A stretch of DNA of 64,000 nt. Origin: Octopus vulgaris (lineage: Eukaryota). Where the stretch lies: the NCBI GenBank assembly GCA_951406725.2, contig OX597831.1, forward strand, positions 52,886,001 to 52,950,000, read 5' to 3'. Positions within the stretch are counted from its first letter, which is position 1. The number at the start of each line of letters is the position of its first letter. A program made the translations under genes and the position numbers. The notes under the pieces were generated by a model. That model saw only the letters and a list, made by a program, of their open reading frames with translations. It was not told the origin of the DNA and searched no databases. This document shows, piece after piece, positions 1 through 64,000 of the stretch.

Positions 1-504
1 TTATAATATATGATAGCACTGCTGCACACACACAAACATTAATTATTTTAATATTTATCTCCATACTATATTCTTCTTCTTCTAGCGTGCGTGGCGAGGT
101 CACTGTAAAAGTCCTTTCACTATTTACTAGTCTCCTTGACCTTGTTCGTTACATCTACATCAAACCACTTCGTTCATCGTTCACGTTGGTTAATCTCTGT
201 TTCATCTTGTTCTGGTTTGTTAATTTTCCCTCTCTAATGGAGCAGCTCTATAATAATAGGTGTTCCGTCACAGCCTTTCTGATTTCACTCACATTCTTTC
301 GTGATCTTTGACTATAGCGTACCATTTGATCTGCCGAGATCAACTTTGTCATACACCCTTTCGAAGGACGATGAAATAAAGTGCCAGTCAAGTACTACAG
401 TTAGTGATATTGATTGATTCTTCGCCTTAATATTCTGGGTTTGTTCTATATTCATTATGCGGCATTCTTTCGAAAGAATGCCACTAATACTAATAATCCT
501 TTCT

Positions 505-1180
505 ACTAAAGGCACAAGGCCTCAAATTTGGTGGGGAGGGGACTAATTAATTACATTGACTCCTGTGTTTCACTTGTACTTGATTCATCGACCCCGAAAG
601 GGATGGAAGGCAAAGTCGACCTCGGCGGAATTTGAACTTGGAACGTAGCAGCAGACGAAATACCTATTTCTTCACTACCCACAAGGGGCTAAACACAGAG
701 AGGACAGACAAACGGATTAAGTAGATTATATCGACCCCAGTGCGTAACTGGTACTTATTTAATCGACCCCGAAAAGATGAAAGGCTAAGTCGACCTCGCC
801 GAAATTGAACTCAGAACGTACCGGCAGACGAAATACCTATTTCTTTACTACCCACAGAGAGGGCAAACAAGGACAGACAAACGGATTTAGTCGATTACAT
901 CGACCCCGAAAGGATGAAAGGCAAAGTCGACCTCAGCGGAATTTGAACTCAGAACGTAATGGCAGACGAAATACCTATTTCTTTATTACCCACTAGGGGC
1001 TAAACATAGAGTGGACAAACAAGGACATACATAGGTATTAAGTCGATTACATCGGCCCCAGTGCGTAACTGGTACTTAATTTATCGACCCCGAAAGGGTG
1101 AAAGGCAAAGTCGACCTCGGCGGAATTTGAACTCACAACGTAACGGCAGACGAAATACCACTAAGCATTTCGCCCGGCAA
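505..1180 (-). mobile_element. Tandem array of tRNA-derived SINE (family A) partial copies, CpG-intact
   Basis: Four occurrences of cgaccccgaaaggatgaaaggcaaagtcgacctcggcggaatttgaactc (B-box gagttcaaattcc on the minus strand). Confidence 0.85.
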
Positions 1181-1995
1181 ATAATGGGAAAGACTTCCTC
1201 CTGTCAAAAAAAGGGTGCGGTTGGGGGGGTACAAAAGTAAGTCTTGCCTAATAATGTTCTAGTAAAGTTAAACAAATAATTATCGCTACAAAATTCTTAT
1301 TTTTACGAACACAGCATAAAAAAATAATAAATTCCAGATCGGAAAATCCACAATAAGAGTGAAACTGCTGTTTTATTATCTCGGTACGCTAAACTCTTAC
1401 ATCGTCCCATATTTAACATGTTGTTTACTTAGGAAGTGGGTTGAAATGTAAGAGGGATTTCGTTATTTCTTCATTTTCTTACGTACCTCTTTTTAATGTA
1501 AAATTTAGTATGAAATTTAACACACAATTATAGATGATTTATTTGTATCAAATATTTCCGAACTTTTTTTGTAGAGCTTATTAATTTGTTGACTAATTTA
1601 TTCTCAGACACTTTTTAGTAAAGTTTGTTAACCTAACGAAATGTTATTGAGAAAAAGAAAAAAACACGAAAGACCTTTTTTCTATTCTTAGTCATTAATA
1701 GAAATCATTATCTTTCTCTCGCCTATAAATATGAAAGGTTTTAAAACGCCAAATGAAACAACAAAACAACGGTTCCAAAATTATTTTCCATGGAAGTCTG
1801 ATCCAAGCACACCATACAACCCTTGATAACTTATTTTATTTTGGGGAATTTTCACAAAATATTGTTTGATTCAGGTTTCCGCCATATAAATAGAAGCAAA
1901 TTGCGGATTTGAACTATCTGTATTTTAACACCATGATTTCAAAGCACAGTCTTCGAAAAAGAGTGAAAATTTTAGGATTTATGGGGTGGGGGATT

Positions 1996-2047
1996 AAAGC
2001 CTTGTGTGGATTTGGTAGACGGAAGCTGAAAGCTCGTTGTGTATATA

Positions 2048-2078
<31 letters not shown>

Positions 2079-2310
2079 CGTGTGTGTGTGTATATGTTTG
2101 TGTGCCTGTGTTTGTCCCCCCACCCACCCAACATCGCTCGACAACCGATGCTGGTGTATTTACGTCTCCGTAACCTAGCAGTTCGGCAAAAGAGATCGAT
2201 AGAATAAGTACTAGGCTGACAAAGAATAAGTTCTGGGGTCGATTTGCTCGACTTAAAGGCGATGCTCCAGCATGGCCGCAGTCAAAATGATTGAAACAAA
2301 TGAGTGAAAA
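1996..2310 (+). mobile_element. CORE-type SINE (family B), 5'-truncated
   Basis: aagccttgtg..gatttggtagacgg, internal (TG)n, and the 3' module ending gcatggccgcagtcaaaatgattgaaacaa shared with many copies in the window. Confidence 0.85.
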
Positions 2311-3039
2311 TATAAAATTTATTCTCTTTCTTGATCTTAGCATTTTAACTTGAATCTAATTCTTGTGTATATATGTGTGTGTGTGTGTATTTATACGTAA
2401 CGGTAGAAGTTTTTTTTGTATCGCTTGAAATTAATTTGTAAACAATAGTATGGAACGTCGGAGTGGTAATCAGTTTGTAAGGATTGGTTCTTCGTTGATT
2501 GCCATTATGTAAAGATGAAAGAACAGTGATTGAAGTTGTGAAGAAAATATTTATTTATCGTTACATTGTCAAAAAAATCCCAAACCACGACGGCTTGGTA
2601 TGTTTAATTAGTAAATAGAAAAGTATGCGAAGTAAAGATAGATTTTCCTTGTATAGTTTGTGTACATATTCATATAGAATTATGTTGTAAAAAAGAAATT
2701 GAGCTAGTGAAAGTTGTAGAGTCGAGAGAAGTTGGGTCTTATAGTTGCTGATTGTAAACTTCTTTCCCCCTCTGACCGTTTGTCTGTATTAGCTGCCTGT
2801 TTGTGGCCCTGACTAGCTGTCCGTTCTCCAACTGATGGTTGCTCTCCCTAACTCGAGTTCTCTGACCTTGGGGGATCTTATTTTTTTTAACTATCTTGCC
2901 TAATGCAATCCCAGAGCAATTTCTTATCTCTTACACTATTTCAGTATTACATGTCAAAAGTGAAACAATAACATCTCTCTATTGTAATGTGAGATACTTT
3001 CAGTTTATATAGTCTCACTATTATTTAAGTGAAACTATT

Positions 3040-3103
3040 ATATCACATATATATATGCATACTTACATACATATATATGTATATTACATATATAAACATA
3101 GAA

Positions 3104-3161
<58 letters not shown>

Positions 3162-3193
3162 GTGCAGATGTATACATACATATATATATATAC

Positions 3194-3227
<34 letters not shown>

Positions 3228-3247
3228 GATGTATACATACATATATA

Positions 3248-3279
<32 letters not shown>

Positions 3280-3460
3280 GTATCTATGCGTGTATACATG
3301 TGAGATATATACATCTACATTTATATATATATATATATATATATACATATGTGCAGATGTATATATATATAGATCCTTTAAAATGTTTTAGCCCGAAGGC
3401 CGCGGCATGCTGGGGCACACATATATATATATGTATGTATGTATGCGTGTATATATGTGA
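3040..3460. repeat. (TA)n/(TG)n compound microsatellite
   Basis: Directly visible; explains the YIYIYI ORFs. Similar tracts at 5395-5460, 5860-6170, 30925-30970, 38100-38137, 38963-39005 and 59265-60110. Confidence 0.95.
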
Positions 3461-3492
3461 GATAATAGTTTCAGTATCAATAATGAAAGTGT

Positions 3493-3749
3493 TAAACTGA
3501 AAGCATCTCGCATTACAATAGAGAGATATTATTTCACTTTTGACATGTAATACTGAAATACTGTAAGATATAAGAGATTGCTCTGGGCTCATATTAGGTA
3601 AGAAGTTGAAAATTCTTCTTTGGCCCATGACACTGTATAGACCCTAAGTAAGGCATGTGTAAAATTTGAATGGAATCAGTTGTGTAGTTCTCGAGTTTTA
3701 GGGATTCACACAGACAAACACACACAATCACATTATCTTTATATATAGA
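3493..3749 (-). mobile_element. Helitron-like 5' terminal fragment (further copies at 6210-6474 and, inverted, 2884-3007)
   Basis: Three homologous copies of cattacaatagagagat..aagagattgctc..ttaggcaagaagttgaaaa; this one ends tttatatataga (TC on the minus strand). Confidence 0.55.
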
Positions 3750-5156
3750 CTAGCAAAGACACCCAGTGTTGCCCGTGTCACATGGAATTGAAAAATTAGA
3801 CTTTTCTCTTATATTTTCTCTAATGAACTGGAATACCTATGATTCGAATTTCATAAAAATTGGAGATTAAGAATTTTAATGGAGGTTCTCTCCCTCTTTA
3901 CACACCCTAACAAAAATTCTAATCATGACTTATTTATACCACACTACCATCTTTATCCCCAGCTTCCAAAATTCAAATCTTATATAACCTATTCAAAGGT
4001 TTTTGCTTCTGAAAAATGGAGCGCATAGAGCACATGGAGCTCTAAAATGTGGGAGTTAAGGCCCTTATAAGGGGGCAGGGTCTTAAAGTGAACCAGAGAA
4101 GTTGAATTGTTGGGAATCTTTTTTAACTTGTGTCTTATCAATGTTCATTGGGTTTATAAAAGAGAGCAATGGTAGAGGAAAGCAAAAGACAAATGATCAC
4201 AATAAGCACTCAGCTACCCTACCCTGGTCATTACCCCAATGTAGGATTCCTCACCATACAGGTGGCCAGTACAGCTGTAAAATGCATAATGGATCTATAG
4301 CAATAGGAAGGGCGTGACCCAACTCAAATAAACATTAACAGCTGCGTAACGTGAGAGCTAAGAGAAAATGAAAGTGTCACCTCTTTGAAATCAGAAATAT
4401 ATCAATGTTCATTGGGTTTGTAAAAGAGAGCAATGGTAGAGGAAAGCAAAAGACAAATGATCGCAATAAGCAGTCAGCTACCCTACCCTGGTCATTACCC
4501 TAATGTAGGATTCCTCACCATACAGGTGACCCGGTACAGCTGTAAAATGCATTACATCTATAGCAATAGGAAGGGCGTGACCCAACTCAAATAAACATTA
4601 ACAGCTGTGTAACGTGACAGCTAAGGTGAAATGAAAGTGTCACCTCTAGAGTTTGCCAATGATCACTATACCGATAGGTAACTGAACAGAATAAATTTAC
4701 AATCTATAAATCTCTTTGAATGACCAATCATTTATCTGGAAAGGCCTTGAAATCAATGTTACTATCTGGGGACTATCTCTGACCCAGTGATAATAAAAAG
4801 ACTCAAAGGAGGTCTGCAACCAAATAACTTTACTCAAAATAACACTTCGCAACTGAATCAGTGGAGGCAAAGATGCCACTCCTTTACTCGACAATTTATG
4901 CACCACATTGCAGAAATCACAATCTAAATATATCTCAAAGCAAACTCTTACACTGTTGTACCATTGAATTACAAATAACGCTCATCTTGTATGCTCAGGT
5001 GACTCTACAGCTTCCAAGACTACAATTGTATGAAACATACGGCATTACCCTTCTCCCTAAGCTTGGATTTTGTGTCCCAAATTTCATTAGGATCAGTGCA
5101 GTAGTTTTCGATTCTATAAGTAACACACATAAAGACATTGACTTTTATATAATAGA
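3750..5156 (-). mobile_element. Non-autonomous Helitron-like element with an internal tandem duplication of about 264 bp
   Basis: Minus strand starts TCTATTATATAAAAG (5156) and ends with a decayed GC hairpin plus CTAG (3750) in an A|T context. Duplicated units at 4136-4384 and 4400-4647. Confidence 0.6.
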
Positions 5157-5394
5157 TATATGCACATATACATACATGTATATATGTATGTGTGTGTGTA
5201 TTTATATATATATAGCGGGGTGCAAAGAGCAGCATACGAGTGTGATCGTTGACAGAGCTTCCATGCCAGTGGCACATAAAAGGCACCATTCGAGTGTGAT
5301 TGTTACTAGCGTCGCCTTATTGGCACTTGTGCCCGTGCTAGTAGGGTGCCGAGAGAACCATCCGAGTGTGATCGTTGCCAGAGCAGCTACCTGG

Positions 5395-5441
<47 letters not shown>

Positions 5442-5898
5442 CACACATACACACACAGAAAGATAGATGGATAGATACAATTGAGTGGGCAAGCAAAAGT
5501 ATGAGGGTCTTCAAGGCAGTGAAGAATTTTTTGTCAAATGTGTTTATATTTTGAAAAGCCTGGTAATTATTCTATCGGTCTCTTCTAAAACCAGTAAGTT
5601 ATGGGGATGTAAATAAACCAACACTAGTTGTCAAGCAGTGATGAGGGAGAAACACAAAGACACACACATACACTTACATATATACATATATATACGATGG
5701 ATTTCTCTCAGTTTCTGCCTAACAAATCCACTCACAAGGCTTTGGTTGGTCTGAAACTATAGCAGAAGACACATGCCATGTTACCACACAGTAGGACTAA
5801 ACCCAGGACAGTGTGCTTTGGAACCAAGTTTGTTACCACACAGCCACACCTGCACCTATGTACGTACATATATATGTGTGTGTGTGTATATATATTTA

Positions 5899-5948
<50 letters not shown>

Positions 5949-6474
5949 TATATATGTATAAATGTATGTTTGTATATTTGTATGTGTGTATATATACGTA
6001 TATATGTATAAATGTATGTTTGTATATTTGTATGTGTGTATATATGTATATATGTATGCATATATACAGGTGTACATATTACATATACATCTATATACAT
6101 ATATACACATGTATACATATACATGTATACTACACATCTATACTACACATCTATACATATAATATATGTGACATTAATTTCACTTTAACACTGTCAGTAT
6201 GAATAGTGAAACTGTTAAAGTGAAAGTATCTTACATTACAATAGAGAGATGTTACTTTTTCACTTTTGACACATAATACTGAATAGTGTAAGAGATAAGA
6301 GATTGCTCAGGGCTCGCATTAGGCAAGAAGTTGAAAATTATTTTGACCCATGACACTGCATGGACCTTAGGTAAGGCATGTGTAAAATTTGAATGAAATT
6401 GGTTGTGTAGTTCTCGAGTTTTAGGGATTCACACAGACAGATTAGACAGACACACATTCTCATCTTTATATATA

Positions 6475-7555
6475 CTAGCAGGTGTACACGGCATTGCCCG
6501 GGGCTGTTTAAGTATGCCTGTTTGGTTATTAGACCATTCACAGATGCACCTCTGAACTGAATGAAAGAAATCATAATGGCAGATGTTCCCTGCATTGTTT
6601 GATTTATTTAGCACAATATGAACATGCAATCATACACCCACACTCTTGTCATTGTTTTCCATTGGGAGAGTAGGTTGATCTGTAAAAAACCAGCAGTAAT
6701 TGAATTATTTTCCTTACCACATAACTGCTGACATGTGCTGTTTAGCAGATGGAAAGGTTGAGCCAAAGATATGACATAAAGAGAAATAGAATGTTTACCT
6801 GCTGTTTCGCTAGGTTGTACATACAACATTATCTGAACAAAAAATTTGACATGTGGCCTGTGCAAAAAAGATGGAAAGTGTAGTATCTGTTGCCTACCTC
6901 ACAATTGGGGACACTTAATGGAGAGCATACTGTGAAGATTATGCTAATGAAATAAATAAGGTGACAAGAGTATGGTTACCTGATTTTTGCCTGTTTGCCG
7001 CATAGAGCAACATCCATTGTTGTCTTTCCTCTGTAGTCTCTTTAGCACCCACTGCAGCATCTTTTGTAAGTTGATCTGTGCGTTGTGCTGCAGCTCATGC
7101 AACAGCAGTTGAGGAAGCATCTCTTGTAAGTTGATCTGTGCATTGTGTTGCAGTCTCTGAAGCCCATGCAGCAGCAGTAGAGGAAGCATTTCTTATTTGG
7201 TGTGCTGGACGTTGCTCATTACTCTGGCAAGCTCATTGCACAACAATATGTGCTAACCGATCACAACGCTGCTCTTCATTTTCCTTTCTTCGCACTGAAG
7301 CCATCCTAAATGCATTGAGAGAGTTCCTCCTGGTGGCATCCTTCACAGATTCATTTCACACATACATTTACTTTTCTTTGCAACATTTGTTTGCCAACCT
7401 ATATTGGATCTTTTGCCTCGAGGCATGGTGGAAAATTATCAGTTTACACAATAGAAAAAGTCCTAAGGAAAAAGCAGTGTATGTGTAGCACCCAAAAATA
7501 GTAAATTGTAATTGGCAAAAATGTTAATCAAACAGACCAAATTAAGAATAAAAGA

Positions 7556-7560
<5 letters not shown>
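6475..7560 (-). mobile_element. Degenerate Helitron-like element
   Basis: 3' end ctag plus cacggcattgcccggg hairpin region at 6475-6503. Decayed minus-strand coding sequence with ENEEQR/ETTEERQ-type repeats resembling the N-terminal repeats of Helitron RepHel. Confidence 0.45.
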
Positions 7561-7593
<33 letters not shown>

Positions 7594-7634
7594 ATATATT
7601 CTTTTATTCTTTCACTTGTTTCAGTCATTTGCAA

Positions 7635-8160
7635 CAATCCTATGTGAGGGAGAGAGCATACAAAGAAGCCTGGGTTATAAAAAAACATTAAGTGAAACCC
7701 AAAGGCCTTCTTTCATTATGCCAAAGAAACAGCCTCAGTACACTGCAAAATTGGTCCCCTCTTCCAAAAGGAAAGCTCCCTCACAGATAGTCCAACCAAG
7801 ATTAGTGAGGTCTTGAATGACCAGTTCAAAAGTTTCTTTACCACCCTGTTGGAGCACAGACAAGTGAATGAACCAGTGGATTTTGTTGCTGCCTCATCTA
7901 TAGCCATTGAGGCAGTTACGATGGATTACATCAACATTAGTGAAGAAGATACACTACTAGCCATAGATGAGATGGATGCAAACTCAACTGCTGGTCCTGA
8001 ATGGTTTCCCAGCAATCCTCCTCAAATTGTGTAAGCTTTCCCTCACGAAACCACTACAGATTCTCTTCCAGAGCTTTCTTGCAAATGGCAGGCTGCCAAG
8101 CAAACTGAAGGAGGGAATAATATACCCAATCCATAAAGGAGGAAGCAGAGCAGATGCCCT
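7635..8160 (+). mobile_element. CR1/Jockey-group LINE ORF2 fragment
   Basis: Frameshifted DEMDANSTAGPE.FPAILLKLCKLSLTKPLQILFQSFLANGRLPSKLKEGIIYPIHKGG, the pre-RT region (GPD..P / W-K-A.I.PI.K.G-like motifs). Confidence 0.75.
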
Positions 8161-8969
8161 GAAAAGTGGTTGGTTTCGATAAATTAAGTACCAGTTACAC
8201 ACTGGAGTTGATGTAATCGACTTAATACCTATGTCTGTCCTTGTTTGTCCCCTCTATGTTTAGCCCCTTGTGGGTAATAAAGAAATAGGTATTAGGAAGG
8301 GTATCCTGCCATAGAAACCATACCAAAACAGACATTGGAGTTTGATGCAGTCTGATTTGTCAGTTCCTATTAAACTGTCCCACCTATACCAGCATAGAAA
8401 ACATGTTGAAAGATGATAGTGATGATGATGATGATATATGTAAGCATATTTATAATAAATGTTTCCTGTAGCCTTCAACTCAGTTGAAGTTTATTAAGCC
8501 TGTAATTAAATGTTGCCAAAATTCCTGAAATATTAGTTGCATGCATTAGTTAAGAACAAACAGGTGCATGCAGCTGATATATTGCATATGATATGGTAAG
8601 AGCAGACAAATGTGTGTACATCCTAAGAATGATCCAATATCAGGACCTCCATTCTTGAACTGCTAGAAATAGCAGCTGCATTTTCTTCCATTCACACTTT
8701 ACGAACTTAAAAATGTAAAGAAATGTATATCTGGAATCATATAGTCCCTAGATGCATTATATCTTAAATGGAAAAAATCTCATCATCATCATTTAATGTC
8801 TGCTTTCCGTGCTGTCATGGGCTTGACAAATCTATTTAGCATTATCTCAATCATCTATAGTGCCATGGGGTACTCACATAGCAGCATGATGACAGGAACA
8901 AAGTATGGAAATTGTGTGTGTGCATTACTACTACTACTGCTGCTACTACTACTACTACTACTGCTGTTG

Positions 8970-9345
8970 CTTAAGCCCTTTGTCCCCCGTGGTGCATAGA
9001 CCATTGACAACTTTTCTCCACTGTTCTCAACTCTAGATTGTCTTTTTCGCTTCTCTCCAATTGGATTCCTGCTTCTTCAGTTCTACCTACAGCTATTTTT
9101 AGAGCACCCTCTCTTCTACCTCCCTTGTGGCTTCCAGATCAGAGCTTAGTGTGTAATGCAGGATTTTGATTTCTTTAAGGTGTGGGTTACTCAATCCCAC
9201 TTGTGCTTCAGGATCTGTTCTTCCACTGGCATCTGCCTACCCAACCTTCTGTCATAGATCTTCATTTCTTATCCTGTAATATGAAGAATATGTCTGGCAG
9301 TTATTGATGGCGGTCTGTACATTCTGCTGTGTCTTTTTAGTTCTC
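8970..9345 (-). mobile_element. RTE-type LINE 3' fragment
   Basis: Decayed minus-strand C-terminal ORF (LIWKPQG..RRG...W), next to a (CTA/CTG)n tract at 8925-8965. Confidence 0.5.
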
Positions 9346-9384
9346 TTCATGTGTCTGATTCATAGAAAAGAGTGTCACTGTGCA

Positions 9385-10160
9385 GTCCGGCATTGTCATG
9401 ATGAAAGATAATGCCTTCACAATTAGCAAGTACTGGATACGTCTGGTGAATGGCTGCATTTAATTTGTCCAGCTGGTACACATTTGTAGTAGTGGTCCTG
9501 TTCATGGGAAGAAGCTCATAAAAGACAACACCCTTCCAATCCCACCAAATTGAAAGCATAACATTCTATGAGTGAAGTCCTGCTCTGGAAGTTGTTTGAG
9601 GTGGTTAACTGCACTTTCCCCATGATCATTTGTGATCCACATTGTTACAGACGATCTATTTTTCATCTGCTGTCACCATTCTCCTCAAAAGTGGATCATT
9701 TACTTCATGTTTCTGCAATAAATCACAGATGGAAATCTGTTGGGTATGGTCAGCCTCATCCAATTGATGTGGGACCCAAATATAGAGCCTGCTAACATAA
9801 CCAAATTGATGTAGATAGTTTTTCAACTCTCAGCTTGGATATTTGGGGACTATCTGTAATCATCCTGGTTATATAATGGGGGTGTTGCTGTTAATGTCAG
9901 TTGATAGACCAGAACAAGGTGCATTTTGAATTGAAAAATTTCACAATCAAAATCTTGAAACCACTTCCAGCACATGTTCTGTAATGCATCCTCCCCATAC
10001 ACAGCTCATATCTTCCTGCAGGTTTCCACCACCTTCCTGTCATATCAGCAAAAACCAGTCTTTTAGGCCAACCCACTATACATGAGGATTTACTATGGAT
10101 GTGTATTCTACTTACATTTAGTGACATCTGGTTGTTGAACATAGTTAACTAAATTCTTTT
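9385..10160 (-). mobile_element. Mariner transposase relic
   Basis: MLSIWWDWKGVVFYELLP..T....Y..QLDKLNAAI...IIFHHDNA, the mariner DDD catalytic domain; frameshifted. Confidence 0.85.
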
Positions 10161-10539
10161 AAAACTAAGTGCTTTATTGATATCTGCCTTGATTTTTTTT
10201 TATATCCCTTTTTTCTTATATATGTATGTGTGTGTGTGTCTTTGTGTTAGTGTTGGTTTGTTACATCCACATTAGTTAGCAGTTCAGGGAAAAAAATCTT
10301 ATAGAATTAAGCCTTAAAAATAAGTTCAACTAAACCTTTTAAGGGAGTGCCCCAGTATGAGTATGACTGAAACAAGTAAAATGATAAAAAATTTATTTGA
10401 AACGGTTAACAAAATTCCACCCAAAGTTTAGGATTTCTTTTCATGACTCAAAAATACTTCAGCCATAATCTGTTGCTGACTCTCTTTGAAGCTGCATTGA
10501 CCACACATGCACAATAAACAGCTTTGAAATTACAAAAAT

Positions 10540-11372
10540 TACAAGGTGCATTCCAGAAGTTTTTAAACTTTTTTCAGGAGAGACATTTATTAATTTCAAA
10601 GAAGTACAAAAATCTAATCACCGTCAAAGTAGAATCCTCTGACTTAATGCACTTGTTGAAATACTCCAGTCACTTCATTAAGACCCCATGGAAGTCTTCC
10701 AAATTGAAGGTGTCTAGGACCCTTCTCACTGCCTCTATCATCTTCTCCTTCAGCTTGAGGAACAACCAAAATCTCAGGGAGCAAGGTCTGGACTTTAGGG
10801 AGAGTTTTCATACTTATATCTGTCAAGTAGTTGGTTACCAGGATGGAAATGTGAACTGATGTGCTGGTGCCACTGACCCGAGTGAAAGAGCCCTGCCCTT
10901 TTGCAATGAAATCTCTTCCTGAACTCCTTCAAAACCTCCACAGACTACTCTTTATTGACTGTCTGGCCTGAGGAAACCCAGTGGATGTAGATGATGCCTT
11001 TGCTGTTGAAAATGGGGATCATCATGAGCTTCCTGCTGGACTTGCTTCACCAGGCCCCTTGTGTCAGCAAAAAGAAAATGTGCAACTCATACAAGTTAAT
11101 CCATAAGCAGTCAGGAGCATTTCATAAGTTTCTGTAGTATATTTGCCCAGGTCAACACAAGACTTTATTACATAGCAAACTTCTAAATTGTCCCCATGTC
11201 CTAACTGCATTCTGCAAACTAGTCAGCTACGAGAAGCAGTGTTTAGCTCAAAAGCTGGCAGATCAGCTTATTAGATGTATAGCAATGATGTACTTAAACT
11301 ACAATAATCTAAGACAGTTATAACTGCCTCTCCTAAGAAAAAAGTCTCAGCATTTCTGGAATAAACCTCATG
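10540..11372 (-). mobile_element. Internally deleted mariner-like element
   Basis: Imperfect TIRs (tacaaggtgcattccagaa / ttctggaataaacctcatg); the minus strand encodes FWLFLKL, like the mariner FWLFPKLK motif. Confidence 0.6.
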
Positions 11373-11786
11373 TCTCCCAGCTAAATGACAAAGATCTTCT
11401 CATTGACACAATCACTAACCTGCAGATACACAGTTTCTTCTACCACTTCTTTATTGATTTCTGTTCCTTTGCTGCCTCTATCTAAACCCAACCCTCTATA
11501 TACCTACTTCTCTTCTTCTATCATCATTTCTACTGTGTCTCACTTATGTAAACCCCTCACAGAGTAAACACAATTCTTAATCCTTTCTTTGCAAAACTGC
11601 AGCCCTGTCTGCTTGTTTTACCACAGATATTCAAACTGAGCATCAACTATTAACTACAGTGACTTCTCTAATCTAGGTGAGCCTGCAAAAGCATAGGTGT
11701 TGCCACTCTTTTGAGTAAATGATGTTTTTTTTCTTTAATTTTATGATTGTATAATTTCTTTCTTCATTTCTCTCTTTTTTCTTTAA

Positions 11787-12116
<330 letters not shown>

Positions 12117-12419
12117 TAGAACACAAAAGGCCAAGACAAACACCACAAACTACCACCATTGATTGCTACTTATTTTAAAACCCCACAAAAATGACTTCAG
12201 CAGGATTTGAACTCGGTGCACAGAGAAGCATTACAAATACTTCATGTTATTCTATCCAATGCCCTAAAGCCTGCCAATCACTACCTCATCAATCCATTAC
12301 ACTCATACCATGTATTGCAGTTTTGATTTCACTGTACAGCAGATCTATTCAACTAGACATTTTTCAATTTGAATCAGGTTCCCACCAAAACAGTTTACTA
12401 AAGGTGTTAAATATTATCA

Positions 12420-12641
12420 TCATTATTTTAATGTCCACTTTTCTATGTGGACATGGGTTGGATGGAATTTGTTGAAGCAGATTTTCTTCAGCCAGATATC
12501 CTTCCTGTTTCCAAATGAGGTAATATTTCCCCATGACTAGTTATGTTTTCACAGAAGATTGGAAACAAAGGACACCAGTTGGATGACAGTGGCACTCATT
12601 TACAACTGTCATGTGATATCAATACAAGGAGACAGTAATAT

Positions 12642-12702
<61 letters not shown>

Positions 12703-12855
12703 TACATACAATGGGCTTCTTTTCAGTTTCTGTCTATAAAATCCACTCACCAGGCTTTAGTCAGCTTGGTACTATAGTAGAAGACACTTGTTCATAGTAC
12801 CACAAAGTGGGACTGAACCTAAAAACCATTTTTCACACGGCCACACCTGTGCCTA
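12420..12855 (-). mobile_element. CORE-type SINE with RTE-like tail (family B')
   Basis: Same head as family B. Tail aacccatg..gaaaagtggacattaaaat(gat)n on the minus strand. Confidence 0.75.
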
Positions 12856-12931
12856 TTCTGAAATTTAATGCCTGAATAAATCAGGGAAATTCATCCAGTT
12901 TAAGTTGTAAAAAAGAATACATACATATATA

Positions 12932-13310
12932 GGCGCAGGAGTGGCTGTGTAGTAAGTAGCTTGCTTACCAACCACATGGTTCTGGGTTCAGTCCCACTGC
13001 ATGGCACCTTGGGCATGTGTGTTCTACTATAGCCTAGAGCCAACCAAAACCTTGTAGACGGAAACTGAAACATATATATATATATATGTACACATATGTG
13101 TATGTGTGTCTGTGTTTGTCCCCCCCCCCCAACATTGCTTGACAAAACGATGCTGGTGTCATTATGTTCCCATAGCTTAGTGGTTTGGCAAAAGAGACCA
13201 ATAGAATAAGTACTAGGCTTACAAAGAATAAGTCCTGGGATCAATTTGCTTGACTAAAGGCAGTGCTCCAGCATCGCTGCAGTCAAATAACTGAAACAAA
13301 TAAAAGAATA
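12932..13310 (+). mobile_element. Full-length CORE-type tRNA SINE (family B)
   Basis: ggcgcaggagtggctgtgtagtaag (A-box), gggttcagtcccac (B-box), CORE-like accttgggca, internal microsatellite, 3' module. Other copies: 5500-5860(-), 15215-15525(-), 30970-31280(-), 34290-34500(-), 39750-40125(+), 46195-46560(-), 49295-49690(-), 49870-50270(+), 50820-51165(-), 53345-53700(-), 54200-54600(-). Confidence 0.88.
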
Positions 13311-13514
13311 TAAATATGAAAATAAATTCTCACTGAAATATACCTAATTAAAAATCTTTGGTTTCTTGATTTCTAAACTTTTTCCAGCTAAAACATTTAA
13401 TCTTCTTTGATCATGTTTGCTTTCGAGAATAATTGTTTAACTGTTTTATCTTTATTATGAGAAAAATTCATACGACTTAATTGTTAAGCATTTTAATATT
13501 TGTAGTTCTCATGA

Positions 13515-13720
13515 AGCAGAGAACTGGCAAAATCGTTAGCACGCTAGACAGAATGCTTAGTGGCATTTCATCCAATTTTACATTCTGGGTTCAAATTCTG
13601 CCAGGATTGACTTTGCCTTTCATCCTTTCAGTACTAGTTGAGCACTTAGGCCAAAGTAATCGACTTACCTCCTCCTCCCCCGAAATTGCTGGCCTTGTGC
13701 CAGAATTTGAAACCAATATT
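13515..13720 (+). mobile_element. tRNA-derived SINE family A (other + copies at 14935-15112, 19620-19825, 26538-26750)
   Basis: ctggcaaaatcgttagcac (A-box), gggttcaaattc (B-box), tail ggccttgtgccagaatttgaaacc. Confidence 0.8.
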
Positions 13721-16167
13721 TGTAGTTCTCATACAGCTGTGAGAAACTTCATTCTTTTCTCACATCATTTGTTTAAACATGTTAGTAAATACTTCCCACT
13801 TTCTTTTTATGTGATAGTTACTTTCTTATATGTTTTATTCTCATTGTCATCTTTTATTGATTATATTTCCATTAACCCATTGTGTGACACCTTGGGCAAG
13901 TGACTTCTACTACCACTCCAGGCTGACCAAAAGCTTGTGAGTAAATTTGGTAGGCAGAAACTGAAAGAATCCCAGTGTGTGTGTGAGAAGTGGTGTCTTC
14001 TTGTCTTGACATCACATAATTATTATAAACAAATGTCATACAGTCCTATGCATCCATTTCTATTATAGTCATTGCTTATTGATAAGTTCAATTGATTTTT
14101 TGCTACCATATAAATATATAATGGATGACTGATTGATTTAAAGTGCTTCAAACAAATATTCTGTCTACTACAATCTTCAAATATAAATACCAATTCCAAC
14201 TCTATATTATGAGTGATTCTTTTGCATTTATTGTCTGAAAACATGGTACATCATTTCGTTTTTAATCATCATCATCGTCACCATTATCATTTTACTGTCC
14301 ACTTTTCCATGATTGCATGGGTTGAACAGAGTTTATTGAGACAGGTTTTCCATGGTGGGATATCCTTCCTGGTTCCAGGCAAGGTATTTCCCCATAGCCA
14401 GACATGTTTTCACAAAATACTGGAAATGAATGACATTCATTTACTATTTACACAGTGTCAAGTCAAGAAGACACAAACATATACACACACATACATATGT
14501 GTATACACACAAACACACATATATATAGACGAGTTTCCATATAGTTTTCATCTACCAGATCCACTCACAAGGCTTTGGCCAACCTGGGACTATAGTAGAA
14601 AACACTTATCTAAGATGTCACATGGTGAGACTGAACCCAAAACCATGTGGTTGGGAAGCAAACCTCTTATGCCTGCTCCATAAACATTTTCAATGTTTAA
14701 CTGAGGTGATCATTAAAAGAATGCTCAAAATTATGTGGTAAGCAGTTATTTCTAGAATGTCACCATGGTATTGCTAGGTATTGGAATCAAATCTTAGACA
14801 AACAAGTTCCACTATGTCATCTGTTTGAAGATATTTTACTTCACTCTTCTCTTTTGATATTGGCAAATTCTCATCAAATGAATAAGGATTTCTTTAACAT
14901 TTTATCTCTTAATATATGAATTAGCTCAAGACCGCAAAGTGGCAGAATTGTTAGCACGGCAGGTGATATGCTTAGCAGCATTTCATCCATCTATACATTC
15001 TGAGTTTAAATTCCACTGAGGTTGACTTTGCCTTTCATCCTTTTGGGGTTGATGTAATTAACTTAGCCCCTCCCCCGAAATTGCTGGCCTTGTACCAAAG
15101 TTTGAAATCAATATATAAGTTAGCTTCTTTATTACCATTCATTCTATTTGTCAAAATGGTATATTGCATATGAGGTAATGTATGGCGATGAACAAAAGAA
15201 TGTATATCTTTTATCTTTTACTTGTACAGTTATTGTACAGTACACCACCTTGAAGTGTTTAGTCAAAGTGACTTTGGTACTTATTTTGAAGTCCGGTACA
15301 CTAAGTTATGGAGATGTAAACAAACTAACATCAGTTGTCAAGTGGTGGTGGAACACACAAATGATGGGCTTCCACTCAGTTTCAGTCTACCAAATCTGCT
15401 CACAAGGCATTGGTCAACTCAGAGCTGTTGTAGAAGACACTTACCCAAGGTGCTGCACTGTAGGAGTGAACCCAAAACCACTTGGTTGCAAAGCAGACTT
15501 CCTAACCAATCAGTGCCTATACCTATATCATATATATTCTGTTGTTCTTGCTTTTATTACAAATATTCATCTATATTTTCAGTCATCAGAAATAGACTGA
15601 CTTACAAAAAATCTGATAGTTGGAATAAAATATTTTAATGTTCTGTTGAGCCTTTAATAGTTATATTGTCCATAAAAGCAGGGAACCATCAGAAGTATTA
15701 TTAAATTACTTATATTATGTAGATCAATGGTTTTCCATTGGGATCCACATAAGATTTTGTTGTTAAAATTTATGTGCAACAAATTGGTCATATTTCTACA
15801 ATATACAAAATATTTAAACAATTTTATACAATTCCTCATAACATTAATCATAAAAATTTAATAGTTTTTAGACATTGAATGCCTATGAGGGTTTCCCCTC
15901 CACACAGGGGTAAAATAGGAATCAAAGGGGTCCATAGATAAAAAAAAATGGTTGAGAACCACTGATTTAGATACATCCATTTAGACAAGATTGAATTGTT
16001 TTGCCTTTTTATCATTTATTTCATGAACCCATAATTAATTGCAGTTCCTTGAACTGCATCTTTCTCCTATAGGAAAATGGTTGTTGCCCATGTATAAAAA
16101 AAAGCAATAATTGTATTCTTCAGAACACCATCAGACAATCTTTTGTCAACCACTAATATTATATTAA

Positions 16168-16377
<210 letters not shown>

Positions 16378-16621
16378 TGATGGGTTTCTGAAAAATATTT
16401 ATCCCCACTTAGATGTGGATGTTCTGTTAGATACCAGGTATCTGGTAGATACCACAAGCGAAACTCTCATTTTGGCTTTTGGTGCAGTCAAGCAGCCATC
16501 ATTGACAACACCAAGGTTGGTCAAAAGTTGTGTGATCTGATGATCTTGGCACAAGAGATGTCTCCTCGCTGGTGATATAAGCAAGAGTACATTTTGCACA
16601 AAAAGGCAATATGTGAGTTTC

Positions 16622-16760
16622 TTACATTATTTACATTTGACGGATATTCATCCTCATCTTGTTTGTTGTTAACACGTTTCAGCTGATATACCCTCCAGCC
16701 TTCATCAGGTGTCTTGGGGAAATTTCAAACTTGGGTTCTCATTCCTAAGGTATTTTTCTC
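16622..16760 (-). mobile_element. Penelope-like repeat remnant with a degenerate hammerhead (16671-16713)
   Basis: Minus strand GACAC-CUGAUGA-A-GGCUGG(AGGGUAUA)UCAGCU-GAAAC-GUGUU. Core and stems I/II are present but there is no NUH triplet. Confidence 0.55.
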
Positions 16761-17449
16761 CATAATTGCCCATGGGCATGTAAAAAACCAGAAAAATAAT
16801 CCAGAATCCTTGTCCAGTACCTGATCGATCCCAATGGTAGTCATGGAATGTGAAGGTGGGTGTTTGTAATGCTGTGTGTATGTCGTCTGCAGTGGGAACA
16901 GGGACAGTTTTCTCTATGAAGGCCTTTTTTAGTCAATCTATTGATATAGTGTCTTTATGACCATTAAGGTCTATAGTAAAAAATTTATCTGTGTGTAAAA
17001 GAAAATGGAAAGGACTTGCATACGGTGCTGTTAACAGAGGCTTAACAACATCGTTGCACTCAAAAACGCAAGTCCAAGAAGTAAAGTTTCCTTCGAGGCA
17101 GAGCTAGAAATGCAAGTAAGTCAGAGGTTTTAAACAGGAGCAATATATTCAAAATTGGTAAAACTAAAAATTGTCAAGGATAAATTAAATTTATTATTGT
17201 TACTGAATATATTAGTGTTATTTAGTTTCTGAATGGTTTTGCTGTTGTTTGTTTATGTAGTTTGATTTCTTTATCCATCAGTTTCTACTAAGATAGAGAC
17301 ATGAATAAAATCAATAATAGCAAAAGGAAAATAAAACTTTGGAAACAGCAATGCCATCATAACTTATATGGAAACCAAGAGTGTGCTTTCAAGGGAGATA
17401 ATCAGAGAAAGACTTGAAAGTAAACGTAAGATTATAATACTTTATGTAA

Positions 17450-17645
17450 ATAATCCAGAGAATCCTTGTCCAGTACTGGATTGATCCCCAAATCTAATCA
17501 GTTTGTGCCAGTCATGAGGCCAAACATCCCTGAAAGTTTCATCCGAATCCATCCAGTGTTTCTTGAGATATCTTGTCCACAGACAAACAAACAAACAAAC
17601 ACAACTGAAAACAATACCTCTGCCTTCGCTAAGGCAGAGGTAATA
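17450..17645 (+). mobile_element. Helentron-associated (HINE/DINE-1-like) 3' end
   Basis: (ACAA)n microsatellite followed by a terminal hairpin tacctctgcctt-cgct-aaggcagaggta (17615-17642). The motif aatccttgtccagtac also occurs near 16805. Confidence 0.55.
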
Positions 17646-18531
17646 ATCATGTTGTTTTTGTGGGTGGGTTGTTTTTTTGGCAGTAATGTCCATTTTCTTT
17701 GGATAAGTGTTACAAAACAAATGTTAGTAAAAGAAATGGACTCAAATTTGGTTGAAATGACCCTAGCTTATTACTGGATACCTTACGTTGCTTGCATTAT
17801 TAAAAAAAATTGTAATTTATTACTGAGAAAATCTCTGCATTTTCACAATTTTATAACCCAAAATTCATTTTACATTTACATCTGGGTCTTAATAATGATC
17901 ATATTTAGGGAATTCCCACACCTTAAATTTTGAACTGAATGACTTTCAACAAATGAATCAGCTTTTGAGTTTATGTACTTCATGTGGTTTTATTTTGATT
18001 CTTCTCTAATAGAAATAGAGGAGCTGTTGCCTTTATGTACATTGTTTCTTTTCCCCTAATTGTTAGGTTTACTTAAAATGCTATATTTAGATATTTATTT
18101 TACATGTAATTAAAGGCAATAATATAAAATATGATTTTATTGGTGTCACTTTTTACATAAATTCTACTTTGAAGTCTCTTTAATTTGTTTTCTTCATTTT
18201 TTTTTTTTTAACTGAGTCAGACATGCTAGATTCCTTAAAGATATATGTTCAACTATACACCTAAGCCATTCAATTAATGCAATACTTGTACTTTTGTTAG
18301 CACCCACAACCTCTTTTGTGAGATATATGAAGCTATGAATAACCTCATGCATTGTTATGTGCTGTCAGCTATGAATAACAAATTTTTCTTTCACAATCCT
18401 ATTTTATTCACAGTTTCTTTGTGTAGCTTAAGTTTGTTTATTCCATGCATGTCTACAAATATAACTTATTCGCTGTTCTTACATATAATAACTATCATAC
18501 CCATAAGGCTTTGAAGAATGGATTCAGCATT

Positions 18532-18575
18532 TGTAGCTGACGATGCCCAACATGCAGAAATGCATGCATCCTATG
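18532..18575 (+). ncRNA. Minimal type I hammerhead ribozyme with canonical core, in GOT1 intron 3 (sense)
   Basis: UGUAG-CUGACGA-UGC(CCAACAU)GCA-GAA-AUGCAUGCAU-C^CUAUG: stems I, II and III pair, all core residues are present, AUC cleavage triplet (cut after 18570). Confidence 0.7.
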
Positions 18576-19156
18576 GTTCTTGAGTTATCTTTGAATGGGT
18601 GACTTGGTGTTAATACTTGCAAGAAAGTGGACTCTGCTAAAGGCACCCTAGGGCCAGGCAGTGGTGTTAAATCTTATTCAAAAGCTCAAGTTACTATCCA
18701 AACACAGCTATAGTCCATGCAACTTGCTTCTGTAAAGTTTCCATTTACCTAATTTCACTCACAATGCTTAGAACAGCCTTGGTCAAGGAACCACACAATG
18801 GGATTGAACCTGGAACCATGTGATTATGAAGCTAATTTATTTATCATAACCACATAGCCATGCTTTGTGTTATATGGAAACAAAGGAAATATAATCTCTT
18901 AATTTATACTTAGTTAGAAAAATGATGTATATAATCTCTAAGGAAACAATTTTTCATTAGTGTTCAGCTATTGTACTCAAGCAAAATAAAAATCTGAATT
19001 AATGTGGTGGACAAAAAGAAAACAAAATTATTTCTTTTATAAATATAGTTGCTTTTTATTTATTTCTATTCCAAACTCGTTCAGAAAGCTTTTGAACAAA
19101 TTCTTTTAAGACTCTTTATAAACTAGAGCCTCTTGGTTGTCTGGCTACTTTTTTTC

Positions 19157-19187
<31 letters not shown>

Positions 19188-19507
19188 ATAACCTAGAATT
19201 TTTCATATCTTTACTCTTAATAATTACCTTGATAATTTATCCTTACTTCTGCTTCAAACTTTCACAGCAATAACATGACTGGACAGGACAGTCTGGTTAT
19301 TGTTGTTTCACTTCCATGACTAGTACTACTGCATTTCCCATTAATATAAATTACTCTTATCTTCTTAAATTTGTTTTTATTCTTAAATCATTCATCTAAA
19401 CAGACATTGTTACTAACTTTACCTAAACTGTTTTTTATATATTTCAGTTTCCATCATACTAAATTTACTCTAAGTTTTAGTTTTCATTTTGCAACTTCTT
19501 GAAATTT

Positions 19508-19509
19508 AA

Positions 19510-19574
<65 letters not shown>

Positions 19575-19612
19575 CATTATTATTAATAATCATTATTAAT
19601 TATTATTAATTA
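19508..19612. repeat. (TAA)n followed by (TTA)n trinucleotide microsatellite
   Basis: Directly visible; the arrangement is self-complementary. Confidence 0.9.
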
Positions 19613-19927
19613 TTTACTGCAAGTTGGCAGGGTCGTTAGCATGCCAGGCAAGATCTTTAGTGGCATTTTGTCCATCTCTGTTTTCTGAGTTCAAATTCCA
19701 TCAAGGTCTACTTTGCTTTCATCCTTCAGGGATCGACAAAATAAGTAGTAGTTTAGTACTGGAGTCGCTGTAATCAACTAACCCACTTCATCAAAGTTGC
19801 TGGCCTTGTGCCAAAATTTGAAATAATTACTACTACTACTACTATTAGTACAGAATTAATCCTGAAGAACAGACATAGAATCATTAATGTTTTGATGAAA
19901 ATTTACAAAGCTTCTTTTATTATTCAG

Positions 19928-20040
19928 GAAACCACAAGGGTGTCTACATGGCTGCTGGCTTTACCAACGTCAAAGAGTACCGATATTGGGATGCTCAAAC
20001 CAGAAGCTTAGATATTAATGGCATGGTTGAAGATCTTAAT
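19928..20040 (+). CDS. GOT1: GOT1 coding exon 4 (113 bp)
   Basis: attcag| ... |gtaaga. (G)NHKGVYMAAGFTNVKEYRYWDAQTRSLDINGMVEDLN; phase matches the neighbouring exons. Confidence 0.96.
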
Positions 20041-20436
20041 GTAAGATATTTTGCTTATTATTATGATTATGAAAATAACATTTTCTTTGGCAGAATCGAG
20101 AAAGAATTAGTGTCTTCATTTTTTTCATTTGATAGTTGGAAATAATTGTCACTGTCATACAAGCAGAGTCATTCTTTCCCAATATTCTGGTGACTGGAAG
20201 GACATCTGCCTCAATAAATTCTGTCCAACCCATGCAAGCATAGAAAAATGGACATTAAAAAAATGATAATGATGTGGTCGAATATCTCTGGTTTCAGTCT
20301 CAAAATTTGTTTGGTAAATGTTTTAACTTCAATTCAGCCTACCTTGCTTCATTGAAAATAAATACCAGCATCATTTTGTAGCAGTGGTTGACACTTTGAA
20401 AGAAATCTACACAAAATTACCTCTTAGAGAAATTCC

Positions 20437-20855
20437 AGGCACAGGCATGGCTGTGTGGTAAGAAGTTTGCTTCCCAACCACATTGTCTCAGGTTCAGTCC
20501 CACTGCATGGGACCTTGGACAAGTATCTTCTATTATAACTTCAGTTTGACCAAAACCTTGTGAGTGGGTTTGATAGATGGAAACTCAAAGGAAACTATTG
20601 TGTGTGTGTGTGTGCACGCACATGTGCTATTGTCTCTTTGCCTTGACATTGTGTGATAGTTATAAATGAATAGCACCATCACGCAAGCAGTGTCCCTCAT
20701 TTCCAGTCTTTCATAAAAAACATGTCTGGTCATGGGGAAATATTACCTTACTTGGAAACAGATGAGGGCTGGTAACAGGAAGGACATCCAGCCATAGAAA
20801 AACCTGCCTTGACTAATTCCATCCAACCCATGCAAGCATGGAAAAGTGAACATTA
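20437..20855 (+). mobile_element. Full-length SINE family B' (others at 22540-22930, 23400-24230 nested, 27100-27510, 47725-48130(-), 51770-52230)
   Basis: tRNA/CORE head plus ggggaaatattacctt.cttggaaacagg..aggaaggg catccagcc..aacccatgcaagcatggaaaag tail. Confidence 0.82.
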
Positions 20856-21017
20856 AGAAATAGGGGGGTAACCCATAATGCCTAGATTTCTGCAGGGGTG
20901 TGAATGTTTACAGAAAAAATTTACCACTATATGCATGTTTTGGGGAATGTGAAAGGGGTTAACTGATGCTATTCAAATGAAATAAAATCATTATGCATCC
21001 ATGTATATTCTTAATAT

Positions 21018-21357
21018 GTGGAGGCATATGGCTCAGTGGTTAGAGTGTTGGGCTCACAATCATGAGGTGGTGAGTTTGATTCTTGGACCAGGCTGGGTAT
21101 TGTGTTCTTGAGCAAGTTACTTTATTTCATTTTGCTCCAGTTCACTCAACTGTAGAAATGAGCTGCAATGTCACTGGTACCAAGCTGTATCGGCCTTTTC
21201 CTTTCCCTCAGATAACATCAGTGGTGTGGTGAGGGGAGGCTGGTATGCATAGGTGACTACTGGTCTTCCATAAACAACATGGCCCAGACTTGTGCCTCAG
21301 AGGGTAACTTTCTTGGTGCAATCCCATGGTCATTTATGACTAAAGGAGGTCTTTACC
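21018..21357 (+). mobile_element. tRNA-derived SINE family D (related copies at 22172-22450(+) and 51300-51635(-))
   Basis: tggctcagtggttagagtg (A-box), gagtttgattc (B-box), central gtgttcttgagcaag..ctttatttca domain. Confidence 0.8.
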
Positions 21358-21648
21358 TATATACTTAATATTTTGTTTGTAACTTCTCTAAATATTAAAC
21401 ATTTGAACAATAACAGACCAGCTACCTAATAAAGTCAAGTTTTTATTAATGGTCTTCTTTATATTTTTTATCTTTGTTGTGATTTATTTCAGAAGTTTTT
21501 ACACCTATTCTGCATCAGATAAATAATTTTATTAATAATTCCAAATTGAGATTTGGCTTAAGCCATTCTCAATATTTTGTAAGATCTTTCTTCTCAGATA
21601 TAACTTCATATGGCAAAGATACTAAAAAGGTGTTGTGGGCTGAGATAA

Positions 21649-21879
<231 letters not shown>

Positions 21880-23004
21880 TGAAACGGTCAAAATATTAAT
21901 GAAAATAAAATTAGAGACCAACAAAAACTAAGGACAGTTTATATCAAGTAAAATCAGATAAGATTCAAAGGTGTCACAAGAAGATAGTGAATACTATATA
22001 ATGTCTTTTGTAGGCTTTTCTTTGGAGAAGATAAGAAAACTGTCAGACTTCCCATATCTTCCCCAAAGGAGAGTTCTGTCATATGCAGAAGGATCCACCT
22101 CTCCTTATCACAGCACCGTCTTATTCCATTTTGTGACCTGCATTTTTGAATACACACACATCACACACTAAGTATGGCTTAATGGTTAGGGTATTCAGCT
22201 CATAATTGTAAGGTTGTGAGTTCGATTCCTGGTGACATGTTGTGTCCTTGAGCAAGATGCTTTATTTCACATTGCTCCAGTCCACTGATCTGGCAAAAAT
22301 GAGTTGAACCTGTAATTCAATAAACCAGCTTTGTCACATTCTGTCTGTCACACTAAATCTCCCTGAGAACTATGTTACAGGTAGACATGTCTGTAAAGTG
22401 TTTGGCCACTAGTAAGTTAATTTTGCCAGCAGGCTGTTCCATTAATCAGATCAGTTGGAACCCTTGTCCTTTTTTTTATTGCTGATTTTGAATAAAAGAT
22501 CAAACTATGATTTAATTCCAAAGTGATTACCTTTCATAATTAAGAAGCTTGCTTCCCAAACACGTGGGCTCTGGTTCTGTTGCACTGGGTAAAACCTGGG
22601 CAAGTGTCTTCTACTATAGCCCAAGCTGACCAGAGCCTTGTGAGTAGATTTGCTAGGTAGAAACCAAAAGAAGCCCATCATGTGTGTATACCCTAGTCTA
22701 GATATCATGTGGTGTTTGTAGATGAGCATCATTGTCCTACAAGCAAGATTAGTTCTTTCAAATCTTTCATGTAAAACAAGTCTGGTAGCATGAAAATAAT
22801 ATACCTTGCTTGGAAACAGGTGAGGGTTGATGACAGCAAGGGCATCCAACCATAGTAAATCTGCCGCAACAAAATTCATCTAACTCATGCAAGCATGGAA
22901 AAACAGATATTAAATGATGATGATGATGACAACAACAGTATCTGGCTGTAGAAAATCTGCCTCCAAAAATTGTCTGCCCCATGCAAGTATGGCTTAGTGG
23001 TTAG

Positions 23005-23304
<300 letters not shown>

Positions 23305-24442
23305 TAACTGGTAAACATTCTGCTATTTTCAATAATGATATATATCTGTGGAACTGCTATTTCCATATTTTCTGTAATATAATAGATACATATATTGACA
23401 CAGGCGTGTTTGTGTGGTCGAGAAGCTTACTTTCCAACCATGTGGTCTTGGTGCAGTGCCACAGTGTGAAACTTTGGGAAAGTGTTGTCTATTATATAAC
23501 CCTCAGTTGTTGAGCTTCATGGAGGCAATGCCAAGTTAGCAAGACTTCTGATATTTTGTTGTGCTTGAAAAGATATGTCAAGCTAAGTGAATCATGGTCA
23601 TTTCCAGTGCCAGTGACACATGTAAAGTACCCATGCTAGTGCCACTTTGAAGAAATCCAGGCCTGTGACACATAAAAGACACATGTAAGAAACAGTCAGT
23701 ATGCTCTGTAAAGTGGTTGGCATTAGGAAGGGCATCCATCCATAGAAACCAAGCCAAAACAGACGACTTGAGCCTGGTGCAGCATTCCAGCTTACCAGTT
23801 CTAGTCAAACTGTCTAACCCATACCAGCATGGAAAACATGTTAAATGATGATAATGAGGACAAAGCCTTGTGAGTTAGTTAGTTAGTTAATTTTTTGGCT
23901 CAAAAAGCAAAAGAATTTGGATGATGGAAACTGAAAGGAAACCTATCATATATGTATCTGTATACATGTGAGGATTTGCACGTGCCCTTGTCTTGACATT
24001 ATGTGTTGATTGTAAATGAGCATCACCATCATACAAGCTTAATTGTTTGTATCTAGCATTCAGTGAAAAATATGTCAAATCATGAGGAAATATAACCTTG
24101 CTTGGGAACAAGTGAGTGAGTGTTGGCAACAGGAAGGGTATCCAACCGTAGAATATCTATCTCCTCAAATTCTGTCTGACCCATGCAAGCATGGAAAAGT
24201 GAGTGTTAAATGATGAGGAGGATGATGGCGACAACAACAATGACCACTCAGTTGAATTTTAGTAAAGATATATTCATTTTAGATTGTTATAATTATCTTA
24301 CATGTAACATTAGTAATTATTACTTGACATATAGATATATTATGATGAAACCAGTTGTGATCATAGCTACTCCTAAATAATGTTATAATCAGAGAAAAAA
24401 ATTATGGTTTTGATATGCCCTTTTTTTTTTTTTTTAACCTAG

Positions 24443-24608
24443 ATGAACGTATCGGAAACCTAGTCCTTGTCTGTAATACTACCAATGCCATGGAGCGATG
24501 CAGTTCCCAGCTGGAAATCATTGTGCGGCGTATCTGGTCCAACCCCCCTAATCATGGGGCACGTGTGGTTGCTACTGTCTTGAACAACCCTTCATATTAC
24601 AACGAATG
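24443..24608 (+). CDS. GOT1: GOT1 coding exon 7 (166 bp)
   Basis: Poly-T tract then acctag| ... |gtaagt. (N)ERIGNLVLVCNTTNAMERCSSQLEIIVRRIWSNPPNHGARVVATVLNNPSYYNE(W) contains R266, R292 and the cytosolic-type WSNPP. Confidence 0.97.
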
Positions 24609-24856
24609 GTAAGTCAGATCAATGCAAATGGTCTTCTTCGGTGGGTAGAGTACCATAGAGTAGAAGGAAATCTTCACACAAATTTTATAAGACCACCATA
24701 GTTTATGGGGTAAACAAATAGGAAATAACAGTTGCTACCCAAGAACATAAATCATGTTACATAGTGTAATCTAGGACAGTTGTATCTGTAATTCCTAAAA
24801 AAAAGTCTCAAAATTTCTGGAGTGCCCTTCATATATTGTGTTCTGTCTCTCTTTAA

Positions 24857-25063
<207 letters not shown>

Positions 25064-26268
25064 TAGCTTACATTATAAATGAAAATAACATAATAAATTA
25101 TTAGGTCGGGTATTTACCTTTGATTTTTGGTTTTTTACTTGTTACAGTTATTGAACTGTAACCATGGCCACCTCCTTGAAGGGTTTAGTACTTATATTGG
25201 TTTTCTTTACTGAACCACTAAATTACAGTGATGTAAACAAACCAACACCACATTATTTTCACTTAATCATGCATTATCTCAGAACTTCAAGATTATGATG
25301 TTGTGATTTTATATTTATAGAATAACATTGTAGGGTAGGTGTAAGAGGCCAGATCTGGCCAGTTTGGATGTAAAACAGGTACAATATTTGGGCCAGATAC
25401 AGCCAGTTTAAATGCCAAAGAGTTAAATGTTAAAGCTTTAAACCCAAAAGCGTATGGTTGTAAACTGAGTTTCTAAACCACACACCCATAATTAATACCA
25501 TGAAACCAGAGCTGGGCCATTTATGGCTTAGAAGGTGGAATTAAATACATATTTTGTGCATAAATATGTATAGCTGTGCAGGTATTTATGTGTATATCAA
25601 TGTGATTACACTGTATAACAAAATTTTTATTTTTTTTTTTATCTTTGGTCATTAAGTGTTATTTCCTATTTGCTTCTATCAAGAAATCAAAGGAAATGAC
25701 TACTATTTCTTGCAAACTTTGCTTTTAATGATATGGACATCAATGTTTTGAAAACTGACTTATTTTCCATTGCATTTCAGACCGATCTAGTGCTTAGTTG
25801 CTGAAGCAGAATATCATTATAGCAAATATTCTCGCTCAATACCACAAATTTGCTTGTCAGTTGCTTGACCTTAACCACTTGAGCATGTCCCTTATTGGCT
25901 GACAATATGTGCATCTCTGAATAGTGGAAGAGCATCATAGCCATTATTGAGGGGGATTCTTTGGGGTTTGAATAAATATCAACAAAAGCAAAGTTTGAAG
26001 GAAATATTAACCATTTTATATACTTTCTGGGGGTAAGCAAATAAGAAATAGCAGTTGCTACCCAAGGACAAAAATCGTGTTAGACAGTGTTATCAGTCAC
26101 ATAATTAAGAATATGATTTCATAACATCTTACAGAATGTTTTCAGTGGAATTTCTTGCTTTTTTTGTTTTTTCTCCTTTAATAAATTGCTTTCGTGTTAT
26201 AGATTGTGATGCTTAATAAAAAAAAAAATTTTTTTGAAAAAACTTTTCAATTCTTTTTCTTCTTCCAG

Positions 26269-26402
26269 CAACTCAAGTTGACAAGATGGTTAAGAAATTC
26301 CACATCTATTTAATTAAGCAAGGACGAATAAACATGTGTGGCCTGAATAGCAGCAACTTAGATTATGTAGCGAGTGCAATCTACGATGTTGTTGTGAACT
26401 AG
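26269..26402 (+). CDS. GOT1: GOT1 last coding exon 9 to stop (134 bp, TAG at 26400-26402)
   Basis: ttccag| then (P)TQVDKMVKKFHIYLIKQGRINMCGLNSSNLDYVASAIYDVVVN*, containing GRIN (R386). Exons 2-9 join into one open frame of 367 codons. Confidence 0.96.
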
Positions 26403-26819
26403 CCAGGAGAAAATAAACTTTAGGTATATTTCAATTTCTCTTTTTCCCCAAATATTATATAAAATAAAAAGATATTGTGCTGTATTGTTTAAAGAGGATA
26501 ATTAAATTGATTATTAATATTTTGTTGTTGATTGAGCAGCAAGCTGGCAGAATCATTACTGTACCAGGCTAAATACTTAGCATTTTGTTCATCTTTACAT
26601 TCTGAGTTCAAATTCTACCAAGGTTGACTTTAGCTTTCATTCCTTTTGAGGTCAATAAAAGAAGTACCAGTTGAATACTGGAGTCGATGTAATCTACCTA
26701 ACCTTTCCCACTGAATTGCTGATCTTGTGCCAAAATTTGAAACCAATATTTTGTTGTAGATTGGCAGAATACCTTATGGTATTTTGTTACAATTTTTTAC
26801 ATTCTGAGTTCATATCACA

Positions 26820-29100
26820 GAGTTTGGGTGCTTTTTACGTGCCACCGGCACAGGTGCCAGGCAAGGCTGGCAACAGCCACGATCGGTTGGTGCACGTAAA
26901 AAACACCACCGATCGTGGCCGTTGTCAGCCTTGCCTGGCACATAAAAAGCACCCACTACATTCATGGAGTGGTTAGCGTTAGGAAGGGCATCCAGCTGTA
27001 GAAACACTGCCAGATCGGACTGGAACCATCCAACCCATGCTAGCATGGAAAACCGACATTAAATGATGATGATGATGATGATGATTAACTACTGGACTTG
27101 TGTGGCTGTGTGATTAAGAAGCAAAGCTTCCCAACTACGTGCTCTTTGGTTCAGTCCCACTGCACAGCACTTTGGGCAAGACTTCTACTAGAACCCTGGG
27201 CTGACCAAAGCTTTGTGATTAGATTTACTAGAGGGAAACTAGAGGCCCATTATTAATATACATGTGCGTGTGTGTGTGTGTTGACATCATATGATGGGTG
27301 TAAATGAGCATCCCTGTCATACAAGCAATGCTGATTGTTTCCAGTTTTCCATGAAAATATGCCTGGCTATGAGGAAATATTACCTTGATGAAAAACAGGA
27401 AAGGATTGGTGACAGGAAGAGTATCTGGCTGTAGAATATCTGCCTTGACAAATTCTGTCTCACCCATGCATGCATAGAAAAGTGGACAGTAAATGAGGGT
27501 GATGATAATGATATAATCAACTATACCCATCATGAAATTTGAGCCCTTCTGCCTCTTTTATAAATCTTTATTTGTATATCCCAGATTTAAATTATGTAGT
27601 CTATATTCTTATGTAAGGGGTGACTAAAAGGGTCAGCAACTAGAAGAGAATCCAGCTGTAAAATACTGCCTCAAAATGTCACATCCACTCCATACCAGTG
27701 TGAACACATGCACATAAAAATTATGGTTAAGAAGTTCACTTCCCAGCTGCATGGTTTCAGGCTCACTTTCACTGCACAGTACCTTGGGCAACCTCTTCAA
27801 CTATGGCTCCAGGTGAACCAAAGTGAGTGGATTTGGTAGACACAAACATGCAAGTTGTGTGTGTGTATATGTGCTTATATCTGCACTTAAGTCCTGAGAT
27901 TTGAACAATATTGTTGTTGGTACTTCTGTCAATGATTCACCCACTTGCTTCATGCCTTCAAAGTCACATGGAATAAAAAATATTCCTTATTTGGAAAACA
28001 GGTAAGGGTTAGAAGGTTAGTGTCAATTAGGGTAGCCAGCTACATCAATAACATTTGTCCAAAGCACGTTGGACCTCACGGAGGAGATGACTAGGGCCCA
28101 AAACTTCTGGCAGTTTGCTGTGCTGGAGAAGACACATCAAGCTAAGTGAAATTGTGGCTATTCATACATACAGGCACTTCCTTTGTGTCTCGCTATCAGC
28201 TGTGAGATGTAAAAGCACCAGTGCCAGTAACGCATAAAGTACCCAAGCATTCATGCCAGTGTCACATAAAAGTGCCTGTGTCCGTCATCATCATCATCAT
28301 CATCGTTTAACGTCCGCTTTCTATGCTAGCATGGGTTGGACGGTTCAACTGGGGTCTGGGAAGCCCGAAGGCTGCACCAGGCCAGTCAGAGCTGGCAGTG
28401 TTTCTACAACTGGATGCCCTTCCTAACGCCAACCTCTCCGTGAGTGTAGTGGGTGCTTTTTATGTGCCACTGACACAGGTGCCAGACAAGGCTGGCGAAC
28501 GGCCACGCTCGGATGGTGTTTTTTATGTGCCACTGACACAGGTGCCAGACGAGGCTGGTGAACGGCCACGCTCGGATGGTGTTTTTTTTTATGTCCGTGT
28601 GACATTAAAAGTGCCCAGTACATTCTGTAAAGTGGTTGGTGTTAGGAAGGGCATCCAGCTGTAGAGACCATACCAAAACAGACAAAAGGTGCTCAGGCAG
28701 CTCTCCAGCTGGCCATCTTCTGTCAAACTGTCCAGTCCATGCCAGCATGGAGGACGGGCGTTAAATTATGATGATAATGTTTTGGAAAAATAGACATAAA
28801 CAAATGTATATAGACACAACATACATACAACCGGCTTTAATAAAGTTTCTGTCTCTTAAATTTCTCTCACAAAGCTATGGGCAACCCAAGGCTACTGTGG
28901 AAGGCGTATCGCCTAACTGGCCCTCATGCTGGTGGCATGTAAAACACCCACTCAGTGTGGCTGGTGTTAGGAAGGGCATCCAGCTGTAGAAACTCTGCCA
29001 AATCAGATTGGAGCCTAGTGCAGCCATCTGGTTCACCAGTCCTCAATCAAATCGTCCAACCCATGCCATGGAAAGCAGACGTTAAACGATGATGATGATG
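26820..29100. mobile_element. Cluster of SINE family C/B' pieces in both orientations, some with internal tandem units of about 55 bp
   Basis: aaaagcacccactacac..ggagtggttggcgttaggaagggcatccagctgtagaaac..(gat)n at 26940-27085(+), 28285-28600(-), 28605-28780(+) and 28935-29100(+). Confidence 0.75.
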
Positions 29101-29760
29101 ACAATTTGCCCAAAGTGCCTTGCAATGGGAACAAACCAGAAACTCCATGTAGTTGTGAAACAAACTTCTTAATCTCATAGCCATGGCTGTGCCTATCTAT
29201 ATTTAATAATGATAATGGTTTCAAATTTTGGCACAAGGCCAGCAATTTCAGGGGAAGAGTAAATCAATAACATCAACCCCAGTTGATGAAAGGCAAAGTC
29301 GACCTCAGCAGATTTTGAACTCAGAATGTAAAGATGAACAAAATGTCACTAAGCATTTTGCCTGGCATGCTAACAATTCTGCCATCTCACTGCCTTTATG
29401 ATTAATGGAAATAATAAAGAATTTGGAGAGGTTAAGTTTAATAGGTAACTTTGCTATTATTAAGCTAGTGTTTAGAATAAAAGTTTTTATGAAAATTTTC
29501 AATTTAAATATGAACATTTGTATCATAGAACTAGTAACCAGAATGATATTAGAATAGTTAATGAAAAATTTTGTGTGCCATCTGTATTAAAAGGTTAATT
29601 GTTGAGATCTATATGCAGTTGTTGTTTCAATCAATCCAGGTTGGCTTTAATGAAACAAACTTTTATTTCACTATTCCTTTTCATATTGTGTTTTATTTTG
29701 ACTTATCCCCTACATTCGTAATATATCACCATTCTTTTTTTTTATCTATATATTTTTCAG

Positions 29761-29980
29761 ATATATGCTGAGAATGAAGTTAAGAATACCTTCAAACTAA
29801 AAATATCAGTTTGATAGTGTTAGTATATTTAGAATTGATGGTTTGATTTTAATTTTTGTTTTGGAAATGAGCTGTCAGTTGATGGTAAATTTGTAAAAAT
29901 GTGTCCACACACACACACACACAGATTTTTATGGAACTCTATTAAATGTGTTAAATAAAGGTTATTAACAATTAAGGTTT
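29761..29980 (+). other. GOT1: Putative non-coding terminal 3'UTR exon of GOT1
   Basis: Strong pyrimidine tract ending tatttttcag| at 29760, apparently non-repetitive AT-rich sequence, AATAAA at 29954-29959, and a candidate donor AG|GTATAT at 26423/26424. Confidence 0.5.
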
Positions 29981-30390
29981 TATTCAACTTTAGGGTATAG
30001 GGGGGGGGGTCCCAATCTTTTCACCAATTTAACCAGGCTTAAAGTAATGATAATGCTATATTTCGTAAAAGCTATTAGGCAGATTAACCCTTTTGTTACT
30101 GTATTTATTTTAAGATACATGTGTTTCCTATTGAAGTTATCAAGCCCAGATATAGTTATATCTGGGCTGATGATTTTAACCAAATCCAACTATTTTAAAG
30201 AAAAGGTAGATTTGAAGACTTCAATTGATTTTGGAAATGGTCAACCAGATTTAAGGTACATGATGAAATAAGAAAATGGGACATTGATGGCGAAAATCTA
30301 TCAACACAATCTGAGCAAACTCAGAAGTGGCTGTAGTATAGTGCAACATTTGATGAACTTGTCCAAGAACATAATGTTACAGCTGATTGA

Positions 30391-30612
30391 CCCTTTTGTT
30401 ACCATATTTCTGTTGAGATGCTCTGTGTTTCTTTCAATTAATTTATAAATATAACAAAGAATTTAGTAAAGTAACTTAGTTATCATTCAGCTAGTTTTAG
30501 GAACATAAATTGTGACTAAGGTTTGGTGGGAGATTTTAATTCAAAACTCATGTAAACAAGACATTTGTAGTCAGAGCCAGAACCAGTTTCGGGTGGGTTG
30601 GTAATGAAAAGG
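30391..30612. mobile_element. piggyBac-type MITE (family F)
   Basis: ttga|CCCTTTTGTTACC ... GGTAATGAAAAGG|ttaa. Homologous, inverted, to 52897-53095. Confidence 0.7.
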
Positions 30613-30919
30613 TTAATGAGCAAAACTTTTTTTATGTAATGTGTGTGTGTGTGTTTCCTTAAGGGAATGCATAATTGCTTCAAGATAAACTATATATTGG
30701 CAAATATTTTTCTTCAATATTTTTTACATTCTTTGAATTTTTTTTTTATATTTAATCAAGCCATGTAAAGACATCAAGAGAAAGCAAAGAAAAAAATTTT
30801 TATAATATACTTTATAAAATATGGGAAATAATTTTTGTGCTTTGAAACTATTCTCTTGTTTAAAAAATCTGATCTGATATATATAGATATATATGTTAGA
30901 TTTTTTAAATACAGGACAA

Positions 30920-30970
<51 letters not shown>

Positions 30971-33415
30971 TCATTTACTTGTTTCAGACTGCGGCCTTGC
31001 TGGAGCACTGCCTTTAGTCGAGCAAATCGACCCCAGGTCTTTGGAAGCCTAGTACTTATTCTATCGGTCTCTTTTGCTGAACCGCTAAGTTACAAGGACA
31101 TAAACACACCACCATCGGTTGTCAAGCGATGTTGGGGGGACAAACATATACACACACACATCCATATATATATGTTTCTGTCTACCAAATCCATTCACAA
31201 GGCTTTGGTTGGCCCAAGGCTATAGAAGACACTTGCCCAAGGTGCCATGCAGTGGGACTGAACCATGAACCATGTGGTTGGTATGTATATGTGTATATGT
31301 ATGTATTTAATGGTTTTTGCAAAAAATACTTGATAGAGTCACAATATTAGAAGAAAGATTTTCTTAAAATTTATTAATTATTTAAAACAAATCTTACAAA
31401 ACAGAGTGACACAAACCATGTCACTCCATCTTTCTAAGATTTATTTTTAAATAGTTAATATTTCAGAAATTCTTTTTCCAAACATATGTTTGTATATATA
31501 TGTACTCTTTTGCAAAGGAATATCTTCCATGTATCCATTATTGGTATTTATTTGTTGGAAATTATGTAAAATAGAAGAAAGAATAAATTACTTCAAAGAA
31601 ACTTTGATATACTAGATGGCTAATGTTATTAGTACAAGAAAAGAAAATGAGATTATACACCCTGTCCAATATATTTGAATACGACTTCATGTAAAGCTAT
31701 ATTTCCTTAAACTATGCAAAAATCGATGATATTTTCCCTCTGTTTAATTAGGTTTTGTTTTGTTGTTGTTCTTATTTTTTTATAAACGTAAAATAAATTT
31801 CTGTCTGGTATTTTTTATAAGTTGTGTCTTCTGCATATTAAACATCCCAAAATTTAATACTCCCTCTCTCTCTCTCTCAATAAAATAAGCACCGGTGAAG
31901 TACTGGGGTTGATTTCATTCATTGTTGCCTATGCTAAAATACCCCTATCACTTGCTTCTATGAAACATAAGCTACAGACTTATCACTCCTCACTGCTACA
32001 CTGTGACAAAAATAACTCGCTTCTCTATTGTAAATGTAGAAGCAGCTATCTTCTTTTATCATTTCTGTTCTCATACTCCTCTAGAATCATTTTATGGACC
32101 ATAAGCACCAACTTCTACAAGTTTTGGTCCATATGGGGCTAGAGTGGCACAAATCTTTGTGTAGTTCTTGGTACTCTGCAGAACTTATATTGCAAGAAAC
32201 TTGATCTGTTAAGGACCCGCACTAAGTAAGTGTCCTCTAGTATTTGATGACACCTTCAAATTATTAATTTGTTGTTATCAATCATTCTTCGTTATTTCCT
32301 TCATCTTGTTGCTGCTAAAAGTCTAATCCAGAACTCTGGATACTGGCACCCTGAGTCAACTGATCCCATAACTTGCAATGGAGAAAGTTATTACTCCTTG
32401 AAATAGCTAAAATTTTAGCTGTCATCCACAAAACAACATTAGGAAAATTGACACCAAAGTCGGCCTTTTTGGTAATGCAAACTTCTACAAGCGTTCCTTG
32501 ATACTCAGTCACCAAAATTATGCAAAATGTCATGCTTCCTTGGGCTTTATCTTTATTATTATACTAAAGAGTGCTGAATTTGAAGTACCATGTCTGTAGT
32601 TTTCACTTAATATCTGTAATAATAAATTTATTTCCATCAACTCACAAGATTGTTTTTATTATTATTTATCATATTATTGTCTTTGTAATGACTTCTCATA
32701 TCTTGCCCATGCAGCAAATGAAAAATTATTATTATTATGGGTTTCAAATTTTGGCTCAAGGCCAGCAATTTCAGGGGAAGGTGGGTAAGTCAATTACATC
32801 AACCTCAGTGCTCAACTGATACTTATTTTATCAACCCCTAAAGGACAAAAGGCAAAGTCAACATGTACTCGACTTTGCCTTTCATCTTTTCAGGATCAAT
32901 AAATTAAGTACCAGTGAAACTGGGGTCGATGTAATCGACTAGTCCCCTCCTCCCAAATTTTGGACTTTGGCACGTAAAAAGCACCCACTACACTCTCGGA
33001 GTGGTTGGCGTTAGAAAGGGCATCCAGCTGTAGAAACTCTGCCAAATCAAGATTGGACCCTGGTGCAGCCATCTGGTTCACCAGCCCTCAGTCAAAATAT
33101 ATATATATATATCGCCACCACAACCCTCCACAAAATCCCAAATTTTATTTAATTTGTTTTGCGGGTGCAACTATTTTATCGAAAGTGTATCTTGTCGGGA
33201 AATGCTCGAAATGTGGATAGAAAAACAGCCGACAACTGATGAAAGGTCGTTCTTTGTGTTGTTTGTTTTGTTTTCCATTTATTTATTTCGTTGCTCGCAA
33301 ACAAAAGTTCATATTCCATGTCATTGTACATCGTAGTTTTTGTTGTTTACGTTTCATGAAGTCCTATGCCCACATATGCATATGTATATACGTAAACGTA
33401 TGTATGCATATATAT

Positions 33416-33449
<34 letters not shown>

Positions 33450-33522
33450 CACCGGAGTAAACACATATATGTGAAACAAGGTGGAAAAAAGAGTACTCAA
33501 ATACCAGTGGTAGAGTAATATG

Positions 33523-33700
33523 CTTTATTTAAAAGCAGCAGAAATTTAACAAATGCTGTTACTCGGAGTTTCACATTCCCGTTCGTCGGACAGTTTTGTT
33601 AACTAAACTCTCGGAATTTGTTAACAAAACTGTCCGACGAACGGGAACGTGAAACTCCGAGTAACAGTATTTGTTAAATTTCTGCTGCTTTTAAATAAAG
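33523..33700. ncRNA. About 81-bp inverted repeat (Penelope-like remnant) with a hammerhead motif on each strand
   Basis: Arms 33523-33603 and 33620-33700 differ at 2 positions. + copy: CUGU-CCGACGA-ACG(GGAA)CGU-GAA-ACUCCGAGU-A^ACAG, with stem I extendable to about 13 bp. Confidence 0.7.
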
Positions 33701-35224
33701 TAGATAGATAGATATTGCTTTTTAAGTATATTTAGTAAATTGTTTGAATTAAGGAAACTTTACTCATATTACTAACTTGCCAGCGGACCTGGTATTAACT
33801 GTACCTATATGGTGCCAATATATTCTTTTAGATTGTTTTACAATGATAGATAGGAACTATATAACTTTAATGACTATATAATGCTGATTAAGCATATTTA
33901 GTATACTGTGGCAACTTGTGAGTTTCATTATTTGATAATAATTAACATGTGATTTGGTCTTAGATATTAACCGCCTAATTGTAAGTGACTTTTTATTTTT
34001 GCCTTTTAATGTACCTATAAGATGGATTTTTCTTGCGTACCTGTACGTATCTAATTATTACCCCAATTCGCTATATATATATATGAGGTTAAGTCCAATT
34101 TCTTTTCCTAGTAGCCTTAATTGAATCGCTGAATTATCTGTACTAGTTGCCTCCCCTTAACCACAACGCGTGGCTACTTACTCTTGACTGTTCCCTCATG
34201 CATGATGTAACATTAAGCTGCTGAAGGACATAAGCGGCCTCACACCAGTTATGTCGTTGACTTCTCCCCCCTTTCACCCGAACTTTTTTTTACTCTTTTA
34301 CTTGTTTCAGTCATTTGACTGTGGCCATGCTGGAGCACTATCTTTAGCCGAGCAAATCGATCCCAGGACTTATTCTTTGTAAGCCTAGTACTTATTCTAT
34401 AGGTCTTTTTCGCCGAACCGCTAAGTTACGGGGACGTAAACACACCAGCATCGGTTGTCAAGCTATGTTGGGGGGACAAACGCAGACACACAAACATATA
34501 CACACACTTGCATATATATATATATATATCTACCATGTAGGTATTGGTTTTTGTCCCCATGTCATTGCTTGACAATCACTGTTGCTTTGTTGACATCCCT
34601 GTTAACTAGCAGCTCAACAAAAGGGACTGATACAGTAAGTGCCAAACTTTAAAAAATACGTGCTGGGGTCATCTAAATCGTTCAAGGCAGAGGCCCAGCA
34701 TGATCACAGTCCAATGACTAAAACAAGTAAAAGATAAAAGACATCAAGCTAAGTAATGATTTTATGCCTTGCTCAAAATGTTAGGAAGATGTTACCAACA
34801 GCTACTTCATAAATTAAATGAACCATGTACCGGTAGGTGAGATTTAACAATTCCTAGAATGGACACCCTTAGTTACAGGGCTAGCTTTACCCCAGAAATT
34901 ATATAGGATAAATCTCTAAAACTACAAATCCTACAGATATGAAACTATTAGCATGTTTTATAGGTTAAAATCATATTGAACTAGTATTTTAATTATCTAT
35001 TCATGAAGCCAGTGGCAATCTGGTATTATTTCCAAAAGAAAAGTTGTGTGAAATATATTTACTGAATTTTAATTATTTCGTAAGTCATCATCATTGTCAG
35101 TGTTTTACATCCACTTTTCCTTGCTGGTATGGGTTCGATAGTTTTTCTGGGGTAGTCAATTCAATGTGGAGTATTTTTAAGATTTTGAGCCATACCTCAA
35201 GTCTTGAGAAGTGACTCAAATCTA

Positions 35225-35612
35225 ATATGACAAAATGGTTCTTGTTTTATCAAGACAATGCTCCAGCACACAAGTCCGTTTCAATGGCTGCTGGGCGTGA
35301 CTGTGGCTTTGAACTGGTTGATCACCATCCCTATTCTCCTGATTTGGCCCCATCTGACTATCATCTGTTCTTCAACATGAAAAAACACTTGACAGGGAAC
35401 CAGTATCACAGTGATGATGACATCATATCTGTTGTTGATAACTTTTTTACCAATAGGATAAAAGCTTTGACACCAATGGACTCCAAGCACTGCAACACTG
35501 ATGGAAGAAGTGTGTGGATTGCAAGGGGGACTAAGTTGAAAAATAAATCTCGTTTGGTCACATTCTATGAGAGTATCTTGGTCAGCTTATGAAGTTTCCA
35601 GCCAACCCATGT
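35225..35612 (+). mobile_element. Mariner transposase 3' relic with right end
   Basis: FYQDNAPAHKS..CGFELVDHHPYSPDLAPSDYHLFFNMKKHL, the YSPDLAPSD signature of D,D34D mariners. Confidence 0.9.
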
Positions 35613-36202
35613 AGTGAAATACAATAAAGAATCAACACAATGTTTATTTTAGAATATTTTAATTTTCTAAAATGAAGTACAATGAATCAAATTTCCATAC
35701 ACATGTAATTTTCTCTTCCATAAGTTCAAAAATAAATTTAGCATGGAAATTTATCAGCAGTTTGGAAATCCATTTATTAAGCATCCATATGAATTTTTTT
35801 TTTTTCTTTTGCTTCTTTGACAAGGAATGTGTCAATAAATAAAACATATAATTGACCAGAATAAAATAAGAGTATCATTAAGTTTGAAAATTAAAATGGG
35901 AAAGAAAATACACATGTATTTAAGAACCAAATTTTTTACTTTTTTTTTTCTGCATTTGTATTTAAATGAAGATTGTGTTAATTGAAAGACTTCATTCTAA
36001 TGAACAGACTTCTAACAGCTCAGCTCACAAACTTAAAAACCATGGAGAAATAATGAAATCCATTAAAAAAATGCATGATGATATTAACTCACATTCACAG
36101 TTAATCTACTATAATACATTTGTTGTGTGAGGACCATTATCCATTGATAACGTCTCAGCACAAGAATGGGATAGACCTTAAAGGTTTCATCTTTGTAGTT
36201 TA

Positions 36203-36405
36203 CTGAATTTTCTGGCATACAAGTCAAATTTTTCAGGCCAAAATTTACAGCAAAAAAAAAGGCAGGTCAACTTATACACCACAATGACTTTGGGGGACCA
36301 AATATGAAATGCAGCAGGATTCGGAAAGATAGTGACAATGTTTGAATGTTTACATAACAAGTTTACACTATTATACTACATCAACTTGTATGCTGGAAAA
36401 TACAG
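36203..36405. mobile_element. Tc2/pogo-type MITE with TA target duplication (related element at 58753-59109)
   Basis: TA|CTGAATTTTCTGGCATACAAGT ... ACTTGTATGCTGGAAAATACAG|TA. Confidence 0.7.
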
Positions 36406-37110
36406 TATCTGAAGCATGTTGCCTTACCCTTTTGCAAGTATAAAAAGAGTGAGTGGATTGAACTCAATACTGAAAGCTAACAAACATTTGATCATATAAT
36501 GCTTACTACATTGATAAAAATTATGGTACCACATATTTCTGAGAATTGTGAGGAGCAAGGAACAAATAGCAAATTTTGATCAAGTGTAGCTTGAATCTTT
36601 GTTAACTTTACCAGCCTCATCTCCTCTTATGTAATACTTTCAGTTAAAAAAATAAAAAGTAGAATATCAATGTAATTATTTGTTTTCATGTTATGTTAAT
36701 TTTGACTATATTTAGAATATTTACATTATTTTTTTTTTTTTTCATGTTTCAATTATTTACATTTAAAAAAAAAAAGAGATATTTAAGTAAGTTCACCAAA
36801 ACGTTGTACAATATAAACTTAATCAGAAGAACAAAAACAATATTGTTATTGTTGGGAATAGTCTTATTTTGCCAATTAAACACTCACACTATAATACTTG
36901 GTCTTCATTTCAGCTTTTTTTATTTTTATCTTAGTTCCTTTGTGTGTGCTTAATTGACAAAATATGACCGTCACCAAATATAGTAATATCTATTTCAACA
37001 TACATTTTCACATTAAAAGAATCTTGCAAAACAAATACATAAATGTAACAAAAAGAATAAATTTTCAGAAAACTGATTATTAACAGGTGCTAGTGTTTTG
37101 GTGAGTTTAA

Positions 37111-37349
37111 CCCTTTAGCATTCAAACCAGCCATATCCAGCCCAAATATTCTATCTGGGTTTTTTTGTTTTTTGTTTTTTGTTTTCAAACTGGCCAGGTC
37201 CAGCTTTTCTTATCTACTCTACACTGTCACTCTAAAAATAAACAATCATATCACTGAAATCTCGAAACTTTGAGATAATTCACAATTAATTCAATGCAAT
37301 GTGAATAAATAAGCATTATGTTTGACCAAATAATCTGAATGCTACAGGG
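37111..37349. mobile_element. piggyBac-type MITE (family E); copies at 25255-25425, 44019-44238, 48325-48548, 52882-53299, 62110-62328
   Basis: TTAA|CCCTTTAGCATTC ... GAATGCTACAGGG|TTAA: CCC..GGG termini and a TTAA target duplication. Confidence 0.8.
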
Positions 37350-38099
37350 TTAAAAGACATAGTCAGAATTTACAACCTTTTGAAATTTTTGCAAATTGGA
37401 AAAACAAAAGAAAAAACTTCCTATTTATGAAGGAGAATGGTCAGGGAGGGGATGGGGCAGTGAGAAAACAAAACAAAAAGGAGGAAATAGAGTAAATTAA
37501 TAATCCTTATGTTTTTTGATTGATCGTTATTCCTTAATAGACAGGAATTTAAATGTTATTACTTATTACATTTTGTTATACCCCATGGGAGGGAAAAAAA
37601 AAAACATGATGTTGCTTGTTTTCAGTCTGCCATAGTGACTGAATGGATACTGCTTGGACCAGCAGAGCATCAAACAAAATTCTTTGATGTGTTTAGTTCA
37701 ATCCCATTATGTCCTACAATCAAGTCCCACCACAACTGATTTCACTTCTCATCATTTAAGGATCAATAAAATGATATAACCAAAACATCTTTTTCTCAAA
37801 TACACAACTGAACGAGCTACTGATAGTTTCATACTTTTATGATATTTCAACTAAGCATATTCATATCAGGCTCTGTTTAAGCATTATATGTATTTTAAAA
37901 ACAAGGATGCACAAACAGAGCCTGAAAGATTGCTTAGGGATACATGGCTCAGTTTATAAATATGCCTGCTTAAAGTATCACAAAAGCATAAAACTATTAG
38001 TAGCTCTTTTGATTTTGTATTAAATTGATATTTGTCTGACACTGGATGGAGTACCTTTTTCATTGATTCTACCAATATTGAAAATATATACGTGTATGC

Positions 38100-38134
<35 letters not shown>

Positions 38135-38137
<3 letters not shown>

Positions 38138-38545
38138 CAATTGCAGTGTGGAAGGTGTTTATAAGCCATTTAAGAAACACACAAAAAAACCATTAGATTC
38201 ACTTCAACATTTAGATTTAATTTGTCGAAATATTTTCGTAACTTTGAGATCGCGACCTGTTCACTGACAAAATTTTCGTGCTGCACGAAATAGTAAAATC
38301 CTATGAAAGTACTGGTTAGTAACCTATACAAAGAATATCGAACATAACATTTAATACTCAACTGTAAGGTAACTATATAAACCGTGGTTTATGTATTTTA
38401 TTTATTATAATAATAAGATGAGAAAATAGAGAGGTAATTAATAAATTATTATCTATTAATTAAAAATTTGACAAACTTTTAATTAATAAATAATAATCGT
38501 TAATTTTTTAATTATCATTTATTAATTACCTCTCTATTTTCTCAT
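38135..38545 (-). mobile_element. Penelope-like remnant: G3-C8 hammerhead-like motif (38219-38272) and a 29-bp perfect inverted repeat (38418-38446 / 38517-38545)
   Basis: Minus strand UUUGUCA-GUGAACA-G-GUCGC..GUUAC-GAA-AAUAUU-U-CGACAAA. IR arms are atgagaaaatagagaggtaattaataaat and its reverse complement. Confidence 0.45.
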
Positions 38546-38961
38546 ATATATATAATCAGTCTGAATCTGAAAAATATAAAGAATCCTTCTTTTCATAGCC
38601 ATCTAAAGTTTTGTATAAAAATATTTTTGTTATATTTCTATTTCATGGATTATGTCAGTAGTGAATATAAGAGTGGCTTTCCATATTTTGACTACAAGTT
38701 TTATTTTCATTACTTAATTCTGAGAATGAAGCACTCTAATATAAGAGTTTTACATACAGAGAGTAACATTTTGAAATTATAATTTCAGCTGTTTCCCACT
38801 TTTCATAGTATTATTACTTTATGTCTCTGCCATGCATATAAAATCAGCTTGCTTTCTTACATCAGTCTTTCTGTTACCTGCTGAAAAAGGTGAGACACTG
38901 ACACATATTTTTAAACATATGTGGCCTCAGACACATGATATTATGTCCAGAGAAAATACCT

Positions 38962-39010
<49 letters not shown>

Positions 39011-39350
39011 GATCAGATTGGAGCCTGGTGCAGCCATCTGGTTCACTAGTCCTCAGTCAAATCGTCCAACCATAGAAAGTGGATGTTAAACGATGATGAT
39101 GATGATGATGTGAGAGTGTGTATAAAATTTAGGGTTGACTGTTCAGAGGAAAGCACTTACAACTAAGAGTCAATATAATGACTGCAACAAAAAGTTTTTT
39201 ATTTTTATTTCATCTGGAGTCAATCAGGGATTGGTTTTAACAAAAGATGAGTGGACTCTTATTCAACTAATTCCTGATGTATCAAGACAAAACAAAATGC
39301 CTTTTCTTGGATTCGTTATTTTTATCAATTAACTATAAATAAATAAATAC

Positions 39351-39382
<32 letters not shown>

Positions 39383-39563
39383 TTATCATCATCATCATTG
39401 TTTAACGTCCGCTTTCCATGCTGGCATGGGTTGGATGGTTTCACTGAGAATTGACAAGCCAGGATGCTGCACCAGGCTCCAATCTGATCTGGCAAGGTGG
39501 GTGCCCTTCCTAACGCCAACCACTCTGAGAGTGTAGTGGGTGCTTTTATGTGCCTAAGAATGT

Positions 39564-39655
39564 TGTTGATAGTGACTGCAGTTTCAGCCATTTAAGCTAT
39601 TGTCAGACTGCCAATGATGGCTTAACTGGTTGAAACTTCGAAGTCATTGTCAACA
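39564..39655. mobile_element. Imperfect inverted repeat of two decayed hammerhead motifs
   Basis: Minus: AGU-CUGACAA-U-AGCU(UAAAU)GGCU-GAA-ACUGCAGU-C^ACU. Plus: CCAAUGA...GAA-ACUUCGAAGU-C. Both have a palindromic stem III and a GUC triplet, but the cores are mutated. Confidence 0.45.
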
Positions 39656-40669
39656 TTTTTATAGAAGAAGAATGAATTTGTACTCTACAAATGTATAGAG
39701 TAACCCATCAGATTAATGTAAAATTGTTTTCATTAAAACTGAACATGAAAAGGAGTGGCTGTGTGGTAAGTAGCTTGCTTACCAACCACACAGTTCCGGG
39801 TTCAGTCCCACTGCGTGGCACCTTGGGAAAGTGTCTTCTACTATAGCCTCAGGCTGACCAATGCCTTGTGAGTGGATTTGGTAGACGGAAACTGAAAGAA
39901 GCCTGTCATATATATATATATATGTATGTATGTGTGTTTGTCCCCCCAACATCACTTGACAACTGATGCTGGTATGTTTACATCCCCGTTACTTAGTGGT
40001 TCGGCAAAAGAGACCGATAGAATAAGTACTAGGCTTACAAAGAATAAGTCCTGGGGTCGATTTGCTCGACTAAAAGGTGGTACTCCAGCATGGCCGCAGT
40101 AAAATGACTGAAACAAGTAAAAGAGTATATCTAAGATATATATTTAATATATATATATGTATAGAGAGAGAGAGAGGCAGATAGACAGAGACGGACACCA
40201 TGTGTATGTGTGTATATAAGTTGTATGCAAATATGTATGTATGTAAGTGGTATGAAAGTATGTATGTATTTGTATGCAAGCATACATATACATATAATAT
40301 TAACAGTAGAAACTCGTTTTGTGAATGGAAATGTTATTCTTGAAACTTCAAATCTAAATACAGGAAGCAGGGGAGATAACTCCTACACTCTCAGCTGATA
40401 CAAATTTTTGCAAAATGAAGACAATGCACAGCGAGAGAGCCTTATCTTCGTCGTCAAATGTAAAAAAAACATCAAATATGTTTTGTTTTTGTTAAATCTC
40501 CTCAGTAAAGCATATTCACTAGCAATTGTTATCACTTAGAATGGTCAGTTTCATCATTATCTTCATTTCATCATTATCAACACCACCACAACAACTTTAT
40601 TACACTACTATCATCAACAACACCACTATCATCATCATCACCATCATCAACAATAATAACAACAGCAGC

Positions 40670-41450
40670 AGCAGATGGTCAACTGGAAAGAGAAAGTCCA
40701 ATACGGAGAGCTTTGCCAGCAAACAGTGGATGAAACCAATGAAGAATCCTGGAGAAAGTTAAGACAAATTTTTTTTAAAGAAGGAAACAGGGCTGATTCT
40801 TGCTGCTCAAAAACAAGCTTTAAATGCACTGACTCAAGAATAAGCTTTATGTACAAACTCAATCAAGTGTAGCATTGATAAGACAGCAGCATCACCATTT
40901 TTTGTAGACTATGTGGAAAATTGTCTGAGACAGACACAATTAGTGGAAGCTCAAAACTAGAGGTAGACAAAAAATACCATGACAAAATAGCAGCGCGAAT
41001 ACACTGGGAGTTGTACAAGAAGTATGGGCTGGAATGATCCATATGAACACCAACTTTTACCTGTAGCAGAGAATGATCAGGTGAGACACATATGGGATAT
41101 GCCAATATATGCAGACAAAAGGCTGCAACATTACAAACCAGATATCACTATCCAGCTGAGAGTCCACAGAATGGACCTGCATCAAGATTGCTATTCCTGC
41201 AAACCAGAATATTGTTAAGACAGAGGATGAGGGTGTCAGGAAGTACCAAGACTTATGATTGGAACCAAAAAAATTCCACGGAGCTTCAAAAGTGAGCGTG
41301 GTACCTATTGTGATCAATGCACTTAGAACTATCTCGAAAAGAGCAATATCCTGGCATCAAAAGCTGCAAATACCAAACTTCTGAGGAGGTATTCAGATAG
41401 CAGCAATACTTGGGACAGCTCGTGGGTTAAGGAATGTGCTGCATCTCTAA
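40670..41450 (+). mobile_element. R4/Dong-like (RLE) non-LTR retrotransposon 3' relic
   Basis: Decayed CRLC zinc knuckle, HDKIAARIHWELYKKY and IWDMPIYADKRLQHYKPDITI (PD-D endonuclease motif). Confidence 0.7.
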
Positions 41451-43059
41451 GCTGCAGAATGGAGCTGAGATGAGACATAGATAAATCAGTTAAGGGAATA
41501 AAATGTATTCCTTTAGATACACTTTGCATCATTACAATTGTATTCATTAATTGCTGCTTAACTCTATAAAGTTCCACTAAAACATAGATATGCAATTAAA
41601 TTGGGATTATTAAATAGCTTTTGAAAGAAGATTCCAGGCTCTATAAACAAACTGAAAGAAAGACTTAATGTATAGAGGTAGTGATAATAGTAACAGTGGT
41701 TTCTTAAAGTGGCATAATGTCACTAGAAATCTGTCAGGAAAGAGCTTAGCTAGTTAGCATTGACCCTAGTATATACCTGGTACTTATTTCAAAGACAATA
41801 ATAATAATCAATCTTTCTAGTTTTGGTATAGAACCAGCAACTTTATTGAGAGGGGGTTAGTTGATTATATCAACTCCAGTACTTGATTGTTATGCTATTT
41901 TATTGACCCAGCAGGGACTAAAGGCTAAGTTGGCTTTGGAAGGATTTGAACTCAGGACATCAAGTGCCAGAAATGGCACTAAACATTTCATCCAGCATGC
42001 TAACAATTCTGCCAGATCGCCATATTATACAAAATTAACAATAATATTATCAAAAAAAATAAGACTATTAATATGTAATAATGAGATGACAAATATAAAA
42101 TAATAATAAAAAAATATAGAAAAATATACCTCACATCAAAAATACAGTCCTGAGGGAAAATAAATTTATCTAAAAATTATGCAATAAAATTATTCAACTC
42201 TCGTGAGTTAGAAAAAGTACAACACACACATACACAAAAAAAGAAGATAAAATATAAAACAAAGTATTTATCCAGCAATTGCATTGATATAACAAAATAT
42301 ACTGATATGAATTTCTGTTCATAATGCTATATATATATTTAATGAAAGAATGAATGAAACAAGATGAACTTCTAACATGAAATTGATCAACAGTTGTTTA
42401 TGATCAACAAACTTAAATTTTTCTGATGGACATTTTAGATTACGTTATAATTTCATTAGTTTTTTGGGTTTTTTTTTTTTCTGTTTCTGGAGCAAATATT
42501 ACATTAATTATGAAAGCTTAAGGAGTTTGGCATCATACAACTTAATGTTGGTTTAAAATTTTGACACAAGGCCAGAAATTTTAAGGGATGGTTAAGTCGA
42601 TTACATTGACCCCAGTGTTCAACTGGTACTTATTTTACTGACCCTGAAAGAATGAATGGCAAAGTGGACCTCAGCAGAATTTGAACACAGAACATAAAGA
42701 CAGACGAAATGCTGCTTTAGCATTTCACTCAGCATACTAAAAAATTCAGCCAGGTCACCACCTTCAACTTACTTAATATCAAAGAAGTTTGCAATTAGCC
42801 AAGTTAGTGAAGTATCATAATCATAGCCATAGGATTGATAGTTCATGTTTTGCTTAGCAGTACCATGCTGTGTCTATGATCTAACTGCTCAGTTCTGCCT
42901 GGCTCTCTACAGTACGTCTGCAAATAGGTCCCACAGCTGCATTTTGGTCAATTCTAAAAGCAACAGAAACATTTTGTTAGCTTGTAGTACTAGGTTCAAC
43001 TCATCTCTAGAACAGATGCAATACTATAAAACTAGTAAAAAATTTCACCATATCTATCA

Positions 43060-43417
43060 ACCAAAAACAGTATAATGAGCAGAATCATTCAAACAATAAC
43101 TCTGAGCACCTTTTCAAACTCCACCCGTCTAACACCCGTGGACAACAACAACAACACTGAACACCTTTTTGATCTCCATGTGTCTAACACACGTGGACAT
43201 GCCTACAAAGTCAGAAAACAATACAGCTCCCATGACTTTCGGAAACATTTTTTCACGCTCAGAGTTGCTGAAGCATGGAATAAACTGCCTGCGTCAGTTG
43301 TTGACTGCCATGACACTGCATCTTTTAAGGCCCTCATGCTTTCCGAAATCCGCCGAAACTACACCTGATTATATATACACTTTAGATGAGTTGTAGTGCA
43401 CCTGAGCACTGTACACA

Positions 43418-43448
<31 letters not shown>

Positions 43449-43770
43449 TTACAAAGTCAGAAAACAGCACAGCTCCCATGACTTTAGGGAACATTTTTTT
43501 ACGCTGAGAGTTGCTGAAGCATGGAACAAACTGCCGGCATCAATTGTTAGTTGTCGGAGCACTGCATCCTTCAAAACTTCCATGCTTTCTGAGATTCACC
43601 AACACTACACCTGATTTTCTCCCATCCATACACACACAAGCATGTATCTGACTCATACATTGTTCGCTTTCCAGACATTTCTACATTACTGCATATACTT
43701 TATATGCACTTTCTGACAAGTTGTGGTGCACCTGAGCACTGTATACAATAATTTCATTATTATTATTATA
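43060..43770 (+). mobile_element. Two tandem CR1/L2-type LINE 3' ends, each with an (ATT)n tail
   Basis: TRGHAYKVRKQ.SSHDFRKHFFTLRVAEAWNKLPASVV, repeated from YKVRKQ onward; each is followed by gtgcacctgagcactgta.acaat(att)n. Confidence 0.85.
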
Positions 43771-44264
43771 AAGTTTCCGTTAATTTTTCTCTTATTTGCC
43801 CATTTTTTTTTTATGAGTTAGGTACATTGTACAAGTTTACAAATCACATTTTAGTGTTTCCTGGAAACACTTTTGTTATGGGTTTTTTGTTTTTGTTTTT
43901 TACAATGAAGCATTACATCCTAAAGTTACTACAAAAACACAGATTCTTATTTCTCATACATACTAATCAAATGGAATCACGAAGTTCCTTTTCATATTCC
44001 AGCTTCCAATATTATTAACCCATTAGCATTTAAACAGGCCATATCAGGCCCAAATATTCTAGTTCTTTTATATTCAAACCAACCAGATTGAGACTCTCAC
44101 GCCTATCCTGTAATGTCATTCTAAAAATAAACAATCACATGATTGAAATCTCAAAGCCATGAGTTAATGCATAATTAATTCAAATCAATGTGAATAAATA
44201 AGCAGAATATTTAACAGAATAATCTGAATGTTAAAGGGTGAAACCATGTGATGGATATTTAAGG

Positions 44265-44670
44265 GAGTGAGACATGGTGTCTGGGGGAAAGCAAAATGGC
44301 AATTTTGAGAAGGATCGAGAGAGCAATGTGTGGTGCGAAACTATTGGCTAAAAGGAGGGCTGAGGACTTGATGGGGATGCTGGGGTTGGAGGAATCAATG
44401 GAACAGCTGACAAGGGTGAATGGAGTGTGGTGGTATGGACATGTGTTGAGGAGGGATGAGGATCATGATCTGAGGAGAGAGCTTGAGTTTAAAGTGAATG
44501 AACCACAAAAGTGAGGTCAGCCAAAGAAAATGTGGAGGAGGAAGTTGGGAGGGTTAGTTTGAGGAGGGAGGATGCCCAAAACTGGGCAAGATGGTGTGAG
44601 AGCAGTTGCTGTAAGAGTGAGGTAGATCGGGCCACCCCTGTTAACAGGGACAAACCCAGATTTAAAATAT
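44265..44670 (+). mobile_element. RTE-type LINE 3' fragment
   Basis: ILRRIERAMCG..WYGHVLRRDEDHDLRRELEF, a typical RTE C-terminal region. Confidence 0.75.
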
Positions 44671-47600
44671 TGGACATCATCAATCAATGCTACAAATCAA
44701 TGAGAATGGTAACATTATTCAAATATTCTGTCTTCTACTTACTTCAGAATGAATGAGTCATGGAAAATTTAAAAGATCAGTGAAGATTGATGTAAATCAA
44801 TGAATGAATAACTAGCAATGAAAATGTTGATGTCAAACTTTCATTTAAGCATCTTTATACAAAATGCCTGATTGCTCACCATTGGATGGTCAAATTAATT
44901 TTCTGATGAATGGTAAATCAAAGTTCTGTTAAAGTTTTGTCAGCTGTATTTTCCTGTATTCCTTTCTAAGTTGAGAGACAATAACTAGTAGTATTCACTG
45001 AGGGATATGGTTACAGCAATAGAATCCACACACTATTTTTTTCTTGTGAAACATTCAACAACTGAATAGTGGAGCTGGTGGCAGAGAGGTGAGCAATTAA
45101 TTGATTTCAAAGTTTGGCACAAGGCCACCAATTTGTGGGGAAGGGGTAAGCCAATTACATCAACCCCAGTGCTCAACTGGTACTTATTTTATTGACCCTG
45201 AAAGGATAAGGCAAACTTGACTGCAACAGAATTTGAACTCAGAACATAAAACTGGACAAAATGCTGTGAAGTATTTTGCCTGATGAACTAACGATTCTGC
45301 AAGCACACTGCCTTTAGGGCGAGTATTTAATTAATAAGGATATTATTTCTTACTCCGATTTTTATACATGCAAATTTAACATATTTCACAATGCTTCAAG
45401 AAAACTTATTTGAGTTTTAGCTGCTTTCTACAGCTGAGTATCTTTAGAAGTTATGAACAAAATCAGCCCTCATAACTACAAACATACAAGTTAACAAAAT
45501 AAATTTTAAAAAGAATGGACAGATACATCAAATAAAATCAATTTAATATTACAAATATAGAACTTTAAGACAGCCTGTTTAAACATTACTGCAACTAGCA
45601 AAAGCTATATCTTGGAATGTGTACATACATAGTAAAGATAATAGGTACAGGATCGACCAGACCTCTAATAATGGTTAAAATTAGTTGAGTTTTATAAAAA
45701 TAAGAATAATATTACTAAAACGTAGCTTTAAATGATTTGTATTCAATTTCAACAACAAACTGATGTCACAACTTCAACTATACACTAATGTTAAAAATTA
45801 CCAATGTAAAGCTGAAAGAAACAGTACCATTTCAACTGGGTACTCAATATGCAATGAGGAATTATGCAATCCAGTTTGAAGTGTTTTTAGATATATGTTT
45901 ACTATTATTTCAAAGTGAACCCTCTGATACAATGGTATTAAATAAAAAAAAAACCAAACTACCTAGGAGATTTCAATTACCATTTTCTAAGAGCTCCTGA
46001 CTTCATTTTCATATAATACTCATGACCTTACAAACCACTGTATACATTAAAAGGCATTGCAACGATACCTACTGTATATCATATAATACAGTGAACATAT
46101 AAACTGAGCTGTAGCTATCATTTTCATTTCTTTTTCTTTCTCTCTCTCTCTCTCTCTCTCTTATTCATCTCATCTACACTTTTGTCTTTAATCTTTTACT
46201 TGTTTCAGTCCTGAGAGTGCAGCCATGCTGGGGCACGCCCTTGAAGAATTTTTAGTCGAATGAACTGACCCCAGTACTTATTATTTTTTTTTTTGAAGCC
46301 TGGTACTTATTCTATCCATCTGTTTTGCCAAACTACTAAGTTATGGGCACATAAACACACCAACACCATTGGTAGGGGACAACACACACACACACACACA
46401 TATATGACAGGTTTCTTTCAGTTTCCATCTGCCAAATCCACTCGTAAGACTTTGGTCGGCCTGAGGCTATAGTAGAAACACTTGCCCAAGGTGCCACACA
46501 GTGGGACTGAACTGGGAACTATGTAGTTGGGAAACAAGCTTCTTACCACACAGCCACATCTTGTTTACATTAAAAAAAAATATATTTATGACCAATGAAA
46601 ATGTTTATGATTTAGATTGTGAGATAAGGTCTGAATTAGCGTAATATCACACACAGTGTGATATATCACATACTAATATTACATATAGTGTGAGTAGCTA
46701 TGGAGCTGCTCTACAGCAGGAAACCTGTTTTGCTCCAGCCTTTTTCTCTCATGCCCATCTCCTATCATGTTTCCCCTCTTGGGGCCTGTAGTCTTGCAAG
46801 CTGCATGTCAACCTCACTATTGCTGGTTGTATGAAAAAAACCACCCAGTACAAGCTATAAAGGGATCATCGTTAGGAAGAATGTCCAGCCATAGGAACCA
46901 TGCTGAAGCAGTCCATAGACTCAGAGGATCCTGTCAATGCCATCCAACCCATGCCAGCATGGAACATGAACATTAAATGATGATGATGATGACAATGAAG
47001 ATACACGTGTCAACAATTTATATATTTAGGCTCGGGAACATAAACTATAGATAATTATAAAATGCTCAAGAGGACCGGTCCGCCACAGCAGAATTAATAC
47101 TGGCGCTGGTGCCACGTTAAAAGCACCTAGTACACTCTATGGAGTGGTTAGCATTAGGAAGGGCATCCAGCCATAGAAACCATGCCAGAACAGACAATGG
47201 AGCCTGGTGCAGCCCCTGACTTTACCAGCTCAAGTCAAACCATCCCGCTCATGCCAGCATGAAAAACGGATGTTAAATGATGATGATTATGATGGTGACC
47301 ATGATAATGGTGATAAAGTGATGAAATTGAACATAAACACTATGGGAAATATTCCGATAATAGCAATATTGATTTTAAAAAAACAAATGGAAGGAAAAGG
47401 AAAGAATACAACAGAAGCGAAAATAAGAGAGAAATTAATAACCATTATCCTATTCTTTATAAGCTAGAAATTGATATTTGGTTTGTTTTCTGATAATTTT
47501 AATTAGACTTATCAGGGGTTTGTTCACAGGTAAGCTGCAGCCTACAAGTAAGACGCTGAGGTGTTCACTGTAGTTTGGCCTCTAACCTTTTCTAAAAACC

Positions 47601-50006
47601 TTTTTCAAATTTAATGTATTTGTTAACCTGTAAGCATTTGATGGCTTTTAATGAATATTTTGCATCACAATTTGTTTAAGGTTTTAATTTTAATTGTCAG
47701 TGATGGGAATGGCAAGAAACATCCTCATCATGATCATCACTTAACATCCACTTTTCCCTGCTTGCATGGGTCGGAAGGAATTTGTTGAAGCAGATTTGCT
47801 ACAGTCAGATGTCCTTCTTGTTGCCAATCCTTACCTGTTTCCAAGCAAGGTAATATTTCTCATGATCATACATTTTTTCCACAGAAGACCGGAAACAAAC
47901 AATATGGCTTGTACAACAATGATGCTTATTTATAGCCATCATAAAACATCAAGACATGCACACATAACTATGACAAGCTTCATTCAGTTTCCTTCAACCT
48001 AAATCTACTCTCAAAGCTTTAAATAGCCCAGGGCTATAACAGAAGACATTTGCCCAAGGTGTTTTGCAATGGTACTGAAACAAAGATCAGATTGTTTGGA
48101 GGTAAACTTCTCAACCAGAGTCACACCTGTATCAATATGTAGGGATATTTTTACGTGTGATATATGATACAATACACATAGAGGCTATGAGCAAATACAA
48201 ACATTTAAAAAAGAAATTCAAGAGGCCCATTACAAGAAGTTACTGATCCCTGTGCTACATAAAGACAGTTAAAAGCTCTATAAAATATGTGTATATATGT
48301 TTAATTAAAAAATTTTTTTGCATAACTCATTAGCATTGAGATTACTCCGTCAAATGTAATGCTTATATATTCACATTGCTTTGAATTAATCATGCATTAT
48401 CTCATATCTTAGAGATTTTGATGATGTAGTTGTTTATTTTTAGAATGACAATGTAAGCTAGGTGTGAGAGGCTAGATCTAGCTGGTATGAACATAAAAAC
48501 AGGTAAAATATTTTGACCAAATATGGCTTGTTTTATATGCTAAAGAGATATAGCTATCAAATAAAATGCAAACTTATTTTACATCCTCAACATTTAAGCA
48601 AAAAAATATATATGAGCTCAGTGTCAGTGGACAAGATATTTATCATTTGAAAGCTCAATCCATTTAGCTAAAGATGAGTTCAACAGAATGGCTTTATTTC
48701 ATGAAGAATGCAGCAGCAAAACAGTTAAATTCACCAGTATTTTGTTAACTAGAAATCTCAAATTCAACTTTTCCTAAAGGAAAAAGTACTTCTTTCTCTT
48801 CTTCAAGGGAGAATAAGAATTAGGCTTTAAGTCATAAAACATCAATGATAACACAAATTAAATGATGAAGACATATCAATTCATCACAGATATAGCTGTG
48901 TAGTTAAGAAGCTTATTTTGCAACCACATGATTTTGAGTTCAATCCCACTGCCTGGGCAAGTATCTTCTACTATAGCCCCAGGTCAACCTTATAAGTGAA
49001 TTTCATATGTGGAAGACTCTCTCTCTCTCTCTCCGTGTTTTCACCCCAAAAAGTCAAGAGGAAAAGGAAAAAAAAAAAGAAAATGTAAGTCCTTCAGTGT
49101 AAATTAAAAATGGAATTTCCTATTTTGTTAACATGTTTCTTATTCTGTCCTACACACACATAATGCCCTCTAGATGGCCATTAATACAAAGTGAAGCAAC
49201 TATCTCCTCACTGTATGATGTGGGATTAGAAATTAAAATTTCAAATCAAGAAATATGAAAAGGATATAAAAAGTTTACATATATAAATATATCTTTTACT
49301 TGTTCATGTCATTAGACTGTGGCCATGCTGGGGCACCGCCTTGAAGGAGTTTTAGTCAAATAAATCATCCTCAGTACTTATTTGTTTTTTAAGCCTGGTA
49401 ATTATTCCATCAATTTCTTTTGCCAAACAGCTAAGTTACAAGGACATAAATACACCAACACCAGTTGTCAAATGGTGACTGTGGTGGGGCAAACACAGAC
49501 ACAAGTATATACATATATTTATATATATATGACAGACAAGCTTCTTTCAGTTTCCATCAATCAAATCCTCTCAGAAGGCTTTGGTTGGCCTGAAGCTATA
49601 GTAGAAGACACTCACCCAAGGCACCACACAGTGGAACTGAACCTGGAACAATGTGATTGGGAAGCAAGCTTCTTACCACACAGCCACACCTTAATTTTAT
49701 ATTATATGGCAAAGTCCTGATATGCATTGAGCAGTGGAAGTATCCTATAATGCCAGAATTCATAATGTAAATGTACTAAAATGAAAATTTTAGTAATCAA
49801 CCAACTTCATCACAAATATACACATTACAACCTTTACCATATATCCTTGTTTGCTTGCCAAGCAAATAAACAGGAGTGGCTGTGTGGTAAGTAGCTTGCT
49901 TACCAACCACATGGTACCTTGGGCAAGTGTCTTCTACTATAGCTTCAGGCCGACCAAAGCCTTGGGAGTGGATTTGGTAGACGGAAACTGAAAGAAGCCC
50001 GTCATA

Positions 50007-50057
<51 letters not shown>

Positions 50058-52315
50058 ATGTTTGTGTGTCTGTGTTTGTCCCCCTAGTATTGTTTGACAA
50101 CCGATGCTGGTGTGTTTATGTCCCCGTCACTTAGCGGTTCGGCAAAAGAGACCAATAGAATAAGTACTGGGCTTACAAAGAATAAGTCCCGGGGTCGAGT
50201 TGCTCGATTAAAGGCGGTGCTCCAGCATGGCCGCAGTCAAATGACTGAAACAAGTAAAAGAGAAAGAGAGAGTTGAACTGTAAGTCAAAGAGTCAATAGA
50301 TCACATTCTAATAACTGTCCATCCTGAGATGAGTGCCTATAGCAAGAAGCATAACACCCACTGACTCAGGTAAAAAAACAGCTTCCGTTCATAGCTACAA
50401 CTCTTAGGAGTAGAAAGAAGCACTTTATAATTAGCAAGTGTTTTGTTAGTTTTTCAACATTAACAAATGCAATTTGCTATATGATCAGCTTCCCACTAAA
50501 TTTATCATCACCACCACCACAACTATAATAAAGTAAGCTTGAGACAAATGAATGTAACTGTTTAAGTTATGTGGAAAATGTTAACCTACATATCTTGTTT
50601 CTAGCCTTTGACTCATTGTGTAATGAATAGGGTACTGAAATCTTGACATATTCAATTCATCCAAGTTTTACAATATTTATCACTAGTGGTTTATGTATAA
50701 ACCTGTAATCCAATCTGGTCCATTTCACCTTTGACATAACAGGATACTATTCTTTTTAGTGCTGTTTTTTTTTTTTTATATTTTTCATCAGCCTACTAAC
50801 ATCTGTTCTTTTTTTTTTCTCTTTCACTTGTTTTTCAGTCATTGGAGTGCAACCAAGCTGAGGCACTACCCTGAGGGGGTTTATCAAACAAAACCCCAGT
50901 ACTTTTTTTTTAAAGTCTGGTTCTTATTCTATCAGTCTCTTTTGCTCCACTGCTAAGTTACAGGGACATAAACAAAACAACGCTGGTTGTCAAGTAGTGG
51001 GGGTACAAATACACACACACACACACACACAACAGGCTTCCACACATTTCTATCTACCAAATTCACTCACAAGGCATTGGTCAGTCCAGGACTATAGTAG
51101 AAAATAATTGCCCAAGGTACCACGCAGTGGGACTGAAACCAAAATGATGTGGTTGCAAAGTGAGCTAAGAAATAAACAGATAAATAAATATAAGAAATGA
51201 TAGGGATACCATGGCTAGTGAACAGAATAAACATCAACGAAAAAATATCTGAAGCAAAATTCTAACTATGAAGGTTTGCATATATTTTGAACACAAAAGG
51301 GTAAAGATACCTTTTGGTCATGAATGACCATAGGATTGCACCTAGAAAGTTACCCTCCAAGGCACAAGTCCACGCAAGGTTGTTTATGGAAGACCAGCAG
51401 TCACCCATGCATACCAGCTTCCCCTTTTCAAATCACTGATATTGTCCAAGAGAAAGGCAAAGGCCAATACAGTTTGGCACCAGTGATGTTGCAACTCATT
51501 TCTACAGTTGAGTAAACTGGAGAAACATGAAGTAAAGTGTCTTGCTCAAGAACACAACACAGCCCAGCCTGGGAATCAAACTCACTACCTTAGGATTATG
51601 AGCCCAACACTCTAACCACTGAGCCATATGCATTCACAAATATGATTCTAATATATAAGGGTTGTGAAAAGGGCAATGAAATTAATGGAGTGCACAACAT
51701 AACTAACCAGTGCTTTAGTTGCTAAAAACATTGAATCCCTGTAGAGTCAGAAATGTGTGTGTGTGTGTAAGAAGCTTAGTTCTTAACCATGTGGTCTCAG
51801 GCTCAATCCTGCTGTATGCCACCTTGGGCAAGGGCCAACCAAAGCTTTGTGGGTGGATTTGGTAAATGGAAACTGGAAGAAGCTTGTCATATGTGTGTGT
51901 GTATGTAAAAAGCTTACTTCTTAACCATGTCATTTCAGATTCAATCCCATTCTATGTCAAGCTTGTCATGTGTGTGTGTGTCTGTATGTTTGTTTGTGTG
52001 AGCTGACATCATGTGATGGTTGTAGACAAGTATCACTTTTATACAAGTGACAATGTTTGTTTCCAGTTTTCCATATAAAACACATCCAGCTGTAGGGAAA
52101 TATTACCTTACTTGGAAACGGGCGAGGGTGGAAACAGGTGACAGAAAGGGCATCCAGCCAGAGAAAATTTGCTTCAAAAACTTCCATCTGTCCCATGCAA
52201 GCATGGAAAAGTGGACATTAGACGATGATGATATCGACATAAATATGTAAATATATAACTATTGAACAAGTGTTCAACACCATATTGGTGGATGAAGATT
52301 CTTTATCTGTTTATG

Positions 52316-52496
52316 AAGGCTACCATTGGTTTCATGTTAAGAAATACCTCAACAATTATCAAGCCTATCTCATGGAACATCAGTGTTTGACTTCATTTTG
52401 GATTAAAACACCAAAATCGAGATAAATGCAAATGTTCCATCTGATAGGCTTGATAATTGTTGAGGTATTCCTTAACATGAAACCAATGGTAGCCTT
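52316..52496. ncRNA. About 65-bp inverted repeat with U3-A8 variant hammerhead motifs on both strands
   Basis: Arms 52316-52380 and 52432-52496. + copy 52446-52495: AGGC-UUGAUAA-U-UGUUGAGG(UAUU)CCUUAACA-U-GAA-ACCAAUGGU-A^GCCU. Confidence 0.6.
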
Positions 52497-52518
52497 AATA
52501 CACAAATAAATATGTATG

Positions 52519-52557
<39 letters not shown>

Positions 52558-54402
52558 GCACACAAAACATCCATTGTCACAGTATGACATTGCTGGACCT
52601 TTGAATTACAATCCATTTTACAGGCTTTCACATTTTCTGTCTGCAAATGATATCTGGCCAAGATGCCATGCAATAGGATTGAACCTGGGGGCATTCATGA
52701 TTCCAGCATGAACTTCTTACCCATTTGGGGAAATATAGCCTTGCTTGGAAATGACTGTAGAAAATCTGCCTCAATAAAGTCCATCTGACCCATGCAAGCT
52801 AAGAAAAGGAGACATTAAGATATGAAATAAATGAACGCACATTTAAATTATATTCCTTCCAACCACAAACTCATACTATAATCCTTTAGCATTTAAACCT
52901 TTCAATACCAACCCAGCTGATACCAGCTCTGGCTCTGTAGTACAAATGTCTTGTTTCCATAAGTTTTTAATTAAAATCTTCCACCAAGCCTCAGTCACAA
53001 TTTATGTTCCTAACACTAGCTTAATGATAACTAAGTTATTTTCCTAAATTGAAAGAAACACAGAGCATCTCAAAAGAAAAACTTTAATGAAAGGGTTAAA
53101 CCAGCCAAATCCAGCTCAAATATACCTGATTTATGTTCTAACCAGCCAGATCCAGCCTATCACACCTACCCTTCAAGGCCATCATAAAATATACAAACAC
53201 ATTATCAAAATTTCAAAGCTACAAAATAATGCATAATTAATTAAAGAAAATTTGAATGAAAAAGTATTACATTTGGCAGAATAATCTGAATACTAAAGGT
53301 TAAATATCACCCTCTCATTCAAGCACACACATAATACTATCTTTTATTTTTTACTCATTTCAGTCACCAGACTACAGCCATGCTGGGGCAGCCTCGAAGA
53401 ATTTTAGTTGAATGAATTAATCTCAGTGCTTGTTTTTTTTTAAAGCCTGGTACTTATTCTATCAGTTTCTTTTGCTGAATTGCTAAATTATAGGGATATA
53501 AACACACCTACATCAGTTAAGCAGTGATGAGAGGACAAAGACAGACACATACACACATATATATGATGGGCTTTTATTAGTCTCATTCTATCAAATCCAC
53601 TCACAAGGCTTTGGTCAACCCAAAGCTACAGTAGAAGACACTTGTCCAAGGTGCCTGCCACACAGTGGAACTAAACCCAAAACCCTTACCACACTGCCAT
53701 ATTTGCACCTATCTTTTTACCTTCTTTGTTTTGCATGCTTAAGTCATTGGACTACAGCCATACCAGGGCACCACATTCAAGGGTTTAGTTGAAAAATCAA
53801 GCCCAATATTTATTTTTTATGGTCTAGTACAGAAGTATCAGACTATAAGCAATACCTCAATCCCAACTACCCTTTTAGGAAAAATAAATAGTTTTACTGA
53901 ACTGCCAAGCTATTCAGGATGCAAAGAAACTAACACCTGTTGTCAAGTAGTAGAAGGGAAGGAAACAAACAGAAAGATACACACGTGTATACCTGTGGCA
54001 TGTAAAAAGCACTTAGCACACTCTGTAAAGTGATTGGTACTAGGAAGGGCATCCAGCTGTAGAAAACTTTCCACAACAGACAATTTGGAGTCTGGACAGC
54101 TCCCTGGCTGGCCCACTCCTTTCAAACCAGGCAACCTACGCCAGCATGGAAAATAAGCATTAAACGATGATGATGATAATATATCGATATGTATTCATTT
54201 ATTCTTTTACTTGTTTCAGTCATTTGATTGCAACCATGCTGGAGTACCACCTTAAGAGGTTTTTAGTTGAAGAAATCAATCCCAGGACTTATACTTAGTA
54301 AGCCTAATACTTACTCTATCAGTCGTTTTTGCCGAACTGCTAAGTTACAGGGATGTAAACATACCGACATCAGTTGTCAAGCAATAATGGGGACACAAAC
54401 AC

Positions 54403-54443
<41 letters not shown>

Positions 54444-55193
54444 AGAGGCTTTTTTCAGCTTCTGTCTACCAAATTCACTCAGCCCAAAGACCAAAGCCAT
54501 AGTAGAAGACACTTGCCCAAGGTACCATGCAGTGGGACTGAACCCTGAATCCGAAACTGCATGTCTGCAAAGCTAACTTCTGAAAACACACACCCATGAC
54601 ACTTTCAAAAACACAAATGTATGCAGAAAATAAAGAAGAAAACAAACAAACAAAACAAATGATAACACAAGTTCAGGCTGAACCCAAGGAAAACATAATT
54701 GTATTCTGATGTGACATGTAAAAATAAAACACAAACTGAAAAGTGATATTAATGATAATGATGATTATTTTTCTTCTTTTGTTTTTTTTTTTATTTGGCA
54801 AAACAATGGTTTTTTTTTGGGTTTTTTATAGGGAAGAGATTGACTTAGCTGCAGCATAACACTGGTACTTATTTTATTTACCTTTACAAAGGCAAAAGAC
54901 AAAATCAGCTTCAGTAGAATTTCAACCCAAAACTGCATACTATAGTAATAGTTACTAGCTTAGATTTGGTAGTAATAATAATCTTTTCTATTCTAGGCAC
55001 AAGGCCTGAAATATTTGAGGAGGGGGCCAATCAATTAGATCAACCCCAGTATGCAACTGGTACTTAATTTATCAACCCCAAAAGGATAAAAGTAAAGCCG
55101 ACCTCAGTGGAATTTGAACTCAGAACATAAAGACAGACAAAATACCACTAAGCATTTTGCCTGGCATGCTAACATTTCTGCCAGCTCGCCACC

Positions 55194-55224
<31 letters not shown>

Positions 55225-55228
<4 letters not shown>

Positions 55229-56642
55229 CACTCAGAGAGCGCAAACCTCCACCAAGGCAACACCAACATCCTCTCAATGATTAGCTGGGGATGATTTTTT
55301 AAATGAGAATATCTAAAATAAACTTTGGCCTCAATAAATGTGCAAAAGCTACCTTTATCAAAGGAAAACTTATAGAAACATCCAACATTAATTTTGACCA
55401 ACAGAATGTTAGAGAAGAGTTAGAACCAGTGGAGAGCTACAAATACCTAGGGGTATTTGAAGGTAATGGAATCAAACATTCAATGATCAGGGAAAAGATC
55501 AGAAAGGAATGTTATTGCAGGGCAAGGGCAATACCCAAGACAGAGCTGAATGCAAGAAACAGGATTGAAGCAATAAATACTTTAGCCATACTAAAACTGT
55601 TGCCTTAGATATTCTTACTGATAAATTGCAAGAAAATCCTCTCAATGGCAAATACCCAAAGAGAGCTGATAATGCCAATGTTGACAAAGCACTTATCCGT
55701 CAATGGTTAGTGTCTTCTGGCTTAAAATCAGAGACAGAAGGTTTTATCATAGCAGCCCAAGATTAATGCCTACCTACAAGAAGCTACCAGGCCAAGATCT
55801 TAAAGAACAGCAGTAGCCTAACATGTCATGTATGTAAACAACAAAATGAAATCATTGATCATGTTGTCTCCAAGTGCAGTCGTTTTGTGCCTACAGAGAT
55901 CTCAATAGGCATGATAGAGCAGCTCAGTATATTCACTGGGTAATTTGCAAAGACTTGGACCTGCTCCATGATGAAAACTGGTGGGAATACAAACCACCGT
56001 CAGTACTTGAAAATGACCACATCTCACTCCTTTGGAACTTCACTATTCAAACTGACAGAAAGATAGATGCAAATAGGCCAGACATTATATTGAAGGTCTT
56101 CAGACAAAAATCATGCCTCCTCATTGATATGACTGTCCCAATCGACATAAATGTATCTGTCAAGACAAATCAAAAACTGAGCAAGTGTAAAGATCTTGAA
56201 ATAGAAATTGGCAAAATGTGGAACCTCAAGACCAAAACAATACCTGTTGTCATAGGTGCCCTAGGAATGAAAGCATATGAGGCTAATTGCTACCTAGCTC
56301 AGGTACCAGGAAATCCAAAAATGGAAGAAAATATTGTCTATGTAATCCCAAACGTATTTTAATCTGACAACAGTGTTAAAATACTTTTAAATGTACATAA
56401 CATCAGACACCTTTTACTGTCACCTTAACATCAGACTATCATCTTATAATGAAATAACTATTAAAACTAACTTCTAATTGACTTATGTTTTCTTAAACAT
56501 TCTCTAGAACAATACTCTGTGCAAAACCAAATATATGGCACCCTAGTCATAACACCAACTTAAACTTCTAACTTATTGTCTCTTGAGGTCTCTGGGTGAG
56601 ACTTAGAGTCAACTTGTACAAACACAAGGCAAAAGCCAAACT
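55225..56642 (+). mobile_element. R4/Dong-like RLE retrotransposon, internally deleted, inserted in (TAA)n
   Basis: FGLNKC, YKYLG, LKSETEGFIIAAQD, a zinc knuckle, RHDRAAQYIHW and LWNFTIQTDRKIDANRPDIIL..LIDMTVP; flanked by TAA repeats on both sides. Confidence 0.85.
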
Positions 56643-56654
56643 TAATAATAATAA

Positions 56655-58360
56655 TAACAATAATCCTTTCTACTATAGCCAACAAGGCCTGAAATTTGCG
56701 GGGAGGAACAAGTTGATTTCATCAACCCCAATGATCAACTGGCACTTATTATTTTATTAACCCCAAATGGATGAAAGTAAAGTCAACCTTGACATAATAT
56801 TGATGATGATGATGGTTTGAAATATTGGCACAAGACCAGCAATTTCAGGGAAGAGGGCCAGTCACATCGACCTCAGTGCTCAACTGGTACTTATTTTATT
56901 GATCCTTGAAAGGAGCACAGGCAAAGTCAACCCCGGTGGCATTTGAACCCAGAATGTGAAAACAAACAAAATATTCAGACAGACAAAATGCTGCTAAGCA
57001 TTTTGCCCGGAATGCTAACAATTCTGCCAGCTCGCCACCTTATATAATAATAATAATAATATTTTCTACTGCAGACACAAGGCCACAGATTTGTGGGAAG
57101 GGGACTAGTCGATTGCATTGACCCCAGTGTTTCACTGGTACTTAATTTATCAACCCCAAAAGGATGAAAGACAAAGTCGACCTTGGTGGAATTTGAACTC
57201 AGTACAAAGTGACGGGACTAGTCGATTGCATCGATCCCAGTGTTTCACTGGTACTTAATTTATCAACCCCAAAAGGATGAAAGCCAAAGCTGACCTTGGT
57301 GGAATTTGAACTCAGTACAAAGTGACGGGTGAAATACAGCTAAGCATTTCGTCCAGTACGCTAACAAATCTACCAGCTTGCCGCATTTGATAATAATAAT
57401 CCTTTCTACTATAGGCACAAAGCCTGAAATTTTAGGGGAGAGTGCTAGTCAATTATATCAATCCCAGTGCTTCACTGGTACTTATTTCATCAACCCCCAA
57501 AAGGATGAAAGGCAAAATTAACCTCAGTGGAATTTGAACTCAGAGTGTAAAGCCAGAAGAAATGCTGCCAAACATTTTGTCTGGTGCAGTAATGATTCTG
57601 CCAGCTCACAATCTTATAATAATAATAATAATAACTCTTTCAAATTTTGGCACAAGGCCAGTAATTTTAGGGGTAGGGGATAAGTTGATTGCATCTATCA
57701 CAGGGCATGACTGGTATTTATTTTATCTATCTTGCAAGGATGAGAAGCAAAGCTGACAGTGGTAGGATCTGATAACAGAAGGTAAAGACTCAGAACAAAT
57801 ACTGCAAAGCAGTCTTTACTGACTCTTTAACATTTCAGCTGGTTAAAAAAACAAAAAAAACAAAAAAATAATAATAATAATAATTGTTAAAATATGCACA
57901 TGGTTAGAAATTTGGGTGTAGGAAACAATCAATTATACTGACCTCAGTAAATGATTGGTATATTATTTGGTCAACACCGGAGGTACAAAAAAACAAAAAG
58001 AAAGAAGCTGATTTTGGTGGGATGTGAACAGAGAAGTAACACACCAGAGCAAATACTGCAAGGCAAGTTTGTCTGATGCTTTGCTGATTCTGCCAATCTG
58101 CTGTCCTAATAATAATAGTTGTAGCAGCAGCAATAATAATAATAATAATAATAATGGTTTCAAATTTTGGCTCAAGGGAAGGGGGCAAGTCAATTACATC
58201 AACTGACCCCAGTGATCAACTAGTACTTATTATATCAACCTCAAAAGGATGAAAGGTAAAGCTGACCTTGGTGGAATTTGAACTCAGAGCGTAAACATGT
58301 GTGAAATGCCACAAAGCATTTTGACCAGCTTGCTAATGATTCTGCCAGCTTACCACTTTA
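56655..58360 (-). mobile_element. Dense cluster of family A SINEs (about 7-8 full or partial copies) separated by (TAA)n
   Basis: Repeated ggcacaaggcc..ccccagtg..actggtactta..gaatttgaactcag..ctgccagctcgcc units, nearly all in the same orientation. Further minus copies at 41810-42020, 42550-42765, 45105-45315 and 54980-55195. Confidence 0.85.
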
Positions 58361-58660
58361 ATAATAATGATCATCATGATGATAACAGAAGTAAAAATAA
58401 TTTTTCTTTTTTTTTACATTGGCACAGGGTCATAAATTTAGTAGAGGAGGTATATAGTTGATTGAATGGGTCCCAGTATGTTACAGACACTTACTTAATA
58501 AGCTCTAAAGAAATAAATGTTGATCAGAGCAAATTGCAGTAGAAGTAACAACCTTGAAAAATATTGTTTATATATTTTAAAAACTTCTGACATAAAACAG
58601 ATGGAAAAAAAAAGTATGTAATTAATATTTTAAAGAAAAGTCTTCCATGTACATTATATA

Positions 58661-58692
<32 letters not shown>

Positions 58693-59299
58693 ATGGGTGT
58701 GCATGTGTGTGTGTGCGTGCACATACAATATGTTTTTATTTATATATATATGCTGTATTTTCAGGCATATAAGGCACATCCCAATTTTAACAGGCCTAAA
58801 CTATGAGAAAGAAACTGCAGCAAACCCCAAATCCTCAAGCTGAATATCTCACACATTTTCTTGTATAGGAACCATAAAAATTTAGACTATCGCTCTCTGG
58901 TAAACTATTATGGTAGGCTAAGTTTCAATACTTACTTTAATACTAGCAAATATCACCACTGACCTTCATCGTCACAAGTACTGTCTATCACTAATAACAC
59001 TAACCAACTCTACTCAAAGCCCCACCTTCAGCATATAAGACACAGGGGGACTTTGGCAGTGGGGGAATTTGAGGGACAATAAGCGTGCCTTACGTGCCAG
59101 AAAATATGGTGTGTGTGTGTGTATAGAAAGCTGTTTGTTATAGCCAGTCAGAGAGTGACCAGTGGTCACTCTCAGACCAACCATAAAAAAAAACCCTTCT
59201 AAAATTTACTACTCTAATATTTTAGAGCGTGCTTCTTTTCAGATGTATAAACTACTAACAGCCACATATATGTGTGTGTGTGTGTGTGTATACATATGC

Positions 59300-59334
<35 letters not shown>

Positions 59335-59590
59335 TACACAGAAGGATTGGTTTGGCAGTTGAAAATACAGTTGGTCTTAAAACAAATTCTAGTTTGTTTT
59401 GTTTTTAATTTTGTTAAAGCTGTTCACAAACACAAGTTTCAAAATTTTGGGGTTTTTTCAATAGTGTTTTAATAAATTTCAAAAGATTAAAATAACTACT
59501 ACAATTTCTTTTCATACCCAAGCATATTTTCAAACTCCGAACTAATACTTCTACATTTCCAACTTGTGTAGAAATAAACCTCTTTTTCTG

Positions 59591-59630
<40 letters not shown>

Positions 59631-59641
59631 TGGTGTGCGTG

Positions 59642-59683
<42 letters not shown>

Positions 59684-59790
59684 TACGTACATACATATGT
59701 ATGTGTGTGTTTTCTTTAGAATTTATGATTTTTCATTTGGAGAATTCAAGCTGGCCACTAACCAGGCATTGATGTGTATGTGTGTATGTA

Positions 59791-59833
<43 letters not shown>

Positions 59834-61109
59834 GCTGAACTGAAGAAAATTTATCTGATTGAGATATGATTTTGACAAATGCTTTTAAAATATTTCCAGA
59901 ATGATTGCCGACTTCTCATAAATGACTGAACAAAATAATAAGTAATGAAATTATTTCTGAATAATTCTTTTACAATAACCATCTCATCAGAATGTTTGCT
60001 TGACAATAGTTATATATAGTTGTGTGCACACACACATATATATATACATACATACACATACATATATACATACATACATATATACATACATACACACACC
60101 AACACACACATGTAGGTACACCTAATACATCTGATTATCATTCTCTTTGGTTTTACATCTTCTCTTCCATATCAACATGGGTTGGACAAGTTCATAACGT
60201 GTGTGTGTGTGTGTGTGTGTTCAAAGAAAAAGAAAGGGTAAGACAGAAACAATTTGCCACTGAGAGAAACCAGATTATAATACTAGGACCAGGATGAAGA
60301 TCTATAAAAAAAATAAAATGTTACACAAGCTACTGAACACAGGCTATTACACTTTCAAAGAAAAAATAATATTATAGAGACTACTGAAAAATCTAAGGAT
60401 AAAATATGTTACTTTGTAGTAAAAATATTTTTCTTTTAAGAATTTATGTCACAGAATTTACTTTATACTCCAGCATACACCTGTACTTGCACTAAAATTA
60501 TAAATTTGTTTGCCACTTATAAGTGGGTTAAGTTTGTAACATATAAAAAAAATCTCAGAACTACAGAACCTAACAGATTATGACAAATGGCATGGCTACA
60601 AGGAATTGTGAATGTTGTTCAAAGTATGAGGAAAGCAGAATACAAAACAGATACTGAATAATTTTTTTCATGACACTTGGGGCACCACAAGTCTCATCAC
60701 AGATTATCTATCTAGCAGAGCAATAATCTTTGGATATGAATTGATGAAGGTTAGTAGGGACTGTTTAGTTGTCGCTCAAAGGACAAGCTCTACAGTGCCG
60801 ACGGTACGGTCAAATGCATCTGGTCTATGGTGTAAGACATACACAACAACAAAGGCGATTGTTTTGTTTTGTTTGGTTTCCTTTATATTTTTTTGCTGCA
60901 TGAGTATGGTGATGTAGATTACAAAGATGTGAGGATATCCGTCCAATCCATGCCAGCATGGAAAAACAGACGGAAAATAACAATGATGATACAAATAGAC
61001 AGACAGACAGATACAGGGAGGTAGGGAGGGAGAGAAAGAAAGAGATGAATGTGTTTATGTGTGTGTATGTGAGCATTTATATCATACATATATACATAAT
61101 AACTTTTAA

Positions 61110-63550
61110 CTTTTGCAAGACAATCTGCTGAAGGAAGGCATGGAAATTGACAGATCACTCAATGAGACAGACATAGGTTCAAAGAAGTACTAACTGTGTA
61201 TGACAAGGAGGAGGAGCAGATGGAAACTTATAATGCAGAGGGTATATGGAGATATAAGACAACCTGTTGGGAGCCACTGATTAGATTTGTGGAAGGAGTA
61301 AGGGTCCAGTCAGACAGAAGATGACATGATAAAAGAAGTGTAAAGAAGAAAGAGCCATAAAAACTAAGACATGCTTAGAAAGATTGGAAGAGGGGAAAGA
61401 GAACAAGGAATAATATCAGTAGCTAGAAGAGAAGTTAGATGTTAGGTATATGTAACTGAGAGACAGGCTAAAAGTAGATATTCAGCAACAAGAATATTGT
61501 TGCAGAGATTTGAGATGTTCTGGGTTGTAAAGCAATGTGCCAGTGTGAATCATGACATCATTTGAGAAAGTGTGCATGGAATGATAGTGAGGCACACTTG
61601 CTTTCACTGATGATGAGGAGAGGCATGGAAATGTTACTACGACATGGTTCAATGGAGGAGAGACAGCCTACCCAAAATAGACCCAACAGAGAGACCAGCT
61701 ATTGAAGGTAAAAGCTATTCGGTGAAAACAGCAATTAAAAGATATGACACTAGAGAAAATAACTGGTTCATAAGGGATAGTCACTTAAAATACAGGAAAT
61801 ATTTGGCCATGTGCTAGGATGAATTCTAGATATTTGCATAATCAGTCTGTTGGTACAGGGAAGTGTCATAACTAATGACTAGCAAAGCAGTATCATTTTC
61901 AGGGGTAAAGGAGTGGCGGATGCTCTAGAGAGAGGAAATTGGGAAGGTATCGAATGAATAGAATAAGTCATGAAAATAACAGAAAGAATTACAGCATAAC
62001 TGATTAGGAAAAGAATTAGTTCAAATGCAGACACACTTTGGGTTTGTGCCAGGAAAGAGTACCACCAATGCCTTCTTCCCCCAGAAAGCAACTATAGGGA
62101 AGATAAGATAACTCTTTAGCATTTAAATTAATTTGTCAACTATAAAACTTATTTATTCAGTCTTCAAATTAATTATGCATTATCTCATAGCTTTGAGATT
62201 CTGAAGTGATTGTTTATCTTTAGAATGACATTGTAGAGTGGGTGTGAGAAGCCAGACCTGGCAAGTTTGAACATAAAACAGGTCAAATATTTGGGCTGAA
62301 TATAGGCTGCCTAAATGTAAAGGGTTAAACTGCCATATTTAGTAAAAGACAGCTTTTGACAGGATACCATATTCTGTACTATATTAATCAGAAAACTAGA
62401 TGTACATGAATGGCTTACGAGTATCATGCAAACCATGCATAGAGAGGCCATCAGCTAGGTAAAAATTATCAATGAGTTCAGTATGGAATTTACAGTGAGG
62501 TAGGTGTGTATCAGGATTCAGTTCTCAAATCCTTCCCCTTTGTTATAGTTCTCCAAGTTATAGCATGCTGGTTGACCATAGAAACTCCTGTCTGCCAATG
62601 ATCTAGTTCTCAAGGTTTGAAGAATTAGAAGAAATTCCAAATTTGGAAGCAAAATCCTAGAATTGAGAGGCTTCAAAGTAAACATAGCAAATATAAAGTT
62701 TATGTAGCAGGAAAGAAGACAGAACTCAACAGATTATGCCGCCACCAAGGAGGTGGCTATATTCAATAAGGAGGAACTCTGTACCAAATGTAAACTATGC
62801 ATACAAAAGGTTTTGTGGAGCCACAAGCAGGTTGACAGAACAAAAAAATAGGACTTAATAAGTAACCATTGCACAAGAGTAGTTAGCAGCAAAAGTAGCA
62901 ATGAAATAAATTCTTTGAAATGTTTGGAAGGCTTCCTAAAAGTAGTTGATGGTTTCAGTAGCGGAGACAGTCATTCTGAAAATATAGTAGCCAGAGTAAG
63001 AACCAAGTGGGAAAAAGTTCAGGGAGCTATTATCGCTTTTGGCAACAAGGGAGTTCTCTCTCTGGGTGAAGGACAGATTGTATAATACTTATTTATGAAG
63101 TGTAGTGCTATATAATAGCAAAACATGAAGAGTGGATGCAGAGGATGTGTGAAAGCTGGAAAGAAATGAAACAAACATGCTCTGCAGAGTGTGTAATGTA
63201 AGTGTGCATGAACAAGAGAGCACAAATGATTTGTAAAAACACTGGCTATCAGAGGAATCATGTGTAGTGTGCAAGAGAAGATTGCACTGGTTTAAAATGT
63301 GTGATGCTTATAGAGTATGGCAGCTGAGTTTCAGAAGATCCAAGTGGAAGGAATCTGTAGAAGGGGAAGACTGAGGAAGACATGGGAAGAAGTGGTGAAA
63401 GCTGATCTCAAGGGACTGAACCTCACAAAAGGAGATTACAAAGGACCACAACAAATGACAAGATGCTGTGCAAGAGAAGACCTGTTCAACCCATGCATAT
63501 ATGAAAATGTAGACATGATGATGATGGTGGTGGTGGTGATGTGATGATGA
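61110..63550 (+). mobile_element. Heavily decayed RTE-clade LINE (RT to 3' end)
   Basis: Relics of GFVPGKST (62041), VGV.QDSVL (about 62500, QGS motif), ANDL (62594, ADD motif) and RRGRLRKTWEEVVKADL; tail aacccatgca..(gat)n. Confidence 0.75.
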
Positions 63551-64000
63551 GTACATCAATGCATAAAATATTTAAAAAAATAAATAAAATTCATTTTTCA
63601 TCAAGCATATTTTGACTATTCTATATATAGAGTTGAGATGGATGACAAGCAACAAAGCTGAGGATGACAATTTTTAAGGATTATAAACAAATGAAGCAAT
63701 AAAATATAGTCACTATATATTGAATTTGTTAAAATATACAAAATAAACTTACAATATCAACCAACTCTAGCTATATAGATAGATGTAATACAGAAGAGAC
63801 AGACTGACAGAATAGAAGGACAGATTGAAACAGAGAATGGTAGACAAATAGACAAGTATATAGAGTGATAGATAGACAGACAGTTAACTAGATCATCAAA
63901 GACTGATGTACAAATGTAGAAAATAGAGGACTATATTTAGAACTGGATTTTTAGAAAGATAAAAATACAGAGGGAATGACAGATTTCATCTTAATAATCT

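Follow-up and report, generated by a model that had tools for sequence, protein, structure and literature searches.

The GOT1 locus and its transcript

The window, that is, the whole 64,000-nucleotide stretch of Octopus vulgaris DNA analysed here, contains eight of the nine coding exons of the gene for GOT1, the cytosolic aspartate aminotransferase. The gene and the features at its end are as follows.

G000:C18:52885230-52885349: GOT1 exon 1, about 650 bases upstream of the window start (genome search with P0122)
11793..26402, + strand: GOT1 coding exons 2-9 (tblastn of P0001 on the window; genome search with P0122)
26269..26423, + strand: last coding exon (exon 9), with 44 codons' worth of coding sequence, the first stop, the six-codon tail and the second stop; X1 and X3 contigs match 26269-26429, and their loose ends match exon 8 and the exon at 29761
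26400..26402, + strand: first stop TAG, context AAC TAG CCA G, unchanged in X1, X3 and X20
26403..26420, + strand: six in-frame codons (PGENKL) that, by their alignment register, are likely the ancestral C-terminal PTS1 tail
26405..26406, + strand: alternative acceptor AG of the annotated O. vulgaris isoform P0123, absent from the aligned contigs
26412..26417, + strand: AATAAA hexamer over the N-K codons; the main transcript does not use it as its poly(A) signal (contigs splice past it)
26421..26423, + strand: second stop TAG, likely the ancestral stop and also the exonic part of the splice donor TAG/GTATAT
26424..29760, + strand: 3' UTR intron adjoining the second stop, rich in dispersed repeats
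29761..30110, + strand: non-coding last exon, its 3' end roughly placed by the lengths of the contigs, with ATTAAA at 29941 and AATAAA at 29954

The genome search revealed a single copy of GOT1, and the 43-residue peptide of its last exon is 100% identical to the Octopus protein 'aspartate aminotransferase, cytoplasmic-like'. The sole other GOT1-like locus in the genome is 41-44% identical and is taken, from its sequence, for GOT2; GOT1 itself shows full-length homology and is a single-copy orthologue separate from the mitochondrial paralogue. Neither a second GOT1 copy nor a duplicated last exon with a direct PTS1 was found in the genome search, and no N-terminal PTS2 was found in the open frame upstream of the start.

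The coding sequence ends in GAT GTT GTT GTG AAC (…YDVVVN) and is followed at 26400-26423 by TAG CCA GGA GAA AAT AAA CTT TAG, that is, by PGENKL between two stops in frame with the last coding exon, with C as the base after the first stop, as the initial annotation had read it. Contigs of four of 22 public runs (X1, X3, X19 and X20) were aligned to 26110-26497, X19 without coverage of the exon. In X1 and X3, RNA-like contigs join exon 8 to 26269, cross both stops and continue into 29761; thus the tail is present in the mature mRNA, in which a PTS1-type tripeptide and a second stop follow the first stop in frame. The second TAG constitutes the final three bases of the exon (TAG/GTATAT), a point missed by the initial annotation, and isoform P0123 can be built only with a donor right behind this TAG and an acceptor at 29760. 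Since the main transcript passes through the AATAAA at 26412 and is spliced, this hexamer is not its main poly(A) signal; the caveat that had been attached to the hexamer is weakened, and the hexamer was rejected as the cause of the conservation of the tail. Stops less than 50-55 bases from the last junction should escape nonsense-mediated decay, and with no more than 21 bases between either GOT1 stop and that junction, neither should trigger it.

Three organism labels share the first TAG, two through RNA-like contigs and the third through a DNA contig, and it is at this residue that the annotated proteins from O. sinensis, O. vulgaris, O. bimaculoides and Argonauta end; this agreement between contigs of three labels and four annotated proteins indicates that it is no assembly error.

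Isoform P0123 drops 118 bases within exon 9 (26289-26406; ATG/GT … CCAG/G) and reads the tail out of frame; it lacks the invariant R380, its junction is not in the aligned contigs, and its product is probably non-functional. That splicing adds the tail to the protein, through a phase-1 donor joined to the acceptor CCAG/GAG at 26406 to give …ENKL and the stop, appears very improbable. The acceptor is in use in P0123, and exon 8 ends in phase 1, its junction with 26407 being in frame with ENKL. However, P0123 reads the tail in the other frame (EKINFRY…), the exon 8 join would lose most of exon 9 including R380 and leave a dead enzyme, no contig starting at 26407 was found among the contig ends listed, and the genome has no duplicated last exon. 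The 3' UTR intron is mostly repeat between 26498 and 29418, with as many as ~20 overlapping matches to other parts of the window.

Among the 7558 stop-to-stop segments of the window (both strands), 34 end in a broad PTS1 tripeptide (4.5e-3), where "broad" denotes a permissive PTS1-like pattern of our own, and three consist of exactly six codons ending in KL (4e-4). Because such six-codon KL segments are so rare, the GOT1 tail is unlikely to be a product of chance.

Correspondence with the C-termini of other GOT1 proteins

Among the best 120 of 3245 homologues of the C-terminal part, nine have canonical and 23 broad PTS1 endings. An alignment of 40 sequences revealed that the octopus X-PGENKL lies without gaps on FPDDSKL of Patella, FPEDPKL of Lottia, VKDDPKL of Owenia, IGDDPKL of Lingula and Lamellibrachia, IQEDPSL of Anneissia and VCEDPKL of Asterias; IRDDPKL is a further seven-residue tail in this alignment. 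A length of exactly seven residues past octopus N404 is the commonest among the PTS1-like tails (8 of 24, the octopus not counted), and four further tails end in ENKL at six residues past N404. The first TAG falls in a column that is hydrophobic (F, I, L or V) in the other GOT1 tails, and the codons behind it are homologous to the coding ends of outgroups in both the alignment and the tree.

The window counts and this gapless alignment agree with the earlier description of the tail as a non-random PTS1-like sequence. A coincidental origin, with the tail as ordinary UTR that owes its sequence to a poly(A) hexamer and a splice donor, is the least probable of the readings considered: AATAAA and TAG/GT do overlap the tail, but the tail has the exact ancestral length, the Pro and acidic positions and the KL-stop (chance about 4e-4), and the main transcript is not cleaved at the 26412 hexamer. 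This reading is largely refuted by the alignment with other GOT1 tails.

A maximum-likelihood tree of 48 rows, hand-picked for taxonomic spread, showed a broad PTS1-like ending in 17 of the 24 non-cephalopod rows of the lophotrochozoan clade versus none of the seven cephalopod rows, and a tree of 150 rows showed PTS1-like endings in none of the 14 rows of the cephalopod clade. The starred, well-supported branches of the 48-row tree force at least eight gains or losses of the PTS1 label, and thus the GOT1 tag is labile. The xKL endings of many invertebrate GOT1s suggest that dual targeting of this enzyme is widespread outside vertebrates.

Squid-type GOT1s continue past the octopod stop residue with I/L-P/S-x-x-Q-A and then end without a tag (LSPEQA, IPSDQA, IPTKQA or IPA in P0003, P0004, P0005 and P0131). 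These protein ends suggest that coleoids can do without the GOT1 tag, and the final QA or PA may reflect a splice signal or another hidden tail. Four squid-type members carry an N-terminal extension of 11-12 residues that starts with MCC or MYC. The Haliotis rufescens isoforms P0034 and P0133 differ in their last-exon sequences and end in VPSKL and DAVTNV, respectively, and dual targeting of Haliotis GOT1 via alternative last exons is possible; among the members listed in the clusters of ten other invertebrates, alternative C-termini were found in Haliotis only (15 of 38 members listed for the oyster).

A metagenome scan for animal GOT1 with 3' DNA covered 10 of the 64 parts of the collection and kept 80 of 552 loci, none of which was cephalopod-like (best 61% identity). 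Including that of the window, the 81 loci comprised five direct PTS1-like ends, no canonical hidden ones and three broad hidden ones, namely the window and two mitochondrial-type or doubtful cases. Two animal-like GOT1 transcripts of the metagenome, L005 (near 1250-1330) and L006 (near 1260-1340), contain TGA-C followed by 16-18 codons that end in KILTV(D/E)F-TAG, and the peptide is kept despite several synonymous differences; this extension looks like conserved readthrough, not PTS1. The fungal-like loci L009, L014, L028, L029, L031 and L045 end in CAG or AAC TAG AT, possibly as a splice donor overlapping the stop.

Divergence, stop context and editing

Divergence of the tail was read from X20, in which one DNA contig (depth 13.1) of a relative about 94% identical covers the exon and both flanking introns. 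In exon 9 of X20, three changes are synonymous and one, D>A, is shared with the O. bimaculoides protein P0124. In the tail, T>A at 26419 turns CTT into CAT and the terminal Leu into His (NKH), and both stops and the frame are kept; thus, of what the initial annotation had proposed to look for in relatives, the frame and the second stop held, whereas a conserved [SAN]KL ending failed in this one informative divergent relative. The tail differs from that of the window at 1 of 21 sites and the introns at 14 of 223 sites plus four indels; the tail count is thus as expected under neutrality, in a comparison that has low power with one relative and whose sole tail change removes the Leu. Among the 63 possible single changes of the tail, 24 would abolish even a very broad PTS1 signal. 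As read from a single contig of a single run, NKH may be polymorphic in that relative, with one allele sampled, or may be a loss confined to its lineage. X3, which bears another organism label and is nearly identical, has an unchanged tail and one listed exon difference.

The proteins differ at 10 positions between two Octopus species and at 57 from Argonauta, and scaling the intron divergence by these differences gave, by hand arithmetic, about 18% per-site neutral divergence on the octopus lineage since the Argonauta split, which a calibration table brackets by ~46 and 101 Ma (PMC7104719). At d = 0.15-0.2, about 19-29% of neutral tails would escape loss of the signal, fewer with indels and more with constraint on the exon end from the splice donor. 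If the stop was one event, this lineage has preserved frame, length and KL-stop for at least the time that has passed since the Argonauta split. The X20 change and the low odds of neutral survival roughly cancel each other as arguments.

The context of the GOT1 stop is UAG-CCA-G, without the UGA-CU(A) readthrough motif, whose UGA-CU core was described by Stiebler et al. (PMC4207609), and no stimulatory structure was found downstream of the stop, where the local fold is no better than that of shuffles (z = 0.47). MDH1 of the same genome (L090, G000:C16, ~52348340) ends in GAA TGA CTG TTT GAT CCT AAA TTG TAA (LFDPKL), by its sequence a textbook UGA-CU readthrough extension whose end is PTS1-like. 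NADP-IDH (IDH1; L108, G000:C5, ~128146780) reads ATA TGA CTC … GAG AGT AAA TTA TGA, that is LGRFKPITESKL, with a canonical SKL, and is a better readthrough candidate than GOT1; the second IDH of the genome has a TAA stop and no PTS1 tail. With the coefficients of Schueren et al. (PMC4359377), a human regression model that is weakly predictive (r = 0.34), the LINiter scores of GOT1, MDH1 and IDH1 were 0.14, 0.40 and 0.54, and their LINfs3 ranks among 192 contexts were 26 (top 14%), 10 and 4, respectively. A human TAG-CAG context was measured at 0.13%, near background (PMC4359377, Table 1). The C at +4 and the CCA-G after the GOT1 stop would be there because the Pro codon was inherited, and this, together with a context weaker than those of MDH1 and IDH1, tips the balance towards a relic. 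In the search for cytosolic MDH, at least six intronless frames of 399 codons (L082-L087; G000:C17, 67.2-79.9 Mb) gave a weak profile match (87 bits) and may form a multi-copy dehydrogenase-like family.

UAG is the triplet favoured by ADAR, and its conversion to UIG, read as Trp, under tissue or temperature control would restore the ancestral tail in a regulated share of the transcripts and place a hydrophobic residue in the hydrophobic column. A pairing partner might, in principle, lie in the adjacent intron, and pipelines for cephalopod editomes treat stop-loss UAG>UGG editing as real (PMC8382921). Such a switch is nevertheless scarcely more credible than the splicing route. The X1 and X3 contigs have A at 26401 and no A>G, in a type of assembly that drops minority variants and leaves low or tissue-restricted editing invisible. 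The best duplex partner for the stop region between 23000 and 31000 reached -28.9 kcal/mol, a value surpassed for 13 of the 15 control exon segments, and the fold was no better than that of shuffles, so that the computed searches, like the earlier inspection by eye, gave nothing above controls, with room left for short imperfect duplexes. No protein ending in WPGENKL was found among the 5 + 120 matches listed and the 16 cephalopod cluster members, the X20 tail reads NKH, and no AATC/GOT1 entry was found in the accessible part of the editing-site supplement of PMC8382921.

Probable origin of the tail and possible peroxisomal GOT1

The basis for a relic is observed: the register of the tail matches other GOT1 ends, the stop is common, at the protein level, to three Octopus species and Argonauta, an intron follows directly behind the second stop, and X20 has changed Leu to His. 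We consider it rather probable that the tail is the ancestral C-terminus of GOT1, left in the 3' UTR when a nonsense change arose, and probably no longer under selection. A hydrophobic codon just before the conserved Pro would have become TAG in the octopod stem lineage, for which TTG>TAG would need one change, and octopod GOT1 would thereby have become cytosolic only. The tail would have survived through the slow divergence of octopus DNA and through an exon end that doubles as a splice donor, and any readthrough would be the basal level of a UAG-C stop, not maintained by selection. A relic is likelier than a working switch because a close relative has changed the last residue of the tag.

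A selected weak readthrough is a serious alternative, though we regard it as distinctly less probable. Here a constitutive PTS1 would have been turned cryptic by the nonsense change, with a recent loss in a bimaculoides-like lineage. UAG-C is decoded as Gln, Tyr or Lys on readthrough; a fraction of a percent of ribosomes would do so, PEX5 would bind NKL and import a few GOT1 dimers, and the imported enzyme and MDH1 made by readthrough would together run a peroxisomal malate/aspartate shuttle. Given the textbook readthrough tail of MDH1, a peroxisomal malate shuttle able to use GOT1 is plausible; a hidden PTS1 is likewise present in IDH1 of this genome. The tail is intact, in the ancestral register and, in the nearly identical X3, unchanged, with a neutral survival probability of only about 0.2-0.3 or less; in X20, however, its terminal Leu is His. 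The context ranks in the top 14% of LINfs3 in the human model and is not poor, but it is UAG-CC instead of UGA-CU and lacks downstream structure (z = 0.47), and the human TAG-CAG stop was measured at only 0.13%, near background (PMC4359377, Table 1). For LDHB, readthrough of about 1% is enough, and for IDH and MDH1 an alternation between direct and readthrough PTS1 across taxa is published (PMC4207609); abalone GOT1 isoforms occur with and without SKL (P0034, P0133), whereas squid-type GOT1s end in QA or PA without a tag. The idea of the initial annotation that the extension is currently expressed is not supported: the Leu is lost in X20, the two RNA-like contigs lack A>G at 26401 (a weak test), no editing partner was found and the context is weaker than UGA-CU.

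That GOT1 may be peroxisomal, as the same annotation supposed, is plausible: related GOT1s end in such tails, and a published table lists the peroxisomal location of Drosophila Got1 as experimental (PMC7477296). Yeast and plants have an aspartate aminotransferase in their peroxisomes, the loss of which caused no beta-oxidation defect in yeast (PMC5133446). The statement that NKL is a peroxisomal ending in AGT is supported, since NKL supports AGT import (PMC2120593), and the change NKF>NKL strengthened a cryptic yeast targeting signal (PMC4526572), which underlines the weight of the last tail residue. The earlier reservation about an acidic residue before NKL can be dropped; an acidic residue before xKL is the norm in GOT1 tails, MDH1 and IDH1. 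The accessible parts of PMC7693074 and PMC8919083 contain nothing on GOT1 readthrough, those of the text and supplements of PMC4207609 report no readthrough GOT1 isoform, and the mostly open-access literature searched yielded no account of GOT1 with a hidden PTS1 or of PTS1 readthrough in cephalopods.

Like MDH1 and LDHB with their readthrough PTS1 (PMC4207609, PMC4359377, PMC5133446), octopus GOT1 is a cytosolic redox-shuttle enzyme with a short extension, a PTS1-like end, a second stop and C as the next base. In contrast to their UGA-CU(A), a PTS1 kept across species and measured readthrough, octopus GOT1 has UAG-CC, a last residue that differs in a close relative and a readthrough that is putative; the tail resembles, but does not yet qualify as, a readthrough-derived cryptic PTS1. 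NADP-isocitrate dehydrogenase has its PTS1 at the regular end in mammals and fungi and behind UGA-CU in Drosophila (Stiebler 2014), and the octopus IDH1 is of the hidden form. The likeness lies in a PTS1 that certain lineages read in frame and others carry behind a stop; unlike IDH, GOT1 in its hidden form lacks the leaky motif, and no earlier report of it was found.

With directly tagged GOT1s, such as yeast Aat2p (PMC6099311, PMC5133446), Drosophila Got1 (PMC7477296) and the xKL-ending GOT1s of Patella, Lottia, oysters, mussels, annelids, Lingula and sea stars, octopus GOT1 shares the enzyme and a tail that is homologous and in the same register. The octopus tail is split from the protein by a stop, and the localisation of the molluscan and annelid GOT1s is predicted from sequence. 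Nonsense-truncated C-termini are alike in having old coding sequence behind a newer stop, with a coding-like signature; Jungreis et al. exclude nonsense substitutions because a downstream coding signature can arise from them in the absence of readthrough, and find that readthrough is lost more often at TAA and TAG (10.1101/051557). Unlike that class, the octopus stop is not very recent, being common to Argonauta at the protein level, and the survival of the tail is less trivial.

If weak readthrough were true, a single animal genome would hold three hidden peroxisomal enzymes, GOT1 besides MDH1 and IDH1, and a peroxisomal malate/aspartate shuttle would become testable in octopus; an editing switch, if true, would place the organelle address of an enzyme under the control of RNA editing. 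If the tail is a relic, as we favour, it would date the loss of peroxisomal GOT1 in octopods and warn that a PTS1 behind a stop can be inherited coding sequence, not programmed readthrough. Whether relic or weakly read through, it would be a small, clean case of an organelle address lost or hidden.
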